From IMG/VR virus record IMGVR_UViG_3300011008_000999: a stretch of 64,000 nucleotides of DNA, one strand, 5' to 3'. Below are positions 1 to 64,000 of this stretch, one piece after another. This DNA comes from a virus (taxonomy: Duplodnaviria; Caudoviricetes). Both the position numbers and the translations under genes were made by a program. The notes under the pieces are model-generated. The model was not told the origin of the DNA. It made no database searches and saw only the letters and a program-made list of their open reading frames with translations. Every line of letters begins with the position of its first letter. Positions within the stretch are counted from its first letter, which is position 1.

Positions 1-135
1 ATATGCAAATGCACGGTGTAAGTTAACTTCATTAGCATATACTACGAAGTCTTTACACATTTCATCTTTAAGATTCATCTGGCGCAACTTAAATACACCA
101 GTTGAAGTCTCTTCAGTATGTTTTGCTCTCGCCAT
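1..135 (-). CDS. Type II topoisomerase subunit A (GyrA/ParC-like), N-terminal fragment running off the window
   Basis: Manual translation MARAKHTEETSTGVFKLRQMNLKDEMCKDFVVYANEVNLHRAF resembles the GyrA/ParC start (Y-A-x-x-V-x-x-x-R-A); GGAG RBS; directly downstream of subunit B. Confidence 0.75.
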   Translation of the reverse strand, partial: MARAKHTEETSTGVFKLRQMNLKDEMCKDFVVYANEVNLHRAFAY

Positions 136-240
136 GTTTAATTCTCCTTGTTTTTATGATATTATACCACAATCTGTTTTACAAATAAATAGTTCTTCAT
201 AAAATTCTCAGAGAGATTTTCATCTCCCTGAGACTTTGTT

Positions 241-2154
241 TTATTCATCGTAATCTGTGCAATGATCTTCAAGATATACACGTCTAGGTTCAACGTCTGC
301 ACCTTTGAACATTTCAAGATACTCATTAAACTCTTCCATATTGTCAGTAACTAACTGAACAAGATCACGAGTTTCAGGATTTACTAACTGCTCATAAGCC
401 TCTTCCTGAGTCAACTCACCAAGACCTTTTGCACGAGCCAGTTTGTAAGGTTTCTTGTTATTCTTTTTCCAATTCTCAAGTTCAGCATCAGTCTGGAATA
501 ACAAGTATGAATCATCACTGAATGTTACTTTATACAAAGCACCATGTACACGATAAATATGTCCATTAGAAATAAGTTCAGGACATAACCAGTTAAATAC
601 TGTAAGCAGAAGTAATGCAATATCATAACCATCAGCATCTTCATCAGTAGCGATAATTATATACTGATATCTCAACTTCTTAGGATCGTAAATAATCTTA
701 CCAGTAGATTTATCAATGTCAAGACCTAATGCCTTAACAATGTTTGCGATTTCTGCATTACCGAGAACCTTATCTGGTGCAGCTTTCTGACAACAAAGAA
801 TTTTACCTCTAATAGGGAAGCAAGCCTGGAACTCAGAATCTTTAACTGCATTAATTGAAGATCCAGCAGAATCACCTTCTACTATATATAACTCACATTT
901 AGATCTATCTTTCTTGTTCTTAGGATAAGCATCTGAAAGCTTAGACGGAAGATCAACAAATATAGATTTCTTATTTACTTTACCTGCATCACGAATCTTT
1001 TCCTTTGCTTTCTGAGCAGCTTCTCTAGCACGTCTTGCCTGAAGAGCTCTTTCAACAATAATCTTCGCATCAGCAGGATTGTTAATAAGCCAAGTAGCAA
1101 AATCACCACCAACAACTGAGTTGATAATCTTTGCATCAATATCATCGATACGAGATTTATTCTGCGCATCATACTTAGCAGTTGTTGTAGTCATATTACA
1201 TACTACATAAAGACCTTCTGCAATTTCAGCATTATTGAAGTTTCTGTCATTCTTCTTAAGAAGACCAACATCTGTAGCATACTTATTAACCGCCTTAACG
1301 AAAGCTGTATGGAATGCTTTAATATGTTCACCTGCATCAGTAAGACCGAGGTTTACATAAGCATCAATACTTTCAGCGTAGTCAGAAGTATAAGTAATAC
1401 AGATATTAAGTCTGTCTTTACCAATAGCACGATTCATTACAAATCTATTAGAGAATAATTCTTTTCCCTTAACCTTACGATCAACATAAGCATTGATTCC
1501 GCCAGGCTCAGCAAAAGTCATCTCTGTTCCATCCATAGTGAACTCAATTGTAAGTTCAGGACAAAGTGCTGCGATTACTTCAAAATGTGATTTGAGAAGA
1601 GTATCATCTGGTACATTCTCTCCAAAGAACTGTGGATCTGGATGCCATGTAACAATTGTACCAGAATCATGTTTAATCTTACCAACTTTTCTCTTCTTAA
1701 AGATACCATCTACGAAGTCAAGTTCCTCATATTGACCATCACGATAGGTAATAACATTAAGACTAGAACTTAACCAGTTAGTAAGTTTAGCACCAATACC
1801 ATTAAGACCAAGTGCAGTACCTTCATAAACACCGTCCGCTGAAGTCTTACCAGAAGTATTGAGCTTGTCAAAGGATCTCTGAAGAATTGTTTCTCCATCT
1901 TCATCAATACCTGCATTAACGATGAAACCTTGGCCGTTATCTTCAACGATATAGGTATTTGATTTTGTGTCGATAGTAATCTTTATCTTATTACCATGAC
2001 CAATTGCATGTTCATCGACTGCATTGGCAAAGATCTCTTTAACGAGGTTAGTATTTTTCTTACTAGAACCAAGATAAGTACTTGGTACTCTTCGAGTAAA
2101 CTCTCTCGGAGTTTCAGTAACAATACTGTCTTCGGTATATAGATTTTTACCCAT
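241..2154 (-). CDS. gyrB: Type IIA topoisomerase subunit B (GyrB/ParE-like)
   Basis: GHKL motifs EIFANAVDE, DNGQG, GLNGIGAK; Toprim motifs VEGDSAG, PIRGKIL, ATDEDADG; KGLGE. GyrB versus ParE not resolvable by eye. Confidence 0.93.
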   Translation of the reverse strand: MGKNLYTEDSIVTETPREFTRRVPSTYLGSSKKNTNLVKEIFANAVDEHAIGHGNKIKITIDTKSNTYIVEDNGQGFIVNAGIDEDGETILQRSFDKLNTSGKTSADGVYEGTALGLNGIGAKLTNWLSSSLNVITYRDGQYEELDFVDGIFKKRKVGKIKHDSGTIVTWHPDPQFFGENVPDDTLLKSHFEVIAALCPELTIEFTMDGTEMTFAEPGGINAYVDRKVKGKELFSNRFVMNRAIGKDRLNICITYTSDYAESIDAYVNLGLTDAGEHIKAFHTAFVKAVNKYATDVGLLKKNDRNFNNAEIAEGLYVVCNMTTTTAKYDAQNKSRIDDIDAKIINSVVGGDFATWLINNPADAKIIVERALQARRAREAAQKAKEKIRDAGKVNKKSIFVDLPSKLSDAYPKNKKDRSKCELYIVEGDSAGSSINAVKDSEFQACFPIRGKILCCQKAAPDKVLGNAEIANIVKALGLDIDKSTGKIIYDPKKLRYQYIIIATDEDADGYDIALLLLTVFNWLCPELISNGHIYRVHGALYKVTFSDDSYLLFQTDAELENWKKNNKKPYKLARAKGLGELTQEEAYEQLVNPETRDLVQLVTDNMEEFNEYLEMFKGADVEPRRVYLEDHCTDYDE

Positions 2155-2188
2155 TACTACATTCCTTTCTACATTAATCTACTATTTT

Positions 2189-2222
2189 ATTATATCAAGT
2201 TATATTCAATTTGTAAATAGTT
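2189..2222 (-). promoter_or_regulatory. Class I promoter AACTA-TTTACA-N17-TATAAT (representative of about 16 copies)
   Basis: -10 boxes start (+ coordinates) at 161, 2189, 7143, 7433, 19050, 25186, 27412, 30001, 31735, 32272, 34218, 40234, 45750, 58769, 61173, 63667; all have a 17-bp spacer. Confidence 0.88.
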
Positions 2223-2750
2223 TTACGCAAAAACCGCTTTAGGTTCAGTCTCATTCTTAAAAGCGAGTATCATGTCTATAATTGTAGGAATATCTTGAGT
2301 AGCATCAATAATAATATCACATATTTTATTGAAGTCTCTAAACATGTACCAATCATTATCAAGTCTACCTAAAATATCTGGACCTTTATCACCTCTAGCT
2401 AACATTCTAGATGCACAATCACAAGGTTCGAGATCAAGACCAATAACCTTAAAGTTCTTATAACCATTTTCTTTAAGAGTCTCAATACCTGCCGGATCTA
2501 CAATGTAAAAGTCACAACCATCTAACATTTCACCAGTAACACAATAATCGTATCCATTAAAGTGTGTATAAGCTACTTTGTTAACAAGCTTATCAAACTC
2601 TTCTATTGTGATATAAGTATGTCCACCTTCTCCAGGATAGCGTGGAGGTCTAGTTGTATAACTGTCAGGTGATTTATATCCAAGCTTATTAAGCTCAGAT
2701 ACTACTGTACTTTTACCACAACCACTCGGTCCAATAATACAATATAACAT
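2223..2750 (-). CDS. gmk: Guanylate kinase-like protein
   Basis: GPSGCGKS P-loop and SYTTRPPRYPGE motif; start moved to the ATG at 2750, 7 nt after AGGAG. Confidence 0.88.
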   Translation of the reverse strand: MLYCIIGPSGCGKSTVVSELNKLGYKSPDSYTTRPPRYPGEGGHTYITIEEFDKLVNKVAYTHFNGYDYCVTGEMLDGCDFYIVDPAGIETLKENGYKNFKVIGLDLEPCDCASRMLARGDKGPDILGRLDNDWYMFRDFNKICDIIIDATQDIPTIIDMILAFKNETEPKAVFA

Positions 2751-2974
2751 ATACATTCTCCTTTTTAACCATAAATAGTTCTTCGTTCGCAAACTAATAA
2801 AATTAACTACTTTACCACTATTATTTTGATGGTAAAATAGTCAATTTTTATTTATTCATTAAATAGATTTTCGATCTCTTTTTACTTCGAAAGTCTCCTC
2901 TCTAAAAATATAAATAAAAGAGAGCTAGCATTCAAAAAGAATACTAGTTCTCTTCTTATATTATTAAATAGCCT

Positions 2975-4363
2975 TTAAAGATTGTTAATTTTGCCAATAA
3001 AGAGACATTCATGAGTCTCAGTATCATAGATCATAAATACAAATGGACGATCGAGAATAATCTCATGTACTTCTGTATTTCTAACAGGCATAACACTCTT
3101 CTCAAGTGTAATTGCAGTTACTGCTGCTGCTTCAGTTCCAGTAGGATTAACATCTATAAATGTCTTCTGAATAACATCTGATACAGAAACAGGTGTATCA
3201 CAAAGACAATTTGTATAGTCATTATTTCCTGCTCTAAATGCTGGAGCTAATCCATTATTGTAAAGTGCATTAAAAATATGGTTCTCATCTTCGATTCTAA
3301 ACTGAGGAATACCAATATTTACATCATATCCATATACTGCATTACTAAGCATATCATCAAGATCAAGCTCAGATACAGAAAAATCAGTATCAGCCTTAGG
3401 AAGAATACCAACAAATACCATATTAGAATTTGCATAAGGCTTCATAAATGCCTCGCACCAGTTACTCTCATAATATGTATCAAGACCATATTCATACATC
3501 ATAGTTACATTAGAAGTAGATCCATCTGCATTTGTAAATACTGCATCTCTGCAATTGTTTTCAGTAAACTCTGTTTCCCAATTACTAAGGAAATAAATAG
3601 AATTGATGAGAACTCCATCATTCATTGCAAGAGTTTCAGGTGTAATAATAAAAGGAATCTTTCCGTCAGTAGCGCCTTCACACCAAGAATTGATTATATC
3701 TGCGCTTGCAGGATCAGTAAAATCTAAAGACTGAGTTCTACCATAATAATACTGACTAAGAATTGTTCTGTAATAATCAGTAGGAGTAGTTCCATAATTA
3801 AACCATGCACTATTTGCTATACTAAGAGGCGTAGTATCATCTGAAAACATATATCTTGAAATAAGCGCATTGTTTCTAGCTCTAATTCCAAGAAGTGTAT
3901 TAGGATAATTCGCACTGCTTAGATACTGAATAAGCGCATTATATGATTCTGTATCATCATTTGCACCTTCGAGCAAAAGTGAAAGTGCCATATTCAAACT
4001 TGTTTCACTGAGAATAGTATTTCCCATAGGATCATTATTCTCACGATCTACATAATCAAGAATTTTTGTAATATTCTGAAGAGAATAATCATCATTAAAT
4101 TCGTAATCAGTATTGACAATAAAATCAAATTCATTATCATTTAATGCAGATACAACACTATCATCTGCAGATATTTTTTGCGTCTTATTATCATCGATAA
4201 TCTGCTTTGGATTTGTGTTATTGTTTACATCTGTATCTGATATAATTGTATCTGATATAGGCTCCGGCTCATCTGGAAGTACTCTAGCATTATTTCCACA
4301 TCCAGTAAGCATAGAAAATACCATTGCGACACAAAGTGTAATTGCTGTAAAACGCTTTTTCAT
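2975..4363 (-). CDS. Serpin family lipoprotein
   Basis: Lipobox LTGC; INSWC..AT.GKI, NSIYF...W...F, hinge GTEAAAVT, C-terminal DRPFVFMIYD...LFIGKI serpin signature. Confidence 0.92.
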   Translation of the reverse strand: MKKRFTAITLCVAMVFSMLTGCGNNARVLPDEPEPISDTIISDTDVNNNTNPKQIIDDNKTQKISADDSVVSALNDNEFDFIVNTDYEFNDDYSLQNITKILDYVDRENNDPMGNTILSETSLNMALSLLLEGANDDTESYNALIQYLSSANYPNTLLGIRARNNALISRYMFSDDTTPLSIANSAWFNYGTTPTDYYRTILSQYYYGRTQSLDFTDPASADIINSWCEGATDGKIPFIITPETLAMNDGVLINSIYFLSNWETEFTENNCRDAVFTNADGSTSNVTMMYEYGLDTYYESNWCEAFMKPYANSNMVFVGILPKADTDFSVSELDLDDMLSNAVYGYDVNIGIPQFRIEDENHIFNALYNNGLAPAFRAGNNDYTNCLCDTPVSVSDVIQKTFIDVNPTGTEAAAVTAITLEKSVMPVRNTEVHEIILDRPFVFMIYDTETHECLFIGKINNL

Positions 4364-4378
4364 AAATCTCTCCTTTAG

Positions 4379-5089
4379 TTAACTAGTTACAAATAATTTT
4401 TTATAATCACACCAATCAGGTGGATTTAACTGTGGAAGTGTAGTAGGGAAACCATTAATATCATTGATTTCTTCAATAAGATCACTATCTTTTTTAGGAA
4501 CTTCAACACCACACGCAAGTTTAGCAATCCTATCTACATATTCATTTCCTTGAATATCTGTGTGTCCATAGACATGTCTAAAAGAAATGTGATAACCTTG
4601 ACCACGGAGTTTATCTACAAATGTAGCATAATTACTATTATAGAACTTTTTAGCGGACCACACTTTATCTGCCCAATTAGCAATTCCTTCATAATCATAA
4701 TAGATCACAATTTCTTTGTATTGTTTGATTTTAAGGTACTTAAGCGTTTCGTATGCAGCACGTACTTCTCCTTCAACATTACGACCGCTATCAGTCATCT
4801 TAAATCTACCACAAATAATTTTCTTTTTGTTTCCGTGCATTAAAAAAGAAGCATATCCGCAGGTTTCATCAGAAGGATTATAACTACCATCAACATAAAC
4901 TATAATCGCATCTTCTGAAGTTTCATCTGGTTGAACCTGGGTTCTATTCAGATATGTCTCAGCTTCTTCTTTTGTCATAAAAGACTTATATTCAGCACAT
5001 GGAAAATGCTTGATCTGAGCTTCACACTCAGACCAAGTATTAAATAATCCAGTTTGTCGTCCAACACGTACTGCATAAACTTTAGACAT
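4379..5089 (-). CDS. rnhA: Ribonuclease H1 with N-terminal hybrid-binding (caulimovirus viroplasmin-like) domain
   Basis: YAVRVGRQTGLFNTWSEC...YKSF; YVDGSY, NVEGE, YDYEGI, HVYGH...GNEYVDRIAK. Confidence 0.92.
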   Translation of the reverse strand: MSKVYAVRVGRQTGLFNTWSECEAQIKHFPCAEYKSFMTKEEAETYLNRTQVQPDETSEDAIIVYVDGSYNPSDETCGYASFLMHGNKKKIICGRFKMTDSGRNVEGEVRAAYETLKYLKIKQYKEIVIYYDYEGIANWADKVWSAKKFYNSNYATFVDKLRGQGYHISFRHVYGHTDIQGNEYVDRIAKLACGVEVPKKDSDLIEEINDINGFPTTLPQLNPPDWCDYKKLFVTS

Positions 5090-5619
5090 TAAAATCTCTC
5101 CAATTCTTTTGTTATTACAATATGATAGTTTGAATCTACAATGGTACGATAATTACGATAATTAGCATCTTTAATAGGATCAAAACTCAAAATAGTGGAA
5201 ATGATAAGATCATTAGACTTATATTCTCTATTTGTATATGTGTATATATTAGACTCGCGTTCAAATAAAGTATTTAATTCATACTCACAAGCATCTCGAA
5301 TAAGTTTAACTATATCATCATCAATATTAATTTCTTTAAGAGCTTGCCAGTTAGGCTGAACTACTACTGATTGAAGTAAATATTCTTCTGGAGTGAAATA
5401 AAGAGAAATATCTGCATAATCTATTCCGTAGAAATTATCAGTTACAGTAAGAATACCAGCTCGCTTAGAAAATAATCCATTACGAGGAGCTTCAAACTTA
5501 ATAAGTCTATCCTTAAGTTTATCATAAGCGGTTTCATACGTATCTTTTCTTACCGTAATTTCTATTTCTGGAAGTAAGTTAATAGCGTCAAATATTACTG
5601 AATTCTTTTCAATTCTCAC
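5089..5619 (-). CDS. Hypothetical protein
   Basis: 176-aa ORF coupled to both neighbours. Confidence 0.7.
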   Translation of the reverse strand: MRIEKNSVIFDAINLLPEIEITVRKDTYETAYDKLKDRLIKFEAPRNGLFSKRAGILTVTDNFYGIDYADISLYFTPEEYLLQSVVVQPNWQALKEINIDDDIVKLIRDACEYELNTLFERESNIYTYTNREYKSNDLIISTILSFDPIKDANYRNYRTIVDSNYHIVITKELERF

Positions 5620-6212
5620 TTTGTCTCCTTATCTGCCTGCCATACTTCAAGGCCACTCATATACTTTCTAGATGCGATATAATCTGCAATATGGATCATT
5701 TTTTCAAAATCTGTTCTAGGTTTACTCATAGCTACACTAGAATACTTAGATGTACACCACTTACCCATGTGAGTACGAATTGCATCACAAATCATTGTAA
5801 CTGTAAGATCATCAATCTTATCAGCTTCAAGATGTTCTCTTACAAAATCCGCCGCACAAAGAGGATGCTCAAAGACTGTATGGTCACAATAAGAACCATC
5901 TTCCTTTACCTTACCATGTTTAAGACCATCATGGAAAAGCGCGGCCACTCTTGCAATATCTCTATTTGCAGGAGTATCTCTCACAAACATTTCAGTCTCT
6001 ACAAGATCCATAGCACATCTGCAAACCATAAGAGTGTGTCTCAACAGACCACCTTCACCAAGGCTAATTGATGGATGATACTTACCAGAAGAACTTGCAG
6101 CTACATGCCAAAAATAATCCGGCAGATCCTCAGTCATCTTTTTAGTAGACTTCTTAAGTTTGTCATTAGTGATCTGCTCAATCTCATTCATAAATTGTTT
6201 TTTGTAGTCCAT
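5616..6212 (-). CDS. HD-domain phosphohydrolase
   Basis: ASSSGKYHP, GGLLRHT, ALFHDGLK, HMGKW, HIADYIAS. Confidence 0.88.
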   Translation of the reverse strand: MDYKKQFMNEIEQITNDKLKKSTKKMTEDLPDYFWHVAASSSGKYHPSISLGEGGLLRHTLMVCRCAMDLVETEMFVRDTPANRDIARVAALFHDGLKHGKVKEDGSYCDHTVFEHPLCAADFVREHLEADKIDDLTVTMICDAIRTHMGKWCTSKYSSVAMSKPRTDFEKMIHIADYIASRKYMSGLEVWQADKETK

Positions 6213-6236
6213 TTATTTACTTATCTCCTTCTACAT

Positions 6237-6563
6237 TTATTTATCTCCTTCTATAAAGTTATCTATTTGTTCCATTAGATCTGAATCAATACAGCGACTA
6301 TCTAGATCTTCATAAAGACTGGATAAGTAGTCGCTTTCAGCCATATAACCGCCTTCATCATCAAATGCGACCGCATTACGACGATTAACAGTGTTTATTA
6401 TATTTTGTATTAATGAATCACACGTAGAACAAACCTAAAATCTACCTTCAAATTTTGGGTTTATTGTACGTACTTCACTTCCTTTAGGTATAAATTCATT
6501 GCAGTATTTACACCTATGATCAGTTCTTGTAGTTGTATAATAGTTGTTTTTATAGTTTTTCAT
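6237..6563 (-). pseudogene. 108-codon zinc-binding (2x CxxC) protein gene with an in-frame TAG at codon 43
   Basis: Manual translation MKNYK...RCKYCNEF...EGRF*VCSTCDSL...FIEGDK; TAG at 6435-6437; fills the gap between neighbours. Confidence 0.7.
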
Positions 6564-6565
6564 AA

Positions 6566-7123
6566 TTATGCGATCTTTGCATGTCCTGAACGAAGTAGAT
6601 CTACAAAATCCTGTACATAATACTCTTCATGAGAGCAAGTACTTCCATCATACTCATCAGGTACAAAATTAAATTTATAGTTATCTACCACATTTCTATT
6701 GAAACCTTCTTCAATATGGCAGACTTTGTCAATTCTACTAGTAGGATCACAAGTTACTATTCCCATAAATCTACCACTTACTGCCATCATAGGAACAATA
6801 AAGCGCACATTTTCTACACCTTCACTCATAATTGCCTGACAAAGTTCATCATTTGTGATCCATTCGCCATTAACAAGCTTATCTTTAATACTCTGAATTG
6901 AGATCTTCTTGAAGTTATCAATATAGATCTTATTCTTATTCCAGGTAAAGAACTTACCCTTCTTATCTTCTCTTACTGTACGCTTAAACTCACGATACTC
7001 ACCATTAACAGTAGTTTCTACACATACAGTAGTTTCACAAAGATTATTTCTCCAAACTTTAATTACTTCATTGCCACAGTCATACAAATAAGTCATGTTA
7101 TCTACCTCCAATAGAATAAACAT
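6566..7123 (-). CDS. Hypothetical protein
   Basis: ORF downstream of a conserved promoter; true start probably the MTYLY ATG after GGAGG. Confidence 0.75.
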   Translation of the reverse strand: MFILLEVDNMTYLYDCGNEVIKVWRNNLCETTVCVETTVNGEYREFKRTVREDKKGKFFTWNKNKIYIDNFKKISIQSIKDKLVNGEWITNDELCQAIMSEGVENVRFIVPMMAVSGRFMGIVTCDPTSRIDKVCHIEEGFNRNVVDNYKFNFVPDEYDGSTCSHEEYYVQDFVDLLRSGHAKIA

Positions 7124-7195
7124 TAATTGTTCCTATAGTGATATTATAACATGACTCTTATGTTTTGTAAATAGTTTTTGTTCATATTGAGTTTT

Positions 7196-7405
7196 TTATA
7201 ACTCTACTTTCATAGTCTCTTGGTCGACCCATTTATCTGGTTCTAACCATAATATTGTTCCAGTTTTAAGATTAACTGCATTAGAGTGTTCACCATAACA
7301 TTCAACAAATGGTGGCAACTTCATTACTTGTTTATCTTTATAAGTAAACTTAGTACCTTGTTCAAGTTCGTCTATAGTAATATATCTCTCATCAGGACTA
7401 AACAT
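7196..7405 (-). CDS. Hypothetical small protein
   Basis: AAGGAG RBS and its own promoter copy. Confidence 0.7.
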   Translation of the reverse strand: MFSPDERYITIDELEQGTKFTYKDKQVMKLPPFVECYGEHSNAVNLKTGTILWLEPDKWVDQETMKVEL

Positions 7406-7464
7406 AGTTTATCTCCTTTCTTAAACAATTTTATTATATCATTATTTGTTTAATAAGTAAATAG

Positions 7465-8532
7465 TTAAACTACTTTTATTCCATTACGTCCATTTTGCTT
7501 TACGTAATAAAGTTGCTCATCTGCAATCTTAATACTATTACTATAATCTGAAACTTCATCATACATACAACCGCCAATTGATACAGTTATGCTGTAATCA
7601 CTAAGTTCAGTTTGAATAGCTGATTTAATTCTAATTGCAGTATCTTCTAGAATTTCTTTACTTACATTAGATAAAATTACTACAAATTCTTCACCACCAA
7701 ATCTAACAAGATAATCATCAGATCTAATAGTTCCTTCTACAGATTTAGATAATCTTTGTAAAATTACATCACCTACATCGTGTCCATAAGTATCATTTAC
7801 TTTCTTAAAGAAGTCAATATCTAATATTAAGAGACCTGCATTTTTAATATTAATCATATTAGTGCCTGGATAACAGATAGTCTTGAATATATTTCTATTA
7901 TAAGCTCCAGTCAATGGATCATGTAAAAGTACATGATTCAACCTAATATTAGATACAAATCTATCTTGGAAAACTTTTTCAATATATGCGATTAATATTT
8001 CTGTTCCTATAATAAGAATAAAATGTAATGCTATAATTGTTAAGAAATCACTATAATGAATAAATAGATCTGCAATAATAATATCTATAAGCATCCATAA
8101 GTGAAATAAAATAGAATAATGTTTTGGTGCAGCAAAACCTAGAAATATAAAGATGCACTCAATAACCATTAATCCTTCATTAGCATGTGTGCGATTTTCT
8201 AAATGAAGTACTGCCCAAGACGTACAAAATACGACAAGATGTGCCATAATATACGCGGCAGGTATACATAATTTATAGTTATTTGATTTTCGTACAATTA
8301 CTATATAAATAGCTAAAAATACGAAAATAGATGCACGCGGTAGAAGAGTTTCCCAAGCAATTCTACCATATAGCATACAGTCTGTACCCCAATAAAAGAA
8401 CGATGCTATTGACGAAGTCAGTATAAGATAAAATACCATTTTTTCATAATATTCATACTTAGACTGATAAAACTCTTCTTTACGCTCTTTTATAATACTG
8501 TTAACACTCGCGTTTAGATTCATTCTTCTCAC
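7465..8532 (-). CDS. Membrane-bound diguanylate cyclase (GGDEF domain)
   Basis: Multiple TM helices, then HDPLTGAYNR, DIDFFKKVNDTYGHDVGD, RFGGEEF, ADEQLYYVKQNGRN. Confidence 0.95.
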   Translation of the reverse strand: MRRMNLNASVNSIIKERKEEFYQSKYEYYEKMVFYLILTSSIASFFYWGTDCMLYGRIAWETLLPRASIFVFLAIYIVIVRKSNNYKLCIPAAYIMAHLVVFCTSWAVLHLENRTHANEGLMVIECIFIFLGFAAPKHYSILFHLWMLIDIIIADLFIHYSDFLTIIALHFILIIGTEILIAYIEKVFQDRFVSNIRLNHVLLHDPLTGAYNRNIFKTICYPGTNMINIKNAGLLILDIDFFKKVNDTYGHDVGDVILQRLSKSVEGTIRSDDYLVRFGGEEFVVILSNVSKEILEDTAIRIKSAIQTELSDYSITVSIGGCMYDEVSDYSNSIKIADEQLYYVKQNGRNGIKVV

Positions 8533-8536
8533 CCTT

Positions 8537-8570
8537 AAAAAACAACGGATAGACTTTACATCTATCCGTT
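8537..8570 (-). terminator. Intrinsic terminator
   Basis: AACGGATAGA/TCTATCCGTT stem followed by a T-run on the minus strand. Confidence 0.7.
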
Positions 8571-8599
8571 TCTTTCATAAGATTTTTTTTGTTAATTTG

Positions 8600-8842
8600 T
8601 TACCATAAAGACTTAGCTGTATTTACGATCCACTGACCAATAGCTAAGAAGCTTGGCATGGTGATACCAAACAAACCAAGTAAGAATCCAATTAGAATAT
8701 ATCCAATTATGACTCTTATACAGTCTTTAATTGAAGACTTAAAGAGGAATTTCATAATAAGACATATAATACACAAAATTACTAAGTTAGTTGGCATTGA
8801 TATCGCAAATGCTATTAAATTGTTCAAAATTGTACTAACCAT
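8600..8842 (-). CDS. Small membrane protein
   Basis: 80 aa, two hydrophobic helices, RBS. Confidence 0.7.
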   Translation of the reverse strand: MVSTILNNLIAFAISMPTNLVILCIICLIMKFLFKSSIKDCIRVIIGYILIGFLLGLFGITMPSFLAIGQWIVNTAKSLW

Positions 8843-8911
8843 CTCATCTATCTCCTTTACATATAAACCGTAAGTTAACTATCAGTTCCTTACTATATTA
8901 TTATTAAATAG

Positions 8912-10321
8912 TCATTCATTATGTATATAGACGGTATATGTATCATCTTCAAAAATAAGCTCCCATTCATCAGAATGTCTTGCTAAAGTTCTATTGACAT
9001 ATTGGATTCTTTGTGCTACTACATATCTATAGTCTTGAACTAAAGCTAAAACTTCTTCATCTGTAGCTAAAGACTTAATAGAATTATTCTCTATTACATA
9101 TCCTTGAGATAATATGATATAGTCTTCCATTACATGAGGTACACCACTAATCTCTTCTGAGAATGCTTCACATCGACTATCTAACTTAATATGAGTACAT
9201 CCATTATACTCTAACCATCCACCTAAATCCATTGCAGTATTGTATATAGGTGCGTCTTTATCTTCTATCGCATTAACTACTGGACCATAATTATATCTAA
9301 TATCCATATTATGCTTTATAAATAATACACATAATCCTATACATAGTAATGTTATACAACTATATGAATATGTATTATTAAGAATATGAAAATCTTCTAT
9401 GATACAAATTAAGAAGATCACTGCAATATACATAATACTAATATGTCTAACATTTATAAGTGCTAAAACTGCTATAGTAAATACATAAAAGTTTATAAAA
9501 TGGTTAGATTTATGCAGATAAAGGTATATAATTGTCACGACCACTAATAAGAATAGTTTAATACCTACATACGTAGTAATTCCTATAGGACCCAACTCAT
9601 TAATGTTAATGATTTTATATGTATTAGCTAAAAATGTTCTAACTATATATAATGATCCATCTATACCATAAGGAGTAAGTAAACTACAAGCCATAAATAA
9701 TGGTGTAAACGTAACTAACTTCCAATCTATATATGGTTTCTTTGGTTGAATAATATATGGAATCATTACTAAACCATGATATAAGAATACTGCTTGATGC
9801 ATATTAGCAGATAAGATTAAAATAGGAAAGATGGGAAGTAAGTATTTAATTGAATCCTTTTTCCTATATAATTCTATAAATATTAGTTGTGCTAATAGAC
9901 AAATAACTGTTATGATCTGTGGTCTAATATTTATCATATAATCATGACAGTATAAAATAGCCGCTATAGAACCAATAAATGCTTTCTTCTTATCATGTGT
10001 TTTCATCATAATAAATACACATGAAAGTCCATATAAAATAAGATTTTGTGCTAATACAAATAGTATATTTCCAACAGTTCCAAATTTATCGATCAATGCT
10101 AAGCATACTGCATATAACCATTGCTGAACTACAATTGGAAAGTCATTTAGATGACTAATAGTATGGAAATTTCCATTAAGTATATCTCTACCACTCATGA
10201 TCTCGAAGAACATATCATTATCTTGAGATTTAAGTAAAAGTATTATATAAAGTATTAACATAAATAGACTAAGTAATGCTATTGGTACGTACTTAATCAT
10301 CTTATTGCAAAAGTTTTTCAT
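8912..10321 (-). CDS. Polytopic membrane protein, probable GT-C-type glycosyltransferase
   Basis: About 10 TM segments, DND acidic motif in the first loop, RPQ and ANMH motifs, adjacent to a GT2 gene. Confidence 0.6.
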   Translation of the reverse strand: MKNFCNKMIKYVPIALLSLFMLILYIILLLKSQDNDMFFEIMSGRDILNGNFHTISHLNDFPIVVQQWLYAVCLALIDKFGTVGNILFVLAQNLILYGLSCVFIMMKTHDKKKAFIGSIAAILYCHDYMINIRPQIITVICLLAQLIFIELYRKKDSIKYLLPIFPILILSANMHQAVFLYHGLVMIPYIIQPKKPYIDWKLVTFTPLFMACSLLTPYGIDGSLYIVRTFLANTYKIININELGPIGITTYVGIKLFLLVVVTIIYLYLHKSNHFINFYVFTIAVLALINVRHISIMYIAVIFLICIIEDFHILNNTYSYSCITLLCIGLCVLFIKHNMDIRYNYGPVVNAIEDKDAPIYNTAMDLGGWLEYNGCTHIKLDSRCEAFSEEISGVPHVMEDYIILSQGYVIENNSIKSLATDEEVLALVQDYRYVVAQRIQYVNRTLARHSDEWELIFEDDTYTVYIHNE

Positions 10322-10325
10322 TTAC

Positions 10326-11471
10326 TCAGTCCTTTCTTACTTTTATTTCTAGAATACCTAAAAAGAAACTACTAAACATAAGTTGTATTCCACATACAAA
10401 TAAGATCAACATTGGAATAGTGAGTCTTAACATTCTAGATGATTCTAAATCGCCAAAACCAGTATTATACCAAATGATTATAGCAATTATAGAACCAATT
10501 AATCCTATTAAAAACGAAATTGCGCCAATAAAAATTCCTCGATTCATAGTAAACTTAATCAAACGTTTATCAATTTTGGTTATTGGTATAAGTTTTGTTT
10601 TAGTTGCATATTTTATAGTCAATACATAAAATAATACTAGCTGAAAACCAATTATTGTTGCTATAGCTGAATAAACCAATGTATTGACATCAAAAGTAAT
10701 ATCATTTATAATAATAGGATCAATTATTATTTTTGCACTTAAAAATATTCCTACAAGAAATAGTAATATTCCTGGATATAAAAACAACCAGTTAGGTGCA
10801 TGCATAAGTAAGAATGTAAGATGTCTCCAACCATCAGACCAACTTCTTAAATGAGGTGGACGATCTCTACCGTCTTTTTTAAGAGTAGTAGGTACTTCAC
10901 ATATCTTAAGTTCGTGTAAAGTAGCTTGAACTACCATTTCACTGGCATATTCCATACCAGTTGTATGTAAGTTTAGTTTTTGAATACTTTCTTTATTATA
11001 TCCACGAAGACCACAATGAAAGTCTCTTATTGGACTTTTATATAAGATTCTGCCAATAGTTGAAAGTACTGGATTTCCTAAATACTTATGAAGAGGTGGC
11101 ATAGCACCTTTTTCTATACCACCTTTAAATCGATTACCCATAACCAATTCATAACCTTCACGAAGTTTTTCTACAAAAAGCATTAAGTTTGAAAAATCAT
11201 AAGAGTCATCTGAATCTCCCATAATTACATATTTGCCTAATGCAGCATTACATCCACCTATTAAAGCTGAACCATAACCTTTTTCCTCAATATCTACTAC
11301 TCTTGCTCCTGCATTTCTGGCAATGTCTTGAGAACCATCTGTACTACCATTGTCTGCAATAAGTACTTCACCGTCAATATTATTGTCGGCTAAAAATTTC
11401 TGTGCCTTATCAATACAGCTCTTAAGAGTTCTTGATTCATTCAAGCAAGGCATTAGAATAGTTAGTTCCAT
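10326..11471 (-). CDS. Glycosyltransferase family 2 (polyprenol-phosphate sugar synthase-like)
   Basis: MPCLNE, ADNGSTDGS, GYGSAL, MGDSDDSYD, DFHCGLRG; C-terminal TM helices. Confidence 0.93.
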   Translation of the reverse strand: MELTILMPCLNESRTLKSCIDKAQKFLADNNIDGEVLIADNGSTDGSQDIARNAGARVVDIEEKGYGSALIGGCNAALGKYVIMGDSDDSYDFSNLMLFVEKLREGYELVMGNRFKGGIEKGAMPPLHKYLGNPVLSTIGRILYKSPIRDFHCGLRGYNKESIQKLNLHTTGMEYASEMVVQATLHELKICEVPTTLKKDGRDRPPHLRSWSDGWRHLTFLLMHAPNWLFLYPGILLFLVGIFLSAKIIIDPIIINDITFDVNTLVYSAIATIIGFQLVLFYVLTIKYATKTKLIPITKIDKRLIKFTMNRGIFIGAISFLIGLIGSIIAIIIWYNTGFGDLESSRMLRLTIPMLILFVCGIQLMFSSFFLGILEIKVRKD

Positions 11472-12088
11472 TTGCTAGTTTCCTTTCTTTTTAGCAAAGC
11501 TATAAAATGAAGATTTGAATCAAAGAATAAATGACATAAGAATGTATAAAGATCTAATTTATCTGCATAGTAAACTATTTCAAGATTATTGTCTTCAAAC
11601 ATTTTATTCCACTGTTCTTCAGTCAGATAGTTATAAGGCAAGTTAACTGAGTATTGTTTATTGCCTACATAATCCATCATTTTTAACTTTAATAATGACC
11701 ACCATCCATGAAGAATGTGATCTTTTATTAGGATGTATTCATCAGATACTCTAACTACTTCTGAAAACACTCTTTCAGGATCATCAGTGTGATGAAGTAC
11801 ATCGATCATCATAGTTGTTTGTTTTTCATTTGAATGGTATGGAATAGTACGACCATCATATTCTGTTACTGGAATAAACGTCTTATCTCTAACTAAAACA
11901 TCTATTCCTGTAATTTGAACATCATTTTTCTCCATCAAAATATTGTCGATCTTACCATCACCAGCTCCAACATCTAAAATTTCAGATATATGGAACATAT
12001 TTATGATAGTAGAGATCCACATACTAAGCTGAGACATTCGACGATCATAAATAAACCAATCATGAAAAGTGCTTAATAATGTTTTCAA
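11462..12088 (-). CDS. Class I SAM-dependent methyltransferase
   Basis: ILDVGAGDG motif I, GIDV, DVLHH. Confidence 0.88.
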   Translation of the reverse strand: MKTLLSTFHDWFIYDRRMSQLSMWISTIINMFHISEILDVGAGDGKIDNILMEKNDVQITGIDVLVRDKTFIPVTEYDGRTIPYHSNEKQTTMMIDVLHHTDDPERVFSEVVRVSDEYILIKDHILHGWWSLLKLKMMDYVGNKQYSVNLPYNYLTEEQWNKMFEDNNLEIVYYADKLDLYTFLCHLFFDSNLHFIALLKRKETSKWN

Positions 12089-12470
12089 TTGTCGTGCTCC
12101 ATTCTATCATATATAAATAAATCATACATGCTATTTCTAATGAGACCATTAGACATAGTTTTTCTCGTTTACTTATTATAATTTGTATAAATACTGGGAA
12201 TAGACACAGAATAGCCATAGAAGGTCTCAGGATGACCAAGGAGATACCTAAAGCTAAGATATAAATAATGTCTATTGGCTGATTTTTATATTTTAACAAG
12301 AATAACCCTAGAGTTCCAAAAAGTAGTATAGGATGTACTAATAAGCAAAAGCTACTATAGTTTAAGATTACCAACCAAAATGGCATTTCATTCTTTTTGT
12401 AGTCAAAAACCATAATAGCAATTGCAGATAGTACAAATATTATACTACAGACAAGATTCGTCATGCTCAC
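12060..12470 (-). CDS. Membrane protein, weak resemblance to prepilin peptidase A24
   Basis: Hydrophobic; FDYKKNEMP after the first TM resembles the A24 D-x-K-x-x-x-I-P pattern. Confidence 0.45.
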   Translation of the reverse strand: MSMTNLVCSIIFVLSAIAIMVFDYKKNEMPFWLVILNYSSFCLLVHPILLFGTLGLFLLKYKNQPIDIIYILALGISLVILRPSMAILCLFPVFIQIIISKREKLCLMVSLEIACMIYLYMIEWSTTIENIIKHFS

Positions 12471-13485
12471 CGATATACACCTTAAGTGGAATCTTGCTCA
12501 TCCAAATAGTATTATCATTCATAAGAGCTCTATACTTCTTAGCATCATCTGAAGTGAAATATCCTTCATCAGTGAATTCATACTCACGATTACGATTATC
12601 TCTCATAAAGCCTTTATAGAAAAGATCAATCTGTTGAGCAAGCTTCTCTTCATTTTCCTTTGAATAATCAAGCTGTAAATATTTCTTAGAAGCGGAATTT
12701 CCAGGACAAATGAGATAACCTTTATTGATTGTAGTATTAAGCTCATTTTCCATTGCCCACTTATAAAGAATCATAGATCCAAGATAACCATTAAATGTTA
12801 CTGCTTCATCAGTAGGATGACCAGTCTTATAGTCGAGAATAATTACATCATTTCCTCTATAATCAACACGGTCAGCAACATAAGATACTGCACAAGGAAC
12901 TGTATATCCAATAGATTTTGCATAAAGATTTTCTGCTCTACCTCTATGTTCAGTTACACACTTAAGAGTCTTTTCATTAAGTTCAGATCTTGGATGAAGA
13001 TAATCTTTAATGTCATAGTAACCAGTAATATATTCATCGAGCTTGGCTTTATCCATATCAGGATTTGTAGCTAACACTTGAGCTTCAAGTTCCCAAAGCT
13101 TATCACGAGTTCTCTCTTCACCAGGAAGAAGATAATAATCTTCAAGGACTTTATGGAATGCCGTACCAATTGCAGTAGCATCATTAGCACCTTCTTCAAA
13201 GAAGTTCTGCATTAAACTGAGGGCAGGATTTGTTTTATATCCTTTCATAAATGATGGTGAAAAATAGTCACCGCTATACCTATTTAACAAGGACTGCAGG
13301 TTAGACCCGTAGCCCTTGTAAATAGCAAGATTTTTAGTTTTATGTTTATTATTGTATGCCTTGATAATTTTAGCAACAGCTTCCTGTACATCAGTAAATA
13401 AAGCCTTAGCATCTATTGAGCTGTTATCAATCTTGGCAACGTAAGTGACTAAAAAGTCCTTACCATTTTCAGTAATGATTTCCAT
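12445..13485 (-). CDS. PD-(D/E)XK nuclease (RecB/AddB-like family)
   Basis: FSPS, IGTAFHKVLE, ADRVD...ILDYKTG. Confidence 0.85.
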   Translation of the reverse strand: MEIITENGKDFLVTYVAKIDNSSIDAKALFTDVQEAVAKIIKAYNNKHKTKNLAIYKGYGSNLQSLLNRYSGDYFSPSFMKGYKTNPALSLMQNFFEEGANDATAIGTAFHKVLEDYYLLPGEERTRDKLWELEAQVLATNPDMDKAKLDEYITGYYDIKDYLHPRSELNEKTLKCVTEHRGRAENLYAKSIGYTVPCAVSYVADRVDYRGNDVIILDYKTGHPTDEAVTFNGYLGSMILYKWAMENELNTTINKGYLICPGNSASKKYLQLDYSKENEEKLAQQIDLFYKGFMRDNRNREYEFTDEGYFTSDDAKKYRALMNDNTIWMSKIPLKVYIGEHDESCL

Positions 13486-13498
13486 TGCTTACATCTCC

Positions 13499-14476
13499 TT
13501 AATATCTGTCGAAAGCAATTCTAGTCTTCATACTATTTGCTTCGAATGAATCAGCCAAAAGCAACTTAGTAAATGTACTTGTGCCAGGCTTATAAATAAA
13601 CGCACCAAGTAAATCAGGCTGTCTAAGGAATGATGTCTGAAGCGCAGAAAACTGTCCATCACGCCATCTAGAAAGAAGAGCAACTTCATAAAATCTAGAT
13701 TCTACACCTACATTTCCGATTGTATCAATGATCTCCTGAATTTTATCTTTTGCAGCAATAATATCCTTAATATCAGGAATTTTCTGCTCAAGAGTAACAT
13801 TAACCTTTTCAGCAGTACCTTTATTCATAGAGTCGAGAGATGCCTGAGTTGCGTGCTCAGTAATCATTAAGGTAGAATAAATACCAATATTCTTAGGTGT
13901 GAACTCAGTATCATATGAACGTCTATAAAGACCTGCACATTTCTTACAGAAATGTCTAATACCATGATTACATGAGAGGAAAGTTCTTACATGAATCTTA
14001 CTTCTCTTAGGTAACTTCTGGATATCAGCATAATCTTCAACATACTTATTAAGTTCCATAACCCAATGATTACGAACCTTATAGTTGAAAGTATCTTCAT
14101 CAATATCTGATACCTTCATTTCAGTTCCTTCACTTCCACAATCATCGATCTCAATAGTCATATCATCACATGAACTAATGAGTTTCTTATAGAAGTAACC
14201 TGATTCTGTAATATCAGTTACATTAGCGGCAATAACTGACTGCATGAATTTCTTTGATTCCTGCTCAGAATAGTTATTATTACGTCTTGCAGCTGATTTC
14301 TTTATATCATCTGTATTCTTTGTAAAAGAAGTAATTTTTTCGATCTTTGCCATAGCTTTGTCATCATTATCAACAAATGCTGAAGCAAAATCACCAACAG
14401 TAGGTACTACGCAGTGTTCAAACATTGCTTCACCTAACTTATGGTATTTCTTAACATACTCTTGTCTTGTTATCAT
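13499..14476 (-). CDS. rpoC: RNA polymerase beta-prime subunit, C-terminal part
   Basis: Bridge helix ITESGYFYKKL...DDCG, Zn site VRTFLSC...CKKCAG, trigger-loop-like NIGIYSTLMITEHATQ. Confidence 0.85.
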   Translation of the reverse strand: MITRQEYVKKYHKLGEAMFEHCVVPTVGDFASAFVDNDDKAMAKIEKITSFTKNTDDIKKSAARRNNNYSEQESKKFMQSVIAANVTDITESGYFYKKLISSCDDMTIEIDDCGSEGTEMKVSDIDEDTFNYKVRNHWVMELNKYVEDYADIQKLPKRSKIHVRTFLSCNHGIRHFCKKCAGLYRRSYDTEFTPKNIGIYSTLMITEHATQASLDSMNKGTAEKVNVTLEQKIPDIKDIIAAKDKIQEIIDTIGNVGVESRFYEVALLSRWRDGQFSALQTSFLRQPDLLGAFIYKPGTSTFTKLLLADSFEANSMKTRIAFDRY

Positions 14477-14925
14477 TATTTCTTCTCCTTAAGAACGATT
14501 TCTGATCCATCATCATAGATTAATGTTAAAGTATCATCTACAATTAGGATATTAACATGAGTTTCAGTTTGCTCTCCAGTGAGTTCATCTTCTGATACGA
14601 AGTTTGCACTGAAGTTGTTGTCTATATCATCGTCTTTTATCTCTTCATACGTACCATCCTGAATAATTCGATCTTCACCAGCATCTATAGCAATATCAAC
14701 TTTATTATTGCTATAGATTTCAACTGCGACAGTAAACTGTCCGTAGTCTTTGGTGTAGATTTTGCTAGTTGGTTTAGTAAGAAGAATAATGGTAAGAACA
14801 ATAAGACCTACAATCATAACTACAAAGAAAATCACAGAAGGAGTATCAATCTTACTGTTCTTTTTCTTTTTAGGCTTTGGTTTAGTATCTTTCTTTTCTT
14901 CCATTGTTTTACACCTCTTCACCAA
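14476..14925 (-). CDS. Single-pass membrane protein between the two beta-prime parts
   Basis: Basic N-terminus, one TM helix, acidic beta-rich domain. Confidence 0.7.
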   Translation of the reverse strand: MVKRCKTMEEKKDTKPKPKKKKNSKIDTPSVIFFVVMIVGLIVLTIILLTKPTSKIYTKDYGQFTVAVEIYSNNKVDIAIDAGEDRIIQDGTYEEIKDDDIDNNFSANFVSEDELTGEQTETHVNILIVDDTLTLIYDDGSEIVLKEKK

Positions 14926-16144
14926 TCAACGTTGCAACATATTCGAACTCTTCAAGAATACCATTTCTGATACTTGAGTTAGAACCTTCAATATAGTTAT
15001 TACTTGCAAGAAGTTTCTTAGCTTCCTCACATGCTTCTCTTGAATAAAGAACAATTACATTAAGTGAGTCACCATCAACGTCTGCAGCAAGTCCATCGTA
15101 TACGATAGGGTTTGCCTGAATAACGAACTGTTCCTGTTCTAACTTAGAGAATACAGGCTTCATAGCGATAATTGACTTAGCACCGATGGTAGGCTGTCTA
15201 TTGAAGAGTACAAGATATTCTTCATCTTCAAGTTCCTGATTGATTCCATCGATATCAGTCTTACCATTCTCATCTGTATACTTAGCAAACAGACTAGGAT
15301 AAAGAGTAGGAATGAAATAATAACCGATCTTAAGAGTGTCTTCATCAAGACCAAAGTTATTGGTCATAACTGCACGGATCATACCTGTTTCAGGCTGACC
15401 TTTAAGCTCTGCATCAATGATGTTTCTCTTATTCTTTGCAAGGATCTGGAATAACTCGTGATAAAGCTTATCGAGTTCCTTACATACAATAAATCTAAGA
15501 TTGATCTCGTTGAAGATAGTAAGCTTACTATTCTTCTGAAGGCTCTCATATCTATTGTTCTGACGAAGCATATTGATGTAGATAGTATTCAGATTACCAA
15601 TGAAGTATTTATCACCCTGGAAAGTAATCTGTCTAAATGAAGTATGAGGAATACTTACAAGTCTATACACGTTTTCATTGTACCAAGACTCAGAAACGCC
15701 AATACTCATAAGTGCTTCCTTACCGATAAGAATCTTTTTCTCATCGTACTTAGAGAGATCTGCCTTAAGGTCGAATTCTACATATTCACCTTCATAAAGG
15801 AAACCTCTACTATTGAGAAGATTATCTACCATGACCTTATCATAAGATTCATAGTTGATAACTCTCTTAGGAAGATCAAAGTTGAACTTAATGTAAAAGT
15901 TAGGAATATTACGTTTGTTCAGTACTCTGCAGTTACATTCAGGACAAATTCCAGGTTTTGTCTGCTTACCACAGTAGCATTTACCAAACTTACCAAAAAT
16001 CTTTTCAGAGAAAATTCCATCTTCATGAAAGAGGTAACGATCACCATCCTTGATCTTTCTTGCCTGAAACAACTTATCAGACGTTACCTGATTCATAGGA
16101 TTCTCTACAATATGTACTGGTTTAATCGTCGCTCTCAGAGGCAT
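14909..16144 (-). CDS. rpoC: RNA polymerase beta-prime subunit, N-terminal/catalytic part
   Basis: DGIFSEKIFG..CYCG...CPEC Zn ribbon; LFNRQPT; catalytic AADVDGD (cf. NADFDGD). Confidence 0.9.
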   Translation of the reverse strand: MPLRATIKPVHIVENPMNQVTSDKLFQARKIKDGDRYLFHEDGIFSEKIFGKFGKCYCGKQTKPGICPECNCRVLNKRNIPNFYIKFNFDLPKRVINYESYDKVMVDNLLNSRGFLYEGEYVEFDLKADLSKYDEKKILIGKEALMSIGVSESWYNENVYRLVSIPHTSFRQITFQGDKYFIGNLNTIYINMLRQNNRYESLQKNSKLTIFNEINLRFIVCKELDKLYHELFQILAKNKRNIIDAELKGQPETGMIRAVMTNNFGLDEDTLKIGYYFIPTLYPSLFAKYTDENGKTDIDGINQELEDEEYLVLFNRQPTIGAKSIIAMKPVFSKLEQEQFVIQANPIVYDGLAADVDGDSLNVIVLYSREACEEAKKLLASNNYIEGSNSSIRNGILEEFEYVATLIGEEV

Positions 16145-18374
16145 TGTTATCTTTCTCCTTTTTGATTATACTATTGAAGTTATCTTCATCAAACTGATCA
16201 TATACAGCTTCATCAGTTGTATCAATATCTTCGATCTCATCTTCAAGTGTAAGCACATATCCGATGGACTTAAGAATCTCAATAAACTGCATTGATAACT
16301 TCGGATTCTTAGGAAGAGTACGTTTCTCTTCAATATCAGTTACAAGCTTATGTGAACCAACATACTTAGTAATAGAACGAATACCAAGTTCCTTAAGAAT
16401 GTTAGGACAATCATTAGCTACAAGGTTAAGTTTCTCCATCTCACCAAAACGAAGAGTTCTAGTATAACCGTGATCAGCAGAAGAACAACTAACCTTTGTT
16501 GAAGCATGGTGATAAAGTCTCATGATATGGTTGATACCTACAGGAATGATGTTCTTAATTCCCTTGTACTCAATAATAGAGTTTTTAGAATAAGTAGCCA
16601 TCTGTTTCTTATACTTCTCAATCATAATTGAGATATAATCTTCACCATCAAACTTAATTCCTGATGCTCTGGCCCATGCTTCAAAGATCTGACCTAATGA
16701 ACCACGTCTCATAGTTGAGAAACCTGAGATAACAACTTCAAGAGGACCTGCTTCCATATTACCAACTTTCTTGGTAAGTCTAGGCATCTGATCATCAGGA
16801 AGAATAAGACCTACAGTACCTTTAGCACCATGAAGATTAGTGATTTTATCTCCAAGTCTGAAAGGAATTTCCCAAGTAATAAATACACGAACATTGTTTA
16901 CATCAACATCATCAATCTTAGAGATCTTAACGTTTTCATAACCAAGTAAAATCGCATAGTTCTTAGTAGGGAAAATCAACTGAAGCGTATCTATATCAAT
17001 TTCATTAGTGGAATTGTAGATCTTTTCAAGAGCAGTAAATACCTTGGACTTCTTGTTAAGATATAAGATTGTGCTGTCGTATGTTCTAAGTCTCTTTGCA
17101 AAAGATTCAGAAATAACGATTGAGTCAGCAGATGTATATCCTTCAAGATCAGTAAATCCAACTCTTGCTTCAATACGATGTGTAATATCATCGATCTCAT
17201 CTGCAAGAGGCACTGCCTGAGAAGTCATCTTCGCATTCATCATGATTCTCTTAGGTTTGTCGTTGTTACAGAAAGGTGACTCAGACAAACACGAAAGACG
17301 TTTAGTCTGAGGCATATCTACATATTCATACATATTATGCAGATTACCCTTATCATCAACAATCCAAAGAAGACCGTCTTTAACTACTACATTATCGAGC
17401 AACAGTCTCTGACGACCTGCAGCTTTAGATGTAACAGTCTTAAATGAATCGAAGAATCCATTTGTATCTTTGTATGTGAATGCAGGCTGGAAAGATCCGC
17501 CGCTATTATAGATATTTGCACAAGTTCTGAAGTTCTCAAGAGCGAAAATCTTACTTTCAGAACGAACGAGGCAACCTTCAAGGTGTTCACCAAGATCATT
17601 GTATCTCTTACTCTTACTTACAATGATTGTGTTTACTCCTAAGAGAATTCCTTTAGTAGGCTGTGCATATTTTCCAGATTTAAGAACTGCTTCCTCGAAG
17701 TATTCAAGTCTAGAAAACTTGTAGTTGAAAATACTATCTGAATCGAACATAGGAAGCTTTCTAAGAGCTTTAGTAAAGTTCTCAGTAGTTAACTTCTCAC
17801 CGATAGTAGTTTCAAGAAGCATCTTCGATCTCTTAGAAAGATGATTATTGAAGATCTCTTCAATGGTAGGCTCGAACTTGTACTCTTCTTTAGTAACTAC
17901 ACATTCGAATTTATCCTTACCAATATCGTATTTCCAACCTTCACCTCTAACAGTTTCGAAGTCAAGCTTACCTACACAACTGTAATAATCCTTTACTGCT
18001 GTAACACGAGTTACATAATGTGATCTATTAATGATCCAACAAAGGTCAATGGAAGGTGTAGGCATAGCACCAATAAGGTACTGCTTTCCATTGTAATCTC
18101 CTAATATGTCGATACACATATTATGGAAATTAAGTCTCAGCTTATAACTATTAGGTGTCTGTTTGTCGGCTTCTGCATTAAGAAGTCCTGTATTAAGATT
18201 TTTTGCCAGCTTACACGGCTCTGCGGTGTTCCAGTACTTTGCACAATCGGCATCAATCTGCGCCTGAATTGTAGCAAAGTCATCTTCTTCATTGATTGGA
18301 CTCACACCGAGAAACTTTTGATTTGCCTGTGTCCAATATACAAGCTCGTTTTGGTATAATTCCTGGATAATCAT
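16122..18374 (-). CDS. rpoB: RNA polymerase beta subunit (shortened)
   Basis: NDKPKRIMMNAKMTSQAVPL, GYTSADSIVISE, GDKITNLHGAKGTV..ILPDDQMP, RFGEME. Confidence 0.9.
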   Translation of the reverse strand: MIIQELYQNELVYWTQANQKFLGVSPINEEDDFATIQAQIDADCAKYWNTAEPCKLAKNLNTGLLNAEADKQTPNSYKLRLNFHNMCIDILGDYNGKQYLIGAMPTPSIDLCWIINRSHYVTRVTAVKDYYSCVGKLDFETVRGEGWKYDIGKDKFECVVTKEEYKFEPTIEEIFNNHLSKRSKMLLETTIGEKLTTENFTKALRKLPMFDSDSIFNYKFSRLEYFEEAVLKSGKYAQPTKGILLGVNTIIVSKSKRYNDLGEHLEGCLVRSESKIFALENFRTCANIYNSGGSFQPAFTYKDTNGFFDSFKTVTSKAAGRQRLLLDNVVVKDGLLWIVDDKGNLHNMYEYVDMPQTKRLSCLSESPFCNNDKPKRIMMNAKMTSQAVPLADEIDDITHRIEARVGFTDLEGYTSADSIVISESFAKRLRTYDSTILYLNKKSKVFTALEKIYNSTNEIDIDTLQLIFPTKNYAILLGYENVKISKIDDVDVNNVRVFITWEIPFRLGDKITNLHGAKGTVGLILPDDQMPRLTKKVGNMEAGPLEVVISGFSTMRRGSLGQIFEAWARASGIKFDGEDYISIMIEKYKKQMATYSKNSIIEYKGIKNIIPVGINHIMRLYHHASTKVSCSSADHGYTRTLRFGEMEKLNLVANDCPNILKELGIRSITKYVGSHKLVTDIEEKRTLPKNPKLSMQFIEILKSIGYVLTLEDEIEDIDTTDEAVYDQFDEDNFNSIIKKEKDNNASESDD

Positions 18375-18435
18375 TAGCTAAATCCTTTCATAATATTTTA
18401 TATAGAAAGTGGATAATGGTGTCTCTTAATATTTT

Positions 18436-18447
18436 TTATATCTTACA
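18436..18447 (-). promoter_or_regulatory. Class III motif TGTAAGATATAA upstream of the RNAP beta gene
   Basis: Exact 12-mer also at 43131-43142 (before recA) and 43976-43987. Confidence 0.55.
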
Positions 18448-18461
18448 ATTTAACTTAATAA

Positions 18462-19010
18462 TTACTGCTGATTTTCTGCAGCAGCCTGGCGCTCCGCCTC
18501 ACACTGACGAACAATCGCGTTAACCATGTGAGGAAGATAACCATTTACTGCGTCATGAGTAAAGATCATAAGTGAGCGGAACTTATCGATAGTCATACCA
18601 ACACCGATCTTAAGATCTGGCGAACCATCAGGAGCAATTGCTCCAGTTTCAGTAATCTTACCTTTTCCGCGAGACATATTGATGAAGATCTTGTCCCCAG
18701 ATCTGCCCAAAGAGAAGATGCGTGATTCCGGTGCACCATTATAATTCTTAGAACTCTTTGAACCACCCATAGAGATAGTCTTCTGACCAGCTTCCAACTC
18801 TTTAATAAGACGTCCACTAGCTGCATCTGTTGCGAGCAATGCTACCTCTTCAAAATCGAGATAACAATCAATGGACGTCTTATCTGTGTAGTTTGCATTC
18901 TGAAAACGCACCTTTTCGATTCCGAATGCATCATAATATACATTTGTAACTACCTTATTGGTACTAGCCTTGGTGATTTTAGATTTTTCAAATTTATCAT
19001 TACGATTCAT
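18462..19010 (-). CDS. Hypothetical protein
   Basis: Own promoter and RBS; flanked by 13-bp inverted repeats. Confidence 0.75.
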   Translation of the reverse strand: MNRNDKFEKSKITKASTNKVVTNVYYDAFGIEKVRFQNANYTDKTSIDCYLDFEEVALLATDAASGRLIKELEAGQKTISMGGSKSSKNYNGAPESRIFSLGRSGDKIFINMSRGKGKITETGAIAPDGSPDLKIGVGMTIDKFRSLMIFTHDAVNGYLPHMVNAIVRQCEAERQAAAENQQ

Positions 19011-19144
19011 ATTTTCTCCTTAATCACCATTATCCACCACTATATTACTATTATATACTGTTTATCTAAATTTGTAAATAGTTTCTTGTTCAAAAAGAAT
19101 AAAAATTTGCCAGAGTTAATTACTTAACCCTAGCAAACTTTATA

Positions 19145-20125
19145 TTAATCTACAACTGTGAAATTAGAATCAGGATGATTCTCTAAGTACTCAGCAAAAG
19201 CTGATTTTGTACTAATATGAAGTGTAACTGTATTACAATCTTTAAATAAAGTACTATATGCATCAACTTCTTCTCCAGAATTATCACTAGTTTCAACTAC
19301 TGTTGCATCAAAATCCTTGTTAGCATAGAAATCTGTAAGTGCTGTACACTCTCTACACATTTCCTGATTTACAGATTCTACATTATTTATATCTAGATTA
19401 GTAAGATTAGCACATCTAAAGAATACAATTGAACCAAGTGTTTTGCAAGTATCTGGAAGCTTAACTTCAGTTACACCTGCTGCAAAGAACGCTGCGTCTC
19501 CAATACTTTCTACCTTAGTCCAAGTAAGATTATTGAGTCTTACACAACCTTGGAAAGCATAACTCTTAATCTCAGTTACATTATTGAAATCAACTGAAGT
19601 GATTGAAGAACATCCAGAGAATGCACCATTACCAATAGAAGTAATACCATCAGGAATAGTAATAACTCCCTTTTCACTACCAAAAGTAGTAAGTCGTGTA
19701 CATCCATTGAACATATTATCAGGGATCTCAGTAAATGTGGTAGGGAAGTTCAAAATTTCCTCAACTCTAGAATTTGCAAAAGATACATTCTCGAGAACTA
19801 CATCTGTATTCATAAAGTATACTGTATGAAGTAAAGATTCTGCAGGAACATATACATTTGAAATCTTAGTTACGTTCTCAGGAAAGATAAGATCCATTGC
19901 TGCTCTACCATTTTCAGATAAACCGATGATCTCAGTCTTATTTTCATTTCGATAAATGAAATCACCATCAGTTACTGGACTATCCTGCTCTTCAGCCTGT
20001 GCAATTACTTTCTCAGTTGGAGTAGGAGTAATATCTGTAGACTGCTCTACTTTTTCCTTTCCACATGCGGCTAACATAGTTGTCATTGCAACAAGACAAA
20101 TTGTTACTAGTGTTCTTTTCTTCAT
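19145..20125 (-). CDS. BspA-like leucine-rich repeat lipoprotein
   Basis: Lipobox LAAC; repeats IPDGITSIGNGAFSGCSSITSV, VTEIKSYAFQGC. Confidence 0.9.
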   Translation of the reverse strand: MKKRTLVTICLVAMTTMLAACGKEKVEQSTDITPTPTEKVIAQAEEQDSPVTDGDFIYRNENKTEIIGLSENGRAAMDLIFPENVTKISNVYVPAESLLHTVYFMNTDVVLENVSFANSRVEEILNFPTTFTEIPDNMFNGCTRLTTFGSEKGVITIPDGITSIGNGAFSGCSSITSVDFNNVTEIKSYAFQGCVRLNNLTWTKVESIGDAAFFAAGVTEVKLPDTCKTLGSIVFFRCANLTNLDINNVESVNQEMCRECTALTDFYANKDFDATVVETSDNSGEEVDAYSTLFKDCNTVTLHISTKSAFAEYLENHPDSNFTVVD

Positions 20126-20146
20126 TTTATAATTTCCTTTCTTTAT

Positions 20147-21160
20147 TTAGACACCAAACTTACGCTTAATGCTGTCTACATCAAATGAAATATTTTTCTC
20201 TTTCTTAATCTGAGCTTTTGCTATTTCTGTAAGCATCTTAAGCGAAAGAGTGTTATCTTTACCTTTAACCCATTCATGTAAGATTTTATTAAGTTCACTT
20301 ATATGAATAAGTTTAGTATTACTTTCATACCACTCATCTGTACGAATAATGTCTACTGGCATATCACCAACTATACATACATAACCATCAATAGAATCCA
20401 ATTGAATTCCATTCGACTTCATTACTTCTTGCCAAATATGAGTAGATGGATGAACTTCAATGATCTCTTTACCTTTATCTGCATCAACTACACACCCATT
20501 CATGAGCATTAATGACTGACCTTGTTTGATCTTAAGATTCTTAGCATCTACTACTAAAAGATTATTTCCATATACTAATAGAGTATCAGTATCAGGTATA
20601 TAGTCTTTTTCTGATTGTTTAGGTGGTTCATCTACACTTATTGAATAATCTCTAATAACTTCACTTGCAGGACTACTTTCAATAAGTAGTTCATTACCAA
20701 AATAATCATTTGCACTTACATGAATAATCATTCCATTTGAGTATTTCAGTAATACTTCATCACCATTTTGTTCTGTATTAGCTAAAGTTGCATTTTCAAG
20801 TGAATTAACAAATTTTGCTCTTTCTTTGTCTTCGAACCTATATGCAAGACTAGCAAATGCTACTAATCCGTTAAGTTCATCATCGTATTTAACTAGTCTA
20901 GTTAAAAATTCACAAAGATCTTCTTCACCTTTAATGCCGGCTTTTGTTTTAGATATTTGACCTTCAAGTTCAGGATCTTTCATTTCCCAATCAGTTTTGC
21001 CAAATTCTCTACTATCTCGTTTTTCTTCTAATTGTGCTAAGGTTTGTCTTAAACCTTCACCAGGATCTCCAATTACTCTATTACCAGCAACTAGATAGTT
21101 ACGTACGTTAATAGCTAATTGTTTATCCTCAGGTCTTATACCATCCTGATTTAGTTTCAT
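20147..21160 (-). CDS. NERD-like nuclease domain protein
   Basis: AGIKGEE ... DTDTLLV.GNNLLVVDAKN pattern. Confidence 0.65.
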   Translation of the reverse strand: MKLNQDGIRPEDKQLAINVRNYLVAGNRVIGDPGEGLRQTLAQLEEKRDSREFGKTDWEMKDPELEGQISKTKAGIKGEEDLCEFLTRLVKYDDELNGLVAFASLAYRFEDKERAKFVNSLENATLANTEQNGDEVLLKYSNGMIIHVSANDYFGNELLIESSPASEVIRDYSISVDEPPKQSEKDYIPDTDTLLVYGNNLLVVDAKNLKIKQGQSLMLMNGCVVDADKGKEIIEVHPSTHIWQEVMKSNGIQLDSIDGYVCIVGDMPVDIIRTDEWYESNTKLIHISELNKILHEWVKGKDNTLSLKMLTEIAKAQIKKEKNISFDVDSIKRKFGV

Positions 21161-21173
21161 ACTTAACCTCCAA

Positions 21174-21617
21174 TTATAATATCTGACAAGCTATTTGCTC
21201 AATATTTTTTATTATATCTTCTAAATAATCATTGCGTGTTTTTAATTCTCTAATCTGTTGTTCGAGCATAGCTATTTTTGTATTATCGCTACATTCAATA
21301 TACGATTTATTACAAACTTTTCTATTTAGATCATTTTTAATTTCTGTATCAGATTTACTTTTTATTATATCCACAACAGAATTGTGTTCTGAATATAATA
21401 AGTCATTTTCACTACATTGTAAATAATTGCATAATAGACTTAATTTTTGCCTATCTATAATACCAGTTTTTATTACACTATCTATATATGGTTTACGTTC
21501 TCCAATTGCATGTGCTATTGATGTTAACGTTAACTTATATACATACGCATAATATTTAATAACATGTATATTGATAGCAACTATATCTTTAGTTAAATCT
21601 GAATTATGTTTTGTCAT
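21174..21617 (-). CDS. XRE-like HTH protein with C-terminal coiled coil (1 module)
   Basis: LTSIAHAIG...LCNYLQCSENDLL. Confidence 0.6.
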   Translation of the reverse strand: MTKHNSDLTKDIVAINIHVIKYYAYVYKLTLTSIAHAIGERKPYIDSVIKTGIIDRQKLSLLCNYLQCSENDLLYSEHNSVVDIIKSKSDTEIKNDLNRKVCNKSYIECSDNTKIAMLEQQIRELKTRNDYLEDIIKNIEQIACQIL

Positions 21618-21714
21618 TATTATTTTTTCTTATACTTACAAACAAGAATGCAATTGATCTAAATCAACTACATTCTTTTGCTTCTATAAACTTATAGAAT
21701 TAAATAGCACTTCG

Positions 21715-22485
21715 TTAGCTATTCTTCGATGTAAGTTCATTGAGCTTAAGTTGTAGCTGACTAATCTGACTAAATGCAGAATCCATAAGATTAAGAAGAT
21801 CACTAAGCTGATTATTAAGATCATCAAACTCTTCTTTATCAATAAGAAGCTTTACATGAGATTTACCTTCAGCATCAGTTATCACTAACTGAGAATAACC
21901 AACAGGAGTAACTTCTTTCTTTGCTACTTTAGGTTCGATCTCAGGCTTAAGTTCTTTCGTTTCTTCTTTAATTTTAGGCTTAACTGAAACTTTTGTTTTA
22001 GGTTTATCTGTCTTAGGCTTCGGTGTATATTCATATTTAATGAACTTAGACTTACCGACACGAAGAATTTCACACATTTTGTTAAAAGATTCTTCGTTCA
22101 TTTTACCAGTCTTTACACATGAACCTACGTAATTATAAGTATAACCCATCTTAGTACTTAATGAATCCATAGAGAGTCTAATCTCTTTAAGATACTTTTT
22201 AAGGGCGGTACCTTTGATCTTTACTGTATTACCAATAGATACTTTAGTGCCTGTATGATACATATTCTTTTCATCATCAACAGTAAGAATATTATCATCT
22301 GTACCAAGTAAATTACACATAGTCTTGTAAGCATCAGCAGACATCTTGCCGTTCTGCAAACAATTGTAAATGTAACCATCAGAATAACCAAGAAGCTTGG
22401 ATAAAGAAGACATATTATATCCATTAAGCTCCATGTATTCTTTTACCTTAGTGGTGTCTATATTAACGTACGTATAGGTTTCCAC
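21715..22485 (-). CDS. XRE-like HTH protein (2 modules)
   Basis: Two copies of LS.xxG Y...Y...C...GKM....MC..L. Confidence 0.65.
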   Translation of the reverse strand: METYTYVNIDTTKVKEYMELNGYNMSSLSKLLGYSDGYIYNCLQNGKMSADAYKTMCNLLGTDDNILTVDDEKNMYHTGTKVSIGNTVKIKGTALKKYLKEIRLSMDSLSTKMGYTYNYVGSCVKTGKMNEESFNKMCEILRVGKSKFIKYEYTPKPKTDKPKTKVSVKPKIKEETKELKPEIEPKVAKKEVTPVGYSQLVITDAEGKSHVKLLIDKEEFDDLNNQLSDLLNLMDSAFSQISQLQLKLNELTSKNS

Positions 22486-22502
22486 TAATTATCCCTCCTT
22501 TT

Positions 22503-23615
22503 CTATTGAGTCTCACGACTAATATATTCGAGTATCTCTGTTGACATTTTAAGACCATCAACAAGTCTATTAAATTTATCTTCTTCGACAAGAACATAAT
22601 TCTTTCTGTCGATTGAGATCTTAACTAAATCAATCTGTGCAGGAACTATTTCATTAAAGAGGGGAATAATAGTCTTTGCTGATTCACTAAGATTTACTCC
22701 AGAATGATTATTCTTGTCACTTTCGGATGACATATTAAGTACTTTATTATCATCTGTTTTGGTATTCTTTGGTGACATTCTGGGAACTTCTGGAGTATCA
22801 TCAATTACAGCATTTTCATTAATACTACTAAGCTGAATAATATAGTTTTCTACTTTATTATTAAGACGCTTTCCGTTAGACAAACAGTATGATACATAAG
22901 TGGGACCCATTCCACATTCAATAGAAATATCTTTAGAAGTCTTTCCTGTTTTCTTAATTAGATCTTTCATCTTAGCTTTATAATCAGCATCGCTAAGAAT
23001 ATTTTTATCTTCAGTCTCTGGAACAGTTATAACAGGTACAGAATCGATCTTCTTTACTACCACTGGTCTTACATCATTAAGTACTTTCATAAGTTCATTA
23101 TAAAATGACTCATGCATTCTACCAGTCTGCATACAAGAATTGATATAACCTGCACTCTTACCATGGTTAATACAAAACTCTGCTCTCTTAATATTAGACG
23201 CCTTTAACTTAGCCTGAAGTTCTACCTTATCAAATTCAACTATACCAATAACTTCTCTTTTTCTTCCTGATTTTGTTTTAGGTTGATTTTCTTCATTATA
23301 TTTAGGAACATTGATTTTTGTAGCAGTCAGAACATGCTCAACATCCTGTGTGTTATTTTCATGATTCTGCGCAAATACATATTTACCATCAGTAGAGAAT
23401 GTAGGATATAATACTCTAAAGAAATCACATAACATGATATATGTAGCCTTAGGCATTTTCTTCTCTGCTAAACACTTATCAATAAAACCTTCTTCTTTAA
23501 AGACAACTTTAGACTCAATATAATTATTATTAAGTCCAGCTGCAATTATAGTCGCCTTAATTACATTTACATCAAGATTTACTAAATACTCACATTTTTC
23601 TTTTCCCATAATCAA
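22503..23615 (-). CDS. XRE-like HTH protein (3 modules)
   Basis: Three degenerate copies of the same module. Confidence 0.55.
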   Translation of the reverse strand: MIMGKEKCEYLVNLDVNVIKATIIAAGLNNNYIESKVVFKEEGFIDKCLAEKKMPKATYIMLCDFFRVLYPTFSTDGKYVFAQNHENNTQDVEHVLTATKINVPKYNEENQPKTKSGRKREVIGIVEFDKVELQAKLKASNIKRAEFCINHGKSAGYINSCMQTGRMHESFYNELMKVLNDVRPVVVKKIDSVPVITVPETEDKNILSDADYKAKMKDLIKKTGKTSKDISIECGMGPTYVSYCLSNGKRLNNKVENYIIQLSSINENAVIDDTPEVPRMSPKNTKTDDNKVLNMSSESDKNNHSGVNLSESAKTIIPLFNEIVPAQIDLVKISIDRKNYVLVEEDKFNRLVDGLKMSTEILEYISRETQ

Positions 23616-23666
23616 TGTCCTTTTATAAAAATAAATATAAACGCTACAATAAACAGAGGCTAAGTC

Positions 23667-25154
23667 TTATGACTTAGTCTCTGCATAAAACATTTTTCTA
23701 AGAGTTACTGCATCTCTAGGAAGTAAGTCTCTCTTTTCAGCAGTATTCTCATTATAGAGCTTCTTACAAAATTCATAGAACTTAAGCGCAAGCTCATCTT
23801 CAATAAGGTCTTCTCTCTTGTACTTTCCATACTTAAGAGTTCCCTGCGCAATAGATCTCATAAACTTCCAGAATTTATAGAATGCAAGCTTAACCTTAAC
23901 CATATAACCATCAGCAGCTTCTACTACAAATCCTTCGATCTGACGACCTTCGTATAAGTAATCATTTGCAGTAACAGTTTTGTACCAATCTACAAATTCT
24001 TCGTAAGTATCAATTACACACGCCTTAGTCTTATACTTAAGACCAAGATCCTTTGCTATATCTACAAGCTGCTCATAAGGAAGCTGTTCAAAGTCCATCT
24101 TATTCTTAATAATTGCTATCAAGAAAAGCTGATTTTCAGCATAATCAATAATGTGAGGATCATTCTTCATATCTACATTTTCAAAGACAAAAGTAACATT
24201 CTCATTTTTAGAGAAGTTTTTCATCTTTTCAATGTTTTCAGAAGTCATATTTCTCTCAATTGCTTCTCTTAACCATACTGAGAAATCACCTTCAGGTGAA
24301 GACTTAGTAGTAACAAAAAGATCATCAGTCTCTTCATTATATGAAGCAAGACCAAGATAACCATTTTCCTTTACATAGCAAGTTACAGGAAACTTCATAG
24401 TCTTAAGGTTACCAAGCTGAGTAGATTCCATTTCACCGATATTAAAGAACTTATTAAAACCACGCGCAACGATCTTACCTAACTTAGTGTTAATGTAAAG
24501 ACCTCTTGCAACTATAGTCTGATTATCCCATACACCAGAATAGAAAGCTTCTCTAGTAAAGTTAAATGATGAGATATTTCCATAAGACTTTTCAGCCACA
24601 CAAGGATTAGATCTCATATTGTCAATAACTTCATCTATATCATCAAGCTTTACTTCTGATTTAACAGTAGAAATCTTATCAAATTCTTCAGGCTTAATAA
24701 CCTTTACATATGAAGGAACTTCACACTGTTCAAAGTTATGATACATTCTATCAATAACTTCTTCAGGAACACGTCTAAATGCTTCACGAGATGCATTTCT
24801 TCTCTTGCACTCTTCAATAGGAAGATCAGTGAAATCAATCACAAATGCATGATAATTGTATCTCTCAACAAGTGACTTATAAGAGTTAATTTCTCTAGTA
24901 GTTGAGTGAGTTGCGTCTATAATAGTATAAAGACCAAATGACATACGAAGTTCAAGTAACTGATTAAGATACTTGAATACCTTGCCATTATATTCCTGAG
25001 AAATTTCAGATACTTCAGTAGAACCTGAATAAGAGTACATAAACTGAAGTCTAAGATCATCAGTTGAAATGGTATAAGGTTCTAACTTGTTGTTCTTTAT
25101 GAAAGTTGATTTTCCGCAACCAGGTGCACCACGAAGAATTATTAATGATCTCAT
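23667..25154 (-). CDS. Polynucleotide kinase - RNA ligase (T4 Rnl1-like) fusion
   Basis: N-terminal GAPGCGKS P-loop and IIDATH; C-terminal ARGFNKFFN, KENG (motif I), EGFVV, KVK. Confidence 0.88.
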   Translation of the reverse strand: MRSLIILRGAPGCGKSTFIKNNKLEPYTISTDDLRLQFMYSYSGSTEVSEISQEYNGKVFKYLNQLLELRMSFGLYTIIDATHSTTREINSYKSLVERYNYHAFVIDFTDLPIEECKRRNASREAFRRVPEEVIDRMYHNFEQCEVPSYVKVIKPEEFDKISTVKSEVKLDDIDEVIDNMRSNPCVAEKSYGNISSFNFTREAFYSGVWDNQTIVARGLYINTKLGKIVARGFNKFFNIGEMESTQLGNLKTMKFPVTCYVKENGYLGLASYNEETDDLFVTTKSSPEGDFSVWLREAIERNMTSENIEKMKNFSKNENVTFVFENVDMKNDPHIIDYAENQLFLIAIIKNKMDFEQLPYEQLVDIAKDLGLKYKTKACVIDTYEEFVDWYKTVTANDYLYEGRQIEGFVVEAADGYMVKVKLAFYKFWKFMRSIAQGTLKYGKYKREDLIEDELALKFYEFCKKLYNENTAEKRDLLPRDAVTLRKMFYAETKS

Positions 25155-25220
25155 AATTAAGTATCTCCTTAAATATTATGAGTTTATTATAACATGATTA
25201 GTTTTATTTGTAAATAGTTT

Positions 25221-25946
25221 TTAGATACGTTCATATCTAGGCATAAGACTTACTTTATGAAGATTAAGTCTATGTCTACGTTCAATATTCTCTTTCTTCT
25301 TAGGATCATCGATCTCACCAGTCTCAATATAATGATCAAGTTCTGCATAAGTGAAACCGAGATTATCTTCATCAGTCTTACCACAAAGACCATCAGAAGG
25401 TGTCTTATGTACAAGATCTTTCGGAAGTCCAAGAGCATCACCAATCTTAAGCATATCCGTTACAGTGAACTCACAGCAAGGACTGAAATCACCTATGCTA
25501 TCACCAAACTTTGTAGAATAACCTACATAATCTTCAGAGCAGTTGCAAGTATTACATACTCTACCACCATTAGGAAGAGACTGTGCAATTGCATAAAGTG
25601 CAGTCATTCTAAGTCGCGGAGCAATATTGATTTTAGTATCTTCAGATGGATTATCAAGCTGTCCCATAAGACCATTAAATGCATCTGCAATATTTACTGT
25701 ATAACTCTTAATACCTAACAGATCAATAACTCTCTGACTATCTGAAATATCTTTCTGTTCTCCATTAGGCATCATAACACCAACTACTCGATCTTTACCG
25801 AGAGCATCTACAAGAAGTTTGGCAATTATGGTAGAATCTTTACCACCGGAAATACCGATTACCGCACTTGCCTGCGGACCATTTGTCTTAAACCATTCTT
25901 TAATCCAGCTTTTAATTCCTTCAATTTCAAAATTTACATCAAACAT
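25221..25946 (-). CDS. nadE: NH3-dependent NAD+ synthetase
   Basis: GISGGKDS, NIAPRLRMTALY, GYSTKFGD, KTPSDGL, DEDNLGFTY. Confidence 0.95.
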   Translation of the reverse strand: MFDVNFEIEGIKSWIKEWFKTNGPQASAVIGISGGKDSTIIAKLLVDALGKDRVVGVMMPNGEQKDISDSQRVIDLLGIKSYTVNIADAFNGLMGQLDNPSEDTKINIAPRLRMTALYAIAQSLPNGGRVCNTCNCSEDYVGYSTKFGDSIGDFSPCCEFTVTDMLKIGDALGLPKDLVHKTPSDGLCGKTDEDNLGFTYAELDHYIETGEIDDPKKKENIERRHRLNLHKVSLMPRYERI

Positions 25947-25948
25947 AT

Positions 25949-26362
25949 TTAAGCCTCCTTAAAATGATGCTTTAGAATATCACATACTTGTTTTGATTGT
26001 TTATACCAAATATGGTTTTTACCATATCTAGATTCTATTTCATTTAATCTTTCTGCTATAGTGACTTCTTCGCCTGTAGGACTTGTAGTCATATCAGCAA
26101 GATTTATAATCAGCCATTCCATATCTACACTAGTTGGAATAGTTCCATGAGACCTAATGTAGTCAGCATGTCCCCAACCTTTTAATAGGTCAGCTCCAAT
26201 TTCTTCATGCCATTCAGGATCAAATTCATAACCGATATCATGATTCCATCCTAAAGCAAACATTTCTCGTGCATACTGCTCATCATAACCAAGGTCTATA
26301 GTTATTTTATATGCTTTACGCGCAACTCCTAAGATATGATGCAGTCTATTTTCTGTTATCAT
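25949..26362 (-). CDS. HD-domain protein
   Basis: RLHHILGVA, HDIGY, H...GA, LADMTT. Confidence 0.85.
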   Translation of the reverse strand: MITENRLHHILGVARKAYKITIDLGYDEQYAREMFALGWNHDIGYEFDPEWHEEIGADLLKGWGHADYIRSHGTIPTSVDMEWLIINLADMTTSPTGEEVTIAERLNEIESRYGKNHIWYKQSKQVCDILKHHFKEA

Positions 26363-26865
26363 AGTTTCTTACCTTTTAGATATTTGTAAAAATCTGCATC
26401 AATATACTTCTTATACTTATTAGGATCTTTACGTATCTTTGTACCAGAAATATTGATCTTACTTCTATCTGCAATTATAAAATAGTGATATGGATATAAC
26501 TCACTTAATTTACTTGCATAATGTTCTTCACCAGTATACCAACAACAAGTATTTTCATTTGGATTTATATTTGCGTTAGTAAAAAGTTCTTTACACCAAG
26601 CTCTCCAAGCAGGAATATCAAACTTACCGGAAAGACCAATTTTCTTATCGTCAATAGGAACCACTATAATGTTAGGATTATCTTTATATTTAGTTTTCAT
26701 TAACTCTATACGAGTTCTAAATGGAAGGAAGTCTTTTCCTCTATCATCATCAAAGCCGCAAACGCCAATAATAACAGTACTATTTTCCTTAATAGCTCTA
26801 TTTATTAGAGATAAGTGACCTTGATGAAGAGGAATAAAACAACCAAATACTATGCCTATTTGCAT
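26359..26865 (-). CDS. Nicotinamide/nicotinate-mononucleotide adenylyltransferase-like (NadR/NadM-type)
   Basis: FGCFIPLHQGH (HxGH) and ISGTKIR; sits between nadE and pncA. Confidence 0.8.
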   Translation of the reverse strand: MQIGIVFGCFIPLHQGHLSLINRAIKENSTVIIGVCGFDDDRGKDFLPFRTRIELMKTKYKDNPNIIVVPIDDKKIGLSGKFDIPAWRAWCKELFTNANINPNENTCCWYTGEEHYASKLSELYPYHYFIIADRSKINISGTKIRKDPNKYKKYIDADFYKYLKGKKL

Positions 26866-26873
26866 GTTACTCC

Positions 26874-27380
26874 TTAAACAATATCGACCTGGAAAGTCTT
26901 CATTGCTTCAATAGCGGTTTTATGAGTATCAGGAGTTACACAAGCACAAAGTCTCTCGATTACCTTAACAGTAGTTTCAGGACAAAATGCTTTAGCAAGT
27001 GCAACATTACTGATTACACAGATTCCTGTACATACGCCGCAAAACTCAACATAGTCAAAACCATTGTTCTTGATATAGTTAGCAAGATCTACACTACCGA
27101 AAGTAGGCTTATTGAATATATTTGCTTTTGCAGGAACGTTGATTCCATCAACGATCTGCCATCCTTCAGTACTTTCAATACAGTGAACAACCGGAAGCTT
27201 GCTACCTTCCTGAGTCTCCATATAGTTAGGCTGGTGAGTATCTCTTGTAAAAACTACTTCTCCATCAAAAGTCTTTACATAGTCATTGATATCACCGACG
27301 ATCTTCTGTGCTTCTGTATTTGCAAGAGTTCCAGTAACGAAGTCATTCTGCATATCTACAACAACTAAAAGTTTCTTCAT
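26874..27380 (-). CDS. pncA: Nicotinamidase (isochorismatase family)
   Basis: VVDMQNDF, TRDTH, HC, KPTFGS, GVCTGICV. Confidence 0.88.
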   Translation of the reverse strand: MKKLLVVVDMQNDFVTGTLANTEAQKIVGDINDYVKTFDGEVVFTRDTHQPNYMETQEGSKLPVVHCIESTEGWQIVDGINVPAKANIFNKPTFGSVDLANYIKNNGFDYVEFCGVCTGICVISNVALAKAFCPETTVKVIERLCACVTPDTHKTAIEAMKTFQVDIV

Positions 27381-27449
27381 AAGATTTCTCCTTTATAAAT
27401 TGATTTATTTTATTATAACATGAAAATTTTATGTTGTAAATAGTTTTTG

Positions 27450-27917
27450 TTATGCATTGTGCTCATCTATAAACTTTGCTGTATTGATAAAGATCTGTTT
27501 TAACTGATCATCAATCTGATAACGTTCAGCATTCTTAGTAATAGACGTAAGAAGGTTACCATTATTTTGACGTTCTGACGAAGCCTTCCAATCTGCAAAC
27601 ATTTCTATAGTATCAATTAAATTCATATCATTGATACCTTTAGTAAAATGCTCAGGATGATGTCTATTCTTTGCATAATGTGACGGAAGAGCAGTAACTT
27701 TTAATTCTGCAAGTGATGCATTATATTCATCTGATCCATAAGTAAGACCACTAAGCTTATCATTAACTCTAGCAAACTCTTCTGCTTCAGGACTCTCAAG
27801 CTTACTTCTATCATGATCTATACCACGTTGAGTAAGTGCATCTGTAAATATCTTAATATACTTACGTACATTTTCGATATGTTTAATAGTGTCTAATTTG
27901 CTTTCAGCAAGTTTCAT
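27450..27917 (-). CDS. HD-like conserved phage protein (DUF5662-like)
   Basis: HDRSKL, HYAKNRHHPEH, EMFADW. Confidence 0.7.
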   Translation of the reverse strand: MKLAESKLDTIKHIENVRKYIKIFTDALTQRGIDHDRSKLESPEAEEFARVNDKLSGLTYGSDEYNASLAELKVTALPSHYAKNRHHPEHFTKGINDMNLIDTIEMFADWKASSERQNNGNLLTSITKNAERYQIDDQLKQIFINTAKFIDEHNA

Positions 27918-27937
27918 ATACTTTATCGTCCTTTCTA

Positions 27938-28249
27938 TTATTCCCAGCTATGTGAAATACCTGTTACTAATTCATCAAGTTCTGCGAAAAATTTTTCATG
28001 TGAATCTTCCCATTTATTTTCAAGCTGTTCTGAATATGTAGCAACTTCACCACCACATTCATATTCTACATAAATATATACTTCACCACTGGTTTTTACT
28101 GCTACCCAGCCATAATAAAGATTTGAAAATCTAATACGCTTCTCAAAACAATTTCGAAGTTGACCTGTTACACTAGATCTTGTATATTTAAAACCATGCT
28201 CAGTAAGTATATTTTTTGATTGACTTAAATCTTCACTTAATATACCCAT
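27938..28249 (-). CDS. Hypothetical protein
   Basis: 103-aa ORF, translationally coupled. Confidence 0.65.
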   Translation of the reverse strand: MGILSEDLSQSKNILTEHGFKYTRSSVTGQLRNCFEKRIRFSNLYYGWVAVKTSGEVYIYVEYECGGEVATYSEQLENKWEDSHEKFFAELDELVTGISHSWE

Positions 28250-28425
28250 TAGTTTTCTTCCTCCTTTTTCATAATTTTACCACAAAATGGGCATTTATTT
28301 GGTCTTATTTCAGTTCCATGAGAATTTATAGGTGCATCCATTTTACATGAGGCACATCTGTATCTATAAAACTCATTATCTCCAAAATTTTTACAGTACT
28401 CTTCCCAATAACTAGTATTTTCCAT
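28249..28425 (-). CDS. Small zinc-ribbon protein (58 aa, not in ORF track)
   Basis: MENTSYWEE...YRCASC...NKCPFCGKIM; AGGAG RBS. Confidence 0.7.
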   Translation of the reverse strand: MENTSYWEEYCKNFGDNEFYRYRCASCKMDAPINSHGTEIRPNKCPFCGKIMKKEEEN

Positions 28426-28501
28426 AATATCTCCTATTTATGTTTAGCATAAAATTCCTTAAATCGTTCAAAAGTACTATCCATACACATTAAGAACTTA
28501 A

Positions 28502-28708
28502 CTATATCTGGATCTGTCTTAACATGTGTAGCTCTAAAATGCAAATATCAGGTTTACTATGTTCCCAAATACTTACTTCAAGTTCAAGTGGACCATCAAT
28601 ATAACCTGTACTACCTGTACCGTACGAATCAATTTCTACATCATCAGGTAGATTTTTTAGAATTTCTTTTAACGCACCAACTGTAGTAATTGGATATATT
28701 GTTGTCAT
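28502..28708 (-). CDS. Hypothetical small protein
   Basis: TVGALKEILKNLPDD start typical of small phage proteins. Confidence 0.65.
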   Translation of the reverse strand: MTTIYPITTVGALKEILKNLPDDVEIDSYGTGSTGYIDGPLELEVSIWEHSKPDICILELHMLRQIQI

Positions 28709-28720
28709 TAAATCACCTTC

Positions 28721-29953
28721 TTAATAAATAACTACAACTGTTCCAACTTCAACTGCATCATATAATTCATAAGAAAAATCAAGTGGAAGGTTAATACATC
28801 CATGAGAACCATTTGTGATATAAGTCTCAGGATTTTCAAAATCTGATGCAGGTCTCCAAGTAGCGTCATGAAGTCCATGTCCGCGTTCAGTAAATCTCAT
28901 CCAGTTCTTTCCAGAAAGACCACCATCAAATGCAATTCCATGAAACATACTAGAAATCTGATATACGCCTATAGGTGTATCAGTTATATCAAGTTTTCCA
29001 GTAACTACTTTAGATTTAAGTTTAAGCTCTCCATCTACATAATACCAAAGATACTGATCTTTAATAGATATCTCAATAAATGTATTAGGAATTTCAAACA
29101 TATAAGGATGTGTGAACCTATACTCTTTGAATTCCTCTCTATTTACAAATTCAGATTCATTATCTGCAAGAAGAATAGGTACTCTATTTGTTTCAGACTC
29201 AAGTGAGCAAATCTTATCTTTGATATAAAGATATTCTTTCTGAAAATCTACTCTATTTCCATAAGTACTTATACAATAGCAATCTTCAGCTGACTTTATA
29301 TATATAAGACCATTAACTGGAGAGTTAAATTCCCAAGTATTATAATAAGTATTGTACTTATCAGCCTTTTCTTTTACAAGTTCGATTACGTGATTATTAA
29401 ACTCTTCAGAATCAAAATGAGTAGTAATAGTATTTGAACTTACAGTAACAAAATCTTTAAGATCATAAATATTGATATACTCGTTATTTGTATACTGAAT
29501 TGTAAAGTTAATATAACGACTAAGAATACCAACAAGTCTATCATATTCCATAGAAGGTCCGTTATCAGACATAACAAAGTCTTTAACATCAATAGTAGAC
29601 TTAGGCGCAGATTCTTTAATCTTATCATATAACTTATCTATATCAATAAGATTAGTTTCTACATACTCAGTTACTCTTAATCCTTTCTCATCCCAGACAA
29701 GAGTAGGATATGTATTATCATGTCTACCAGCATTTAGTGATTTTAGATATTCCTTAGTGACAGTATTCTTATCAATCTCAAGTATATTATTGTTACTAAC
29801 TACAGATACGGTATTACAAATAGGTTCAGCAATAATTTCTTCTATTTGACTGGCTTCTACATTCTTAGAACAAGCTGCTATAGTACAAACTCCAGTAATT
29901 GTTACAATTGCAAGTATAATAGGAAATGCAAGTTTAGTTAAATGTCTCATCAT
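28721..29953 (-). CDS. L,D-transpeptidase (YkuD domain), secreted
   Basis: N-terminal signal; IEISIKDQ, VVTG, TPIG, GLHDA.WR, GSHGCINL. Confidence 0.92.
   Translation of the reverse strand: MMRHLTKLAFPIILAIVTITGVCTIAACSKNVEASQIEEIIAEPICNTVSVVSNNNILEIDKNTVTKEYLKSLNAGRHDNTYPTLVWDEKGLRVTEYVETNLIDIDKLYDKIKESAPKSTIDVKDFVMSDNGPSMEYDRLVGILSRYINFTIQYTNNEYINIYDLKDFVTVSSNTITTHFDSEEFNNHVIELVKEKADKYNTYYNTWEFNSPVNGLIYIKSAEDCYCISTYGNRVDFQKEYLYIKDKICSLESETNRVPILLADNESEFVNREEFKEYRFTHPYMFEIPNTFIEISIKDQYLWYYVDGELKLKSKVVTGKLDITDTPIGVYQISSMFHGIAFDGGLSGKNWMRFTERGHGLHDATWRPASDFENPETYITNGSHGCINLPLDFSYELYDAVEVGTVVVIY
29092..29152. repeat. 61-bp dispersed repeat shared with the primase gene (34779-34839)
   Basis: 54/61 identical by manual alignment, first 37 bp with one mismatch. 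Confidence 0.9.
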
Positions 29954-30035
29954 ATCTCCCTTAAGAATTAAATTCTCTTTTGATTTATATTTACGAATTT
30001 ATTATAATATGCAAATGTTACCATGTAAATAGTTT

Positions 30036-30254
30036 TTATGCTCTAGCATTCCAACGTTTTAAAGCTTCACTAGTTACATATTCTCTAGCAGTTTTAAGTG
30101 TTTCTAAATCTATATCTTTAAGTACTTTAGAATTTATTGGACCTCTAGCATGACAGCTATTACATCTACCACTAGCTTTCATAGTATAGCAAGACTTAGT
30201 AACTTGAATTTTTACTTTATTACTTCCACAGAATGGACATGCTAACTGATTCAT
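30036..30254 (-). CDS. Lar-like (restriction alleviation) zinc-ribbon protein
   Basis: LACPFCG...CNSCHARGP...ALKRWN. Confidence 0.7.
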   Translation of the reverse strand: MNQLACPFCGSNKVKIQVTKSCYTMKASGRCNSCHARGPINSKVLKDIDLETLKTAREYVTSEALKRWNARA

Positions 30255-30277
30255 TTATTTTTCTCCTTTTCCTAATT

Positions 30278-30307
30278 AAAATGGGCACCGAATACTCGGC
30301 ACCCATT
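30278..30307 (-). terminator. Intrinsic terminator after pncB
   Basis: ATGGGTGCCGA-GTAT-TCGGTGCCCAT then TTT. Confidence 0.75.
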
Positions 30308-30332
30308 ATGTAACTTTATGTTGATGAGTTAC

Positions 30333-31550
30333 TTACTTTTCATTAGCCATTCTCCAATCAATGGCTCTCTGAAGATACTCAACATACTCAGGATTCTTAC
30401 ACATTCCTTTACCAGGAGTATCAGAAATCTTTGCAACATCCTGTCCATTACAGAATGTAGTCTTCATTACAATGTTGAGTGCAGGTACATCAGTGTCATT
30501 TGCAAGGTAAGTACCAATACCAAATGCGACCTTTGCCTTTTCTCTAAAGTATCTGCAGATCTTATCAGCTCTCTCAAAGTTAAGACTATCAGAGAAGAGA
30601 AGAGTCTTTGTTTTAGGATCGATACCAAGCTTCTTGTAATGAGCAATCATCTTCTCACCCCATTCGATAGGATCACCAGAGTCATGACGAACACCACTGA
30701 ACAGAGTAGCATAAGTAAGATCAAAGTCTTTAAGGAAGCAATCAGTTGTAATTGCATCTGTAAGAGCAGTTCCGTTAAGGATTCCATACTCATTTACCCA
30801 TGCTCTAAGTGCATAATAGTTAGAGTATGCCGGATTGTGCTTATGATCTCCCTGACCTACACACATGATCCACTCGTGTGCCATAGTACCGACCGGAATA
30901 ACTCCAAATTTCTTTGCGAGATATACATTAGAAGTACCGATAAATCTGCTTGCGCTATGCATCGTATCATTGAGATGACTGAACTTCTGAATTGCAAGTT
31001 CCTGCGCTTCTGCAGAAAGTCTACGTCTAAGACCAAATTCAGAGAATGTGCCAAGGTAATACTTACCATGCTTAACATCCTCGAACTTAGCATCGAGACG
31101 TTTCTTAAAGCTATCTATAAGCTCATTGTAATTGTACTGCATTCTGAAGTAAACTTCATTTACGATTGCCAATGTAGGGATCTCATACATAGAAGTATTT
31201 ACCCAAGTTCCTTTAGTCTCAATAGAAAGACCGCACTCTGCATTAGTAGTGATCTCAAAATCTTCGAATCGAGGCTGCCAGATTCTAAGGAAATTGATAT
31301 AGCTGCCCTTGAACCATTTGATCTGATCGAGATACTGAAGTTCATCTTCAATGAATCTCAGCTGACAGTATGCCTTGATCTGTTCCTTGATCTCTTCTAC
31401 CATCTCAGGAGTAAAATGAACATCTTTATTACGACACTTGAATGTCCAAGTAGTCATGTATTCAGGGAACTGATGATAAATTGCCTGACCCATAGAAAAC
31501 TTATAAAGGTCAGTTTCCAAAAGACTGTTAATAATCTGATTGAGTTTCAT
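30333..31550 (-). CDS. pncB: Nicotinate phosphoribosyltransferase
   Basis: LETDLYKFSM, EFGLRRR, GTSNV, GTMAHEW, GVRHDSGDP, FSDSL, AFGIGT, KISDTPGK. Confidence 0.96.
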   Translation of the reverse strand: MKLNQIINSLLETDLYKFSMGQAIYHQFPEYMTTWTFKCRNKDVHFTPEMVEEIKEQIKAYCQLRFIEDELQYLDQIKWFKGSYINFLRIWQPRFEDFEITTNAECGLSIETKGTWVNTSMYEIPTLAIVNEVYFRMQYNYNELIDSFKKRLDAKFEDVKHGKYYLGTFSEFGLRRRLSAEAQELAIQKFSHLNDTMHSASRFIGTSNVYLAKKFGVIPVGTMAHEWIMCVGQGDHKHNPAYSNYYALRAWVNEYGILNGTALTDAITTDCFLKDFDLTYATLFSGVRHDSGDPIEWGEKMIAHYKKLGIDPKTKTLLFSDSLNFERADKICRYFREKAKVAFGIGTYLANDTDVPALNIVMKTTFCNGQDVAKISDTPGKGMCKNPEYVEYLQRAIDWRMANEK

Positions 31551-31567
31551 GTTTGTAACTTCCTTTC

Positions 31568-31705
31568 TTATTTATTCTGTTCATTCATGAACTTTTCTGC
31601 AGCTTCTTTAGTATCAAATGATCGTTCACTGGGACCAAGTAGACTAGTAGCATCTCCATATACTACCCAGTATTTATTACCTTCTTTATACATATATGCC
31701 TTCAT
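31568..31705 (-). CDS. Small hypothetical protein (45 aa, not in ORF track)
   Basis: MKAYMYKEGNKYWVV...FDTKEAAEKF; GGAGG RBS just after a promoter. Confidence 0.6.
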   Translation of the reverse strand: MKAYMYKEGNKYWVVYGDATSLLGPSERSFDTKEAAEKFMNEQNK

Positions 31706-31780
31706 ATAAGTACCTCCATTTAATTTATAAATAAATTATAACATGAAGACAACAAAAAGTAAATAGTTTTAGTAATTATT

Positions 31781-32230
31781 TTATGTAGTTAATTCTTTTT
31801 CGCGTTCTTTAATACTATCATGAAGATACTTCCAAGTAATTGTAAGATTTCTGTCTCCAGCTCTCTTAAAGAACTTGTATAAAGTAGGAAGATTAGTTTT
31901 TTCCTTTTCTCCAATCTCAGTACCTTTTATCTTTTCAGCAATTATAGCACAATCTTTGCTTTCAAGAGTATAAGTCTTATTAGAAGTTAAGAACTCTACT
32001 ATAGAAAGATCATAGTCAAAAAGAGCTAAATTGTTGTTAACTGCTTCCATAACATTATGCATAGCATCAGTCATAGAAACTACATTAAAATCATCAATCT
32101 TATCTATGTAGTTATTATATGATTCAAAGAACTCATCTCCATATTTAGATGCGATCACTTTCCTGAGTTCGTTAAATTCTTCATCTGAATAATTATGTCC
32201 ATTTCCTTTTGAATTATATAATGTAATCAT
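31781..32230 (-). CDS. Hypothetical protein
   Basis: Own promoter and RBS. Confidence 0.7.
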   Translation of the reverse strand: MITLYNSKGNGHNYSDEEFNELRKVIASKYGDEFFESYNNYIDKIDDFNVVSMTDAMHNVMEAVNNNLALFDYDLSIVEFLTSNKTYTLESKDCAIIAEKIKGTEIGEKEKTNLPTLYKFFKRAGDRNLTITWKYLHDSIKEREKELTT

Positions 32231-32355
32231 GATAATTTTACCCCCTCTATTGTAATAGTTAACTTTAAATAATTATAATATTATCATTTAAGTATGTAAA
32301 TAGTTTTTACAAACAAAAGGAGACTAGTTTTTTCAACTAATCTCCTTATTGAATT

Positions 32356-33151
32356 TTACCAACTTACGTAAACATCAACTGTTCCGTAATCACAACCACA
32401 ATCGTAAATCTTACCAGGTCTACCTAATGGCGTATCAATTACTGTACCATAAGCGATATAATTACCATCAGCCGCAAGACATATATAACCATTTTCATCA
32501 CATACAAAACCATCTTCATCTACATGACGACCTGGAATATTAAGTCCACCACCAGGTAAAACTTTCTCACTATACCATGTCCAGCTAGAACCGCCCCAGC
32601 TAATACGTCCGTGATACATTAAATCATGTGGTGTATAAATAATATCAGTAGATTCAATCTCAACAAATTCAGCTTCAGTTGTTTCAGGAACTTCAGGAGC
32701 AGTAATGTAGCTGCTTTTATTTCAACTATATTTTCGCTAAATCGTTCTTCTTCAGATACTTCAACTACTTCTTCAACTTCAGCTAATTCCATCTGAGTCA
32801 CTTTAAGTTCATAGATTGAACTAGGCATGCCTGGAATATACTCAAATGAGTACTTACCTACATAAACTTTATTATCTGACTTAGGTCCGTAAAGTTCTTT
32901 ATAGTAGTCCGCCATTGTAGTAGTAGGTACTTCTAATCTCTTAACATCTAATGTAGGTACATCCGCTAAAGTATTAACAAATACAATCTGTCCTTGTTCA
33001 GCAGTTTCTACTGAATCATCTGGAATTTTTGCTTCAGCGTTTGCACTAACAACGATTAACAAAATACTATATACCATCATACACAAAAACATGATAGTGA
33101 TATTCTTTTTTCACGAATCGTATTCACGACTGTTTCTAAATTCTTCATCAT
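32356..33151 (-). pseudogene. Membrane-anchored cell-wall-related protein (3D-like C-terminal domain) broken by two single-base frameshifts
   Basis: ORFs 32619..33092 and 32356..32619 plus an upstream MMKNLE start join into 265 aa if one base is added near 33106-33111 (A6) and one near 32715-32718 (A4); C-terminus ...YDCGCDYGTVDVYVSW. Confidence 0.7.
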
Positions 33152-33231
33152 CTTTCTTTGTCCTTTTTATAGTTATAGCACTCTTTTGAATTGTAAGCAT
33201 GTCATTCTCCAGAGTGCTATTAACTCTTATT

Positions 33232-34164
33232 CTAGGCCATTAAAATCATGGTGTAAGCCTGATCAACAAGTGCACTGCCGTGAGCAATATACATGTAGCG
33301 GTTGATATTACTGTTCTGAGTATTACGACCTTCAACATGATCTGCATAATCGGCAACTGCAGAAATGAACTTGTATCCGGTAGATCCAAATTCAAACAGG
33401 TCTGCTTTGTCAAGGTATACTGCAAGCAGCTGTTTTCTTCTGCGTTCCTGGTTCTCTTTCTGCTTATCAGACATATCATCATTGATAGGGAACAAACGAT
33501 TGATAAACTGAGTAACCTGAGAACTAGAAATTTTGATAGACTGGAGAACTTCACATTCTCTGTTAAGCGCTTCCATGTAAGAAGAACCTGCAAGAAGAAT
33601 CTGTCTTGCTTCATCGATCTTCTTCATAGGATCACCAGAGTGTACACATCTCCAATGTCTAGACGGATCTCTTAACGGAATATTAAGTGCATTTGAGCAC
33701 GCAATTCTTTCAGGGACGATCATACATTTGACTGATCCTGTACCATCGTGTGAGTTCATAAAGATTAGATAACATTCAACATCATCACCAAGGATAGAAT
33801 ATTTACCAGTTATCTTTGCTTCAAGCCACGTAGAAGATCCACCACGATAAGATCCACCACGGATGAACTCAATTTCTTTTGAGTTATAGATCGATTCAGT
33901 AAATGCAAAGGCATCTGCATTATTAACGATCTTATACTTATCGGAAACTATACCAAGAGGTTTTTCATCGGCTTCCCTAACAATAATGTTAGATCCAGGA
34001 ACCTCGATCTGCTTACCATTAACTTCGGTATATACAGGATGTGCAGAAACAGTCCAATTAAGACCAGCCTGTACAAGAACATCATCATATGACTTAGCAT
34101 CGATGATTTTTTCACCGAAACCTGTATGCAACTTTTCTTTCTGCAAAAAACTAAGATCTGCCAT
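33232..34164 (-). CDS. DUF932/DUF945-family protein
   Basis: AGLNWTV, LGIVSDKYKIVNN.DAF, NSHDGTGS, RIACSNAL. Confidence 0.88.
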   Translation of the reverse strand: MADLSFLQKEKLHTGFGEKIIDAKSYDDVLVQAGLNWTVSAHPVYTEVNGKQIEVPGSNIIVREADEKPLGIVSDKYKIVNNADAFAFTESIYNSKEIEFIRGGSYRGGSSTWLEAKITGKYSILGDDVECYLIFMNSHDGTGSVKCMIVPERIACSNALNIPLRDPSRHWRCVHSGDPMKKIDEARQILLAGSSYMEALNRECEVLQSIKISSSQVTQFINRLFPINDDMSDKQKENQERRRKQLLAVYLDKADLFEFGSTGYKFISAVADYADHVEGRNTQNSNINRYMYIAHGSALVDQAYTMILMA

Positions 34165-34263
34165 AACAATACCTCCATTAAATAAAATACACGTTGCTGT
34201 TTATTTATTATGGTTTTATTATAACACGATCTTAGATAAATGTAAATAGTTTTATTAAATTTT

Positions 34264-35202
34264 TTAAACTATCTTTGCAGATAAGAATTGTTCTTTAGTC
34301 ATATCATTGACGTCTTTACAGTCACCATAGCATGAATAATCAATTTCTTTTATAATTTTATTGGTGACATTTTTACGAAACTTTTCTCTAGCTTTTTTAC
34401 CTGCGTCATCATTATCTGTAGCTAAAATTAAATATCTCAAGTCTGATTTTTTAATTAACTCATACTGACAACTAGATCCAGTTCCGTTCAACGCAATAGC
34501 GTATCTTCCATGAGACCATATAGCCAATGCATCTAACATTGACTCACATACGTATACCTCATTTATTTCTACACCTTTACGTCTTTCTCTATAGATTTCA
34601 TACAAACCATATACTGGTTTATCTACACCTTCAGGATAGTGAAAGTATTTATTCTTGACATTACGTGTAGCAATAAAAAGAATATTGCCGAATTCGTCTT
34701 TATTTGGAAATGTGATACAGTCATGCTCTTTATCGTATCCAATGTCGAATTTACGAATAGTGTCTAAGTTCAATTTTCTTTCAAACATATATGGATGTGT
34801 GAACCTATACTCTTTAAGTATCTCTTTATCTACAAATTCTACCGTCTTCTTTTTTCTCGATGGCAGATTAAATTTGACTTTACGCTCTTCAATAGTGCTT
34901 CCATCAAAATTTTCTAATAACCATGATCGTCCGTTTACTTGTAAACAATGAGACACTACATCTGCTAAGGAATGTGTTTCCTTGCAGCCGAAACAATAGA
35001 ATAATCCGTCGGATTCTCTAAACTGAGCTGACGGATGATTCTCTTGTCCGAATTTATGATATGGACATTGAACGGACAAATATCCGTTTATTGTCTTATA
35101 TCCTTTTGAAAAGTACTTAAACCCACCTTGATGACAGTCTAAGATAAGTTTATCTATTATCTGTCGTGTAGTAGTATTTAAGTTTAGATCTCCAACTCTC
35201 AT
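34264..35202 (-). CDS. dnaG: DNA primase (CHC2 zinc finger + Toprim)
   Basis: CPYH...PSA...CFGC; VCESMLDAL; LATDNDDAG; KDVND. Confidence 0.92.
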   Translation of the reverse strand: MRVGDLNLNTTTRQIIDKLILDCHQGGFKYFSKGYKTINGYLSVQCPYHKFGQENHPSAQFRESDGLFYCFGCKETHSLADVVSHCLQVNGRSWLLENFDGSTIEERKVKFNLPSRKKKTVEFVDKEILKEYRFTHPYMFERKLNLDTIRKFDIGYDKEHDCITFPNKDEFGNILFIATRNVKNKYFHYPEGVDKPVYGLYEIYRERRKGVEINEVYVCESMLDALAIWSHGRYAIALNGTGSSCQYELIKKSDLRYLILATDNDDAGKKAREKFRKNVTNKIIKEIDYSCYGDCKDVNDMTKEQFLSAKIV

Positions 35203-36530
35203 TAGATTGCATCTCCAGTGTCAGTGCTATATGCATCAGCATTTGCAGTAGTATCAATTGCAATTCCATCTTTAGGATTTGCAGTATATGTGAATTTACC
35301 AGTATTAATGTCATACTGATAGAACAGATGCTGACCTTTTTCACCGTATCTATTTTTGCTAAGATAAAGTTTAATTACATCTTTTGCTTTATAAACTGAG
35401 ATTGCTCTTGATGCATTATGTGAAATACCATCAGAACCACGAATTGTATCAAGCTCAGGTGATTCTGTACTTACTTCACCATCTGAATCTCTTGCGCCAG
35501 TTCTGTTTGCCTGCATAACTGCAATAATAGGAATTTTCTTTTCCATACTAAGAAGCATAAGATCTTCTGCAATATCAGTCAGATTTTCAGTAGTATTCTT
35601 ACCTTTATGACCTCTTTCATTTGTGAGGTAAGTAAGACCGTCAATTACTATCATCTGCAAATCGAGCGCTTCAATCCATCTTCTAAGTTCTGATATTGTA
35701 ACTCGCTTTTCAGGAAAATCAAGTGGTGTTACTACATTAAATACAGGTCTGTCCTTATTAGCAAGTGTATTTACATATTTCTTATATGGATCTGAATTGA
35801 AACTACCATCTGCTCCAGTAATTCCATGATTATCAAAGTTCTTAAACAAAGTATCAAAACGATAACCAATTTGTATAGCACTCATCTCAGGTGAGAAGAA
35901 TCCAACATTTGCACCTTTACCTATAGGATTACCTTTAGCATCTCTAGGACCAGCCCAAACTTCAACCGCAAGTTTTTCAGCAATCCATGTTTTAGCATTA
36001 TTGGTACGCGCATAAATAACTACTAATTCTTCTCCTCTTCTTAAACCACCATTAAGAATCATATCTAATTCATTAAGGTTAGTACTAAAAAGATATGCGT
36101 CTCTATCATTTTGTTTCTCTAATAACTGATCATATCTTGTAGGAGCAGTCTTAATAATATCAACTCCATAAGTTCTATTAGGCGCCTGAATAGCAGATAG
36201 CTTTTGGATAATCATATCCTTAGTCTTAACTGCATCTTTTGCCCATTCAGTTTCACTATTAGTAATAGTTTCTACACAATCATTATATACATATTCTTCA
36301 TAAAGTCTACGTTCAAGATATGAAACTGACTCAGATACATCAAGTATAGTAAAATCCGGAAAAGCGTCAAGCATCGAAGCCGCATCAGGAATATTCTTGT
36401 ATGTTCTAAAATGCTTCAGGATGTACTTGTATTGATCTGCATAATTGAAATAATATTTATCATCAAACTTCGTAAGAAAGGCTTCATCCTTTTTACTGAT
36501 GATATAGTTTAATGCCTGTAATTGTATCAT
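35202..36530 (-). CDS. dnaB: Replicative DnaB-like helicase
   Basis: ARTNNAKT Walker A variant, FSPEM, IVIDGL, QANR, KNRYG. Confidence 0.9.
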   Translation of the reverse strand: MIQLQALNYIISKKDEAFLTKFDDKYYFNYADQYKYILKHFRTYKNIPDAASMLDAFPDFTILDVSESVSYLERRLYEEYVYNDCVETITNSETEWAKDAVKTKDMIIQKLSAIQAPNRTYGVDIIKTAPTRYDQLLEKQNDRDAYLFSTNLNELDMILNGGLRRGEELVVIYARTNNAKTWIAEKLAVEVWAGPRDAKGNPIGKGANVGFFSPEMSAIQIGYRFDTLFKNFDNHGITGADGSFNSDPYKKYVNTLANKDRPVFNVVTPLDFPEKRVTISELRRWIEALDLQMIVIDGLTYLTNERGHKGKNTTENLTDIAEDLMLLSMEKKIPIIAVMQANRTGARDSDGEVSTESPELDTIRGSDGISHNASRAISVYKAKDVIKLYLSKNRYGEKGQHLFYQYDINTGKFTYTANPKDGIAIDTTANADAYSTDTGDAI

Positions 36531-37222
36531 AATTTTCCTCCAGCTCTAAAGTCATCAGACTTAAACTCAATGACTTTCGAACCGTTAAAGATTCGACTCG
36601 CAAGTCGTCCACCAATTACACTCTTAAGAGTTTCATAGTCTGTAATGTTACTTGTATAAATATTGCTTTTATCATTAGCAATTCTATAATCGATAAACTG
36701 AATGAGCTGTTCATGTTCATAATCAGTCAATCGCCCAAAAGCTAGATCATCCCAAATAACAAGATCTGCTTCTTTAAGTCGATCAATATACTCAGGAATA
36801 TCTCCAAACTTCTTAATATCCAATAAGAATGTAGGAACATTTACAAATACACCACGAGGAAAATCATAACTACCTTTCCATGTCTGATCAAAATAACGTA
36901 ACATTATTTTTGCAGCCCATGTAGTTTTAGCATTACCGCATGTTGTGGAGCAGATATAAAGGTTTTTACCTTCTCTAACAAATTTAACTACTTCTTCACC
37001 TTTGTACTTATCTAGTTCATCATATTGTACTTCATCAGCATCAACATGATATATCTGAAATGGCTTCTTATACATACTCGGAAGATTACTCATATCCAAC
37101 TGATTGTTGAAAAATCTGTATCTTTCACAAGTAGCAGAACAAGGTGAAGTCTTACATACATTGCTGTGAAAACAATCTTTCATTCTTGGCATTTTAATAA
37201 GTTCCTTTCTTACCTTCTGCAT
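36527..37222 (-). CDS. DnaC/IstB-like AAA+ helicase loader
   Basis: GNAKT, ADLVIWDDL, IYTSN, RLASRI, DFR. Confidence 0.85.
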   Translation of the reverse strand: MQKVRKELIKMPRMKDCFHSNVCKTSPCSATCERYRFFNNQLDMSNLPSMYKKPFQIYHVDADEVQYDELDKYKGEEVVKFVREGKNLYICSTTCGNAKTTWAAKIMLRYFDQTWKGSYDFPRGVFVNVPTFLLDIKKFGDIPEYIDRLKEADLVIWDDLAFGRLTDYEHEQLIQFIDYRIANDKSNIYTSNITDYETLKSVIGGRLASRIFNGSKVIEFKSDDFRAGGKL

Positions 37223-37970
37223 TTAATGCTTTAGCTTTTTCTTTAAGTTTCTGAATATCATCTTCAGTAAATGTACCACTAGTAATAGTAGTCTTATCAA
37301 AGTTTGCATGAGACGAAGTATTTACTTTCTGCTTAGGTCCAACATTAGGCTGAGTACTAACTCTCTGATCGACAAACTTGAACCATTCTCTATCAATAGA
37401 GTTTTGAATACAGGTTATCATATCGTCATCACTCATCTTAAAGCTTACTAAGTCATTAATCTTAGCTCGAACTATATATCCATGAAGTGCATCTGCTTCA
37501 GCAAATCTTCCACGTCTATTCATCCAAGTTTCAAAATACTGAATTAGCAAATTAGTAATCTTCTCATTGAAGTTATAACTATTAATAAGACCAATCATTT
37601 TCTCATAAGCATTAAGAACTTTAGGCTGTTCTTGAACAGTATTCTTAAATTCTTCTACCTGAGCCTCATTGATCTTTTTAGCAACAGTCTTTTCATTTTG
37701 AGTCTTAATAGCAAACTCAGCTTCACCCTTCTTGTTAATGGTAATATAACCAATTTTAACAAGTTCATCGAAAAAGGCATCTAACTCTTCTTTCGTCGAT
37801 GTAGATACCTCTGTAAGCTCTTCTAATGAAGAGATACTTGAAGAACTGTAGTATAACTGTGCATAAAGACCTTTAGCACTAACTGATAAACGTTCATCTT
37901 CAAAAATTAGTGCTGGAAGTACCATAAAATCTCTATTCTTTGGTTTCTTAACAAAATCTTTTCGTGCCAT
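37194..37970 (-). CDS. Putative replication initiator (N-terminal winged HTH)
   Basis: DERLSVSAKGLY...ELVKIGYI pattern; position upstream of loader/helicase/primase. Confidence 0.65.
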   Translation of the reverse strand: MARKDFVKKPKNRDFMVLPALIFEDERLSVSAKGLYAQLYYSSSSISSLEELTEVSTSTKEELDAFFDELVKIGYITINKKGEAEFAIKTQNEKTVAKKINEAQVEEFKNTVQEQPKVLNAYEKMIGLINSYNFNEKITNLLIQYFETWMNRRGRFAEADALHGYIVRAKINDLVSFKMSDDDMITCIQNSIDREWFKFVDQRVSTQPNVGPKQKVNTSSHANFDKTTITSGTFTEDDIQKLKEKAKALNAEGKKGTY

Positions 37971-37971
37971 A

Positions 37972-38319
37972 TTAGTTACTCCAATTCTTTAATTCTTGTG
38001 TAAGCTTTGATTTCTCACAGCCTGTAGGTGAAATATTTTCATTTCTGAGATTTCGTATAATTGTGCGATTTGTACTAACGTAATAAGTTTTGTTATTATA
38101 ACTAGCGCAATACTTCAAATGATCCACATAGTACTTTATGAAATTGTTGTTCATCTCATAATCGAAACTATCAACACAATCACAAAATATAGCATAACGA
38201 TCGTTAATATCCTCGAAGATTTTATATCCACATCGGAAGACCCTATGCCAAACATACATGTGGTCTCCGACTGATAACGCCTCGATGATATCAGCCTGGT
38301 CATTTGTATTCTTTTTCAT
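37972..38319 (-). CDS. Hypothetical protein
   Basis: ORF with RBS. Confidence 0.65.
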   Translation of the reverse strand: MKKNTNDQADIIEALSVGDHMYVWHRVFRCGYKIFEDINDRYAIFCDCVDSFDYEMNNNFIKYYVDHLKYCASYNNKTYYVSTNRTIIRNLRNENISPTGCEKSKLTQELKNWSN

Positions 38320-38404
38320 ACTATACTACTCTCCTTAAGTTCTTAAATAAACAATACAATCTTGAATTGTCTCCAAGACTGTATTGTGTTATTTTTAATT
38401 AGGG

Positions 38405-39388
38405 TTAACCCTGAGTAAGAATATGGATGCTACTACTCTCTGACATAGATACAAGATAGAATCTTGGTGATTTAAGGAACCAAATACTATTTCTTGTTTC
38501 TACCCACTCGAATCCATTTGGTGTCTCAGGTGGTTCCTGAGTATTCATAAGTGTCAATGAACCATCATTTTCATCTAACTCATACTCATATACTTTGATG
38601 AAGTTAAATGCACTTCTAAAATCATTAGAAGCAAGAATTTCATCAATATATGTTGCATCTGTACTAACTAACTTAGACAAATGCTTGCTCTCTAACTTAG
38701 AGAATGCTGCAATCTTACGTCTTCCCATTGCCTCACTAATCATTTCCATCCAAAGATAACAAGGAACTGTTAGTGAAGTTTTCTCAGGATCTCCGATAAC
38801 TGTCATATATGCAGCGATATGCTCAGTAGCAAATCTGAATAAACCTAACTTCATTGGAATAATAGGAAGATTAAGTTCCATCTTATTACCAAACTGCTTA
38901 GGTGAAATTACAATTGCAATATAGTCATTATTAAACTTACTATCTTCTCCAGCGCCATTTACAATATATTCTCTATAATCAAGATCATTACCAGATCTCG
39001 ATGCGCTTTCCTTAGCATACTGTAGAGCTGAATAAGAACGAATCTTATTAGTTCCCTTACCTTTACTTACATTCCAGTTAACAAGTGTTGCAAAGAATAA
39101 ATCGCTTGCTGATACATTAATACTTGTCTTAGTAATATCACAAATAGCATCTAAAAATGTAAGTGCAGTAGTAATCTTTCTAAGCTGATCATCATTGATG
39201 TCACCTTTAAAGATCATATCAATAATATCAGTTGTTGTATGAGGTGTCAAAAGAGCTTTTAATACTTTCTCTTTTAATGTATCATTACTTGAAAAATAAG
39301 AGAAATAGATATTATTGTCTTGATCACCAGATTGAACATGTGTAAGTTCAACCTTGCTTATATCATACTCGTATTTTCTTCTAGCCAT
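38405..39388 (-). CDS. Hypothetical protein
   Basis: 327-aa ORF with AAGGAG RBS. Confidence 0.75.
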   Translation of the reverse strand: MARRKYEYDISKVELTHVQSGDQDNNIYFSYFSSNDTLKEKVLKALLTPHTTTDIIDMIFKGDINDDQLRKITTALTFLDAICDITKTSINVSASDLFFATLVNWNVSKGKGTNKIRSYSALQYAKESASRSGNDLDYREYIVNGAGEDSKFNNDYIAIVISPKQFGNKMELNLPIIPMKLGLFRFATEHIAAYMTVIGDPEKTSLTVPCYLWMEMISEAMGRRKIAAFSKLESKHLSKLVSTDATYIDEILASNDFRSAFNFIKVYEYELDENDGSLTLMNTQEPPETPNGFEWVETRNSIWFLKSPRFYLVSMSESSSIHILTQG

Positions 39389-39429
39389 AATAGTCTCCTT
39401 TCAAATTTATGAACGGAATCTTTTACTTA

Positions 39430-39645
39430 TTAAAATCCGAGAAAATCAAGAACCTGCTGACGATCTTCCTTCTCCTCTTCAGTAAGAGCTCCGGTCTCTA
39501 CACGGTGGCGATACTGCTCAAGCTCTAAATCAGCCTGAAATGCATTAACAGATTCGCTAACCTCTACATTAGCTTCATTGTTCTTAATTTCCTTGCTAGT
39601 GTCTGCCATAATAAATCTCCTTTTCTGTTTATCTGAAACCATCAT
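39430..39645 (-). CDS. Small acidic hypothetical protein
   Basis: Probable start at MADTSK after AAGGAG. Confidence 0.65.
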   Translation of the reverse strand: MMVSDKQKRRFIMADTSKEIKNNEANVEVSESVNAFQADLELEQYRHRVETGALTEEEKEDRQQVLDFLGF

Positions 39646-40208
39646 TTCTTTTTGATAAATCCTGGCTCTATGGTATCATAAATCTGATCCAGGATCTTAT
39701 AAGCAGATGTATTTCGTTCACTAATAGTTGCTTCATAATCTACATCATAGATCGTATCAGCACGAGTACCAAACGTCCATTTAGACTTTCCAGTAAACAT
39801 ACTACAATTTAGCGCATTCACCCTATTAAAAATAAATAGCTCTTCATTATGCATGTAGATTATACGATCATAGAAGTTATTAGGTAGAAAAAGTTTCTCG
39901 TTTACTGTCTGTTTAATAACTCCAGTTAACTCTTTTAATCCAAGTACCATGTGATCAGCATGATAACCCTCTATATTGATTATATGATACTTTTTACCTT
40001 TTTCTTTATCTCCAACTATGTATACATGAATCTGTTTAGAGACAATAACAATAAACTTAGGATCAAAAAAGTATTTCAAAAATGGGTATTCAGGATGACC
40101 TTTAGCTCCATATTTTCTTTCATCAGATATAATATGTGCAGCTCTAAATAAAGGTTCAACCTTAGGATTTATACTGAGAATAGCTTCAGTTACATCTTGA
40201 GCTGTCAT
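39642..40208 (-). CDS. Hypothetical protein
   Basis: Own promoter copy. Confidence 0.7.
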   Translation of the reverse strand: MTAQDVTEAILSINPKVEPLFRAAHIISDERKYGAKGHPEYPFLKYFFDPKFIVIVSKQIHVYIVGDKEKGKKYHIINIEGYHADHMVLGLKELTGVIKQTVNEKLFLPNNFYDRIIYMHNEELFIFNRVNALNCSMFTGKSKWTFGTRADTIYDVDYEATISERNTSAYKILDQIYDTIEPGFIKKK

Positions 40209-40265
40209 AATATAATCCTCACTTCCATATTTTATTATATCACAGGTTTAATACAAAGTAAATAG

Positions 40266-40739
40266 TTATTTACTCTTTAAGTAAATTAGTTTGACTGGTT
40301 TCATCTTTTCAGAGAAAAATTGTTCATTTTTAAAATACTGATAAAAGTAATCGACTGTAATGTCTATCTTTTCTGCCCAATCATGATTATATTCAGTTAC
40401 ATTATGTTTGTTTACTAAAGACTCATAAACTTTACTCGACATCATTACAGACGACGAATCTGGTCGAACTAACTCAACATTCTTAATAATTTCATCATAA
40501 ATGTCAGTTAGATATTTCTCTAGAAATTCAGAATCTACTATAGAATTATTAGTCAAAAAGTTAAAATCTATGTTATTGATTGGTTCAGCTATAAAATATC
40601 CAGGTTTATAACCAATACACTTTTCATGTTTAACAAGTACTACATTTCTTCCTTTATACGCATATTGAGTATCTTCCTTAGATGCTACAGTAATTCTATT
40701 GCAAAAAGGGCATTTAATGAACCTATAATCTGCAATCAT
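40266..40739 (-). CDS. Hypothetical protein with CxxC
   Basis: CPFC near the N-terminus; coupled to the upstream gene. Confidence 0.65.
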   Translation of the reverse strand: MIADYRFIKCPFCNRITVASKEDTQYAYKGRNVVLVKHEKCIGYKPGYFIAEPINNIDFNFLTNNSIVDSEFLEKYLTDIYDEIIKNVELVRPDSSSVMMSSKVYESLVNKHNVTEYNHDWAEKIDITVDYFYQYFKNEQFFSEKMKPVKLIYLKSK

Positions 40740-40741
40740 TA

Positions 40742-41194
40742 TTATACCTCGTCTTCATCTCCATATCTATCTAGCAATTCCTTCATTCTCAAGAATGTAG
40801 GTTCATCTACTATATAATAGTTTTTGCTACTAGGACCAAAGCTAAATACTACTGCTGTGTGATCTTTCTTCATATAGATAGATTCTTCAAGATTTTTAGT
40901 AAACCAACCTTTCTTAACTGAAAAGCTTTCCTGATCCTTTACACAAGTCTTACATTCAATAAGCCAATTAGAATCAGTTACATCACCTTTATTATAAGGA
41001 GTAGCACCACTATTTGCTACAGTTTTTCCACCAATAGCCGATGCGACAGCTGTTTCTTGTTTCTTAGAAAAATAACGAGTAGGTTTCTTTTCACCAGTAT
41101 CTTTATGTTGTCTAAGAGCACTACTAGTAATAGTATCTTTATGCTGTCTAGACGAACTACTATTAGTACCTTCTTTTCGCTGTCTAAATTCCAT
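40742..41194 (-). CDS. PD-(D/E)XK Holliday-junction-resolvase-like nuclease
   Basis: SKKQE..VA, SGAT...KGDV, LIECKT. Confidence 0.75.
   Translation of the reverse strand: MEFRQRKEGTNSSSSRQHKDTITSSALRQHKDTGEKKPTRYFSKKQETAVASAIGGKTVANSGATPYNKGDVTDSNWLIECKTCVKDQESFSVKKGWFTKNLEESIYMKKDHTAVVFSFGPSSKNYYIVDEPTFLRMKELLDRYGDEDEV
41096..41186. repeat. Degenerate 36-bp tandem repeat (about 3 units) in the resolvase N-terminus
   Basis: agtatctttatg(t/c)tgtcta at 41096 and 41132; encodes RQHKDT units. Confidence 0.75.
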
Positions 41195-41196
41195 AA

Positions 41197-41661
41197 TTAC
41201 TCCTCGATCTTTATTGCGTCTGGTGAAGGAATAAGAGTTACATTGTAATCTCTATACATACCTAACCAACTATATCTACGAACTTCAAGATGTGGTTCAT
41301 CGTAGGTAATAGTAATAAGTGTATCTTCTGTAACTTCCTTACCATCTTTCATAAATGTTACCGTCTGATTTACATCATCACAGCTAATAATTTCAGTAGT
41401 GCTTAAAACTTCAAACTTAGCGTTTTCATTTTCAGGTGACATATTTTTATACGGAACAACAACAATTAATAGACTAATACAACTAACTACTACAAATATT
41501 ATAGCAATAGCTGGTACAAGCGCAGCATTAGATAAAGCCATAAGCTTATCCTTGAATTTAATCATTAATGCCGTAGTACAAGCTATAAGCACTAATGTAA
41601 GAATAATAGGAAGATATATACTTACACTTGAATGAATATTTCCATAAGAATAAGGTATCAT
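41197..41661 (-). CDS. Membrane protein
   Basis: Two TM helices followed by a small soluble domain. Confidence 0.7.
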   Translation of the reverse strand: MIPYSYGNIHSSVSIYLPIILTLVLIACTTALMIKFKDKLMALSNAALVPAIAIIFVVVSCISLLIVVVPYKNMSPENENAKFEVLSTTEIISCDDVNQTVTFMKDGKEVTEDTLITITYDEPHLEVRRYSWLGMYRDYNVTLIPSPDAIKIEE

Positions 41662-41765
41662 TTTTTGTTTAGGTCTCCTTTTTTATTATTGAAAAGTAGG
41701 AGGGGAATTGCACCCCTCAAGTTGTAGACTTCAGTGCTAAACTCACTGCTACCAATTTATTTTAT

Positions 41766-43109
41766 TTAGAAATCGTCATTAGACTCATCTGAGTTAGTGA
41801 CTGGCGCATAAGCAGTGTAGCTTACATCATTACCATCACCAAAGTCAGCATCTTCCTTTTCAGGCTTAGTCTCTTCCTTAACCTCTTCCGTAGTCTCTTC
41901 TTTTACTTCGTCCTTCTTTTCATTAGGAACATCATCTTCATTCTCAGGCTTTAAGTTGCTGATAGAAGCTTCAACACCTTTTTCTGCTTCAAGGATCTGA
42001 GCAAGATCATCATCATTGATGAGAGAAATATCCTTACCAGTCTTATTGATATAAGCTGATACTGCCTTCTCATATTCTGCTCTAAACTCATCATGAGTCT
42101 TGATGTAATCGACCATCTTTCCTTTACCAGCAAACTGAAGTTCCTTACCATCTGCATCAGTATAAGGAGTATCAGTACCAGGAATTACCAGCTGCCAAGT
42201 AACTGATGAAAGTTTTTTAGCAATTTCATACTTAGTGATGATCTCAATAAGGTCGGTGATTGTGTCAAGTCCAGAAGCAAATCTAAAGATAATCTTTGCA
42301 CCATTACGATTAAGAGCACCAAGTCTGTTCTTTGTAACAGAGAATGTTGCTACAATACCATCAGTATCTGCATCAGTCTGAGATGCTGCAACATCAATAT
42401 TATCTCCTTTAGTGAACTTACGATTTGCGAATCTTACCTTGATACAAGGATAGAAGTTAAGTGCATATCCACAAGGCTCTGTATAGATCTTAGCACCAGT
42501 AAATGTAGTACCAGCTACACGGGTGTGGTTGATGATAAGAAGAGTGTTACCTGCCTTAGCAATTGCAGGAACCATAAATTTGAGGAACTTACCCATTGAC
42601 TTAGCAATAGACGCTCTCTGACCATTATCCTTGGTAATATCATTATCAATATCAGCCTGAGAAAGAAGCATAGGTGCTGAGTCAATAATAATCATACCAA
42701 TATTGTCTGCTTCCTGAATCTTAATAATATCAGAGAAGATTTCTTCAGCAGATTTACCTGAGCAATCATATCTCATAAACTTATTAGGATCAAGATCAAG
42801 ACCAGTCATCTTGACAAACCATTCTACCTGACCAACAAGGGTCTCCTCTGCGTCCACATAAATACAGGTTTTGTCAGGATGTTTCTTCTGGAACTGTGCC
42901 ATAGCAAGACAAGCAAGTAATGACTTACAAGATCCAGATTCTCCAGCATAAACTACAAGCTTTCCTTCAGGAAGTCCACCATACAATGCGTAGTCTGCTG
43001 ACATTGTTCCCATTGAAAATCTAGCACATTCCGGAATAACATCTCCTGGTGTAAGTACCTCAGATTTCCATGCTTTGTTAATTTGTTTTGCGATGTCTAA
43101 TACATTCAT
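41766..43109 (-). CDS. recA: RecA/UvsX-like recombinase with acidic tail
   Basis: GGLPEGK, GESGSCKS, YVDAE, IIIDS, IINH, KNR. Confidence 0.9.
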   Translation of the reverse strand: MNVLDIAKQINKAWKSEVLTPGDVIPECARFSMGTMSADYALYGGLPEGKLVVYAGESGSCKSLLACLAMAQFQKKHPDKTCIYVDAEETLVGQVEWFVKMTGLDLDPNKFMRYDCSGKSAEEIFSDIIKIQEADNIGMIIIDSAPMLLSQADIDNDITKDNGQRASIAKSMGKFLKFMVPAIAKAGNTLLIINHTRVAGTTFTGAKIYTEPCGYALNFYPCIKVRFANRKFTKGDNIDVAASQTDADTDGIVATFSVTKNRLGALNRNGAKIIFRFASGLDTITDLIEIITKYEIAKKLSSVTWQLVIPGTDTPYTDADGKELQFAGKGKMVDYIKTHDEFRAEYEKAVSAYINKTGKDISLINDDDLAQILEAEKGVEASISNLKPENEDDVPNEKKDEVKEETTEEVKEETKPEKEDADFGDGNDVSYTAYAPVTNSDESNDDF

Positions 43110-43152
43110 TTCTTTTTTACTCCTTTAATCTTATATCTTACAATTTATATTG

Positions 43153-43470
43153 TCACCCAATACCAAAATTACTAGCGTGCGTTAATTCCGGTGGGGTTGC
43201 AATCTTTTCATAACTATTATTGGATTCATTCCATTTGTAAACAACTCTAGCTAAATCAACAGTTAATATACCTGGTTCCATTGTCTCAATAATGGCATAA
43301 TCATACATACCATCTCTCATGTCGCTGAAGTTGTTCTCTACTGCACAGTTTGCTTCTTCGAAACAGTCAAACCAGCCCACGCATCTACGCTCACCAAAGT
43401 CGTAAATACTTGGACTGATGGGATTATGACTGATCTTCTGAAACACTGTTACGGTATAGATTCTCTCCAT
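43153..43470 (-). CDS. Hypothetical protein
   Basis: RCVGWF...YDYAIIE pattern seen in small phage proteins. Confidence 0.7.
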   Translation of the reverse strand: MERIYTVTVFQKISHNPISPSIYDFGERRCVGWFDCFEEANCAVENNFSDMRDGMYDYAIIETMEPGILTVDLARVVYKWNESNNSYEKIATPPELTHASNFGIG

Positions 43471-43960
43471 CCTCTCTAACTCCTTTCAGTTTATTTTCAG
43501 CGTTTTTACTAATAAGGACGTTAGAAAGTATGTTTACAATTCGATGACCTTCATCTAATTTTGACTTCATACTATTGGCTACCGCGCTTTGGATCATTGT
43601 TACAACTTGCTTATCCATTGACTCAATTACCGCCTGATTACTTCGGACCGCCTGAGTTCCTGCTGTGCCGTTAAATATATCGGCTTGTGCGCCTTTAGAA
43701 ACGGCAATCGCACATTCTTGCATAAGCAGAGACATATCCTTTCGTTCAGAAAAGTAATATAATTCAATAGAAAGCTGCAGCATATAATCCTGCAGCTCCT
43801 TATTAGTCAAAGTAGTTAAATTATTCTTGATCTTTGCAATAATTGCATCGATATCCTTTGTGTTTCTGTCAACAGTTTCCTTAACAATAGGCTTAAGAGC
43901 ATTATAGATCTCAGAAACCTCTTTCTTTGCCTCATTTACTTTGTTAATATCAACCATCAC
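43424..43960 (-). CDS. Helical hypothetical protein
   Basis: AAGGAG RBS; upstream of recA. Confidence 0.7.
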   Translation of the reverse strand: MMVDINKVNEAKKEVSEIYNALKPIVKETVDRNTKDIDAIIAKIKNNLTTLTNKELQDYMLQLSIELYYFSERKDMSLLMQECAIAVSKGAQADIFNGTAGTQAVRSNQAVIESMDKQVVTMIQSAVANSMKSKLDEGHRIVNILSNVLISKNAENKLKGVREDGENLYRNSVSEDQS

Positions 43961-44092
43961 ATTCTCCTTGCTTCTTTATATCTTACACTATTTTTATACT
44001 CATTAAGCTGAAATACATTAGCATCAGTTTTGTTATCAAAATTATTTATCATACACATCATTCTTTTGAATTTTTCATCTTTGAGTTCTTTC

Positions 44093-44260
44093 TTATACTT
44101 CTTCCAGTTATCTTGACACTCCCCATGCCTAAAGGCAGGGGATTCTTGTTTCAGCCACTACTGCGTTCCTAACAAGTAACCTTGTTGGCTCGTCTTACAC
44201 AATGTCCACAAGCGTAAATTCCCGTATGCCCTACGGTATTTTTATATGTTAGGCTACTGA
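44093..44260 (-). ncRNA. Predicted TnpB omega/reRNA scaffold plus guide
   Basis: Structured right end downstream of tnpB; guide would be flanking GATAACTGGAAGAAGTATAA; 5-prime boundary approximate. Confidence 0.65.
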
Positions 44261-45415
44261 AAGCCCTTTGTTTAAGATGTTTAGGCTTGCATTAGTGTCT
44301 CTATCGTGCTTTGTATGGCATTTAGGACACTCCCATTCTCTAACAGAGAGGTTCTTTACAAGTGGATTTTTATATCCACAACAGCTACATGTTTGACTAC
44401 TAGGATACATGGTCGGAACTTTAATTATTTCATTTCCATACCAAGTGGCTTTGTATTCAAGCATTGTAAAGAATTTAGACCATGAGCAGCTTGCTATGTG
44501 TTGCGCAAGCTTATGGTTGCGCACCATCCCCTTAATATTTAAGTCCTCTATACAGATAGTTTGGTTTTCGCTAACAAGTATAGTTGACTGTTTTTGAAGG
44601 AAATCGTTGCGCTGATTAGTTATCTTCTCATGGACTTTAGCTACTTTAACACGCTGTTTATTGCGATTATTAGAACTTTTCTGCTTACGAGAAAGCCTGC
44701 GTTGTTCTCTGATAAGTTTACGCATAGATTTCTCTAAATACTTAGGGTTGTTGACAATATTGCCGTTGCTGTCGGAGTAAAATTCTTTAATACCGACATC
44801 AATGCCAATCACGCCGCCTGCATTTGGTCGATATTCGGGTTCAAAATCAACATTCAGCACTACAAAGTATTTACCTGTGGGAGTGTGTTCTATCGTAGCA
44901 TTATTGATACGTCCCACTTTCATAGACTGTTTGACTTTGACATATCCAAGCTTCGGGAGCTTAATATAATTCCCGACTATGCGAATGTTATCACCTTGGT
45001 TAATGGTCCTGTAGGACTGATGATTATTATGCTTACTCTTGAACTGCGGATGTCTTGCACGTTTCTCAAAGAAATTTTTAAATCCACGGTCTAAATCTCT
45101 CAAAGATTGTTGAAGTGCAATAGAATCAACAACTTTCAAAAAAGCAAAATCATCAGACCTTTTTAATTCCGTAAGCATAGCAGATGTTTGATTGTATCCT
45201 ATTTTTTGACCATTAACGTAGGCATTATTACGCATAGCAAGACCTTTGTTGTAGATGAGTCTGCAACAACCAAGTGTTTGATTTATTAAGTTTTGCTGCT
45301 CTTTATTAGGATATATCCTAAACTTAACACCTTTATTCATTGGCTAATCCTTTACATATTGGCTATTGTCGCTTATATCCCCATAGCTAAAGCTAGGGGT
45401 TTTACGCTCGTCTTG
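44113..45415 (-). mobile_element. IS200/IS605-family non-autonomous element (TnpB only, IS1341-like)
   Basis: Left-end hairpin CCCCTAGCTTTAGCTATGGGG just after TTAT; right-end hairpin CCCCTGCCTTTAGGCATGGGG ending GTGTCAA; no tnpA. Confidence 0.9.
44249..45340 (-). CDS. tnpB: RNA-guided endonuclease TnpB
   Basis: KFRIYPN HTH; RuvC GIDVG, IEDL, DRDTNA; Zn ribbon CSCCG/CPKC. Confidence 0.96.
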   Translation of the reverse strand: MNKGVKFRIYPNKEQQNLINQTLGCCRLIYNKGLAMRNNAYVNGQKIGYNQTSAMLTELKRSDDFAFLKVVDSIALQQSLRDLDRGFKNFFEKRARHPQFKSKHNNHQSYRTINQGDNIRIVGNYIKLPKLGYVKVKQSMKVGRINNATIEHTPTGKYFVVLNVDFEPEYRPNAGGVIGIDVGIKEFYSDSNGNIVNNPKYLEKSMRKLIREQRRLSRKQKSSNNRNKQRVKVAKVHEKITNQRNDFLQKQSTILVSENQTICIEDLNIKGMVRNHKLAQHIASCSWSKFFTMLEYKATWYGNEIIKVPTMYPSSQTCSCCGYKNPLVKNLSVREWECPKCHTKHDRDTNASLNILNKGLSVA

Positions 45416-45800
45416 ATAACTCTTAAGACCGTACCAATCAAACTCAAAAATACATTTAATATGCTCATTATCCTTAATTAGAAATCTTACTACAAACATT
45501 TCAATGAGCATAGAACTTCCTAACATTGCAATACATACCACACATCCGATAAATGCGTTGTTACCATAAGGATCAGGGGCATCTACACCACTTGCGCAAA
45601 ACAAAAATCCAGGAAGACTGAATACTAAAAATGCATACTTAACAAGTGAAAGCACAATTGCCAAACTACGTCTTGTCTTAGTTAAAAACTCCTTTGTAAA
45701 AATCTGTTCCAGCATGATAAATACCTCCTTAATAAATATTTATAGTTATATTATATCAAGGAGGTATTCATTTGTAAATAGTTTTTATACTAAAGTACTA

Positions 45801-46730
45801 TTAATTGTCATTCTTTTTATGACCTTCGGTCTTATTTACTGAAGTAGAATCTAACTCCTTATTGTTATCAGTTGTATCTTCTTCAAGAGTAGTCTCGTCT
45901 TCATCTGGAGTAGTAACTAAACCTTCTTCTTCGACCTCATACATCTGCATGAAAGTATTCATTACATACTCTTCATAATCACCTTTTTCTGCACTAAGTA
46001 CTTCATCAGGAATTATAACTCCATCAGTAGTAAGTGTCATGAAAAGGTAACCAGTCTCGACGTCAGACATCTCAGCAGAACCAGTCATTTCAGAACTTGC
46101 TGCGATAAAGTTAAGATCTTTATCAAAGTAATAAATTATTTCAGTCTGATTCTCATCAGTATCATTATAAATAGCTGCGATATAAGTGATTCCATTAAGA
46201 TCTCTATCTTCGATTCTAGTATTTTCAGGGAAAGTCTGATCCTTTATAGAATCAGTTTCATCAGTCATGGTTAAACCACTATTATCTAAATCATAATCAT
46301 CAGAAAACCACTTTTCCTGAGCTGTATCATAGTAGTAAATAGTATCATCTACCATATATGCGTTAATATAATTTGCAATGTAAGTATAAGTTACTCCATC
46401 ACCATCGCTCATTGCCATATAAAGATCATCTTCAGTATAAGATGTAACATCAGAAGATACATACATCTTCATTGTGAAGTTCTTCATATCTGCAAACTGA
46501 TTCTGCATAGCTTCAGTAAGCTGTTCTGCTGTAGGATATTCTGCTACTTCTTCAGTAGGAGTAGGTTCTTTATCATCTACTACCTCTTTAGCCGTCTCAA
46601 CCTCAGCAGTTACCTGCTTCTTACCTATAGTGGTATCAGTCTTTCCACAAGCTGCAAGCATTGATACGCATGAAAGAACTAAAAGTACACCAACTAATTT
46701 CTTTTTCATAACTTCTCCTTTAAATAACAC
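45801..46730 (-). CDS. Acidic lipoprotein
   Basis: Lipobox LAAC. Confidence 0.75.
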   Translation of the reverse strand: MLFKGEVMKKKLVGVLLVLSCVSMLAACGKTDTTIGKKQVTAEVETAKEVVDDKEPTPTEEVAEYPTAEQLTEAMQNQFADMKNFTMKMYVSSDVTSYTEDDLYMAMSDGDGVTYTYIANYINAYMVDDTIYYYDTAQEKWFSDDYDLDNSGLTMTDETDSIKDQTFPENTRIEDRDLNGITYIAAIYNDTDENQTEIIYYFDKDLNFIAASSEMTGSAEMSDVETGYLFMTLTTDGVIIPDEVLSAEKGDYEEYVMNTFMQMYEVEEEGLVTTPDEDETTLEEDTTDNNKELDSTSVNKTEGHKKNDN

Positions 46731-46768
46731 TATTTATATTCTACGGAACTATTCCATGAATAAACTAT

Positions 46769-46806
46769 AAAAAATTGGAGCTATATAAGACTATATAACT
46801 CCAATT
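46769..46806 (-). terminator. Intrinsic terminator
   Basis: TTGGAGTTATATAG/TTATATAGCTCCAA stem then T-run. Confidence 0.7.
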
Positions 46807-46818
46807 ACATAAATTATC

Positions 46819-47406
46819 TTATTTTGAAGACTTCTTAGATGTAGATGACTTCGTACTAGAAGACTTCTTAGCTGTAGACTTGCTAGCAGTAGATTTACTT
46901 GCAGATTTAGAAGTAGACTTGCTAGAAGACTTCTTTGCTGGTGCCTTCTTAGGTGTTGTAGCTGTCTTTGTAGCAGGCTTAACTGTCTTTTTCTTGACAG
47001 TAGACTTAGTACGAGGGAAAACTTCCATAATCTCCTTCATATCTTCCTGATATACTTTATTGCCAAACACATACTTAAGAGCTGCGATAGCAAGACCTTT
47101 CTCATAATCAAATACATCATCTGGACCACACTTAGCAGTAGTCTTTGTTCCATCTTTCCAGAAGATAACAACTGCCGAATCCTGACAAATAACATTGTCA
47201 ATGAAATTTGTGAGCTTAGGTGTAAAATTCTTTGCTCTATGACAAGCAGCACATTCCTTTACAGTTTCAGCTGCCTTCTTAGCCGTCTTTTCAGCAGTCT
47301 TAGCAGCAGATCTTCCAACAGTAACTACCTTTACAGGTACATCAGAAAGTGCTCCAAAAATACCACCAATTATTTCATCAATTAATTCTTCTTCGCGTTT
47401 AGACAT
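46819..47406 (-). CDS. Conserved phage-type protein with histone H1-like K/S/A/T-rich tail
   Basis: VIFWKDGTKTTAKC..DD.FDYEKGLA core; C-terminal KKSSSKSTSKSASK tail. Confidence 0.75.
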   Translation of the reverse strand: MSKREEELIDEIIGGIFGALSDVPVKVVTVGRSAAKTAEKTAKKAAETVKECAACHRAKNFTPKLTNFIDNVICQDSAVVIFWKDGTKTTAKCGPDDVFDYEKGLAIAALKYVFGNKVYQEDMKEIMEVFPRTKSTVKKKTVKPATKTATTPKKAPAKKSSSKSTSKSASKSTASKSTAKKSSSTKSSTSKKSSK

Positions 47407-47438
47407 GTCTATACCTCTTTTCTTAATATTTGAACATT

Positions 47439-47458
47439 TGTATAATTAAATAGCTCTT
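47439..47458 (-). promoter_or_regulatory. Class II motif (AAGAGCTATTTAATTATACA)
   Basis: Identical 20-mer at 55646-55665; core CTATTTAAT also at 2858, 2963, 8903, 21699, all intergenic. Confidence 0.6.
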
Positions 47459-47464
47459 CGCTAC

Positions 47465-47752
47465 TTAACGATCTTCAGGATGCTGATCTACCATAATAGT
47501 TCCATCAGCATTATATCTTACACATACTCCACAACCATTATATCCATCATATAACAAATAATGTACTCCGGTCTCTGGATCAACATAATCCATAATCTGA
47601 TCATCATGCGCGTATGTAAGTTCCTTATAGTAATCTGCATCGTTTTTTACAATATTAGTAGTATCATCTGGTACACTACAACTAGATAAAAATAACGTAC
47701 AAAATAGCATAGCAATAACTGCTATACTATTTCTAATTGAATGTATTTTCAT
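47465..47752 (-). CDS. Small lipoprotein (DUF6440-like)
   Basis: LSSC lipobox; VDPETGVHYL...RYNADG. Confidence 0.7.
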   Translation of the reverse strand: MKIHSIRNSIAVIAMLFCTLFLSSCSVPDDTTNIVKNDADYYKELTYAHDDQIMDYVDPETGVHYLLYDGYNGCGVCVRYNADGTIMVDQHPEDR

Positions 47753-47774
47753 AATAATCTCCTTTTATAAGATA

Positions 47775-47890
47775 TAGAGCGAGTTGGATTCGAACCAACG
47801 ATTGGCTGTTTCCCTTGAATTAGGTAGCGGTTAAAATCACAAAAATGATTCATTTTTATGACAGCTGCCTTCCCACTTGGCTATCGCTCT
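47775..47890 (-). ncRNA. tRNA-like RNA with a 51-nt anticodon loop carrying the shared 25-nt motif
   Basis: Acceptor AGAGCGA/TCGCTCT, D arm GCC..GGC, stem GCTGT/ACAGC, T arm GTTGG-TTCGAAT-CCAAC. Confidence 0.8.
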
Positions 47891-47892
47891 AA

Positions 47893-47965
47893 CTGGGGTA
47901 GCGGGACTCGAACCCACAAATAACGGAATCAAAATCCGTTGCCTTAACCATTTGGCGATACCCCA
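47893..47965 (-). tRNA. tRNA-Gln(TTG)
   Basis: Cloverleaf; ACGGA-TT TTG AT-TCCGT. Confidence 0.93.
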
Positions 47966-48405
47966 ATATAATATCACGTTACGTCTAACGTTAACTACGT
48001 ATCCGATTTTCATATATCAACTATACGTTTCATTGATATACTAGATTGACCTTTTTACGTCCGTCGACAACCATTAAGGAAGGTATTGTTCAATCACTCC
48101 TCGAACCTGTACGGGCACCACCCCGTGGTCTGTTCATATCACGCCTCTGGTTATTACTGCAACCTACACAGTTCTCTCTCGATCCATCTGCTTGAGGCAC
48201 TAATTTAAGGTTCCACATACTTTACAGAGCTTTTCCCATTACTCCGACCTTCTGCTTGGGTCTAACGTTATATCCTGTATAGATGAAAGGTGGTTTAATC
48301 CATTCACCGAGCTAATAGTCAACATTTCGTATAACTAATCGCTTCTGCTACCATACAGAATCGTATCCTACGGCCATCTTTTTGGTAAAGGTTCAGGCGA
48401 CCTTA
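47966..48405 (-). ncRNA. Candidate large structured ncRNA (about 440 nt)
   Basis: ORF-free, GC-elevated, several hairpins, lies between tRNA-His and tRNA-Gln. Confidence 0.5.
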
Positions 48406-48407
48406 AG

Positions 48408-48482
48408 GGTGACTGATGGGATTCGAACCCATGATCTCTGGAGCCACAATCCAGCGTTCTAACCAACTGAACTACAGCCACC
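48408..48482 (-). tRNA. tRNA-His(GTG)
   Basis: CTGGA-TT GTG GC-TCCAG; encoded G-1 and C73. Confidence 0.93.
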
Positions 48483-48696
48483 ATATAGAACCTTTCGCTA
48501 TACCGTCTTGTACTTTGGCAATATAGCTGCTAAGTGATTTGGTAGGTTCTTTATCCATGTTTATTCATGGTACCAAACCGTCTCTCTCGCCGTTTTTAAT
48601 AGGTAGGCACCGCAGGAAACCACTCGCATCCTAAATCTTACTGCCTATTCAGTTTTGTCACTAAAGATTGATCAGATCTTCGTATGTAACAAAATT

Positions 48697-48821
48697 AGAT
48701 AACTACGGAATCGAACCGTCTCATAGCCATACTTCCAAAGTTTCCTTTGTCTGTAGACTCGAACCACTTTCAACCCTTCACCCGTCGGTACATCAGGTTC
48801 CTCGCCATTAAGGAGTTATCT
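48697..48821 (-). ncRNA. tRNA-like RNA with expanded central region
   Basis: AGATAACT/AGTTATCT closing stem, D-like CCT..AGG, T arm ACGG-TTCGATT-CCGT, second internal GGTTCGAGTC. Confidence 0.6.
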
Positions 48822-48824
48822 AAG

Positions 48825-48923
48825 TGGATGGTTATGGAGTCGAACCATTATTACTTGCATACCCTCAAAGTTACACGCTGTTAGTTGTCGACGTTTAACA
48901 GGTCGCCTTGTGTATACCATCCA
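48825..48923 (-). ncRNA. tRNA-like RNA (acceptor + T arm, non-canonical interior)
   Basis: TGGATGG/CCATCCA; ATGG-TTCGACT-CCAT. Confidence 0.6.
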
Positions 48924-49114
48924 TAATCTATAAGAGCTACTAACTTATAGACAATTGAGAACGATTACCGTTTCTGTGTCGTTAAAGTATATATCATTTC
49001 AACTCTAACTGGTACTGTGTCCGGGGCTATTCTCGGTTCGGTAGACTTATGCCGTGACTATTTTCATAATATGGCTCATCATTTCTGACTGTCTACTCAG
49101 CTTTTGTCATTATC

Positions 49115-49321
49115 TTATTCAATATCCTCTTCTTCAGGATGACGAAGATGATGAATAAATCTTTTTATTTTTTCAATAATATACCATACAATAGATACTA
49201 TGATTATTAGTATTAATGCTGGTCCACCACCATTACTAATTACTTCTGTAATAAAACCTAAAAAAGCAATTATTCCTAAAGTCCATAGTAATAATGAAAG
49301 TCCATCAAAATCTTCATTCAT
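49115..49321 (-). CDS. Small membrane protein
   Basis: Two TM helices, GAGG RBS. Confidence 0.65.
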   Translation of the reverse strand: MNEDFDGLSLLLWTLGIIAFLGFITEVISNGGGPALILIIIVSIVWYIIEKIKRFIHHLRHPEEEDIE

Positions 49322-49410
49322 TTTTACTACCTCATTATTAATGGTTAGCTTACTTTATTATATTATCACATATTCTATTATAAGTAAATAGTTTTTTAAA
49401 ATTTTTTTAA

Positions 49411-49440
49411 TGTATAGGTCCCTAAAAAGAGACCTATACA
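49411..49440 (-). terminator. Intrinsic terminator after the coiled-coil gene
   Basis: TGTATAGGTC/GACCTATACA stem. Confidence 0.65.
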
Positions 49441-49442
49441 AT

Positions 49443-52400
49443 TTATAAATCATCTACAGTATAAGATAGTGTGGTAGATTCAACTGCATTAGTATCTGGA
49501 TTAGTGTAAGTAATAGTACAAGTATATGTACCATTAGAAGTAACATCAATAGATGCAGAAGTAGATCCAGTTGACCATACATAAGATGCATTTATAGTAG
49601 ATACTACTGACAGTGTAGCTTTACCAATTTCAGCAGTATTTCTATTTAGTGTAAATGTAGCCTCAACATCATTATCACTATGACCACATCCAATCTTAGA
49701 AACCATTTCAGTATATGATTCTATATGAGAAACAGTTCTATTACTAAAGTTACTTGGATTATTCATATCTTCTGCATAAGTACTAGGTGATGAATAAGTA
49801 GCATACGTAGATATCTTTTCATCTAATTCACCTGTAGCGTAGTTATATCCATCATTATCTTCAAGCCATCCACCGCTCATTATAACAGGATTTTCTATTC
49901 TATCTAGTTGACCATTTACGAAAATAGAAACGTTAGAATATTGATGGAAATATCCATTACTATTCATCTGACAATGAGGAGATGATCCTTTTGCTTGAAT
50001 CATAACTACCCAGTCCTGATTCCAGTTACGTAACATACCATAATACTTATGATAAGGTGCATAAGGTAAACACTGATGTACACAAACATCATCATGTATT
50101 TCAGGAACCAGTACATAACAACTATCATTGTGTACATGTTTTAATTCATACATAGATGTAGCATTTACTACATGATGTTCTGAACTAAGAATATTATTAC
50201 AAGTTGTACACTTAGTTACAATATCATATGAACCTTTAGAATTAGGACTTGGAGCAATATTATTCTGAATTAAAGTAACTGTAGTATGACCTAAAGGACT
50301 AGTTTCAGAATCTGTATAAGAATCTCCACATCTATCACATTTATGTATTGTATATCCAGCCTTAGTACATGTTGGATTAACTACAGTTTCCTTATAATCG
50401 TGTCCTAATGGATCAATATCTTCAGTCTTAGTTCTACTACAATATTCACATGTATATGATACTGTTCCAGGTTCCAAACAAGTAGCTGTCTTAATAAATT
50501 TACCAGTTTTCCATTTATGTTCTACTATAGGCAATTCATCTGTAATATATGAATCTCCACATCTAGAACATAGATGTTCAGTATGACCACCATGTTCACA
50601 TGTAGGCTTAACTACTGTTTCTTTATAATCATGTCCTAAAGCAGGAACTTCGACAATTTCGTCTTTAGATATAGTTTGACAATATGTACAATATGTAATC
50701 TTATGATATATACCAGGTTTATCACATGTAGGAGCTTCTTCAGCTGATTGTGTAGTAAATTCAGTAAATTTACATCCACCTTGCTCATCATAGAATATTG
50801 CCTTATCTAAAGCTCTTAATGTATCTACTAGTTCTGTAAATGACATGTCGTTAGTAACCGTAATACCTGCTCTTTCGAGTGCAGCACTTTGTGTCGCTAT
50901 AGCGGTTACTAACTTCTGTTTACCTATAGCTACACATTGAAAATTTTCGTCAAGCTGCTGATGATATACATCCAAGTTATTTTTGTAAGCTTTAAGTAAC
51001 TCTAATAATTCTTGATCATTTTCGTAGTTAGATAATGCTAATGTATTATAATTAGTATCAATAGCACTACTTAATGTACTAAACTTAGTATTAAAGTTAG
51101 TAAAATTACTAGAAATTAACTCATTCACTGACCCAAACTGAGAATTAATAATCTCATTCTGGTTAGCAATATTAGAATCTACTGCTGAAGTAATATTCTG
51201 ACTTACTGTGTCCATTTTACTAGATAGTAAGTTATGATATTGTTCAACCTGATTACCTAAATCAGTAAACTGTAAAGAAATGTTATTGTCTAATGTAGAA
51301 ATTAATCCTTGGTAAGTAGTCTGAAGATCATTTACCTTATTGATTAACTTAGTATTGTTATCAATACTAGTAGTGGTTAATGCATTCTGTACATTAACAA
51401 GTTTTGTTATTGTATCATTAAACTCAGTTTTACTCTGATTTGATAATGCTACAATTAAGCTATTAACATCTCCAATAGTTTCATCAAAATGAGTCTGAAT
51501 ATCATTTAATTCAGTCTGAATCTTATTAAACTCTAGTTGAACTTCTTCTAACTTCTTTTCATTTAAAGTATTAAGTAAGTTCTGAATGTCAGTATTAGCA
51601 GTATCTACTTCAGATGAAATATTATCTAATTCACCTATTAATACCTCTTTAGCATCGGTAATACCTTGATTAATAGCTTCAAAATCTGTATCAAGAGTAT
51701 CATATAAATCAGATGCAAATTCATCAATGTGATTATTAAGATCTACTTTGAACTGTGTGATACTATTCTTTAAAGTTGTGTCATTTTCAGTTATAGTATT
51801 ATTAAGTGTAGTAAGATCGTCATTAATAGTATCAAGTTTAGTGTTTACTTCAGTAAACTTGTCTAAAATATCTTTAGACTGCTCTTCATCTACTTTCTCA
51901 ATAAGTTCAACAATAGTCTTAGTAGAATCAGATATCTGAGTAGACAAATCATCTACACCAGTAGTCAAACTATCAGTAGAAGTAGTAATTTGTTCAGATA
52001 ATTTAGTGAAATTTTCCTTAAGAAGTTCTTTGTTATCATCATTTGTCTTTGATAAATACTCATCTAACTTAGTAGAAAAGTCATTGATTTTCTTAATAGT
52101 ATCATCATATTGTGTTTTATTATCTGATTTCAGAGTATCTAATTCTGAAGAAATAGAATTCAATTTAGCAACTAAATCATCATATTTCTTCTGTGCATCA
52201 GCTGTCTGACCTTCATTTACTAAGTTAATTACTTCAGTAAGAGTATCTTTAGCTGATGTTATTTTATTTTGTAATTCCTTTGTATCAACTGTGAAAGTAT
52301 TTATTGTAGTGTTTATATCCTGAGATAAATTATCAAAACTAGTATCTATTGTATCTTCTTGCTTAACTACAATAGTACTAATTCCATTTATAGTATCTTT

Positions 52401-52610
52401 ACTAGAATTTACATTGACTTTAACCGTATCTAACTGTGTTGCCATATCAGTTAAATCTGCAGATATTTGTTTATTAGTTTTATCAAGTTCAGCCATAGCA
52501 ATTGCGCGCTGATTCCAAATAGAAAAACCAATTATTGCAATTAGTAAAGATAAAATTACTACAGGAATAACTACTTTTACTGTTGAGCGTTTATCCTTAT
52601 TCTTCTGCAT
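49443..52610 (-). CDS. Large membrane-anchored coiled-coil protein with Cys/His-rich repeats
   Basis: N-terminal TM, about 540 aa of heptad-like sequence, repeats GHDYKETVV.PTC...G...H.C.RCGDSY, Ig-like end. Confidence 0.85.
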   Translation of the reverse strand: MQKNKDKRSTVKVVIPVVILSLLIAIIGFSIWNQRAIAMAELDKTNKQISADLTDMATQLDTVKVNVNSSKDTINGISTIVVKQEDTIDTSFDNLSQDINTTINTFTVDTKELQNKITSAKDTLTEVINLVNEGQTADAQKKYDDLVAKLNSISSELDTLKSDNKTQYDDTIKKINDFSTKLDEYLSKTNDDNKELLKENFTKLSEQITTSTDSLTTGVDDLSTQISDSTKTIVELIEKVDEEQSKDILDKFTEVNTKLDTINDDLTTLNNTITENDTTLKNSITQFKVDLNNHIDEFASDLYDTLDTDFEAINQGITDAKEVLIGELDNISSEVDTANTDIQNLLNTLNEKKLEEVQLEFNKIQTELNDIQTHFDETIGDVNSLIVALSNQSKTEFNDTITKLVNVQNALTTTSIDNNTKLINKVNDLQTTYQGLISTLDNNISLQFTDLGNQVEQYHNLLSSKMDTVSQNITSAVDSNIANQNEIINSQFGSVNELISSNFTNFNTKFSTLSSAIDTNYNTLALSNYENDQELLELLKAYKNNLDVYHQQLDENFQCVAIGKQKLVTAIATQSAALERAGITVTNDMSFTELVDTLRALDKAIFYDEQGGCKFTEFTTQSAEEAPTCDKPGIYHKITYCTYCQTISKDEIVEVPALGHDYKETVVKPTCEHGGHTEHLCSRCGDSYITDELPIVEHKWKTGKFIKTATCLEPGTVSYTCEYCSRTKTEDIDPLGHDYKETVVNPTCTKAGYTIHKCDRCGDSYTDSETSPLGHTTVTLIQNNIAPSPNSKGSYDIVTKCTTCNNILSSEHHVVNATSMYELKHVHNDSCYVLVPEIHDDVCVHQCLPYAPYHKYYGMLRNWNQDWVVMIQAKGSSPHCQMNSNGYFHQYSNVSIFVNGQLDRIENPVIMSGGWLEDNDGYNYATGELDEKISTYATYSSPSTYAEDMNNPSNFSNRTVSHIESYTEMVSKIGCGHSDNDVEATFTLNRNTAEIGKATLSVVSTINASYVWSTGSTSASIDVTSNGTYTCTITYTNPDTNAVESTTLSYTVDDL

Positions 52611-52629
52611 GATTATCTCTCCAAATAAA

Positions 52630-52655
52630 TTCTGCCTGTATTTCTACAGGCAGAA
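52630..52655 (-). terminator. Hairpin/terminator between the two coiled-coil paralogs
   Basis: TTCTGCCTGTA-GAAA-TACAGGCAGAA. Confidence 0.7.
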
Positions 52656-52664
52656 ATAAATAAG

Positions 52665-55607
52665 TTATTTTACATGTCCACATACGCCGCATTTATCATG
52701 AACTTGATATAATCTGAATGTACCATTTATTCCAGTTCCCGCATTGACATTAGTCAATCCAGCTACTTCATTCATATATGTATCAGTAGTTCCTGGTAAT
52801 CTATGAGAAGTAATCCAAGCAGGTGAACCTGCCCAACCACCTAAGAATATCATAGCGCTACCTTCTGTGTACCAAGTACCCTGTCCATTAATTGATACAG
52901 CAGTACCACTTCCAATATTACCATAATGCCAATATCCAGCTCCAGATGGACCTCTAGCATCTCCAGCATAACATGATAAATATATTTGAATAGATGGCTG
53001 TTGTAAATATACCTTAGCTGTTTGATTATATGTATGTTCAGCTAAAGGAATATCTTGGCTATCATAATGATATCCACATGCGCAAGTATAGGTATGTGTT
53101 CCTTTTACTGTACAGGTTGAATTAGTCTTTACTGTAGCAGTATAGGTATGATTTGTAGAAAATACTTGATGACATCTACTACACCAAGTATGAGCATTTG
53201 CTTGTCCAGCATATACTTCATTATGACCTAAAGCTGTAGTATAATCAGTATTAGCTAGTTTATCTCCACATCTTGTACAAGTATGAGTTGTATATCCCTG
53301 TTCTGTACAAGTAGGAGCTACTACAACTGAATCATACTCATGTCCTAAAGCCGGAGTAACTCTTTGAGTAGATGATAATTTTGCATTACATCTATCACAA
53401 TAAACTACTTCATTATGAATTCCAGTAAGAGTACATGTAGGTAAACTTACAGGTTCATTTACAAATTCTCTAGGATCATGACCTAAAGCTGGAACTATAT
53501 TATCGTCATAATAATAATCACAAGGTATTCCAGTATTAGGATCTATATTAGTGCAATAATGTCTAGTACATCCTTGTTCAGTACATGTAGGTGGGATTAC
53601 CGCTGTACTTAAATTATGTCCTGTTTTAGGTATAACTACCCAAACATTTGTAGCATCTGCTTCACAAGTTAAACAATATTGAACATCATTGTAACCTCCA
53701 TCTTCTTCACAGGTAGGTTCAATTCTATTTCTAACTTGTCTTTCAAGTACACAATACTTAGGATCTACTGGAATATGAATATCCAATTCTAGATTAACAA
53801 TTCCATCAGCTAATTCGTCCCAAGTTTCTGTACCATCCCATCTTTGACCATCCGCTCTAACTGATCCTTTGTCGTTAAGTGCGGATGCTATGTCAGATTT
53901 GATCTTAACGACATTTTGAAAAGACTGTTCTGCATTAGTATTATAAGAGTCAACAGATTGCTGATACTGTGTGATTAGTGCTGCAATTTCATCTTTATTT
54001 TCTTGTTCCTGCTGGCTCAAATTATTATAGTTAGTAGTTAACTGATTACTAATAGAATTGAAGTCATTTTCAATATTTTGACTTTGTGTAGACAAGCTGC
54101 TATTAACATCATCAAACTTGCCGTTAATTGTAGAGGTCTGATTGTTAATACTCGTATTAACACTTTCAGTAATTTGAGTATTTACAGAGTCTAATTTCTC
54201 ATTAATACTAGCATTACCATTAGATATAGTAGTAGATAAATCGGAAAAAGACTCATCTACACTAGTCTGTAATTCTGATATAGACTGTTCATATTCAGTT
54301 TTCATAGTATCTAACTTATTCTGAAGATCCGTTTTAGATGTATTACTTACTTCAGTTAAATCAGTCTGAATACTAGTAAGTTTATCAATAGTATTGCTAT
54401 ATTCTGTAGCATTCTGCGTAGATAAATCGCTAATAAGAGTACTAATACTTGCCAATGTACCGTCAAAATGTGTTGTTATAGTATCTAAGTGTGTCTGGAT
54501 ATCTTCAATCTTATTTGGCAAATCATCTGCATTATCTTCTTCAATCTGATTGATTAAATCAGTAATTTCAGTTTTTGCTGTAGATATTTCTGTAGAAAGA
54601 TTAGAGATATCTGTTTCTAAAGTAGATACAGAATTACTAATATTATCATTTACTGTTCTGAATTCTACAGTTAATTTTTCATCAAGAAGACCTTCAAATT
54701 CATCTAAGTGATCATTGACCTCGGTAGTAAAGTTATTTATTTGCTCAGTAACCTCACTATGCTGTGTAGCAGTAGTCTCAGATAAGCTTAAAATAGAACT
54801 ATTTACTGTATCAATATCTGTACTTAATGCTGTAAATTGTTCATTTAAGTATTCTGGATTATTACTTTTAGTAGATTCAATTAGTGCTGTGATTGTCTCA
54901 GTAGATGTACTAACTGTTGTAGAAATAGAATTAAGATTTGCAGTTAATGTGGTTAAAGTAGTATCTACTTTTGTTGTCATTTCTGAAAAATTAGTTTTGA
55001 TTGTCTCAGCTAATTCTTCATTAGACGTTTCTAAATATTTATTTAATTCAGTCTGAAAATTATTTAGCTTAGCAATGATCTTTTCATATGAATCTTTATT
55101 AGCTTTAGACATTTCATCTATCTGTCCGCTAATATCATTAAGCTTAGCTAAAATGGCTTCAAACTTCGTCATTATCTCTGCGTTCTGACCTTCGTTGATT
55201 TCCGTTATTAAAGTATTTATGTCAGTTTTTGTAGTTTCTACCTGTTTAGATAAATCAGACAAGTCAGTTGTCATCTGATTAAGAACTGTATCTATGTCCT
55301 CATTGACAGATGTAAAACTATAGTTTAATGTTTCACTTGTTTCATTTATAGTAGTTTTAATATTCTCGACTTCACTTTGGTTAGTGTCGATAATACTACT
55401 CATACTATCAAGTGTCACTGACATAGTTTCTAACTGCTCTTTTATTTGAGCTGTTGACGATAGTGGAGTAACGGTATCATCTATCGTCGTCATTGGTGGA
55501 CGCTTATAAGCAGAGTATAAGCCTAGTCCAAGTAAAAGACATATAATAAAAATAGAAAAAGCTATTAGTATTATACGCCTTTTTGGTGGATGAAATTTCT
55601 TATCCAT
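52665..55607 (-). CDS. Large membrane-anchored coiled-coil protein with Cys/His-rich repeats (paralog of 49443..52610)
   Basis: Same architecture; PALGH...PTCTEQG...C..CG repeats. Confidence 0.85.
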   Translation of the reverse strand: MDKKFHPPKRRIILIAFSIFIICLLLGLGLYSAYKRPPMTTIDDTVTPLSSTAQIKEQLETMSVTLDSMSSIIDTNQSEVENIKTTINETSETLNYSFTSVNEDIDTVLNQMTTDLSDLSKQVETTKTDINTLITEINEGQNAEIMTKFEAILAKLNDISGQIDEMSKANKDSYEKIIAKLNNFQTELNKYLETSNEELAETIKTNFSEMTTKVDTTLTTLTANLNSISTTVSTSTETITALIESTKSNNPEYLNEQFTALSTDIDTVNSSILSLSETTATQHSEVTEQINNFTTEVNDHLDEFEGLLDEKLTVEFRTVNDNISNSVSTLETDISNLSTEISTAKTEITDLINQIEEDNADDLPNKIEDIQTHLDTITTHFDGTLASISTLISDLSTQNATEYSNTIDKLTSIQTDLTEVSNTSKTDLQNKLDTMKTEYEQSISELQTSVDESFSDLSTTISNGNASINEKLDSVNTQITESVNTSINNQTSTINGKFDDVNSSLSTQSQNIENDFNSISNQLTTNYNNLSQQEQENKDEIAALITQYQQSVDSYNTNAEQSFQNVVKIKSDIASALNDKGSVRADGQRWDGTETWDELADGIVNLELDIHIPVDPKYCVLERQVRNRIEPTCEEDGGYNDVQYCLTCEADATNVWVVIPKTGHNLSTAVIPPTCTEQGCTRHYCTNIDPNTGIPCDYYYDDNIVPALGHDPREFVNEPVSLPTCTLTGIHNEVVYCDRCNAKLSSTQRVTPALGHEYDSVVVAPTCTEQGYTTHTCTRCGDKLANTDYTTALGHNEVYAGQANAHTWCSRCHQVFSTNHTYTATVKTNSTCTVKGTHTYTCACGYHYDSQDIPLAEHTYNQTAKVYLQQPSIQIYLSCYAGDARGPSGAGYWHYGNIGSGTAVSINGQGTWYTEGSAMIFLGGWAGSPAWITSHRLPGTTDTYMNEVAGLTNVNAGTGINGTFRLYQVHDKCGVCGHVK

Positions 55608-55645
55608 ATTGTTTTCCTCCAGTCATTACAACTTAGTCACACAGA

Positions 55646-55665
55646 TGTATAATTAAATAGCTCTT
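55646..55665 (-). promoter_or_regulatory. Class II motif upstream of the giant coiled-coil genes
   Basis: Identical to 47439-47458. Confidence 0.6.
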
Positions 55666-55744
55666 TATTTGACTAATATGCATAAAAATAGAACAAACTA
55701 TTGTATAGTTTGTTTAATAAAGTTTTTATAATTATAAGATAGAA

Positions 55745-56179
55745 TTAAAATCGTTCCATCTCTCTTTTCATATCTTTTTCTTTAATTGATTGACGTTTGT
55801 CATAATTATGCTTACCTTTACATATACCGAGAAGAACTTTAACCTTATCATTCTTCATGTACATCTTTAAAGGAATAAGAGTAATTCCATTGTCAATTAA
55901 CTTGTTCTTAAGGGACCTAATTTCCTGCTTATGAACAAGTAATCTTCTATTTCTTCTTTCTGCTACATCATAGTCCATAGCTTTATCATACTTAGCAATA
56001 TGAGTGCCAATAAGAATAAGTTCATTATTTTCAATAGAAATATATGAATCCTTAAGATTACATGAACCTTTCTTTATAGACTTAATTTCATGACCTTTGA
56101 GCTCAATACCACATTCAATGGTATCAAGCACAAAATAGTCATAATAAGCTTTTCTATTTTCTATGTTAATAGAATTCAT
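55745..56179 (-). CDS. smpB: SsrA-binding protein SmpB
   Basis: NRKAYYDYF, ECGIELKGHEIKS, RRLLVHK.EI, GKHNYDKR. Confidence 0.96.
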   Translation of the reverse strand: MNSINIENRKAYYDYFVLDTIECGIELKGHEIKSIKKGSCNLKDSYISIENNELILIGTHIAKYDKAMDYDVAERRNRRLLVHKQEIRSLKNKLIDNGITLIPLKMYMKNDKVKVLLGICKGKHNYDKRQSIKEKDMKREMERF

Positions 56180-56346
56180 AATTGCTCCTTGATAGCGCTA
56201 ATAGTCTGTTTTAATGGACATTCAAAATTCTCAGCTTCTTCATCAAATAACCAACATGCTTCGCATCCAGCAGGCTGATCTTCAATACACTCACAAAGTA
56301 CTTCAGCATGATTGATAAGTTTCTTAATATCTTCAGGATTTACCAT
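56176..56346 (-). CDS. Small Cys-rich protein (56 aa, not in ORF track)
   Basis: MVNPEDIKK...LCECI...GCEACW...CPL; AAGGAG RBS; stop overlaps the smpB start. Confidence 0.6.
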   Translation of the reverse strand: MVNPEDIKKLINHAEVLCECIEDQPAGCEACWLFDEEAENFECPLKQTISAIKEQL

Positions 56347-56412
56347 ATTATACTCCTTATTATTTTTCTTTATTAAGGCAAATAGTAGTTTACATAATTT
56401 CCTTTGGATTCA

Positions 56413-56832
56413 TCATCCTTCAATATACTGTCTTACTACTCCCTGAGCCATCTTACCATCAAGAGCACTACCGAACTGCGCCTTAAGAGTCTTCATACAT
56501 ACACCAATGTTCTTCTCAATATTGTTAGTATTGAGGTACTCAAGAATCTGTTCTTCAGTAACTGCCTGAGGAAGCAGTCCCTGACAATAACCTACCTTTT
56601 CAGCAATCTCAGTTGCTCTTACAGAATCATTCTTTACATACTCGTATAAATCATTAAGCTGCTTGATCTCATTCTTTGCTGCCTTAATGAAGTCATCATC
56701 AGTTACAGCACGATTACCATCATTCTTTGCGATCTTCTGAGCATTCTCAAGAATAGATCTATATGTAAGCTTTGCAGCCTCATTCTTGTCTTTCATTGCA
56801 TCTTTAATTAGCATTCTTACTCTTGCTTCCAT
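56413..56832 (-). CDS. GatB/YqeY domain protein
   Basis: IKDAMKDK...EIKQL...LLPQ...IGVCMK.LK...DGK. Confidence 0.85.
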   Translation of the reverse strand: MEARVRMLIKDAMKDKNEAAKLTYRSILENAQKIAKNDGNRAVTDDDFIKAAKNEIKQLNDLYEYVKNDSVRATEIAEKVGYCQGLLPQAVTEEQILEYLNTNNIEKNIGVCMKTLKAQFGSALDGKMAQGVVRQYIEG

Positions 56833-56854
56833 TTCTTTTATCTCCTTTTTATTA

Positions 56855-57412
56855 TTATACTAAGAAGCTTATACACTTCTTAATTTCATTCATAATATCA
56901 TTATAGATTTCATCCATTGAGACAGGACCATTATTATGAGCATCTACTGCTACATTATATATATAAGGTCTATCTTCAAGGAACTTCTGCTTGCTATGCG
57001 TATGACCAAAAAGATTAAATACACAAGTCTTAGGATTACTGTTCAAATCTGCGGTAAGTGTAGGATAGTGACTAATATAGAACTTTCGTCCCTTATATTC
57101 GATCTGCTTAGCTAAACAAATCTCAATAATCTTATCACATCGCTTATATACTTCGATCTTAGCAGGAGTATCGTGATTACCAAGAATAAGAATAATCTTA
57201 CCCTTGAGTATTTTCAATGTATTCTCTACAAACTCAATATCTGAGCCAAAAAAGAAGTCGCCATCTACAATAACAGTATCTTCATCAGTTACAATATTAT
57301 TCCAATTTCTGATAAGAGTTTCATTTGATTCCTTACAAGACTTAAAGCCTCTTGGACCCCAAATAAACTCTCTATCATGATTAAAATGTAAATCAGACGT
57401 TAAATAAAGCAT
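56855..57412 (-). CDS. Calcineurin-like metallophosphoesterase
   Basis: SDLHFNH, GDF, GNHD, SHYP, FGHTH. Confidence 0.92.
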   Translation of the reverse strand: MLYLTSDLHFNHDREFIWGPRGFKSCKESNETLIRNWNNIVTDEDTVIVDGDFFFGSDIEFVENTLKILKGKIILILGNHDTPAKIEVYKRCDKIIEICLAKQIEYKGRKFYISHYPTLTADLNSNPKTCVFNLFGHTHSKQKFLEDRPYIYNVAVDAHNNGPVSMDEIYNDIMNEIKKCISFLV

Positions 57413-57413
57413 T

Positions 57414-57884
57414 TTATTTATTCTCCATTATAAAATCAAATATCTCTTTAGGTACATATTTAGATATGTCTTTCTTGTGTTTAAGAAGTTCTCTTACCAT
57501 ACTAGAACTTACATGACCAAGCTGTCCAGCTCTAATATAAATTGTGTCAACTCCTGTAACTTCTTCATTAACTGATGCAAGGTTTTCTTCATATTCATAA
57601 TCCATACCATTACGAATACCACGAACTAATACATCACAGTTATACTCAATAGCTGCATCTACACCTAAACCTGTAAATACAACTACTTTTGTATTTGTTA
57701 TACCTTCTCTTTCAAGAACGTCTTTAATTAAAAGTGCCATTGTACTTTGATTATATTTTCTTGTTTTAGCTGGATTAACTCCAACACCAATTACAAGACG
57801 ATCAAATAGCTTAGATGCTCTTTTAATTACATGTAAATGTCCATTTGTAAATGGATCAAAACTACCAGCATAAAAACCGTTCAT
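57414..57884 (-). CDS. coaD: Phosphopantetheine adenylyltransferase
   Basis: GSFDPFTNGH, NPAK, VRGIR...DYEYE, VSSSMVREL. Confidence 0.92.
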   Translation of the reverse strand: MNGFYAGSFDPFTNGHLHVIKRASKLFDRLVIGVGVNPAKTRKYNQSTMALLIKDVLEREGITNTKVVVFTGLGVDAAIEYNCDVLVRGIRNGMDYEYEENLASVNEEVTGVDTIYIRAGQLGHVSSSMVRELLKHKKDISKYVPKEIFDFIMENK

Positions 57885-57893
57885 ATATTCTCC

Positions 57894-58298
57894 TTAACAA
57901 TATTTTTCTTTATATTCGTTATACAGTTTTTTAATTTGATCTCTAGCATCATCTTCATTATCTGCCTTAATATTGAGCACTCTATATCTAATGCTAGTAA
58001 AAGCTGCCGCAGTACTTAATTCAGTATGACCTTCAACACCAATGTGTTTATCAAGATGTACAGCGTTAAATGCACCTTTCTTAAGATCAGCCATATCGTA
58101 GTATGCCTTATAATAAGTAAATAACTTATACTCATTAGGATCATACATACCATCTGCAGTTTCCTGTTCATCTATAGTACAAGAATGTAACTCAGCATAA
58201 ATCTGAGCTTGAACTTTATCAGTAAAAACTTTTTCTATTCCAGATTCATCAAAGTCATGCCATACACACACATAAATTTTCATATTATATGCCTCCAA
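57894..58298 (-). CDS. Hypothetical protein
   Basis: Coupled ORF; probable start at MKIYV. Confidence 0.7.
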   Translation of the reverse strand: MEAYNMKIYVCVWHDFDESGIEKVFTDKVQAQIYAELHSCTIDEQETADGMYDPNEYKLFTYYKAYYDMADLKKGAFNAVHLDKHIGVEGHTELSTAAAFTSIRYRVLNIKADNEDDARDQIKKLYNEYKEKYC

Positions 58299-58751
58299 TT
58301 AAGTTAAAGTAGTTGTACATGTACCTTTATGATCAGGACCAGTAAGTGCATCCAAAATATCGGCAAAGATCTTTTCTTTATCAGTATTAACGAATGTATT
58401 GCATGTGCAATATGTCATAAGACTTGTAGGTTCTTCTGTAAACTGTACTACAATTATACGTTTATGATTAGCAAACGCATAACCTTGTTCCCAGTTAGTT
58501 CCGGCAGAACCAATTCTACCAGGTGTAATCATAAGGAATATATCTGCTTTATCAATGGCTTTTTTATCAGCTTCAAATACTAGCTGTGCCCAATCTTCTT
58601 GAGAATAATCCCAAGCATTTTCGATTTTAAGTTCAAATGGACAATATATTTCATATCCATTCTTTCTTAAATGTTTTGCTATATTTACCATTAAAGTTCT
58701 CTGTTCAGATGAACAACTACCTGCTAAATAAATCATATACATACCTCTCAT
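58299..58751 (-). CDS. Nucleoside 2-deoxyribosyltransferase family protein
   Basis: IYLAG, D..AID.AD, SAGTNWEQGYA. Confidence 0.85.
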   Translation of the reverse strand: MRGMYMIYLAGSCSSEQRTLMVNIAKHLRKNGYEIYCPFELKIENAWDYSQEDWAQLVFEADKKAIDKADIFLMITPGRIGSAGTNWEQGYAFANHKRIIVVQFTEEPTSLMTYCTCNTFVNTDKEKIFADILDALTGPDHKGTCTTTLT

Positions 58752-58848
58752 ATATTTATTATGAGTCTATTATAACATGAATTTTTAGTAACGTAAATAG
58801 TTTTGATAAAAGAAAAATGGACATGAGATTTTTCTCACATCCATTTGA

Positions 58849-59019
58849 TGGGGATATTGAGGATTCGAACACTCGAAGCCGCATTACTCCACGTTCGTCA
58901 TTGATGTTGCGCATCCATCAATCTAGAATCATATTACACTCGAGTTTATATGATTCACGTTTTGTCTTTTTTGGCACGTACTCTCCGCACGCCACTTTGT
59001 CCACTTGTATATCACCCCA
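58849..59019 (-). ncRNA. tRNA-like RNA with multi-hairpin interior
   Basis: TGGGG..ATAT/ATATCCCCA ends, D-like AAGTGG, T-like GTTCGAATC, hairpins GAATCATAT/ATATGATTC and ATTGATG/CATCAAT. Confidence 0.6.
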
Positions 59020-59026
59020 TGATAAG

Positions 59027-59167
59027 CAGTCTCCCCAGGAGTCGAACCTAGGACCTTTGTAGCGTCGTACCCCATCCGGTAACCTTTCTTGCGGAAAGAT
59101 CTGCATGCATTTACTTTAGGGTACCGGGCCCGCATTACTCTACTTGTAGTGTCAGTTAGCTAGACTG
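59027..59167 (-). ncRNA. tRNA-like RNA with expanded interior
   Basis: CAGTCT/AGACTG, T arm CTAGG-TTCGACT-CCTGG, inner stems GTACCC/GGGTAC and CTTTC/GAAAG. Confidence 0.55.
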
Positions 59168-59361
59168 TCTTTCAAATATTTCACTGCCCTTCATCAAGAC
59201 CATATTAATTAGTATAGGCTGTTCGTCAAACTCCAGTTAGCAATTCAAACCCAACTTAGACTTACCGGCTAAGAGCGCTTCTAGCTTGCACAGGGCAATT
59301 TACACGCCGCGTCTTAACTCCACTCTGCAGCAGTATCTAAGAATTACAGTTTGCACCTAAA

Positions 59362-59433
59362 AGTCGACGGTGGGAGTCGAACCCACGATACTGGTTTTGC
59401 AGACCAAGGCCTTAACCACTTGGCTACGTCGAC
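59362..59433 (-). tRNA. tRNA-Cys(GCA)
   Basis: TTGGT-CT GCA AA-ACCAG; U73. Confidence 0.93.
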
Positions 59434-59582
59434 AAACATAATTTATAGAAAGTTTTATTTAGTATACATAGCTCGACAATACATTTTTCTTATTGTACTA
59501 AATCTAATTACCTGATCTCGCTTACCTTTAGTCATTTCATAATTCTAAGGCTGCACCTTTTGTTTCATAAATCGTTTTCATT

Positions 59583-60428
59583 TTATTTCTCAGTAATCTT
59601 AGATGCAGTTTTCTTAATAGCTGTAGTCTTTTTCTTCTTAAGCTGTTCTGTCAACCTAGCACACTCAGCTTTAAGTCTTGCATTCTCATCACGTTCTTTC
59701 TTTAATTCTTCTTCATATATATTAATCAATGTTTCAGTACATTCTGTCAAACTAACAATTTTAGCTTTAAGAATAGTAAATCCATCACTAAGTTCAGGAT
59801 AGTTTGCTTTTCCGTAAGTAGTAAGTGGATAGATCCAAGTTCTAGTTTCATTTACATATTTATGAAGCTTTTCAGGTTTCATAACATAGAGATCTTCTAC
59901 ATTATGTGATCTATCTGCCAACTTAATAAGAATAGCATACTTATTTCTCTTAATCTGGTTGAAATAATCATCAAGTTCTTCTTCTGTTGCACCAGATCTC
60001 TTACTTACTAACTTAACTGCTTCCAATACTTTAGGTGAAAAATGATATTCATTAACTAGTTCATTTCCACCCTTAGGAAAGTATTCTGAACAATCTTCTA
60101 AACTATCATGTAATAAAGCTGCTGCAAGAAGATTATCAAGTTCATCAACTTTTAAAGGAAGTCTTAATGAAATAAGTGTAGAGCAAACTTTTAATACGTG
60201 AAGTACATAAGGTAATCTATAAGATTGACCGTTAACAATTACTTCGCCTTTTCTATATTGACCATTGTGGAAACGTCTTACTAAAGGTAACGCTCTTAAA
60301 GTCTGTGGAAGTCGAAGCGCAGTCGCATAACCTTTGATAAACAAATAAGTTTTATCATATAGAAAAGCTTCTTCTACGTTAAATGATTCAACTATTTTCT
60401 GTGACATACACTTCACCACCTTTCTCAC
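59583..60428 (-). CDS. RelA/SpoT-type HD hydrolase (small alarmone hydrolase-like) with C-terminal coiled coil
   Basis: HNGQYRKG, PYVLH, AALLHDSLED, IKLADRSHN. Confidence 0.85.
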   Translation of the reverse strand: MRKVVKCMSQKIVESFNVEEAFLYDKTYLFIKGYATALRLPQTLRALPLVRRFHNGQYRKGEVIVNGQSYRLPYVLHVLKVCSTLISLRLPLKVDELDNLLAAALLHDSLEDCSEYFPKGGNELVNEYHFSPKVLEAVKLVSKRSGATEEELDDYFNQIKRNKYAILIKLADRSHNVEDLYVMKPEKLHKYVNETRTWIYPLTTYGKANYPELSDGFTILKAKIVSLTECTETLINIYEEELKKERDENARLKAECARLTEQLKKKKTTAIKKTASKITEK

Positions 60429-60610
60429 TCTTTGGACTGAAGTTCCATTACTCTCTGGTAAGCTTCTTCTCCAATAACATCCATTACGGCATTACCATGT
60501 TCTGGTGACTTTTTACAAATTTCCCAAATATCTTTAGCTACTTCAATTTCGATCTTTTCCATAATAGCATCCTTTCTTTTTATTAAGGAACCATCGCTGC
60601 TATCTTTCAC
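60425..60610 (-). CDS. Small hypothetical protein
   Basis: Probable start at MEKIEI after AAGGA; overlaps the next gene start. Confidence 0.55.
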   Translation of the reverse strand: MKDSSDGSLIKRKDAIMEKIEIEVAKDIWEICKKSPEHGNAVMDVIGEEAYQRVMELQSKE

Positions 60611-60770
60611 TCCTACGATAGTGCACCTAACAGAAGATGTAGCATTTACCGGCGCTCAACCTTTACTGTGCTATGAACGACTTTGCTCCAAGTTGAGCCG
60701 AGGCGGCTGGAACCATGAAACAAAACTTGTAGAATCCAAAATGAATAAAATGACAAATCACTTTGGAAAG

Positions 60771-61129
60771 TGGAGATGAGGGGAATCGAACCCCTGTCCG
60801 AAATACTTACTCAGAGCTTTCTACACGTTTATCTTGCTTTTAATAAGTTATCTAACCATCTAAACAGGCGAACTGATTAGCAACTAACTATTGTGGTCTT
60901 ATGTATGAATACTTTTGTCATCCTCTTCATACAGCAGCGATCATCTTTGGCCATAAGAGATACGACCGCAATACTCTTATGACTTAACTCTCCGAAGAGA
61001 GGTTGCTGCGATTAGGCAGCTGCGTAACCGTAGTTAGCGTTTATTGTTTGGTGTCGGATTCAAGAGGTGTCCACCATCCTCTACGTGCTTTTCTCGTTGC
61101 TTGTACCCCGTCGAAACCTTTACATCCCC
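60771..61129 (-). ncRNA. ssrA: tmRNA
   Basis: 5-prime GGGGATGTAAAGGTTTCGAC, 3-prime GGGGTTCGATTCCCCTCATCTCCA, tag frame ANYGYAAA* at 61012-61038. Confidence 0.95.
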
Positions 61130-61206
61130 AGGGTAAGATTAAGAATTGCAACTATTTCTTAATCATATAAACATTATATCATGAACAATTTTATTTGTAA
61201 ATAGTT

Positions 61207-61446
61207 TTATTCTACAATATAATCTTTAATTGCTTCCTTAAATGTGTCAAAAGCAGTACCATCTTCAGTGTGAACACGAAGTTCGATAGGCTTAGAAAGA
61301 TCGAGCGAAAAAATACCCATAATAGACTTAGCGTCAATAACATATCTGCTGCTTACAAGATCAGCATCAAAAATCTGCTTAGTCATTATATTAACGAATC
61401 CTTTTACTTTCTCAATTGAATTGAGAGATATTACTGTAGTAAACAT
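61207..61446 (-). CDS. HPr-like phosphocarrier protein lacking the His15 motif
   Basis: DAKSIMGIFSL (Ser46 region) present, GLHARP absent. Confidence 0.85.
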   Translation of the reverse strand: MFTTVISLNSIEKVKGFVNIMTKQIFDADLVSSRYVIDAKSIMGIFSLDLSKPIELRVHTEDGTAFDTFKEAIKDYIVE

Positions 61447-61520
61447 ATTACTGCCTCCTTAAGTGTAAATAGTTAGTACGACGACTAACTATTTTAAAAC
61501 GAACTATGTTAATTGTAAAA

Positions 61521-61666
61521 GACCACTCCTAAGGTTGCAACTAGAGGCATCATCACCGCTTATAAAGTGTCTATGAATAAATCTAGAATCATCATAGGCA
61601 AGCAATATAAGGAAGGTACTTCTTACAGCCGCTAAACTGTTGTAATTCCTCTACTTAAGAGTGGTC
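61521..61666 (-). ncRNA. Rod-shaped small RNA with central bubble (6S-like candidate)
   Basis: GACCACTCTTAAG/CTTAGGAGTGGTC, TAGAGG/CCTCTA, CTTATA/TATAAG, CTATGA/TCATAG. Confidence 0.55.
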
Positions 61667-61669
61667 AAA

Positions 61670-61804
61670 TAGAGATGGTAGGAATCGAACCTACAATTCT
61701 ACACTATATACACATACATTCGACTTACTAGTATATCAAATATATGTTTTTGATGTATATAGAACGAGATCACATCCGGCGTCTTCCTATTCCGCCACAT
61801 CTCT
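61670..61804 (-). ncRNA. tRNA-like RNA (Leu-type D arm) with long insertion replacing the anticodon arm
   Basis: AGAGATG/CATCTCT, GCG-GAATAGGAAGA-CGC, GTAGG-TTCGATT-CCTAC, inner CTATATACA/TGTATATAG. Confidence 0.7.
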
Positions 61805-61808
61805 AAAC

Positions 61809-61900
61809 TAGTCAGATAAGTTTCGAACTTATGTCTCCCTACGTCTAGGTTGTTTTGACCAAGGATTTACTTTTTGGCACCTTATCTAAACTACTGACTA
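61809..61900 (-). ncRNA. tRNA-like RNA with D-loop insertion and shortened anticodon arm
   Basis: TAGTCAG/CTGACTA, GTTT..AAAC, CCTA-GACG-TAGG, ATAAG-TTCGAAA-CTTAT. Confidence 0.65.
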
Positions 61901-61903
61901 ATA

Positions 61904-62052
61904 ATCCGAGGTAGGATTCCATTATGGCCCCTTTGATACGCATGCTTTTATCATACTCACCATAACCGCCACCTACATGTTCTGCAGGTTCGTCTGCTAC
62001 GTCTTTCGTCCTTATTCGAATTCGGACTTGTTAGTGATTAAACGACTCGGAC
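61904..62052 (-). ncRNA. tRNA-like RNA with hairpin insertions in both D loop and T loop
   Basis: TCCGAG/CTCGGA, GTTT..AGAC with GTCC/GGAC inside, GCAG/CTGC, GTAGG..CCTAC with TTATGGT/GCCATAA inside. Confidence 0.6.
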
Positions 62053-62054
62053 AA

Positions 62055-62127
62055 TGGAACCGAAGAGATTTGAACTCTCGACCCCCTGCTTGCAAGGCAG
62101 GTGCTCTCCCAACTGAGCTACGGCCCA
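62055..62127 (-). tRNA. tRNA-Ala(TGC)
   Basis: CCTGC-CT TGC AA-GCAGG; G3:U70. Confidence 0.92.
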
Positions 62128-62252
62128 TATATGAGGGAAACATGGCCTTAAAAACCCTCTCTGCTACTCTCGGACTAAGGTTTTGCTGATTACCCATTAT
62201 CCTACCCTTGCAGTTAACTTCAGCAAATTATTCTGTCATCATGTTTTTTAAG

Positions 62253-62327
62253 CGACTCGAACGGGACTTGAACCCGTGACCTCCGCCGTGACAGGGCGGC
62301 ACTACCAGCCAGCTGAGCTATCGAGCC
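62253..62327 (-). tRNA. tRNA-Asp(GTC)
   Basis: CCGCC-CT GTC AC-GGCGG; G73. Confidence 0.92.
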
Positions 62328-62457
62328 ATAATTACTATTTGTCTAAGTAACTCTAATCTATTGCAAGTCAATTAGAGGACTACGTACGATTTTTCGACTT
62401 AAGATACTTACCACATCGATGACGTAATAAATATCAAGGTTATAGTTAACCTTATAA

Positions 62458-62541
62458 TGGGCCGAGGTGGACTCGAACCACCGATGTTTCTAATGTAACG
62501 GATTTACAGTCCGCCGCCCTCGCCGCTAGGCATACCGACCC
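62458..62541 (-). tRNA. tRNA-Tyr(GTA)
   Basis: GCGGA-CT GTA AA-TCCGT; long variable arm. Confidence 0.92.
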
Positions 62542-62547
62542 AAATTA

Positions 62548-62757
62548 TTATCTAGATTCTTTATACTTAGATACTAATCGAACCTTATTAGCTTTATAAA
62601 CTTTTTTCATTTTTATAGAATCATAAACTACACACCATGGAGTGGAATTATACATTCCTACACCAATTGCTTCAACTGATTCCTTATAAATAAAAGGATC
62701 ATGTACAGTTTCTGCAAATTTTTTAGCTTTTGATTCTGAAGGAAAATATTTTTTCAT
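62548..62757 (-). CDS. Small basic hypothetical protein inside the tRNA cluster
   Basis: 69-aa AT-rich ORF filling the spacer; no clear RBS. Confidence 0.45.
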   Translation of the reverse strand: MKKYFPSESKAKKFAETVHDPFIYKESVEAIGVGMYNSTPWCVVYDSIKMKKVYKANKVRLVSKYKESR

Positions 62758-62760
62758 AAG

Positions 62761-62834
62761 TGGATCAGCAGGGACTCGAACCCCGGACCGGCTGGTTATG
62801 AGCCAGCTGCTCTAACCAACTGAGCTACTGATCC
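62761..62834 (-). tRNA. tRNA with CAT anticodon, probably Ile2 (lysidine-modified)
   Basis: GCTGG-CT CAT AA-CCAGC; body resembles Firmicute Ile2 rather than fMet. Confidence 0.88.
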
Positions 62835-62841
62835 ATATAAG

Positions 62842-63006
62842 AGAGTGTACTAATCCTCAGCTTCGAGTATGGCTAACCCTTAGGGAGTCGAACCCACCGA
62901 TAAGATACAGAATAGTAATCAGCACATCTGTTTTAACTAGGTGATTAAGCTAGCGACTTATCTGGACTTTAGATCATCTTGCAAAACAATCTGTCGTCTA
63001 CACTCT
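62842..63006 (-). ncRNA. tRNA-like RNA with internal T loop and extra arms
   Basis: AGAGTGTA/TACACTCT closing stem, GATAAG/CTTATC, GGG-TTCGACT-CCC. Confidence 0.55.
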
Positions 63007-63009
63007 AAA

Positions 63010-63132
63010 GAAGGATGGTAGGACTCGAACCTACAGTGTACCGGCTCCCTAAGCATTAGAATTTTGGTTGCTGTCTTTATCACGAAAATGATAGTGTCAA
63101 AACGGCGCGTCTGCCAATTCCGCCACATCCTT
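63010..63132 (-). ncRNA. tRNA-like RNA with 48-nt motif-bearing insertion in the anticodon stem
   Basis: AAGGATG/CATCCTT, GCG-GAATTGGCAGA-CGC, GTAGG-TTCGAGT-CCTAC; motif at 63068-63092. Confidence 0.8.
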
Positions 63133-63135
63133 CAA

Positions 63136-63259
63136 CGACTGAGGAAGGAATCGAACCTTCACCTTTTCCGTGACAGGGAAATTTATTTAAGTTTGTTTGC
63201 TGTCTAAATCACGGTGATGATTCTGAAATATAAATATGCTTCCATTACACCACTCGGCC
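63136..63259 (-). ncRNA. tRNA-Asp(GTC)-like RNA with 53-nt motif-bearing insertion between D arm and anticodon arm
   Basis: Intact arm TTTCC-CT GTC AC-GGAAA, G73; insertion 63182-63234; motif at 63197-63221. Confidence 0.8.
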
Positions 63260-63303
63260 AAATTTTATTTAATTGTCAAGTTGCTGCTGAATAATTCAGC
63301 GAA

Positions 63304-63417
63304 TTGCAGGAAATGGAATCGAACCATTGTCTCGTCCTATATGTGTGGAATATAAGATAGCTGTTAAAATCACGAAAATGATTCATTTTACGCGCTCTAC
63401 CACTAAGCTATCCTGCG
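63304..63417 (-). ncRNA. tRNA-like RNA with motif-bearing insertion and initiator-like C1:A72 acceptor
   Basis: CGCAGGA/TCCTGCA, GCTT..GAGC, AATGG-TTCGATT-CCATT; motif at 63358-63382. Confidence 0.8.
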
Positions 63418-63490
63418 AGCTCCCGATCGGACTCGAACCGATAACCTGCTGATTACAAATCAGCTGCTCTGCCAATTGAGCCACGGAAGC
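63418..63490 (-). tRNA. tRNA-Thr(TGT)
   Basis: GCTGA-TT TGT AA-TCAGC. Confidence 0.93.
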
Positions 63491-63532
63491 ATGGGGAGTC
63501 CTTATTTTAAGTGGCGACTCCCACCACTATTA

Positions 63533-63656
63533 ACATGGTGGAAGGATTCGAACCTTCGACGACTTTAAATTGTGCATAATCTAAAGTTTGTATGTAGCAA
63601 CCCACTTAAGAAATCTACTTGATGCACCAAATAGAATTTCCGCAGCTACCACCACG
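63533..63656 (-). ncRNA. tRNA-like RNA with elongated D and anticodon arms
   Basis: CGTGGTG/CACCATG, GTAGC/GCTAC, ACTTTA/TAAAGT, GAAGG-TTCGAAT-CCTTC; first unit after the promoter at 63667. Confidence 0.65.
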
Positions 63657-63666
63657 ATATATATAT

Positions 63667-63700
63667 ATTATATCAAGGTAAATATAATTTGTAAATAGTT
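63667..63700 (-). promoter_or_regulatory. Class I promoter driving the tRNA/tRNA-like cluster
   Basis: AACTATTTACA-N17-TATAAT about 10 nt upstream of the RNA at 63533-63656. Confidence 0.85.
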
Positions 63701-63707
63701 TTTTAAG

Positions 63708-63780
63708 AGCAGGTGAAGGGAATCGAACCCTCATCTCTTGGTTGGAAGCCAAACATACGAATCCATTATACTACACCTGC
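63708..63780 (-). tRNA. tRNA-Gly(TCC)
   Basis: TTTGG-CT TCC AA-CCAAG; U73. Confidence 0.92.
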
Positions 63781-63963
63781 AAAACATGCAATCCAAGGAA
63801 GTATTAAAAATGCTAAACCAAAGAAAGCAAATGCTGAAATTTCTGGACCATCGATTGTATCACTTTCTTTAATTCCAGATCCATACAAAATCGTATTAAA
63901 AATTAGTATAATTCCGATAAGTTCGGATAATAAAAACCATTTCATATTATATTTTTCCCTCAA
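63766..63963 (-). CDS. Possible small membrane protein whose 3-prime end overlaps tRNA-Gly
   Basis: Two hydrophobic segments; probable start at MKWF; stop lies inside the tRNA. Confidence 0.45.
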   Translation of the reverse strand: MREKYNMKWFLLSELIGIILIFNTILYGSGIKESDTIDGPEISAFAFFGLAFLILPWIACFAGVV

Positions 63964-64000
63964 GCACCTGATACGGGATTCGAACCCATGACTCCGGCTT
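63963..64000 (-). tRNA. tRNA 3-prime half (truncated by window edge, isotype unknown)
   Basis: ATGGG-TTCGAAT-CCCGT T arm followed by the acceptor strand. Confidence 0.8.

Follow-up and report, generated by a model that had tools for sequence, protein, structure and literature searches.

The window, a stretch of 64,000 nucleotides, comes from a phage genome of 331,944 bp (332 kb) that carries terminal repeats and is 100% complete; the phage originates from the rumen. Five genes of interest lie on its minus strand. Genes pncA, adenylyltransferase, HD and nadE form a tight unit at 27380-25221 and pncB is separate at 31550-30333. Within the tight unit, 8 nt separate pncA from the adenylyltransferase gene, which in turn shares 4 nt with the HD gene, and 2 nt lie between the HD gene and nadE. 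A previous sequence-only reading had described pncA, an HxGH adenylyltransferase, an HD protein and nadE as one unit with pncB 3 kb away, and every gene that it named was found at the position it gave, on the minus strand. The features are as follows.

31735-31763, minus strand: sigma-A-like promoter TTTACT-N17-TGTTATAAT of the pncB unit (motif family, sequence reading)
31568-31705, minus strand: leader ORF of 45 codons in the interval from promoter to pncB (sequence reading)
30333-31550, minus strand: pncB, predicted nicotinate phosphoribosyltransferase, nicotinate + PRPP to NaMN (profile matches)
27412-27440, minus strand: sigma-A-like promoter TTTACA-N17-TGTTATAAT of the pncA-nadE unit (motif family)
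26874-27380, minus strand: pncA-like predicted nicotinamidase, nicotinamide to nicotinate (PF00857, catalytic residues)
26359-26865, minus strand: stand-alone NadR-type (N)MN adenylyltransferase domain, 168 aa (profiles, PDB, fold, fusions)
25949-26362, minus strand: minimal HD-domain phosphohydrolase, 137 aa, putative accessory partner of the adenylyltransferase (PF01966, motif, model, fusion)
25221-25946, minus strand: nadE, predicted single-domain ammonia-type NAD synthetase (TIGR00552, SGGxDS, dN/dS)
25186-25214, minus strand: next promoter of the same family, where the nadE unit ends and the Pnk-Rnl gene starts (motif family)

The motif TTTAC-N17-TGnTATAAT was found 12 times in the window against 0.09 copies expected, and all 12 copies are on the coding strand, 20-60 nt 5' of a gene. 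The class I promoter previously placed before each unit is thus real as a motif, and both NAD units are predicted to be transcribed from sigma-A-type extended -10 promoters. A DUF5662 gene (27917-27450) belongs to the upstream unit and was absent from every related cassette.

The PncA-like protein has the isochorismatase fold (PF00857, 92 bits), and among solved structures P. horikoshii PncA, 1ILW, comes closest to it (E 3e-16). Its triad D9/K91/C121, which aligns with D10/K94/C133 of 1ILW, and its metal ligands D47/H49/H66, an Asp-His-His site typical of nicotinamidases, are invariant in 23 orthologues, and conversion of nicotinamide to nicotinate is the predicted activity. The protein did not reach the equivalog for E. 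coli-type nicotinamidase, NF008623 (26 bits vs 174), and therefore belongs to another subfamily. PncB has both NAPRTase domains (PF17767 and PF04095), exceeds both equivalog cut-offs (NF003704, 480 bits, cut-off 379; TIGR01514, 418, cut-off 270) and shares 72-86% identity with its orthologues in phages and Butyrivibrio. NadE, of 241 aa, is a single N-type ATP pyrophosphatase domain in which no glutaminase domain was found. It matches PF02540 with 159 bits and TIGR00552 with 155 bits (cut-off 64), and its SGGxDS motif at residues 33-38 (S33-G-G-x-D37-S38) is invariant. The dN/dS values against the nearest relative phage, L021, of 0.07 for PncA, 0.10 for PncB and 0.15 for NadE indicate that the cassette genes are under purifying selection.

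The adenylyltransferase carries two nucleotidyltransferase motifs, HxGH (residues 14-17) and ISxTxxR, here ISGTxIR (residues 139-145). In 57 aligned orthologues H14-x-G16-H17 and S140-G141-T142-x-I144-R145 are near-invariant, the exceptions being one gapped truncated row and two sequences with Ser at 142. The NadR model TIGR01526 was matched with 92 bits over model positions 1-157 of 325. Its whole-protein cut-off of 341 was not reached by the 168-aa protein, and a profile search found no C-terminal ribosylnicotinamide kinase domain; with only 168 aa and no kinase domain, a full-length bifunctional or trifunctional NadR was rejected. NadD was rejected as well, since the score against TIGR00482 was 21.6 bits vs a cut-off of 112 while true Butyrivibrio NadD proteins score 150-157. 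Among solved structures the protein matched NadR 6GYE (E 1.5e-19) and Bas30_86 9X6F (E 1.3e-7), and the predicted structure (pLDDT 94.6) had NadR as its top fold match (E 5.5e-12, TM 0.78), ahead of NadM, CoaD and NadD. By profiles and model, the enzyme is a stand-alone NadR-type NMNAT domain and neither NadD nor NadD-like. No other candidate NaMN/NMN adenylyltransferase was found in the phage genome, the second PF01467 gene being CoaD.

A survey of co-occurrence in phage genomes had been proposed, and the same compact four-enzyme cassette was indeed found in at least 17 other large IMG/VR contigs, up to 467 kb, with flanks that are otherwise unrelated. The three genes adenylyltransferase-pncB-nadE also occur in 39 Butyrivibrio/Lachnospiraceae loci, cultured isolates among them, with identities to the phage proteins of 49-59% (adenylyltransferase), 72-81% (PncB) and 51-70% (NadE). 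The operon of cultured rumen Butyrivibrio (B. hungatei, B. proteoclasticus and others) has the same three families in the same order as the window phage, at 49-77% identity. However, its adenylyltransferase and PncB are often fused while the window genes are unfused, and pncB of the window now lies 3 kb further upstream with a promoter to itself. The Butyrivibrio chromosome has pncA elsewhere and no HD gene, whereas pncA is contiguous in the phage cassettes. Butyrivibrio/Lachnospiraceae is the likely host. The adenylyltransferase gene clusters with pncB and nadE without exception in 56 loci, and it is found fused to its neighbours. An in-frame adenylyltransferase-PncB fusion is present in about 20 of the 39 Butyrivibrio/Lachnospiraceae loci and is supported by database proteins P0198-P0208 (575-598 aa; PF01467 + PF17767 + PF04095), an adenylyltransferase-NadE fusion occurs in one phage contig (L010) and in protein P0196, and an adenylyltransferase-HD fusion in L021 and in protein P0197, these too being in frame. 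The fusions to PncB, NadE and HD thus tie all five proteins into one pathway.

Given these results, the genes probably constitute a working cassette for salvage of nicotinamide and nicotinate to NAD+, closely akin to the chromosomal operon of rumen Butyrivibrio/Lachnospiraceae and carried as an auxiliary metabolic module of the 332-kb phage. PncA would deamidate nicotinamide to nicotinate, PncB would combine nicotinate with host PRPP to give NaMN, the stand-alone NadR-type adenylyltransferase would most likely convert NaMN to NaAD, and NadE would use NaAD and ammonia to give NAD+. The need for host PRPP follows from the lack of any match to PRPP synthetase (PF13793) in the complete genome, in which no transporter was found either. 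The four activities previously assigned to this route are encoded, intact and under purifying selection, but the NaMN to NaAD step we infer rather than regard as established because the literature presents the NadR-family NMNAT domains studied so far as NMN enzymes. Raffaelli in 1999 and Kurnasov in 2002 are said to have found the preference of this family for NMN over NaMN. PncB and the adenylyltransferase would be consecutive enzymes only if the latter takes NaMN, so their fusions hint at NaMN use. Canonical NadD is, however, present in 5/5 Butyrivibrio isolates examined, and the operon adenylyltransferase therefore need not take NaMN. Completeness of the route within the phage would thus depend either on use of NaMN by the predicted adenylyltransferase or on host NadD.

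An unlikely alternative is that the order of the last two steps is reversed: NadE, as NMN synthetase, would turn NaMN into NMN, from which the NadR-type enzyme would make NAD+ with the specificity usual for its family. Such an order is described for Francisella tularensis, where NadE* is an NMN synthetase and works with NadM (Sorci et al. 2009, cited in PMC3376133). The window resembles Francisella in having a short ammonia-type NadE with an NMN-type adenylyltransferase in place of NadD, and Francisella NadE* (3FIU, 110 bits) is the second-best solved relative of the phage NadE, ahead of B. subtilis (81). The best, however, is archaeal NadE (2E18, 119 bits), and the tested archaeal enzyme, from M. 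jannaschii, lacks NMN synthetase activity. Positions 27, 133 and 236 of Francisella NadE* (Tyr, Gln, Arg), reportedly from Sorci in 2009, presumably set the preference for NaMN vs NaAD; B. anthracis NadE has Thr, Gly and Val there in our alignment, consistent with this assumption. The phage NadE has Gly23, Gln122 and Leu227 and is thus Francisella-like at one of the three positions. All 55 phage and host sequences have Gln122, which aligns with Gln133, but the Gly/Ala/Ser aligned with Tyr27 and the variable, largely hydrophobic residues aligned with Arg236 are NAD-synthetase-like. The window differs from Francisella in these mixed specificity positions and in a likely host that has NadD as well. 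Moreover, in 2/5 Butyrivibrio isolates the short operon NadE is the sole NadE and is accompanied by NadD, and there it must act as NAD synthetase. The adenylyltransferase-NadE fusion is compatible with the reversed order also, but the PncB-adenylyltransferase fusion would then join non-consecutive enzymes. Quite unlikely, in our view, is a division into two branches, in which the adenylyltransferase only recycles NMN, for example from the NAD-dependent DNA ligase (LigA) that the phage encodes, while host NadD adenylates the NaMN supplied by PncA and PncB before phage NadE acts, and the phage set is not self-sufficient. The NadD found in all five isolates, the phage LigA and the description of NadR-family enzymes as NMN enzymes would fit such a division, but the strict clustering of the adenylyltransferase with pncB and nadE and its fusions to PncB and NadE favour a single pathway. 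The NaAD route is tentatively favoured over the NMN route.

Li et al. 2024 (Microbiome, PMC11662467) described "NAD-jumbo phages" with Preiss-Handler clusters, for example pncB-nadD-nadE in Kuafu_71, and proposed a counter-defence role from sequence only. The window phage shares with them a genome of >200 kb, an animal gut origin, clustered NAD salvage genes and an NAD-dependent ligase, and it too has, in 331,944 bp, PncB, an adenylyltransferase and NadE, which would cover every salvage/Preiss-Handler step. It differs in having a NadR-type domain instead of NadD, pncA in the cassette and an inserted HD hydrolase, and its likely host is Butyrivibrio/Lachnospiraceae rather than Bacteroidota and has related genes, whereas complementarity between phage and host is stressed for the NAD-jumbo phages. 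The distinct four-step route previously proposed is not newly recognised: the phage gene set itself is already published, and this analysis adds to it the NadR-type enzyme, the fusions and the relationship to Butyrivibrio genes. NARP1 and NARP2 had been given as the described phage counter-pathways, to which a third, NARP3, has since been added (Sci Adv 2026, PMC13464706). NARP1 (Adps + Namat) was rejected for the window phage as its complete genome has no PRPP-synthetase-like Adps (PF13793). NARP2, consisting of Nampt and Nmnat/Nudix in Vibrio phage KVP40 (Osterman et al., bioRxiv 10.1101/2024.02.11.579819), was rejected as Nampt is absent, the sole PF04095 gene being PncB by equivalog score. 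Both NARP2 and the window lead from nicotinamide to NAD+ via a phage adenylyltransferase, but by two amidated steps in NARP2 and by four steps through nicotinate here, and the ADP-ribose-pyrophosphatase-type Nudix of the window phage is a separate gene distant from the cassette. NARP3, which combines PnuC with the bifunctional NadR-like Bas30_86, was rejected because PnuC (PF04973) had no match in the phage genome and the adenylyltransferase has no kinase domain, although it shares homology with the Bas30_86 NMNAT domain (PDB 9X6F, E 1.3e-7); the precursor would be nicotinamide or nicotinate in the window phage and nicotinamide riboside in NARP3.

The likely benefit of the cassette is that NAD+ resynthesis would be kept going under phage control. 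The NAD+ made would feed the phage ligase, and losses of NAD+, including those to TIR/SIR2-type defences, would be buffered. Dedicated counter-defence, in which the chief value of the cassette would be to rebuild NAD+ from nicotinamide released by TIR/SIR2 NADases as a deamidating analogue of NARP2/NARP3, is a plausible role that we put forward tentatively and would not rank as the probable one. The substrate of PncA is exactly the product of these NADases, pncA is contiguous only in the phage cassettes compared with Butyrivibrio, the promoters are of host-type class, and the phage has the ADP-ribose-pyrophosphatase-type Nudix as well as a tRNA-repair-type Pnk-Rnl gene adjoining the nadE unit. 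Candidate NADase genes are frequent in the presumed host genus (TIR_2 in 42/61 genomes, SIR2_2 in 7/61), and one genome has a Thoeris-like SIR2 + TIR cluster, but not every TIR or SIR2 domain is a NADase. Li et al. (PMC11662467) had the same idea, although deamidating phage routes in the literature are proposed from sequence. The phage ligase consumes NAD and so offers a housekeeping explanation for the cassette. Each NAD+ made in four steps requires PRPP and several ATP (at least three, going by the textbook reactions), and the route would be slower than NARP1-3. Furthermore, Butyrivibrio has closely related genes plus NadD, so the cassette appears to duplicate host capacity and to add no route that the likely host lacks. 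It is doubtful whether a NaMN-taking NadR-family adenylyltransferase, PncA, PncB, NadE and a YqeK-like HD proofreader together form a self-contained fourth phage NAD+ reconstitution system that shields jumbo phages of rumen Lachnospiraceae against TIR/SIR2 NADases. If NAD+ is rebuilt from nicotinamide during infection, the experimentally known answers NARP1-3 would be extended to a deamidating route, directed against NAD-depleting immunity in ecologically important hosts, the rumen fibre degraders. As a catalogue item the cassette is ordinary. The more concrete gain is biochemical, in that the fusions to PncB, NadE and HD predict NaMN handling by this branch of the NadR family.

The HD protein scored 22.1 bits against PF01966 (cut-off 22), and 28 homologues all keep its residues H9, H41-D42, H52, H72 and D90. 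Its predicted structure (pLDDT 95.5) gave fold matches with Z 9-11, among which YqeK structures (Z 9.3-9.8) were tied with or below PPX, GlyRS and HD-GYP (Z 10-11). The YqeK sequence model (COG1713) did not match the protein, which matched only generic HD/HDIG models, at or below cut-off. A role in RNA repair, supplying the 3'-end healing missing from the neighbouring Pnk-Rnl fusion, is very unlikely. The Pnk-Rnl gene (25154-23667) has kinase and ligase domains and no phosphatase domain, and it follows the HD gene downstream with one gene between them. However, a promoter stands between it and nadE, no homologue of the window-type Pnk-Rnl occurs within 6 kb of the HD homologues in 23 other viral loci, and the HD gene is instead translationally coupled to the adenylyltransferase gene. 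The fusion of the two in L021, the nearest relative, and in P0197 ties the HD protein to the NAD pathway and supports the suggestion that it may be a component of it. The HD hydrolase is probably an optional partner of the adenylyltransferase; what can be said least firmly is that it may act as a dinucleotide pyrophosphatase by analogy with NadD-YqeK. In those Firmicutes and mycoplasmas that have NadD and YqeK clustered or fused (PMC9426524), an HD phosphohydrolase is likewise beside or fused to a pyridine-nucleotide adenylyltransferase, but YqeK has about 190 aa against 137 aa in the window, and the partner here is NadR-type and not NadD. To this the adenylyltransferase-HD fusions add an independent second example of coupling between an HD hydrolase and a pyridine-nucleotide adenylyltransferase.

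All of the genes that the sequence-only reading had named as a NAD+ salvage set were found to be present in the window:

31550-30333, minus strand: pncB, scoring above the cut-offs of two curated equivalog models of nicotinate phosphoribosyltransferase
27380-26874, minus strand: pncA-like isochorismatase-family gene, closest to the PncA of Pyrococcus and Mycobacterium
26359-26865, minus strand: adenylyltransferase, 92 bits with the NadR NMNAT-domain model
26362-25949, minus strand: HD gene with a complete H..HD..H..H..D set
25946-25221, minus strand: nadE, encoding an ammonia-type synthetase of one domain whose SGGxDS loop is intact

The pncB gene is the only PF04095 gene in the whole genome, so the phage has no Nampt. 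The Asp-Lys-Cys triad and the Asp-His-His metal site of the PncA-like protein are kept in all 23 of the orthologues collected. The four genes from pncA to nadE are spaced by 8 nt, -4 nt and 2 nt, the adenylyltransferase and HD genes being separate in the window and overlapping by ATGA. The 'class I promoter' of the earlier reading proved to be a real motif, TTTAC-N17-TGnTATAAT, with 12 copies in the window against 0.09 expected, every one on the coding strand and shortly upstream of a gene or RNA gene. At the cassette, single copies stand before pncA, before a 45-codon ORF that is followed by pncB, and directly after nadE; the pncA-nadE unit is thus bracketed by promoters. Two further genes lie near this unit:

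27450-27917, minus strand: DUF5662 protein, 108 bits, of a family found mostly in phages
28721-29953, minus strand: protein of 410 aa having a lipoprotein-like signal peptide and, at its C terminus, a YkuD L,D-transpeptidase domain; 80% identical in L021, the closest relative phage contig

The first was rejected as a pathway component; its gene belongs to the upstream unit and is absent from every related cassette, and the phage family is of unknown function. The YkuD gene sits between pncB and the pncA unit. Searching the cassette region against the phage collection by megablast gave no match, and a PADLOC scan of the same region gave no relevant defence model.

The adenylyltransferase was rejected as a NadD since it scored only 21.6 bits with the NadD model (cut-off 112) compared with the 92 bits for NadR. 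The solved proteins to which it is most closely related are Lactococcus NadR (E 1.5e-19), E. coli NadR, the enzyme Bas30_86 (9X6F) of the phage NAD+ reconstitution pathway NARP3 and Haemophilus NadR, and its structure model (pLDDT 94.6) matched NadR, then NadM, then CoaD and NadD. A kinase domain is lacking. The genome encodes just one further nucleotidyltransferase of this fold, CoaD, which was likewise rejected as a NadD:

57414-57884, minus strand: CoaD, pantetheine-phosphate adenylyltransferase, 149 bits (cut-off 103)
56855-57412, minus strand: adjoining metallophosphoesterase-like gene

That the five proteins act together is best supported by natural fusions, the adenylyltransferase domain being found joined in frame with each of its neighbours, PncB, NadE and the HD protein. 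Fusion to PncB occurs in about 20 of 39 bacterial loci (within L026-L061, from Butyrivibrio and other Lachnospiraceae) and is confirmed by independent gene calls in the database proteins P0198-P0208 (575-598 aa; PF01467 + PF17767 + PF04095). These proteins are annotated merely as nicotinate phosphoribosyltransferase, and no description of the fusion was found in the literature. Fusion to NadE, giving about 405-411 aa, was seen in a 467-kb viral contig (IMGVR_UViG_3300021431_002946, L010:8971-10218) and in database protein P0196. Fusion to the HD protein, giving 306 aa, was seen in L021 (IMGVR_UViG_3300021400_002728, L021:8989-9918) and in P0197, the HD part of which shares 71% identity with the window's HD protein. 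Another database protein, P0205 (336 aa), has the NadR-type domain followed by ∼170 residues without a Pfam match or similarity to the HD protein.

A viral scan using the single adenylyltransferase protein as query found nothing; the related viral contigs came from an alignment-based scan, in which 17 contigs of up to 467 kb carried the four enzymes, usually as a contiguous pncA-adenylyltransferase-pncB-nadE block. Apart from L021, and in part L006 and L010, these contigs have nothing else in common with the window, and the block therefore behaves as a cassette. Comparison with L021 gave dN/dS values of 0.07-0.15 for PncA, PncB and NadE, indicating purifying selection. For the adenylyltransferase the identity of window and L021 is only 53%, against 95%, 88% and 86% for PncA, NadE and PncB, which suggests replacement of the adenylyltransferase allele within the cassette. 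The contig L006 has two diverged adenylyltransferase copies.

Scanning species-representative genomes gave the 39 bacterial loci, nearly all from rumen Butyrivibrio and other Lachnospiraceae and including cultured B. hungatei and B. proteoclasticus. Their order is adenylyltransferase-pncB-nadE, with identities to the phage proteins of 49-59%, 72-81% and 51-70% respectively. Unrooted trees place the Butyrivibrio copies in a single tight clade and the phage copies in a neighbouring grade, so that the phage cassette and the Butyrivibrio operon are close kin. The simplest reading of the sequences would be capture of the cassette from the host lineage, the direction of transfer not being proven by trees that are unrooted. 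The presumed hosts are not deficient in NAD genes: a true NadD was present in all five Butyrivibrio isolates tested, a long glutamine-type NadE was additionally present in three of these, and a PncA homologue lies elsewhere in the chromosome in 46 of 61 genomes of the genus.

Judged from sequence, the enzymes probably act in the classical order, NaMN to NaAD to NAD+. It is possible that they follow the Francisella order, in which NadE turns NaMN into NMN and NMN is then converted to NAD+, and a split order is also possible, with host NadD adenylating NaMN and the phage adenylyltransferase recycling NMN only. NadR prefers NMN, the substrate for which the family is known, and this counts against the classical order. 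The PncB-adenylyltransferase fusion argues for it, as only in the classical order are the two joined enzymes consecutive. Furthermore, two Butyrivibrio isolates have NadD and, as their only NadE, the short one of the operon, which must then be an NAD synthetase. Of the three positions which we take to decide the specificity of the Francisella NMN synthetase NadE*, an assumption partly corroborated by alignment to B. anthracis NadE, two are NAD-synthetase-like in the cassette NadE, in favour of the classical order, but the third, Gln122, is Francisella-like and invariant. Also against this order, the cassette NadE is more closely related to Francisella NadE* than to the Bacillus enzyme, although its nearest relative is an archaeal NadE.

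The HD protein had been put forward as a possible component of the pathway. Its fusion to the adenylyltransferase in L021 and P0197 partly supports this but it is missing from most cassettes, and it is therefore optional. It was rejected as a general NAD gene since homologues were located in 24 other viral loci and in 23 of these lie away from NAD genes, among miscellaneous, unrelated neighbours. The model of the protein is a high-confidence minimal HD domain. In fold searches YqeK structures scored Z 9.3-9.8, level with or slightly under the polyphosphatase, GlyRS and HD-GYP domains. In NadD-YqeK pairs the hydrolase removes wrong dinucleotides and Ap4A (PMC9426524); as the fold match is not specific to one HD family, this parallel is an analogy rather than a sign of membership. 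Complex prediction for the adenylyltransferase and HD protein scored 0.00 and gave no verdict.

Two loci elsewhere in the phage genome bear on the purpose of the cassette:

G000:C1:239451-241622 (L004:1294-3465): NAD-dependent DNA ligase ORF, stopping after 370 aa (model positions 2-384 of 664)
G000:C1:222689-224516 (L005:1420-1896 and L005:69-971): Nudix gene, closest to the ADP-ribose pyrophosphatase domains of NadM/NrtR, and RNase Z over cut-off, ∼5 kb outside the window

Because the ligase ORF stops at 370 aa and an ORF resembling a group I intron endonuclease follows, the gene is apparently interrupted. The ligase and the ADP-ribose-pyrophosphatase-type Nudix point to a housekeeping use for NAD+. 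The case for counter-defence against NADase defences, as the sequence-only reading proposed, is circumstantial: in the genus presumed to be the host, domains of candidate NADase defences are common (TIR_2 in 42 and SIR2_2 in 7 of 61 genomes), one genome of that genus has a Thoeris-like cluster, and pncA is welded to the cassette in the phages and not in Butyrivibrio. A literature search gave no report of a test of a nicotinamidase-based phage route. Cassettes of this kind were already known: salvage or Preiss-Handler gene sets have been described for 174 "NAD-jumbo phages" in a study that mentions phage pncA, notes NAD-dependent ligases and proposes counter-defence against NAD+ depletion (Li et al. 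2024, PMC11662467). NARP3 (PnuC and a NadR-like enzyme) has since been demonstrated experimentally (PMC13464706). We did not find described in the literature a NadR-type enzyme in a deamidating cassette, its three natural fusions or the kinship with the Butyrivibrio operon.

The source virus is a jumbo phage. The window corresponds to positions 154,971-218,970, read on the reverse strand, of a 331,944-bp IMG/VR virus record having direct terminal repeats and a completeness rating of 100%. It has a G+C content of ∼33%, all long ORFs are on its minus strand, and it contains split RNA polymerase genes, a primase, nine tRNA genes, tmRNA and SmpB. Near-identical or closely related DNA is present in gut metagenomes of cattle, sheep and goats, coming from at least a dozen studies; no RNA data set is listed among those containing it, and two sequencing runs marked 'RNA?' look like DNA. 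Genes concerned with RNA include:

55745-56179, minus strand: SmpB, over equivalog cut-off
60770-61129, minus strand: tmRNA, tag ANYGYAAA
23667-25154, minus strand: P-loop polynucleotide-kinase-like domain fused to an RNA ligase of the T4 Rnl1 type, 495 aa, without a phosphatase domain

The tmRNA, found in a phage that also has the nine tRNA genes, is preceded by a promoter of the TTTAC-N17-TGnTATAAT family. The kinase-ligase fusion gene lies directly after nadE with its own promoter and may be a tRNA-repair gene serving as a counter-defence against anticodon nucleases. When window 25000-32000 was compared with a 136-kb contig of sequencing run X2, a bovine-gut relative, the two were ∼98.6% identical over 25202-28537. 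Kilobase-sized insertions distinguish them after nadE, at 28537/28538 and upstream of pncB, which indicates fast indel turnover around the cassette.

What the first reader, a model, noticed from the sequence alone, without database searches (positions are those of the whole stretch)
47775..47890. Fourth, distant copy of the motif in another tRNA body
Seen: 15 kb from the main cluster and 2 nt downstream of tRNA-Gln, a tRNA-like gene with perfect acceptor, D, T and anticodon stems has a 51-nt loop containing ATCAT-TTTT-GTGAT-TTTA-ACCGCTA (47825-47849). It shares the longer context AAAATGAATCATTTTYGTGATTTTAAC.GCTA with the 63304 copy although the tRNA bodies differ. Inference: the insert moves or is homogenised independently of its scaffold.
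Basis: partly seen in the sequence, partly recalled or inferred. Interest (0 to 1): 0.75.

Follow-up and report, generated by a model that had tools for sequence, protein, structure and literature searches.

The report
tRNA-shaped phage RNA with protein handle
A giant gut or rumen phage has a gene shaped like a cysteine tRNA whose anticodon is replaced by a small conserved hairpin "handle"; that handle looks recently copied from another gene of the same phage, and in many other phages it lies beside a Ro60-like RNA-binding protein gene that this phage has lost.

Summary
Window 47890-47775 (minus strand) is a 116-nt tRNA-like gene (Rfam tRNA, 50 bits). A 51-nt stretch between the anticodon-stem strands carries the hairpin AUCAU-UUUU-GUGAU followed by ACCGCUA.

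The body is of the tRNA-Cys type, but it has no anticodon and has A73 instead of U73. No single deletion restores a normal anticodon loop, so it is probably neither a decoding tRNA nor an intron-bearing one.

The insert belongs to a widespread "7-bp helix + ACAGCAA" handle that matched no Rfam family. I found 82 distinct copies with a covarying helix. All 10 phage records tested that carry such tRNAs encode a DUF2828 protein, whose model matches Ro60 best. In 44 bacterial genome loci, mostly Lachnospiraceae, ACAGCAA piles up just upstream of that gene. Felix O1 and Mycobacterium phage Miley16 show the same pairing.

This phage lost the protein gene. An IS200/IS605 element replaces it, leaving 25 codons.

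The body is 88% identical to its ortholog in a 394-kb relative, but the insert only 55%. The insert matches a different tRNA-like gene of this genome at 30 of 32 positions.

Earlier agents of this scan reported the same RNA family on other DNA. Function is inferred, not shown.

The parts
47775..47890 (-). T1: a 116-nt tRNA-shaped RNA gene. It comprises the acceptor stem, D arm, a 5-bp closing ('anticodon') stem, the handle module, the T arm and discriminator A.
   Evidence: Rfam RF00005 at 50.1 bits. Sequence read. The ortholog in G001 shows compensatory changes in the acceptor and T stems.
47861..47881 (-). D arm (GCCAAGUGGGAAGGC), A26, and the 5' strand GCUGU of the closing stem. This is a tRNA-Cys-type sequence.
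   Evidence: The 21-mer AGCCAAGTGGNAAGGCAGCTGT hits about 45 ordinary tRNA-Cys(GCA) genes and about 8 tRNA-Gln genes in metagenomes. One of them (L144) also shares ACAGC-CAAUC-G.
47834..47851 (-). Handle helix P2: GAAUCAU-UUUU-GUGAUUU, 7 bp ending in a U.G pair, with a 4-nt loop.
   Evidence: Aligned with 81 other distinct copies. Six of the 7 pairs change on both sides and the top U.G pair is invariant.
47825..47831 (-). ACCGCUA, the local version of the conserved single-stranded ACAGCAA element, 3 nt after the helix.
   Evidence: In alignment A2 the C, G, C and final A are invariant. CCGC also occurs in 2 other copies, and U at position 5 occurs only in T1 and T2.
47825..47856 (-). A 32-nt tract that is 30/32 identical to the insert of T2 (63304-63417). 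It appears to have been copied between genes.
   Evidence: The ortholog T1o has a different sequence here.
47811..47817 (-). CAAGGGA, a recurrent NNAGGGA element just before the 3' strand of the closing stem.
   Evidence: The same element occurs in T1o (UGAGGGA), in T3 (UUAGGGA), and in L033, L058, L243, L210 and others. Position 33 is not U in T1.
47805..47809 (-). The 3' strand ACAGC of the closing stem.
   Evidence: Pairs 5/5 with GCUGU.
47775..47799 (-). T arm (GUUGG-UUCGAAU-CCAAC), acceptor 3' strand UCGCUCU and discriminator A.
   Evidence: tRNA-Cys would need U73.
47892..47966 (-). tRNA-Gln(UUG), immediately upstream and presumably in the same transcript.
   Evidence: ARAGORN and Rfam. 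The same order is seen in G001.
63304..63417 (-). T2: a tRNA-like gene whose handle module is the likely donor (or sister) of T1's module.
   Evidence: Rfam tRNA at 44.5 bits. Its module is 98% conserved in G001.
63010..63259 (-). T4 (63259-63136) and T3 (63132-63010): two further handle-bearing tRNA-like genes.
   Evidence: Deleting the module leaves an Asp arm (CUGUCAC) in T4 and a Pro-like arm (UUAGGGA) in T3 (read from the sequence).

Best explanation
T1 is not a translating tRNA. It is a tRNA-shaped small RNA built on a tRNA-Cys-type body. The anticodon region is occupied by a 'handle' module: a 7-bp helix closed by a tetraloop, then 3 nt, then ACAGCAA (here ACCGCUA), followed by an AGGGA element.

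Inferred maturation: the RNA is transcribed with tRNA-His, a structured RNA and tRNA-Gln. Because its acceptor and T arms are intact, RNase P, RNase Z and CCA addition should cut it out like a tRNA.

In related phages the handle is most likely the docking site for a phage Ro60-like ring protein (DUF2828+DUF7788). That would give a Y-RNA-like particle presenting tRNA parts. Its likely role is in tRNA surveillance, repair or decoy function; this is speculation.

In this phage the protein gene was destroyed when an IS200/IS605 element replaced it. T1 is therefore either an orphan or depends on a copy supplied by the host or a prophage.

The handle module evolves separately from its scaffold. T1's module is a recent copy of, or conversion from, the T2 module in the same genome.
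For: Shown:
- tRNA fold with compensatory changes against the ortholog.
- The body matches tRNA-Cys genes, but it has A73 and lacks the UGCA of the loop.
- For T1 and T1o no single deletion gives a 5-bp stem plus a 7-nt loop with U33 and R37.
- The handle helix covaries in 82 distinct copies. Its invariant U.G pair exists only on this strand, so the structure acts at the RNA level.
- DUF2828 is present in 10 of 10 handle-tRNA phage records, 0 of 4 control phage records and 0 of 14 reference genomes.
- In 44 bacterial loci ACAGCAA occurs 78 times in the 500 nt upstream of DUF2828 on the gene strand and 0 times on the other strand.
- The same pairing is seen in Felix O1 and Mycobacterium phage Miley16.
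- For the DUF2828 model, all 13 PDB hits at E <= 0.001 are Ro60/Rsr/TROVE over the full length.
- The own genome has no DUF2828 or TROVE gene. Only the last 25 codons remain (76% identity), next to TnpA+TnpB, which replace the gene and the body of a neighbouring handle RNA.
- Module swap.
- One constant scaffold (AGUGAGG...C73) carries anticodons GCU, UUG, UAU or UUU in different (pro)phage loci, which fits display rather than decoding.
Against: - No RNA or binding data exist. The protein-handle link rests on co-occurrence and adjacency only.
- The structure model is mediocre (pLDDT 68, TM about 0.4).
- Many family members regain a textbook anticodon arm when the module is deleted (Asp CUGUCAC, Thr CUUGUAA, His UUGUGGA), and some keep matching identity elements. 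Excision cannot be excluded for those.
- The 82 copies were selected for pairing, so the percentage of paired cells is inflated.
- RNAfold prefers a 12-bp alternative hairpin in T1 over the 7-bp handle helix.
- Only one relative was available for the ortholog comparison.
Confidence: 0.6

Rival explanations
1. The module is a new kind of protein-dependent tRNA intron. The handle marks it for cutting, and an RtcB-type ligase rejoins the exons to give a working tRNA.
For: A single contiguous deletion of 42-53 nt, starting at nt 26-30, restores perfect 5-bp stems and cognate loops in many family members (and further examples). This includes a bona fide tRNA-Thr body. RtcB is encoded in 2 of 5 phage records tested, and 10 of 14 control genomes have it.
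Against: - T1, T1o and T2 give no canonical loop: position 33 is A or G, or the loop is 9 nt.
- An intact stem is equally expected if the arm is retained.
- No endonuclease or ligase is conserved next to DUF2828 in 44 loci.
- The same handle closes free-standing RNAs that have no exons.
- One scaffold with a fixed C73 carries several anticodons.
- The anticodon AGG is not a normal bacterial Pro anticodon (general knowledge).
Confidence: 0.17
2. T1 is a decaying relic. After the DUF2828 gene was lost the handle RNAs have no function here, and T1 is a pseudogene kept only by short divergence time.
For: - The partner gene was replaced by IS200/IS605 and the neighbouring handle RNA was truncated.
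- T1's motif is ACCGCUA, matching 5 of the 7 consensus positions of ACAGCAA.
- An alternative 12-bp fold competes with the handle helix.
Against: - All stems of the tRNA body are intact.
- CCGC variants also occur in genomes that keep the protein (L059, L232).
- T2-T4 and three of the five free-standing handle RNAs in the genome still pair end to end; the other two are one truncated by the IS and one with only a 5-bp closing stem.
- Lachnospiraceae genomes often encode DUF2828, probably on prophages (my inference), and could supply it.
Confidence: 0.18
3. The insert is the DNA footprint of a small transposable element (for example an IS200/IS605-type hairpin end) that landed in tRNA genes.
For: The genome carries IS200/IS605 elements, one of them 2.4 kb from T1. 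IS200/IS605 ends are DNA hairpins (general knowledge).
Against: - The helix keeps an invariant U.G pair and frequent G.U pairs, which are mismatches on the other DNA strand.
- The orientation always follows the tRNA strand.
- ACAGCAA shows a total strand bias upstream of DUF2828.
- The same handle is found in Felix O1 and a mycobacteriophage, beside their DUF2828 genes.
Confidence: 0.03

Closest known systems
YrlA-type bacterial and mycobacteriophage Y RNAs bound by Ro60/Rsr (Chen et al. 2014, PMC4201824; Rfam RF02553)
   Same: - A small RNA with a tRNA-like domain (acceptor, D and T arms).
- The anticodon side is replaced by the protein-binding helix.
- It is encoded next to a Ro60-fold protein, often beside tRNA or RNA-repair genes.
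- M. smegmatis YrlA is cut by RNase P and receives CCA. That gives the same topology as T1, except that T1's helix is closed by a loop.
   Different: - The binding motif differs: GNCGAAN0-1G in YrlA against a helix plus ACAGCAA here.
- There is no RF02553 hit at E <= 1.
- The protein is DUF2828+DUF7788, not a Pfam TROVE family member.
- T1 is not circularly permuted.
- Many family members keep a full anticodon arm.
- In this genome the protein gene is gone.
Class I RNAs of dictyostelid amoebae (Kjellin et al. 2021, PMC7919456; Rfam RF01414)
   Same: A short stem joins the 5' and 3' ends, the 5' G is conserved, and an unpaired 11-nt motif follows the 5' strand. Its conserved positions (T3, C6, C9, A10, A11) fit nnUnACAGCAA, and the rest of the RNA is variable. 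The exact Dictyostelium motif, CCUUACAGCAA, is from my memory.
   Different: These are eukaryotic RNAs. Their known binder is an RRM protein (Rnp1A/CIBP). They have no tRNA parts. There is no RF01414 hit here. Whether the likeness reflects common descent is untested.
Archaeal non-canonical tRNA introns (bulge-helix-bulge) and split or permuted tRNAs
   Same: Short inserts (tens of nt) at varied positions of the tRNA, including the 5' strand of the anticodon stem. Permuted and unpermuted layouts both occur. RtcB is the joining enzyme in those systems (general knowledge).
   Different: - By eye I recognised no bulge-helix-bulge motif around T1.
- I did not search for a splicing-endonuclease gene (EndA, PF01974). 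None of the recurring ORF clusters next to DUF2828 in 44 loci lay outside the gene itself.
- A conserved internal helix plus ACAGCAA is not a feature of those introns.
- The host is bacterial: the phage carries a tmRNA.

Membership tests
tRNA (Rfam RF00005), as a decoding tRNA | Cloverleaf with acceptor, D and T arms | tested here: met
   50.1 bits against a gathering score of 29.
tRNA (Rfam RF00005), as a decoding tRNA | 7-nt anticodon loop with U33 and a purine at 37, and identity elements that fit the anticodon | tested here: not met
   The loop is 51 nt. The body is Cys-type but has A73 and no GCA. No deletion gives U33/R37.
Intron-containing tRNA (archaeal/eukaryal BHB type, or bacterial group I type) | Removing one contiguous insert yields a canonical anticodon arm | tested here: not met
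   Zero solutions for T1 and for its ortholog T1o. The criterion is met for T4 and for many other family members.
Intron-containing tRNA (archaeal/eukaryal BHB type, or bacterial group I type) | Group I ribozyme core, or a BHB motif together with a splicing endonuclease | tested here: inconclusive
   At 44-51 nt the insert is far too small for a group I intron, and no intron family was hit in Rfam. The BHB motif was judged by eye only. No endonuclease gene search was run.
YrlA Y RNA (RF02553) | Match to the covariance model and the GNCGAAN0-1G motif | tested here: not met
   No hit at E <= 1 in the window or in the handle-RNA region of the genome. The motif is absent from T1.
YrlA Y RNA (RF02553) | Encoded within a few kb of a Ro60 ortholog on the same strand | tested here: not met
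   The genome has no TROVE or DUF2828 gene, only a 25-codon relic about 23.6 kb away. Other RNAs carrying this handle do lie beside the Ro60-fold DUF2828 gene in G001 and in 44 bacterial loci; T1's own ortholog was not placed relative to it.
Helix + ACAGCAA handle RNAs linked to DUF2828 (no published name found; reported before by this scan) | 6-7-bp helix ending in CAU/GUG with a U.G pair, then 2-4 nt, then ACAGCAA | tested here: met
   T1 aligns without gaps to 81 other copies. The motif is ACCGCUA, 5 of 7 positions, with all four invariant positions kept.
Helix + ACAGCAA handle RNAs linked to DUF2828 (no published name found; reported before by this scan) | DUF2828 protein encoded in the same genome | tested here: not met
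   Lost here through an IS200/IS605 replacement. Present in 10 of 10 other records.
Helix + ACAGCAA handle RNAs linked to DUF2828 (no published name found; reported before by this scan) | Physical binding of the handle by the protein | not testable with these tools
   No RNA-protein prediction or binding data were available.

The most novel reading that the evidence does not exclude
The handle marks a previously unknown protein-dependent tRNA splicing or tRNA-repair pathway in bacteria and phages. The Ro60-like DUF2828 ring would grip the helix-ACAGCAA module, and the module would be cut out and the tRNA rejoined by RtcB-type ligation, or nuclease-damaged anticodon arms would be repaired in the same way. 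Handle-bearing genes would then be conditional tRNAs whose supply the phage controls. Copies without an anticodon, such as T1, would act as regulators or decoys of that machinery.
Probability: 0.15. Interest if true: 0.9.

Novelty: new variant of a known kind. Interest (0 to 1): 0.66.

Why it matters
Ro60 and its Y RNAs are a classic but poorly understood RNA-surveillance particle. Here a distant Ro60-like protein, present in at least 710 deposited phage genomes, is tied to a matching RNA family. Those genomes include Felix O1, Listeria, Staphylococcus, Campylobacter and mycobacterial phages.

I found no Rfam family or paper for these RNAs, and many of them are currently called tRNAs or missed altogether. 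This copy adds three points:
- The handle is a portable module that is exchanged between different tRNA bodies.
- It can replace the anticodon outright, giving a body without decoding capacity.
- A natural 'knock-out' phage exists in which an insertion sequence removed the protein gene while nine RNA genes remain.

Because Felix O1 and mycobacteriophages carry the same pairing, the function can be tested directly in laboratory strains. The finding also warns that 'intron-containing tRNA' calls in phage genomes may be this RNA.

Tried and rejected
- Suppressor-tRNA idea. The insert contains UCA and CUA triplets, but the genome reads well in code 11: 81% is covered by ORFs of at least 120 aa, and no region is rescued specifically by TAG or TGA read-through.
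- ARAGORN's intron placements (Pro-UGG and others) are arbitrary and give A33.
- Small self-cleaving ribozymes and box C/D guide RNAs were considered from the sequence. There is no Rfam support.
- More T1 orthologs were sought with two body patterns in viral contigs and one in metagenomes. Only the same 394-kb relative was found, so polarity rests on one comparison.
- The PDB sequence search with the DUF2828 protein gave nothing. Only the fold search did.
- A literature search on DUF2828 found 5 papers, none on phages or function.
- RtcB is not a constant companion: 2 of 5 records.
- No conserved protein neighbour of DUF2828 was found.
- Thermodynamic folding of T1o is not better than shuffles (z = -0.9). 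Single-sequence folding is uninformative here.
- Handle decay after loss of the protein could not be shown. CCGC variants also occur where the protein is present.

Full report
**What is there**

The window is the minus strand of positions 154971-218970 of a complete 331,944-bp phage genome with direct terminal repeats. Its G+C content is 33.5%. ARAGORN finds about 40 tRNA genes and a tmRNA in the genome.

At window 47890-47775 (minus strand), Rfam's tRNA model scores 50.1 bits with a 50-nt insertion in the anticodon loop. Default ARAGORN misses the gene. I call this gene T1.

Read as RNA it is:
- AGAGCGA (acceptor 5' strand), UA
- GCCA-AGUGGGA-AGGC (D arm), A
- GCUGU (closing stem, 5' strand)
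- a 51-nt stretch
- ACAGC (closing stem, 3' strand), CAAUC
- GUUGG-UUCGAAU-CCAAC (T arm)
- UCGCUCU (acceptor 3' strand), A

The 51 nt are: C AUAAAAAU [GAAUCAU-UUUU-GUGAUUU] UAA CCGCUA CCUAAUU CAAGGGA A.

Only the D stem falls short of 'perfect' (3 bp plus an A.A mismatch). The hairpin motif is far above chance: 5 occurrences against 0.28 expected in the window. The longer pattern occurs 4 times in the genome, all in tRNA-like genes, and 0 times in the reversed control.

**What the body is**

A 21-nt pattern from the D arm and stem finds about 45 ordinary tRNA-Cys(GCA) genes and about 8 tRNA-Gln genes in metagenomes. Some of the Cys genes also share the 3' strand and variable loop, ACAGC-CAAUC-G.

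T1 is therefore a Cys-type body. C32 and A37/A38 are still present, but U33 to A36 is replaced by 48 nt. The discriminator is A, not the U73 that CysRS needs (general knowledge).

For T1 and its ortholog, no single contiguous deletion gives a 5-bp stem with a 7-nt loop carrying U33 and a purine at 37. The genome reads normally in code 11, so no suppressor tRNA is needed. T1 is thus very unlikely to decode.

**The insert is a widespread RNA handle**

Scanning viral contigs for the hairpin placed upstream of a T loop gave 88 loci. These yield 50 distinct tRNA-like genes with perfect acceptor stems.

Relaxing the helix sequence and adding bacterial loci gave 82 distinct copies that align without gaps. 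The pattern is a 7-bp helix, a tetraloop, 3 nt, then CAGCAA.
- Six of the 7 pairs change on both sides (107 cells against 27 in shuffles).
- The top U.G pair is invariant, and the C, G, C and last A of the motif are invariant.
- Caveat: I selected the set for pairing, so the percentage of paired cells is inflated. The variety of pair types is not an artefact of that selection.
- U.G pairs exist only on this strand, so the structure acts in RNA, not DNA.

The same handle also closes free-standing RNAs whose two ends form the helix (5' GUGAC... and ...GUCAU 3'). The own genome has five of these at about 144.9-145.6 kb and 149.7 kb. No Rfam family covers any of these RNAs.

**The partner protein**

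All 10 phage records tested that carry handle-tRNAs encode a DUF2828+DUF7788 protein of about 500 aa. This holds even for fragments of 25-34 kb. None of 4 control phage records and none of 14 reference genomes do.

In 44 bacterial genome loci, mostly Lachnospiraceae, ACAGCAA occurs 78 times in the 500 nt upstream of the gene on its own strand. It occurs 0 times on the other strand, and 0-4 times in most 250-nt bins elsewhere (7-12 in the next two bins upstream). No protein-coding neighbour is conserved there.

An AlphaFold model of the relative's protein (pLDDT 68) has Ro60, Rsr or TROVE structures as all 13 PDB hits at E <= 0.001, aligned over the full length. Sequence search alone finds nothing in the PDB.

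Homologs occur in 710 deposited phage genomes. They are annotated variously as 'RNA-binding protein', 'Ro-like RNA binding protein', 'vWFA protein' or hypothetical. In Salmonella phage Felix O1 (gp42) and Mycobacterium phage Miley16 (gp55), ACAGCAA RNAs lie directly downstream of the gene, in unannotated DNA or among the tRNAs.

The published YrlA Y RNAs belong to TROVE-annotated Ro60 orthologs and use a different motif, GNCGAAN0-1G (PMC4201824). This system is therefore related in kind but distinct. Binding of the handle by the protein is inferred from this linkage and has not been shown.

**This phage has lost the protein**

No DUF2828 or TROVE gene is present. tblastn finds only the last 25 codons, at genome position 147436-147510, with 76% identity to the protein of the 394-kb relative G001.

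Synteny shows what happened. The 1.6 kb that hold the gene in G001 are replaced here by 1.8 kb encoding IS200-type TnpA and IS605-type TnpB. The replacement begins right after the ACAGCAA of the neighbouring handle RNA, which is thereby truncated.

T1-T4 and the free-standing handle RNAs are thus orphans, unless a host or prophage copy serves them. Lachnospiraceae genomes often have one.

**Insert and body have different histories**

G001 keeps T1 in the same His / structured RNA / Gln context.

| Gene pair (this phage vs G001) | Scaffold identity | Module identity |
|---|---|---|
| T1 | 88% | 55% |
| T2 | 99% | 98% |
| T3 | 95% | 82% |
| T4 | 92% | 92% |

The T1 scaffold comparison includes compensatory changes in the acceptor and T stems. 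The 55% for the T1 module is the background level between unrelated copies.

T1's module matches T2's at 30 of 32 positions in its first 32 nt (81-83% overall). A blastn hit of the G001 T2 region onto T1 shows the same thing. In G001, by my own count over the 27-nt core of the sequences, T1o and T3 share 24 of 27 positions (the matrix gives 0.68 overall). That is a weaker hint of the same process there.

Across the family, homologous modules sit in Cys-like, Asp, Pro-like, Thr, His and Tyr-type bodies. They lie at positions 26/27, inside the 5' strand of the anticodon stem, or in the loop. The mechanism (recombination between copies, or an RNA route) is open. The phage does encode a UvsX-like recombinase.

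**Intron or retained arm?**

For many members, removing one block of 42-53 nt restores a perfect stem and a cognate loop: Asp CUGUCAC in T4, Thr CUUGUAA or CUGGUAA, His UUGUGGA, Tyr CUGUAAA. This keeps a splicing model alive.

However:
- An intact stem is also needed if the arm is simply retained.
- T1, T1o and T2 give no canonical loop.
- One constant scaffold with C73 carries GCU, UUG, UAU or UUU anticodons in different (pro)phage loci.
- The handle also closes RNAs that have no exons.
- No nuclease or ligase gene travels with the protein.

I therefore favour a Y-RNA-like particle that displays tRNA parts (0.6) over splicing (about 0.17) and over a functionless relic in this particular phage (about 0.18).

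**Relation to earlier notes of this scan**

Other agents had already described the helix+ACAGCAA handle and its DUF2828 link on other DNA and on the main cluster of this window. I used these as leads and re-derived the handle, the co-occurrence, the Ro60-like fold and the loss of the protein independently.

New here are:
- the Cys-type identity of T1's body;
- the module swap between T1 and T2;
- the IS200/IS605 replacement with the 25-codon relic;
- the recurrent AGGGA element.

I also located the same pairing in two cultured phages, Felix O1 and Miley16; whether earlier agents had noted these I did not check.

Noticed in passing
window 44249-45340 (-): An IS605-type TnpB gene (OrfB_IS605, Cas12f1-like TNB and HTH domains; 363 aa) lies 2.4 kb from T1. 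A second IS200/IS605 element (TnpA+TnpB), outside the window at genome position 145744-147290, replaced the DUF2828 gene.
   Followed up: partly
window 47969-48404 (-): An ORF-free stretch of about 430 nt between tRNA-His and tRNA-Gln. A similar stretch sits in the same place in the 394-kb relative (L037). It matches no Rfam family.
   Followed up: no
window 61670-61804 (-): A fifth tRNA-like gene (Rfam tRNA 34 bits, 135 nt, Leu-type D arm) with a long A/U-rich insert that has neither the hairpin nor ACAGCAA.
   Followed up: no
L037 reverse strand about 1406-1575 (G001): In the relative, about 170 nt lie between tRNA-Gln and the T1 ortholog. This element has paired ends (GUCGGG/CCCGAC) and a T-arm-like hairpin. 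In this phage it is absent and T1 abuts tRNA-Gln.
   Followed up: no
window 47775-47890 (-), T1 positions 29-55: T1's differences from the T2 module (an extra A, and C to U in the tetraloop) both extend an alternative 12-bp hairpin, GUCAUAAAAAUG/CAUUUUUGUGAU. RNAfold prefers it to the handle helix, and it would open the closing stem.
   Followed up: partly
L027 reverse strand 280-351 (G001): The relative has a tRNA with anticodon UUA (ochre-suppressor type). At roughly the corresponding place ARAGORN calls a tRNA with anticodon AUA in this genome (G000 154719-154792, just outside the window).
   Followed up: no
L255 5176-5260 (G000 about 149675-149760): A free-standing handle RNA: GGGACG-UUC-ACAGCAA, then a Cys-type anticodon arm UUUGA-CUGCAAC-UCAAA, a 3-bp T arm and CGUCC. 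It is in effect a tRNA-Cys mimic whose acceptor stem is the handle helix, the counterpart of T1, which has the Cys body but no anticodon.
   Followed up: partly
window 49066-49095 (-): A sigma-70-like promoter match (TAGACA-18-TATTAT, 10/12) lies upstream of the His / RNA / Gln / T1 cluster. No terminator-like site was found between 47400 and 49038, so T1 may be co-transcribed with the lipoprotein ORF that starts 22 nt after it.
   Followed up: no

Follow-up and report, generated by a model that had tools for sequence, protein, structure and literature searches.

Tandem tRNA-shaped RNAs at the end of a phage tRNA array very probably function without decoding

The main tRNA array of an uncultivated phage ends in three tandem genes, here designated E3, E2 and E1, whose RNAs have the shape of a tRNA and lack the anticodon loop of seven nucleotides. 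We are highly confident that these are functional, non-decoding tRNA-shaped RNAs, and we propose that they act as tRNA mimics, an explanation that, taken as a whole, we hold with a little more confidence than doubt.

The window, meaning the whole stretch of 64,000 nucleotides that was analysed, comes from IMG/VR record IMGVR_UViG_3300011008_000999 (331,944 bp, with direct terminal repeats), of which it gives the reverse strand. All genes in the window lie on the minus strand, the GC content is ~33%, and no close relative of the 331,944-bp phage was found among cultured phages. The phage has ~45 tRNA genes, most of them within one array, and it also carries genes for RNA upkeep, including a fused kinase and Rnl1-type RNA ligase (PNK-Rnl1). 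A simple scan of its genome finds at least eight oversized tRNA-shaped genes that ARAGORN in default mode does not call. The three elements and the genes that bear on them are as follows.

61670..61804, minus strand: E1, 135 nt, a tRNA-Leu derivative as judged from model scores (Rfam tRNA, 34 bits; seven homologues)
61808..61900, minus strand: E2, a 93-nt tRNA-shaped RNA (18 distinct homologues, model R1)
61903..62052, minus strand: E3, a 150-nt tRNA-shaped RNA (four homologues: the window copy, L001, L038 and L029)
62055..62127, minus strand: canonical tRNA-Ala(UGC) (ARAGORN, and Rfam at 59.5 bits), with E3 beginning 2 nt downstream
60768-61129: tmRNA (Rfam)
G000:319341-319712: gene for a CCA-adding enzyme, encoded by the phage itself

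A sequence-only reading of this region had described three tandem tRNA mimics, and three tandem tRNA-shaped elements are indeed found where it had put them; their strand, which it had left unstated, is the minus strand, since the conserved G.U pairs in the E1 mini-hairpin, at E3 G1.U72 and at E2 G10.U25 would read C.A on the opposite strand. The order on that strand is tRNA-Ala, 2 nt, E3, 2 nt, E2, 3 nt, E1, which forms the downstream end of the main array. The spacing, counted from the discriminator base to the next acceptor stem, measures 2–3 nt, and not the 3–4 nt first given, although it is tRNA-like as had been said. The comparison with a tRNA operon fits both this spacing and the finding that no strong promoter-like site lies in the interval from tRNA-Ala to E1. 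As no such site separates them from the array, E3, E2 and E1 probably share a transcript with the array tRNAs.

Though adjacent here, the elements are separate units, because E1 and E2 are found apart or alone in other phages. All three recur in synteny in a 394-kb relative (L001). In the 467-kb phage G005, E1 and E2 lie 2.2 kb apart within the array and model R3 finds no match to E3, and E2 is present in many contigs with neither E1 nor E3. In L019, E1 is on its own, with the nearest tRNA 2.2 kb away, and there a sigma-70-type promoter matching at 12 of 12 positions ends 8 nt ahead of the 5′ end of E1. Since it can stand alone with a promoter of its own, E1 is a gene in its own right.

The three elements share a cloverleaf outline with a 7-bp acceptor stem, a D stem and a T stem, and covariation backs these stems. 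Relative to shuffled sequence their folding z-scores are −2.95, −2.20 and −2.62. It had been expected that tRNA finders would call them poorly, and the default mode of ARAGORN passes over all three. E1 scores 34 bits with the Rfam tRNA model (RF00005; gathering score 29), and E2 and E3 match no Rfam family at E values up to 10. The alignment of homologues for compensatory pairing, which had been set as the test of whether the stems are maintained, shows abundant compensation in each of the E1, E2 and E3 families. The many two-sided changes of pairs bear out the view that selection maintains the stems and that these are not simple pseudogenes; the three elements are under selection as RNA. We built one covariance model per family (R1 for E2, R2 for E1 and R3 for E3), and the models divide the families from tRNAs, members of the E2 family scoring at least 77 bits and tRNAs at most 42.

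None of the three presents a decoding arm, that is, a 5-bp anticodon stem and 7-nt loop with U33, a purine at position 37 and a conserved anticodon. The stub or mini-hairpin that each carries has a loop of variable size, 3–9 nt in E2, and of 5–6 nt in E1 and in E3. Two roles that had been suggested for the elements lose ground here. Decoys for anticodon nucleases are unlikely, as none of the three keeps an anticodon loop, and ligands of a T-box or of RelA would have to pair in codon fashion by means of an anticodon, and there is none.

E2 gives the largest family. Copies were gathered by an exact 19-mer from its D-loop hairpin, which occurs in three IMG/VR and 24 metagenome contigs. A true E2 copy is present in 19 of these, and the 18 distinct copies align as one cloverleaf. 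From its 5′ end E2 comprises a 7-bp acceptor stem, U8 and A9, a GUUU/AAAC D stem and a D-loop hairpin followed by GG, and its 3′ half has a 4-bp stub with a 4-nt loop, a 5-nt variable region, a canonical T arm and a discriminator G. The enlarged D loop and the 4-bp/4-nt stub had both been recognized from the sequence; what enlarges the loop is a hairpin of 23 nt. Two of the parts have their own coordinates.

61838..61849, minus strand: E2 stub in the position of the anticodon arm, CCUA-GACG-UAGG
61861..61883, minus strand: E2 D-loop hairpin, NAGG/CCUN with the 15-nt loop UGCCAAAAAGUAAAU, between positions 15–17 and G18G19 of the D loop

In the alignment (n = 18), 95.1% of cells are paired and 18 of 25 pairs show two-sided change. 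None of 500 shuffles matches the observed values, except for the count of further pair types, which is matched by one of 500, and in slid controls pairing falls to 31–57%. The covarying pairs include all seven of the acceptor stem, four of the five of the T stem and all five of the stub; pair 3–70, for example, is GC in 13 copies, AU in four and CG in one. The loop of the stub, at 3–9 nt, is conserved in neither length nor sequence, and hence E2 is unable to decode.

The tertiary signals argue for a true tRNA-like L fold of E2, as read from the alignment. U8 and A14 are invariant and the 15–48 pair covaries perfectly, being G-C in nine of the 18 copies and A-U in the other nine (in L042 the pair is taken from alignment column 71). 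The D-loop GG is missing in four copies (L014, L039, L042 and L043), and the same four are without the canonical UUC T loop. The discriminator is G in 18 of 18 copies, although the acceptor stems vary, and U precedes the first position (−1) in 13 of the 18.

The most conserved part of E2 is the hairpin that does not resemble a tRNA, and its surroundings have diverged. The 19-mer is identical in all 18 copies while each acceptor pair varies, an invariance that is partly an effect of the search, in which copies were collected by that exact 19-mer. The closing pair of the hairpin itself covaries (AU, GC, GU, CG and UA). A 68-nt paralogue built on the E2 scaffold (G000:151455-151522) is without the hairpin and has a stub with a GAAA tetraloop. 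Matches to the loop in the phage's own genome, as an antisense target, are at chance level. The loop can be read as a small tmRNA reading frame (GCC AAA AAG UAA), a reading that we reject as G3.U70 is absent, and a mimic of a CRISPR repeat (GUUU...AAAC) is likewise rejected, as the 19-mer occurs at most once per locus in every collection. The loop may resemble the 530 loop of 16S rRNA, and its A-run might pair with the anticodon of tRNA-Lys; neither likeness enters the case made here.

No match to E2 was found among the INPHARED cultured phages, and the five hits of the 19-mer in prokaryote genomes are due to chance, none of them fitting the E2 model. A degenerate pattern that permits changes in the loop gave no new members, and E2 is absent from G004 and from the phages G006, G007 and G008, which have only E1. 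In several of the E2 contigs there is no canonical tRNA within ~60–160 nt, and in L033 none is called at all.

E1 has a different history. Pattern scans gave seven distinct copies, in which pairing holds in 99.5% of cells and two-sided change has affected 11 of 27 pairs, and RNAalifold independently gives the same fold for the set. The parts, in order, are a 7-bp acceptor stem, a class II D arm, a mini-hairpin, a long hairpin, a 9-nt linker, a T arm and a discriminator A. Three of them are placed as follows.

61763..61776, minus strand: E1 mini-hairpin, with stem GAUG/CGUU and loop UG-N-CU, fixed apart from N in seven of seven copies
61704..61762, minus strand: E1 AT-rich hairpin of variable length, in which four of seven basal pairs covary
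61695..61703, minus strand: E1 linker UGUAGAAUU, invariant in seven of seven copies, whose last U is the position-48 partner of A15

The AT-rich stem that the sequence-only reading saw in E1 is real, but it does not simply replace the anticodon arm: it comes after the conserved 4-bp mini-hairpin with its 5–6 nt loop and thus occupies the variable-arm position of a Leu-like class II body. The hairpin measures 59 nt in the window and 58 nt in L007, ~30 nt in L001 and L038, 19 nt in L044 and 12 nt in L019 and L045, where it is a 4-bp stem with a GAAA tetraloop. Because the basal pairs covary while the length ranges from 12 to 59 nt, the hairpin is conserved as such and only its length is free. 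The N of the mini-hairpin is AU in the window copy and A, U or G in the homologues, and since it tops a 5–6 nt loop and varies in this way it does not suit an anticodon. What does not vary is the Leu-type D arm, GGAUGUG-N-CUCGUU, the linker, the T loop and the discriminator A, the last in seven of seven copies with varying acceptor stems.

Model R2 scores the E1 family at 93–120 bits, Leu-like paralogues that bear inserts at 42–47 and tRNA-Leu genes at 30–40. All non-members lie at or below 47 bits and the best matches outside the family are tRNA-Leu genes. As these and the Leu-like paralogues come next after the family, E1 is, on these scores, derived from tRNA-Leu, and the Leu-like gene at 63010-63132 is its paralogue. 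This descent, together with the precedents in phages T4 and T5 that are taken up below, had been missed in the sequence-only reading. Among the INPHARED cultured phages, matches to E1 are at the level of the T arm only.

E3 has the smallest family, of four close relatives, in all of which 37 of 37 pairs are formed. It consists of a 7-bp acceptor stem (with G1.U72), a GUUU/AGAC D stem, a D-loop hairpin and a 4-bp stub, followed in its 3′ part by a 5-bp T stem with an insert of two helices in the T loop and by a discriminator U. The hairpins claimed for its D and T loops were both found.

62008..62027, minus strand: E3 D-loop hairpin, GUCC, 12-nt loop, GGAC, whose stem is invariant in the four homologues, so that covariation gives no test of it
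61921..61966, minus strand: E3 T-loop insert, an 8-bp helix and a 5-bp apical helix, with one compensated pair each

Seven pairs show two-sided change: the acceptor stem has three of them, the stub has two, and the two helices of the T-loop insert have one apiece. With no more than four close homologues, the support for E3 is thin. Model R3 gives the four members 180–186 bits and the best other match 29. It finds no further member in 55 other loci searched, and an E3 17-mer gave 26 chance hits and no new members in IMG/VR. In its 5′ half E3 is similar to E2: the two share the D stem and both bear a D-loop hairpin.

The 3′ ends of the elements also resemble those of tRNAs. CCA is encoded right after the discriminator of E2 in L014/L039, L020, L042 and L043 and right after E1 in L007 and L044. 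In the arrays where this is so the canonical tRNAs encode CCA too, and it is never the case in arrays whose tRNAs are without CCA. The link is not strict, E2 being without an encoded CCA in L021, L026 and L029 though the array tRNAs encode it. The fixed discriminators and this CCA pattern show that the 3′ end is under tRNA-like constraint.

For E1 the conserved residues have a further meaning. In Escherichia coli, A73 is crucial for leucine identity and the anticodon and long variable arm are not. LeuRS requires A15-U48, G18G19 and contacts of the D loop with the T loop, and variants of tRNA-Leu without the anticodon and variable arms are still charged (PMC9976931). U8, A14, A15, G18, G19, U48, U54, U55, C56, A58 and A73 are invariant in the seven E1 copies, and each of the seven sequences thus has the features of a LeuRS substrate, namely A73, A15-U48, G18G19, U8-A14 and the elbow formed by U54-A58 and G19-C56. 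It is conceivable, at rather less than even probability, that E1 is leucylated although it does not decode; we do not go higher because the same residues also serve folding, and the identity set could be inherited and kept for folding only. The other two differ, as E2 has G73 but neither G3.U70 nor a long variable arm, and E3 has no identity set that is independent of the anticodon.

We propose the following scheme. E3, E2 and E1 are three separate genes for non-decoding, tRNA-shaped RNAs, and minus-strand transcription of the phage tRNA operon would include them as its last part. RNase P would cut at the 5′ end, with U at −1, a 3′ nuclease would trim the other end and CCA would be added, the phage having its own enzyme for this step. 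Maturation of this tRNA-like kind, with a CCA end, we consider likely. The RNAs would then fold as a tRNA-like L, whose body may supply processing, stability and the CCA end, and on which modules would be displayed: in E2 the D-loop hairpin with its fixed 15-nt loop, in E1 the fixed mini-hairpin and the 9-nt linker, and in E3 the hairpins in the D and T loops. The partner that each may bind or titrate, at a place other than the decoding site, is most plausibly a protein that recognises tRNA bodies; action on a partner in trans through the displayed module is a step to which we give not quite even weight. No neighbour gene is common to the E2 or E1 loci, save a small HPr-like ORF in four E2 loci, and Pfam searches of the E1 neighbours gave nothing. 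The phage genome has no aaRS gene of families PF00152, PF00587 and PF00133 and no TROVE/Ro gene (PF05731).

A more specific form of this scheme is that E1 is a leucine-charged, non-decoding body that feeds, blocks or drains a process using Leu-tRNA or LeuRS, by LeuRS titration or non-ribosomal leucyl transfer, and that E2 and E3 are scaffolds presenting protein-binding hairpins; we regard this as a speculative and rather improbable case. The synthetase sponge put forward in the sequence-only reading would be a possible role for E1, which retains the whole LeuRS identity set.

Several other explanations have to be weighed against the proposed mimics. The foremost of these, though unlikely, is that the RNAs serve as decoys or sponges: host enzymes by which tRNAs are attacked or sensed, for instance defence nucleases and toxins that act at the acceptor end or elbow, would be drawn off and the working tRNAs of the phage spared. 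This reading overlaps our explanation and differs in naming a defence factor as the partner. A phage that invests in tRNA upkeep, with ~45 tRNAs, a tmRNA, the PNK-Rnl1 fusion and a CCA-adding enzyme, and that has at least eight such RNAs in one genome with the acceptor end, elbow and discriminator conserved, would suit this role. However, well-known defences directed at tRNAs (PrrC, PARIS and retron-linked nucleases) cleave anticodon loops, which E1, E2 and E3 are missing; the acceptor sequences vary freely, which does not match a sequence-specific enzyme. It is slightly less probable that they are charged carriers for the use of aminoacyl-tRNA outside the ribosome, with E1, for example, bringing leucine to a transferase or draining LeuRS. 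The full LeuRS identity set of E1 (by the rules of PMC9976931), the conserved discriminators and the encoding of CCA in arrays whose tRNAs encode it all speak for charging, whereas neither the neighbourhood nor the genome searches made yielded a gene for an aaRS or for a transferase that depends on aminoacyl-tRNA, and charging is hard to extend to E2, with G73 and without G3.U70 or a long variable arm, or to E3, which has no anticodon-free identity set.

Decay of tRNA duplicates, with the tRNA shape kept just for correct cutting of the transcript and the RNAs functionless, would be in keeping with the frequent duplication in phage tRNA arrays, the paralogy of E1 with the Leu-like gene and a dispensable E1 hairpin of variable length. 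We consider it quite improbable, since the most conserved parts are the non-tRNA modules rather than what processing needs, the discriminators are invariant, E1 is a solitary gene behind a promoter of its own in tRNA-poor phages, and E2 has no canonical tRNA within ~60–160 nt in several contigs; true pseudogenes are rejected by the covariation in E1, E2 and E3. Least probable is that the elements are tRNA genes interrupted by introns or inserts that give working tRNAs. In its favour are the intron mode of ARAGORN, which reads E1 as tRNA-Leu(UAG) containing an intron of 41 nt, the kinase-fused RNA ligase of the phage, and the tRNA introns, called enigmatic, that are reported in Lak phages (PMC6784885). 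The calls disagree, though, the E1 of L019 being read as tRNA-Val(GAC), and bodies that are otherwise identical differ in the N (A, U, G or AU) that would be the anticodon. Excision restores no anticodon arm: the short, insert-free E1 of L019 is still without a 7-nt Leu anticodon loop and, like that of L045, keeps a 5-nt mini-loop, while E2 minus its hairpin is a stub with a loop of 3–9 nt and its hairpin-less paralogue has the GAAA tetraloop. The inserts of E2 and E3 are moreover placed in the D and T loops, and bacteria are not known to have a splicing endonuclease. An intron-bearing tRNA is hence rejected.

The closest parallels to the mimics proposed here are stable RNAs of T4 and T5, whose genes, like those of E1–E3, sit inside a phage tRNA cluster or close it, on the strand of the tRNAs. 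T4 rnaC and rnaD (species 1 and 2 RNAs) are stable RNAs that, like E3-E2-E1, stand in tandem at the cluster's 3′ end, and their roles were called unknown in 2010 and in 2022 (PMC3014915, PMC9697503). In the folds made here rnaC has a canonical T arm but a weak acceptor stem, and rnaD takes no clear tRNA shape. RNA1, RNA2 and RNA3 of T5 lie inside the phage tRNA cluster and are annotated as 'tRNA-like stable RNA with unknown functions' (NC_005859); RNA1 and RNA2 fold with an acceptor stem and a canonical T arm that enclose long inserts, and the D arm of RNA1 is of the Leu type, as in E1. The likeness does not extend to homology, all scores being nil or at tRNA level: rnaC scores 15.6 bits with model R1 while R2 and R3 find nothing in the T4 RNAs, and R2 gives T5 RNA1 23 bits, the level of any tRNA, with nothing from R1 and R3. 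Nor was an insert in the D loop, as in E2, or in the T loop, as in E3, seen in single-sequence folds of T5 RNA1 and RNA2. By this analogy E1–E3 would be of the same kind as the T4 and T5 RNAs, but they belong to new families, with the inserts of E2 and E3 in the D and T loops.

Other tRNA-like systems are more distant. E1 shares with class II tRNA-Leu the acceptor stem, D arm, A14, A15-U48, G18G19, T loop and A73, but has no 5-bp anticodon stem with a 7-nt loop and has in addition a 9-nt linker before the T stem and the hairpin of 12–59 nt. The YrlA Y RNAs, which are bound by Ro60/Rsr and occur in bacteria and phages, are also non-decoding mimics with T and D arms, but they end in a Ro-binding stem instead of an acceptor stem, and a Y RNA is rejected here (RF02553, 15 bits with a cut-off of 69; TROVE absent). 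A tmRNA-like RNA is rejected as well, since E2 has no G3.U70, RF00023 gives E1 19 bits with a cut-off of 47 and the true tmRNA lies elsewhere. The Lak megaphages resemble the present phage in having oversized tRNA-like genes in huge uncultivated genomes, but those are read as introns in otherwise decodable tRNAs (PMC6784885), whereas excision from E1–E3 restores no loop.

For some fifty years T4 and T5 have been known to have stable tRNA-like RNAs in their tRNA clusters, and these still lack a function. E2 adds a family that is widespread in uncultivated phages and that has a sharp module and a tertiary fold backed by covariation, and E1 gives up decoding yet holds the full leucine identity set. 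If such RNAs are effectors, the tRNA counts of phages overstate their decoding capacity, and the tRNA body would be a natural scaffold for the expression of small RNAs. If E1 is leucine-charged and E2 and E3 are hairpin scaffolds, as in the specific and rather improbable form of our proposal, phages would possess a toolkit of tRNA-scaffolded effector RNAs.

E2, the non-decoding tRNA-shaped RNA with a hairpin inserted in its D loop, has a counterpart that lacks the hairpin, and this mini RNA is found both in the full genome of the phage (G000), beyond the window, and in its 394-kb relative L001:

G000:151455-151522, also L001:3351-3418; mini tRNA-like RNA, 68 nt

The mini RNA combines a discriminator G and an E2-type D arm with a 5-bp stub that is capped by a GAAA tetraloop. 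In other phages, additional RNAs reach 33-44 bits with the covariance model built on the family of E1, the tRNA-Leu derivative:

L040:3640-3760; tRNA-shaped RNA, Leu-type D arm, long inserts
L038:795-920; tRNA-shaped RNA, Leu-type D arm, long inserts

These RNAs adjoin E2 or E1. The phage itself has two more oversized RNAs, one of them immediately beyond the window, and neither was called by ARAGORN:

63533-63656, minus; oversized tRNA-shaped RNA, 124 nt
G000:154798-154928; oversized tRNA-shaped RNA, 131 nt

Both have a canonical T arm, a perfect 7-bp acceptor stem and long internal arms.

Enlargement of the anticodon arm is seen in three tRNA-like genes that score with the Rfam tRNA model:

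47775-47890, minus; tRNA-like gene with anticodon-arm insert, 50 bits
63010-63132, minus; tRNA-like gene with anticodon-arm insert, 34 bits
63304-63417, minus; tRNA-like gene with anticodon-arm insert, 44 bits

Each insert is ~50-59 nt in length, and all three contain AAAAUGAAUCAUUUUCGUGAUUUUAAC or a related version of this motif. No TROVE gene is present in the genome. Among the tRNAs themselves, ARAGORN in its intron mode predicted an intron-bearing tRNA-Leu beyond the window, and the relative L001 encodes a predicted suppressor:

G000:147572-148348; tRNA-Leu(UAA), anticodon loop interrupted by a 692-nt intron
L001:6123-6194; predicted ochre suppressor tRNA, anticodon UUA

The 692-nt intron is probably a group I intron. 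At roughly the array point where L001 has the predicted suppressor, this phage has instead a tRNA-Gln(UUG).

The features that flank E1, together with a more remote gene for a fusion protein, are the following:

61521-61666, minus; rod-like element of ~146 nt, immediately 3' of E1
61210-61458, minus; small ORF of ~80 aa with weak similarity to HPr (PTS phosphocarrier)
23667-25154, minus; fusion of a P-loop kinase (AAA_33) and a T4 Rnl1-type RNA ligase, 495 aa

The rod-like element, the start of which is kept in L001, may represent the end of the tRNA operon; its two ends pair in a 13-bp stem (GACCACUCUUAAG / CUUAGGAGUGGUC) that is followed by a U run. The HPr similarity of the small ORF (E 0.0013) is under the Pfam cut-off, and the ORF is kept next to tRNA-like genes in L001, L038 and the more distant contig L040. 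In its domain architecture, the kinase-ligase fusion corresponds to a tRNA repair enzyme.

What the first reader, a model, noticed from the sequence alone, without database searches (positions are those of the whole stretch)
63136..63259. Excising the insert restores canonical tRNAs: possible non-canonical bacterial-type tRNA introns
Seen: deleting 63182-63234 (53 nt, flanked by a self-pairing ATTTAT/ATAAAT stem) leaves a 71-nt tRNA-Asp with intact TTTCC-CTGTCAC-GGAAA arm and G73 (one C:A mismatch in the acceptor). Deleting 63055-63102 (48 nt) from the neighbour gives a perfect CCGGC-TTAGGGA-GCCGG arm (anticodon AGG). The inserts are far too short for group I/II introns. The window encodes a PNK-RNA ligase. 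Inference: protein-dependent splicing, or a functional tRNA with an extra arm. The other two motif copies do not yield a clean U33 loop, which argues against universal splicing.
Basis: partly seen in the sequence, partly recalled or inferred. Interest (0 to 1): 0.7.

Follow-up and report, generated by a model that had tools for sequence, protein, structure and literature searches.

The report
Protein-binding RNA handle inside phage tRNAs
Four tRNA genes of a giant rumen phage carry a ~50-base insert that is probably not an intron but a conserved RNA "handle", found in related phages next to a Ro60-like protein gene, so these look like tRNA-shaped parts of an undescribed Y-RNA-like particle; splicing is not excluded.

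Summary
Deleting 63182-63234 leaves a 71-nt tRNA-Asp(GUC), and deleting 63055-63102 leaves a 75-nt tRNA-Pro(AGG). Across 21 related tRNA families from other phages, one excision restores a strict canonical anticodon arm in 13, against 0.45 expected by chance.

The intron reading has no positive support. The insert is a portable module: a covarying 7-bp helix (…UCAU / GUGA…) followed by ACAGCAA. The same module closes free-standing small RNAs elsewhere in this 332-kb phage and in many other phages. There it clusters directly upstream of DUF2828+vWA genes, whose predicted fold matches Ro60/Rsr over its full length. In the tRNAs the helix is capped by a loop, a circular permutation of the free-standing form.

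The insertion point varies (nt 26/27 to 31/32). Six or more conserved families have no canonical loop. No BHB motif, EndA or RtcB was found, and phage RNA ligases do not track the inserts.

This phage keeps only the last 32 codons of its DUF2828 gene, next to an IS200/IS605 element.

Best reading (0.6): tRNA-scaffolded, Y-RNA-like RNP modules. Protein-dependent splicing remains possible (about 0.15).

This scan has flagged the same handle/DUF2828 system in at least 65 other genomes. I found no paper describing it.

The parts
63136..63259 (-). C: tRNA-Asp(GUC)-like gene carrying the handle arm between nt 26 and 27
   Evidence: The G001 ortholog (L184) shows compensatory acceptor changes (G5:C68 to U5:A68; C4:A69 to C4:G69) but has C37 in the loop.
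63182..63234 (-). Insert of C (53 nt): closing helix ATTTAT/ATAAAT, helix H 63206-63223, core ACAGCAA 63197-63203
   Evidence: Read from the sequence; motif statistics; helix covariation.
63010..63132 (-). D: tRNA-Pro(AGG)-like gene with a Leu-type D arm; handle arm inserted in the anticodon stem between nt 29 and 30
   Evidence: Orthologs L184 (loop UUUGGGA) and L146 (UUAGGGA) keep an identical split arm, and L146 has an entirely different acceptor and T stem.
63055..63102 (-). Insert of D (48 nt): helix H 63078-63093, core ACAGCAA 63068-63074, flanking pairing UUUUG/CAAAA
63304..63417 (-). B: tRNA-like gene abutting tRNA-Thr. Helix H 63367-63384, core ACAGCUA 63358-63364, followed by an 8-bp hairpin with loop UCCACAC (no canonical anticodon loop)
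   Evidence: 98% identical to its ortholog in G001.
47775..47890 (-). A: tRNA-like gene next to tRNA-Gln. Helix H 47834-47851, degenerate core ACCGCUA 47825-47831, no U33 solution
   Evidence: The G001 ortholog (L036) has an intact ACAGCAA.
23667..25154 (-). PNK (AAA_33) fused to an Rnl1-type RNA ligase, 495 aa.
   Evidence: Comparable ligases are absent from G002 and G004, which also carry handle-tRNAs.

Best explanation
The inserts are copies of a portable, protein-binding RNA module, not introns.

The module is a 6-7 bp helix whose loop-proximal part reads ...UCAU / GUGA..., then 2-4 nt, then single-stranded ACAGCAA. In free-standing RNAs of this and many other phages, this helix joins the two ends of the RNA and encloses a variable cargo. 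In the four tRNA genes here the helix is capped by a loop and grafted as a side arm onto the 5' strand of the anticodon stem (nt 26-31). The tRNA therefore plays the part of the cargo and scaffold, and the form is a circular permutation of the free-standing one.

Inferred: the array is transcribed with the tRNAs, and the tRNA body supplies RNase P/Z processing and stability. The handle is then bound by a Ro60-like DUF2828+vWA protein. The result would be a Y-RNA-like particle that displays a tRNA look-alike, often with an intact anticodon loop, much as bacterial YrlA does for Rsr. Its role would be in tRNA surveillance or repair, or as bait in the conflict over host anticodon nucleases.

In this phage the partner gene has been destroyed next to an IS200/IS605 element. 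The four RNAs may therefore be orphaned and starting to decay.
For: Shown by computation:
1. The motif is non-random in the window. Helix H covaries across 31 embedded copies: 92% of cells paired against 28-52% in slid controls; 5 of 7 pairs change on both sides; 0 of 500 shuffles reach the score.
2. The same helix+ACAGCAA closes free-standing units at genome 144.9-145.7 kb and 149.68 kb. It also forms arrays in dozens of viral contigs, often 3-6 nt after a tRNA 3' end.
3. ACAGCAW units cluster within about 500 nt upstream of DUF2828+DUF7788/vWA genes, on the same strand. This holds in loci whose proteins are only 28-47% identical: about 21 units in 4 kb against about 12 in 68 kb elsewhere.
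4. An AF2 model of that protein (pLDDT 79, pTM 0.79) has Ro60/Rsr/TROVE chains as its top 11 PDB matches. The matches are full length, with E from 8e-7 to 5e-5.
5. Four of four other phage records with handle-tRNAs encode an intact ~500-aa DUF2828 protein.
6. This genome keeps only the last 32 codons, at genome 147436-147534 (hmmsearch E 0.0024). They are nearly identical to the C-terminus in G001 and lie 143 nt beyond the TnpA+TnpB genes.
7. Two handle cores are mutated here but intact in G001: ACUGCAA in unit 3 and ACCGCUA in A.
8. Families with no canonical anticodon loop still keep the handle and the tRNA frame across many loci. Examples are B, A/L036, the GGCGAGG family (loop of 7 or 6 nt) and L191 (12-nt loop).
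9. A free-standing unit aligns end to end with the Rfam Dictyostelium Class I RNA model, whose consensus is stem-CCUUACAGCAA...stem-CUG (22.4 bits, E 0.04).
Against: - There is no RNA or protein data. Binding of the handle by DUF2828 proteins is inferred from gene neighbourhood and fold alone.
- This phage lacks the proposed partner.
- 13-15 of 21 families keep an exactly restorable 5-bp/7-nt anticodon arm.
- Orthologs differ at the wobble base without changing the amino acid read: Pro A34/U34 and Thr U34/G34. D's 17-nt arm is identical to that of cellular class II tRNAs. This is what one expects of decoding tRNAs.
- An arm at nt 28-31 should clash with the ribosome, so the points above keep splicing alive.
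- C and D lack the A-rich UAAAY stretch seen 5' of the helix in most other copies.
Confidence: 0.6

Rival explanations
1. Protein-dependent tRNA introns. An unknown endonuclease, perhaps guided by the handle or by the Ro60-like protein, removes the arm. The exons are then sealed by the phage PNK-Rnl1 or by a host ligase, giving decoding tRNA-Asp and tRNA-Pro.
For: - Excision restores strict canonical arms in 13 of 21 families, against 0.45 expected (for C and D).
- Orthologs differ at the wobble base only, and the split arm of D is conserved across lineages with different acceptor stems.
- PNK-Rnl1 is present here. An Rnl2-type ligase lies in the tRNA array about 2.3 kb from DUF2828 in G001.
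- An arm inside the anticodon stem should prevent ribosome use unless it is removed (established ribosome-tRNA contacts; inference).
Against: - By inspection, the junctions show no bulge-helix-bulge.
- The insertion point and the distances from junction to handle vary.
- No EndA or RtcB was found in five phage records, and G002 and G004 have no Rnl1, Rnl2 or RtcB.
- The same module occurs in free-standing RNAs that have no exons.
- Six to seven conserved families cannot yield a canonical loop.
- C is redundant with two normal tRNA-Asp(GUC) genes.
- The G001 ortholog of C has C37.
- No intron-less allele was found in viral contigs.
Confidence: 0.15
2. Cis-acting processing signal. The helix+ACAGCAA marks sites where a nuclease cuts at the base of the helix. 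This would release free-standing RNAs and trim tRNA 3' trailers. In the tRNA-embedded form it would open the capping loop and give split tRNAs held together by base pairing.
For: - Free-standing units often start 3-6 nt after a tRNA 3' end, as published for theta ribozymes (PMC10879173).
- Most embedded loops begin with G, matching the G that follows the 3' strand of free-standing units.
Against: - The units are not HDV-like: no P2 partner for ACAGCAA, and no Rfam ribozyme hit.
- The capping loops vary in length and sequence.
- This reading does not explain the strict link with DUF2828 genes.
Confidence: 0.08
3. Unspliced tRNAs with an extra arm that are still aminoacylated and used by the ribosome.
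For: The tRNA frames are intact, including U8, A14, G18G19 and the T loop. The anticodon arms of C and D are canonical.
Against: - An arm emerging at nt 28-31 lies where the 30S subunit contacts the anticodon stem (established structural knowledge; not tested here).
- D lacks the bacterial tRNA-Pro acceptor determinants C1:G72 and A73, having A1:U72 and C73.
- Many families lack a canonical loop.
Confidence: 0.05
4. Selfish miniature insertions, or decaying pseudogenes, with no RNA-level function.
For: In this phage the partner gene is lost. One embedded core (A) and one free-standing core (unit 3) are degenerate.
Against: - Helix H covaries.
- The acceptor stem of C and the anticodon stem of L025a/L007 show compensatory changes.
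- The chimeras are conserved in many lineages, and always sit on the 5' side of the anticodon arm.
Confidence: 0.05

Closest known systems
Ro60/Rsr with Y RNAs, especially the bacterial and mycobacteriophage YrlA tRNA mimics (Rfam RF02553; Chen et al. 2014, PMC4201824)
   Same: A ring-protein fold (TROVE plus vWA) encoded next to small RNAs. The RNAs combine a conserved protein-binding helix with a tRNA-like domain. RNA-repair enzymes lie nearby, an Rnl2-type ligase in G001 and PNK-Rnl1 here, as in the rsr-yrlBA-rtcBA operon.
   Different: - The protein belongs to Pfam DUF2828/DUF7788, not TROVE (PF05731 gave no hit).
- The RNA motif is helix+ACAGCAA rather than GNCGAAN0-1G.
- RF02553 scores only 20 bits against a threshold of 69.
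- Here the tRNA keeps its own ends, and usually an anticodon loop, and the helix is a capped side arm. That is the reverse topology to YrlA.
Class I RNAs of dictyostelid amoebae (Rfam RF01414; Kjellin et al. 2021, PMC7919456)
   Same: [quoted passage not shown] The rest of the RNA is variable, and the 3' end reads CUG/CUUG. A free-standing phage unit aligns end to end with the model.
   Different: - The score is below the Rfam threshold (22.4 against 41.5 bits).
- Class I RNAs are reported only in Dictyostelia, are known to bind an RRM protein, and are not tRNA-embedded.
- The copies in this window are circularly permuted and do not match the model.
Archaeal and eukaryal protein-spliced tRNA introns (EndA/Sen plus RtcB/Trl1), including non-canonical positions (PMC4090602)
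   Same: Short inserts in tRNA genes, some inside the anticodon stem, whose removal restores a cloverleaf.
   Different: No BHB motif and no EndA. The context is a bacterial virus. The insert has a conserved internal motif that is shared with RNAs that are not introns.
Bacterial and phage group I introns in tRNA anticodon loops
   Same: They interrupt tRNA genes. This genome has one, of 692 nt, in tRNA-Leu(UAA).
   Different: The inserts here are 44-53 nt, have no ribozyme core (no Rfam hit), and do not lie within the anticodon loop in C and D.
Theta (minimal HDV-like) ribozymes next to phage tRNAs (PMC10879173)
   Same: Small structured units directly 3' of phage tRNAs. The first base pair of the helix is a G.U.
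   Different: The HDV-like topology cannot be drawn, because ACAGCAA has no 3' pairing partner. No Rfam HDV-family hit was found.

Membership tests
Protein-spliced (BHB-type) tRNA intron | Bulge-helix-bulge at the two exon-intron junctions | tested here: not met
   By inspection of C, D and the 13 strict solutions, the junctions are flush three-way junctions with a closing helix of variable register. No pair of 3-nt bulges 4 bp apart is present. This was not tested with a dedicated BHB scanner.
Protein-spliced (BHB-type) tRNA intron | A splicing endonuclease (EndA/Sen) is available | tested here: not met
   PF01974 is absent from G000-G004, while the controls gave hits in 4 archaea. The host genome is unknown.
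Protein-spliced (BHB-type) tRNA intron | Excision restores a functional cloverleaf | tested here: met
   Met for C and D and for 13 of 21 families against 0.45 expected. Not met for A, B and 6 other families.
Protein-spliced (BHB-type) tRNA intron | Spliced RNA exists | not testable with these tools
   No transcript data are available. The junction pattern found no phage hit in viral or metagenome contigs.
Group I / group II intron | Ribozyme core and a length of 200 nt or more | tested here: not met
   The inserts are 44-53 nt. There is no Rfam intron hit at E<=1.
Y RNA (YrlA, RF02553) | Matches the family model and the Ro-binding motif GNCGAAN0-1G | tested here: not met
   The best RF02553 hit is 20.1 bits (threshold 69, E 0.75) and is explained by tRNA likeness. 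The motif is absent from the inserts.
Y RNA (YrlA, RF02553) | Encoded beside a Ro60 ortholog | tested here: inconclusive
   Relatives carry a Ro60-fold DUF2828+vWA gene inside the RNA array. This genome has only a 32-codon remnant and no TROVE gene.
Y RNA (YrlA, RF02553) | tRNA-like domain joined to the protein-binding helix | tested here: met
   Rfam tRNA hits of 29-50 bits on A-D, with the helix as a side arm.
Dictyostelium Class I RNA (RF01414) | Terminal stem followed by the 11-nt ...UUACAGCAA motif, scoring above the Rfam threshold | tested here: not met
   The design matches, and the free-standing unit L199:3824-3887 aligns over model positions 1-56. The score is only 22.4 bits against a threshold of 41.5. 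The window's copies are permuted and give no hit.
Handle (helix+ACAGCAA) RNAs associated with DUF2828 (uncatalogued; defined in this scan) | Covarying helix ...UCAU/GUGA..., then 2-4 nt, then ACAGCAA | tested here: met
   C and D have exact cores, B has ACAGCUA and A has ACCGCUA.
Handle (helix+ACAGCAA) RNAs associated with DUF2828 (uncatalogued; defined in this scan) | Physical binding by the DUF2828 protein | not testable with these tools
   Only co-location and a Ro60-like predicted fold are available.

The most novel reading that the evidence does not exclude
The handle arm is a removable element. A Ro60-like RNP, or another handle-recognising factor, directs excision of the arm from precursor tRNAs, and a phage or host RNA ligase reseals them. 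That would be the first enzyme-dependent tRNA splicing, or a regulated tRNA on/off switch, known in bacteria or their viruses, and it would use a module shared with amoebal Class I RNAs.
Probability: 0.1. Interest if true: 0.9.

Novelty: new variant of a known kind. Interest (0 to 1): 0.62.

Why it matters
If the best reading is right, many phages carry an uncatalogued counterpart of the Ro60/Y-RNA system.

- The RNA module is portable: it occurs free-standing, with tRNA-like cargo, or grafted into complete tRNAs.
- It has the same design as the unexplained Class I RNAs of social amoebae. That gives both orphan RNA classes, and the large DUF2828 protein family, a testable partner and function.
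- For annotation, such genes should not be called intron-containing tRNAs or pseudogenes.
- This phage is a natural experiment. Its partner gene is destroyed, while a close relative (G001) keeps it.
- If instead the arm is removed, this would be a new kind of tRNA splicing in the bacterial world.

Tried and rejected
- Small self-cleaving ribozymes (hammerhead, pistol, twister, hatchet, HDV-like/theta): no Rfam hit at E<=1. An HDV-like topology cannot be drawn, because ACAGCAA has no 3' partner.
- ARAGORN on all deletion variants: uninformative. It calls a tRNA for almost any deletion and for 5 of 5 shuffled controls. It was replaced by the strict stem/loop test.
- MFE folding of the full-length RNAs: not informative for C and D (z -0.46 and 0.04).
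- Single-sequence AF2 of the DUF2828 protein: poor model (pLDDT 40). Sequence and profile searches of the PDB did not reach Ro60. Only the MSA-based model and Foldseek did.
- Pfam TROVE and DUF2828 searches and a protein search of the genome: negative. The remnant appeared only with tblastn and hmmsearch on six-frame fragments.
- Search for an intron-less allele of D: none in viral contigs. The metagenome scan returned only GC-rich class II tRNAs and unrelated hits.
- A loose genome-wide scan for free-standing units: mostly noise, at about twice the shuffled rate. Only the units at genome 143.2, 144.9-145.7 and 149.7 kb are convincing, and all lie outside the window.
- Literature: no paper on DUF2828 with RNA, or on ACAGCAA-type phage RNAs, in the searchable library.

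Full report
**Setting.** The window is the reverse strand of positions 154971-218970 of a 331,944-bp virus record. The record has 32.7% G+C and direct terminal repeats. It is a jumbo phage with about 45 tRNA genes, a tmRNA and a GOLLD-like RNA. All tRNA genes lie on the window's minus strand.

**Checking the observation.**
- The sequence is as described.
- Gene C (63136-63259) reads: acceptor, D arm, A26, a 53-nt insert, then an intact TTTCC-CTGTCAC-GGAAA arm, a T arm, and G73.
- Gene D (63010-63132) has a 48-nt insert between nt 29 and 30 of the anticodon stem.
- ARAGORN sees nothing in the full-length genes.
- Rfam's tRNA model also hits two further insert-bearing genes: B (63304-63417) and A (47775-47890).
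- A 23-nt motif is shared by all four. It occurs five times at up to 2 mismatches, against 0.11 expected.
- ARAGORN proved too permissive as a test, because it calls tRNAs for most deletions and for shuffled controls. I therefore required a 5-bp stem with at most one G.U pair, a 7-nt loop, U33 and R37.
- Among 21 acceptor-defined families of such genes collected from this phage and from IMG/VR contigs, 13 have a single-excision solution. Shuffling the flanks gives 0.45. Two more have U33 but C37.

**What the insert is.**
- The motif is a hairpin whose stem reads ...UCAU / GUGA..., followed by 2-4 nt and ACAGCAA.
- Across 31 distinct copies the 7-bp stem is 92% paired, against 28-52% when the partner is slid. 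Five of 7 pairs change on both sides, and 0 of 500 shuffles reach the score.
- Two earlier notes on this genome led me to look outside the window. At genome 144.9-145.7 kb lie tandem RNAs of the form 5'-GUGAnnnn-uuaACAGCAA-(35-220 nt)-nnnnUCAU-3', with covarying helices.
- The tRNA inserts are thus the same helix with its two ends joined by a loop. The tRNA takes the place of the cargo, so the form is a circular permutation.
- Pattern scans of viral contigs returned dozens of loci with both forms on the tRNA strand. Free-standing units have the consensus G(G/U)GAC(R)C-NN-ACAGCAA...GUC(C/A)U-G and often start 3-6 nt after a tRNA 3' end.

**Protein partner.**
- In three lineages the last unit is followed directly by a ~500-aa gene with Pfam DUF2828 and DUF7788/vWA domains.
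- I fetched relatives of that protein. Even loci at 28-47% identity have ACAGCAW units packed into the 500 nt upstream, on the same strand. Divergent lineages also contain tRNA-embedded copies, with helix ...UCUUG-loop-AAGA....
- An AF2 model built on a 15-sequence alignment (pLDDT 79, pTM 0.79) has as its top 11 PDB matches only Ro60/Rsr/TROVE structures. These include a Thermus phage Ro60. The matches are full length, with E from 8e-7 to 5e-5 and TM about 0.5.
- All four other phage records with handle-tRNAs that I checked encode an intact DUF2828 protein. In G001, a 394-kb relative of this phage, the gene sits inside the tRNA array with an HNH gene and an Rnl2-type RNA ligase.

**This phage has lost the partner.**
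- Pfam and protein searches of the genome were negative.
- A profile search of six-frame fragments found the last 30 residues at genome 147436-147531 (E 0.0024).
- The translation through the stop codon is nearly identical to the C-terminus in G001.
- An IS200/IS605 element (TnpA plus TnpB) occupies 145,759-147,293, between the last handle unit and this remnant.
- Two handle cores are mutated here but intact in G001: ACUGCAA in free-standing unit 3 and ACCGCUA in gene A. The numbers are small, but they fit relaxed selection after loss of the partner.

**Intron or arm?**

Against splicing:
- The insertion point differs among families: after nt 26, 28, 29, 30 or 31, or in the loop. The distance from junction to handle also differs.
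- The junctions show no bulge-helix-bulge.
- EndA and RtcB are absent from five phage records. Rnl1 and Rnl2 ligases are present in only three of them.
- The module also occurs where there is nothing to splice.
- Families without any canonical loop keep the handle and the tRNA frame across many loci. These are B (8-bp hairpin), A/L036, L191 (12-nt loop), and the GGCGAGG family (7-nt or 6-nt loop).
- The G001 ortholog of C has C37.
- C duplicates two normal tRNA-Asp genes.

For splicing, or at least for selection on the anticodon arm:
- The strict-solution excess (13 of 21 against 0.45).
- Orthologs differ at the wobble base without changing the amino acid read: Pro A34/U34 in D, Thr U34/G34 in another family.
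- D's split 17-nt arm is identical in lineages whose acceptor and T stems differ completely. It is also identical in GC-rich cellular class II tRNAs.
- An arm at nt 28-31 should not fit the ribosome. This rests on established structural knowledge, not on a test made here.

I read this as follows. The chimeras descend from real tRNAs and still present an anticodon loop to some factor (a synthetase, a modification enzyme or an anticodon nuclease). Their common, conserved property is the handle.

**Comparison with known systems.**
- The nearest working analogue is Ro60/Rsr with Y RNAs, in particular YrlA, which couples a Ro-binding stem to a tRNA mimic and lies in an RNA-repair operon (PMC4201824). 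Membership fails on the protein family, the RNA motif and the Rfam score.
- The nearest RNA design is the Dictyostelium Class I RNA. The Rfam consensus is stem-CCUUACAGCAA-variable-stem-CUG, and a free-standing phage unit aligns to it end to end, but below threshold (22.4 against 41.5 bits; PMC7919456).
- Theta/HDV-like ribozymes, group I introns and archaeal-type introns were considered and rejected.

**Verdict.**
The intron interpretation is not supported, though it is not excluded.
- The best explanation is a tRNA-scaffolded, Y-RNA-like handle module that is orphaned in this particular phage.
- This scan has already flagged the handle/DUF2828 pairing in at least 65 other genomes.
- I found no published description.

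Noticed in passing
L213:780-900 and L214 (minus strand, around the match at 175-197): GC-rich metagenome contigs carry class II (long variable arm, A73) Leu-type tRNAs. Their D arm and 17-nt anticodon arm (CCGGC-UUAGGGA/UUUGGGA-GCCGG, that is, Pro anticodons AGG/UGG) are identical to the exons of gene D. ARAGORN does not call them. They may be Leu-bodied tRNAs that read Pro codons.
   Followed up: partly
window 61670-61804 (-): A 135-nt tRNA-like gene (Rfam tRNA, 34 bits) with a D arm of the same type as D. It has a ~60-nt insert that lacks the ACAGCAA handle, so it is a second kind of module on a tRNA scaffold.
   Followed up: no
window 62880-63000 (-) and 63535-63655 (-): Two further ~120-nt units end in a T arm and an acceptor-like 3' strand but have aberrant central parts. 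Neither ARAGORN nor Rfam calls them.
   Followed up: no
window 47969-48404 (-): A ~430-nt ORF-free stretch lies between tRNA-Gln and tRNA-His. It contains a degenerate motif copy (48129-48151, 2 mismatches) and has no Rfam match.
   Followed up: no
window 60768-61129 (-): Phage-encoded tmRNA (139.5 bits) with tag peptide ANYGYAAA.
   Followed up: no
genome 145759-147534 (L001:5759-7534), outside the window: An IS200/IS605 element (TnpA plus TnpB) sits between the last free-standing handle RNA and a 32-codon C-terminal remnant of the DUF2828 (Ro60-like) gene. The close relative G001 has the intact gene.
   Followed up: yes
window 44249-45340 (-): A second TnpB (OrfB_IS605 plus a Cas12f1-like TNB domain) gene inside the window.
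   Followed up: no
genome 143748-144183 (L001:3748-4183), outside the window: A GOLLD-like RNA (93 bits, E 1.5e-23, below the Rfam threshold of 150) lies just upstream of the tRNA and handle-RNA array.
   Followed up: no
genome 147572-148348, outside the window: ARAGORN reports tRNA-Leu(UAA) with a 692-nt intron, so a conventional large tRNA intron coexists with the short inserts.
   Followed up: no
window 49443-55607 (-): Two adjacent very large coiled-coil proteins (1055 and 980 aa) with only low-specificity Pfam matches (apolipoprotein-like and filament-like).
   Followed up: no
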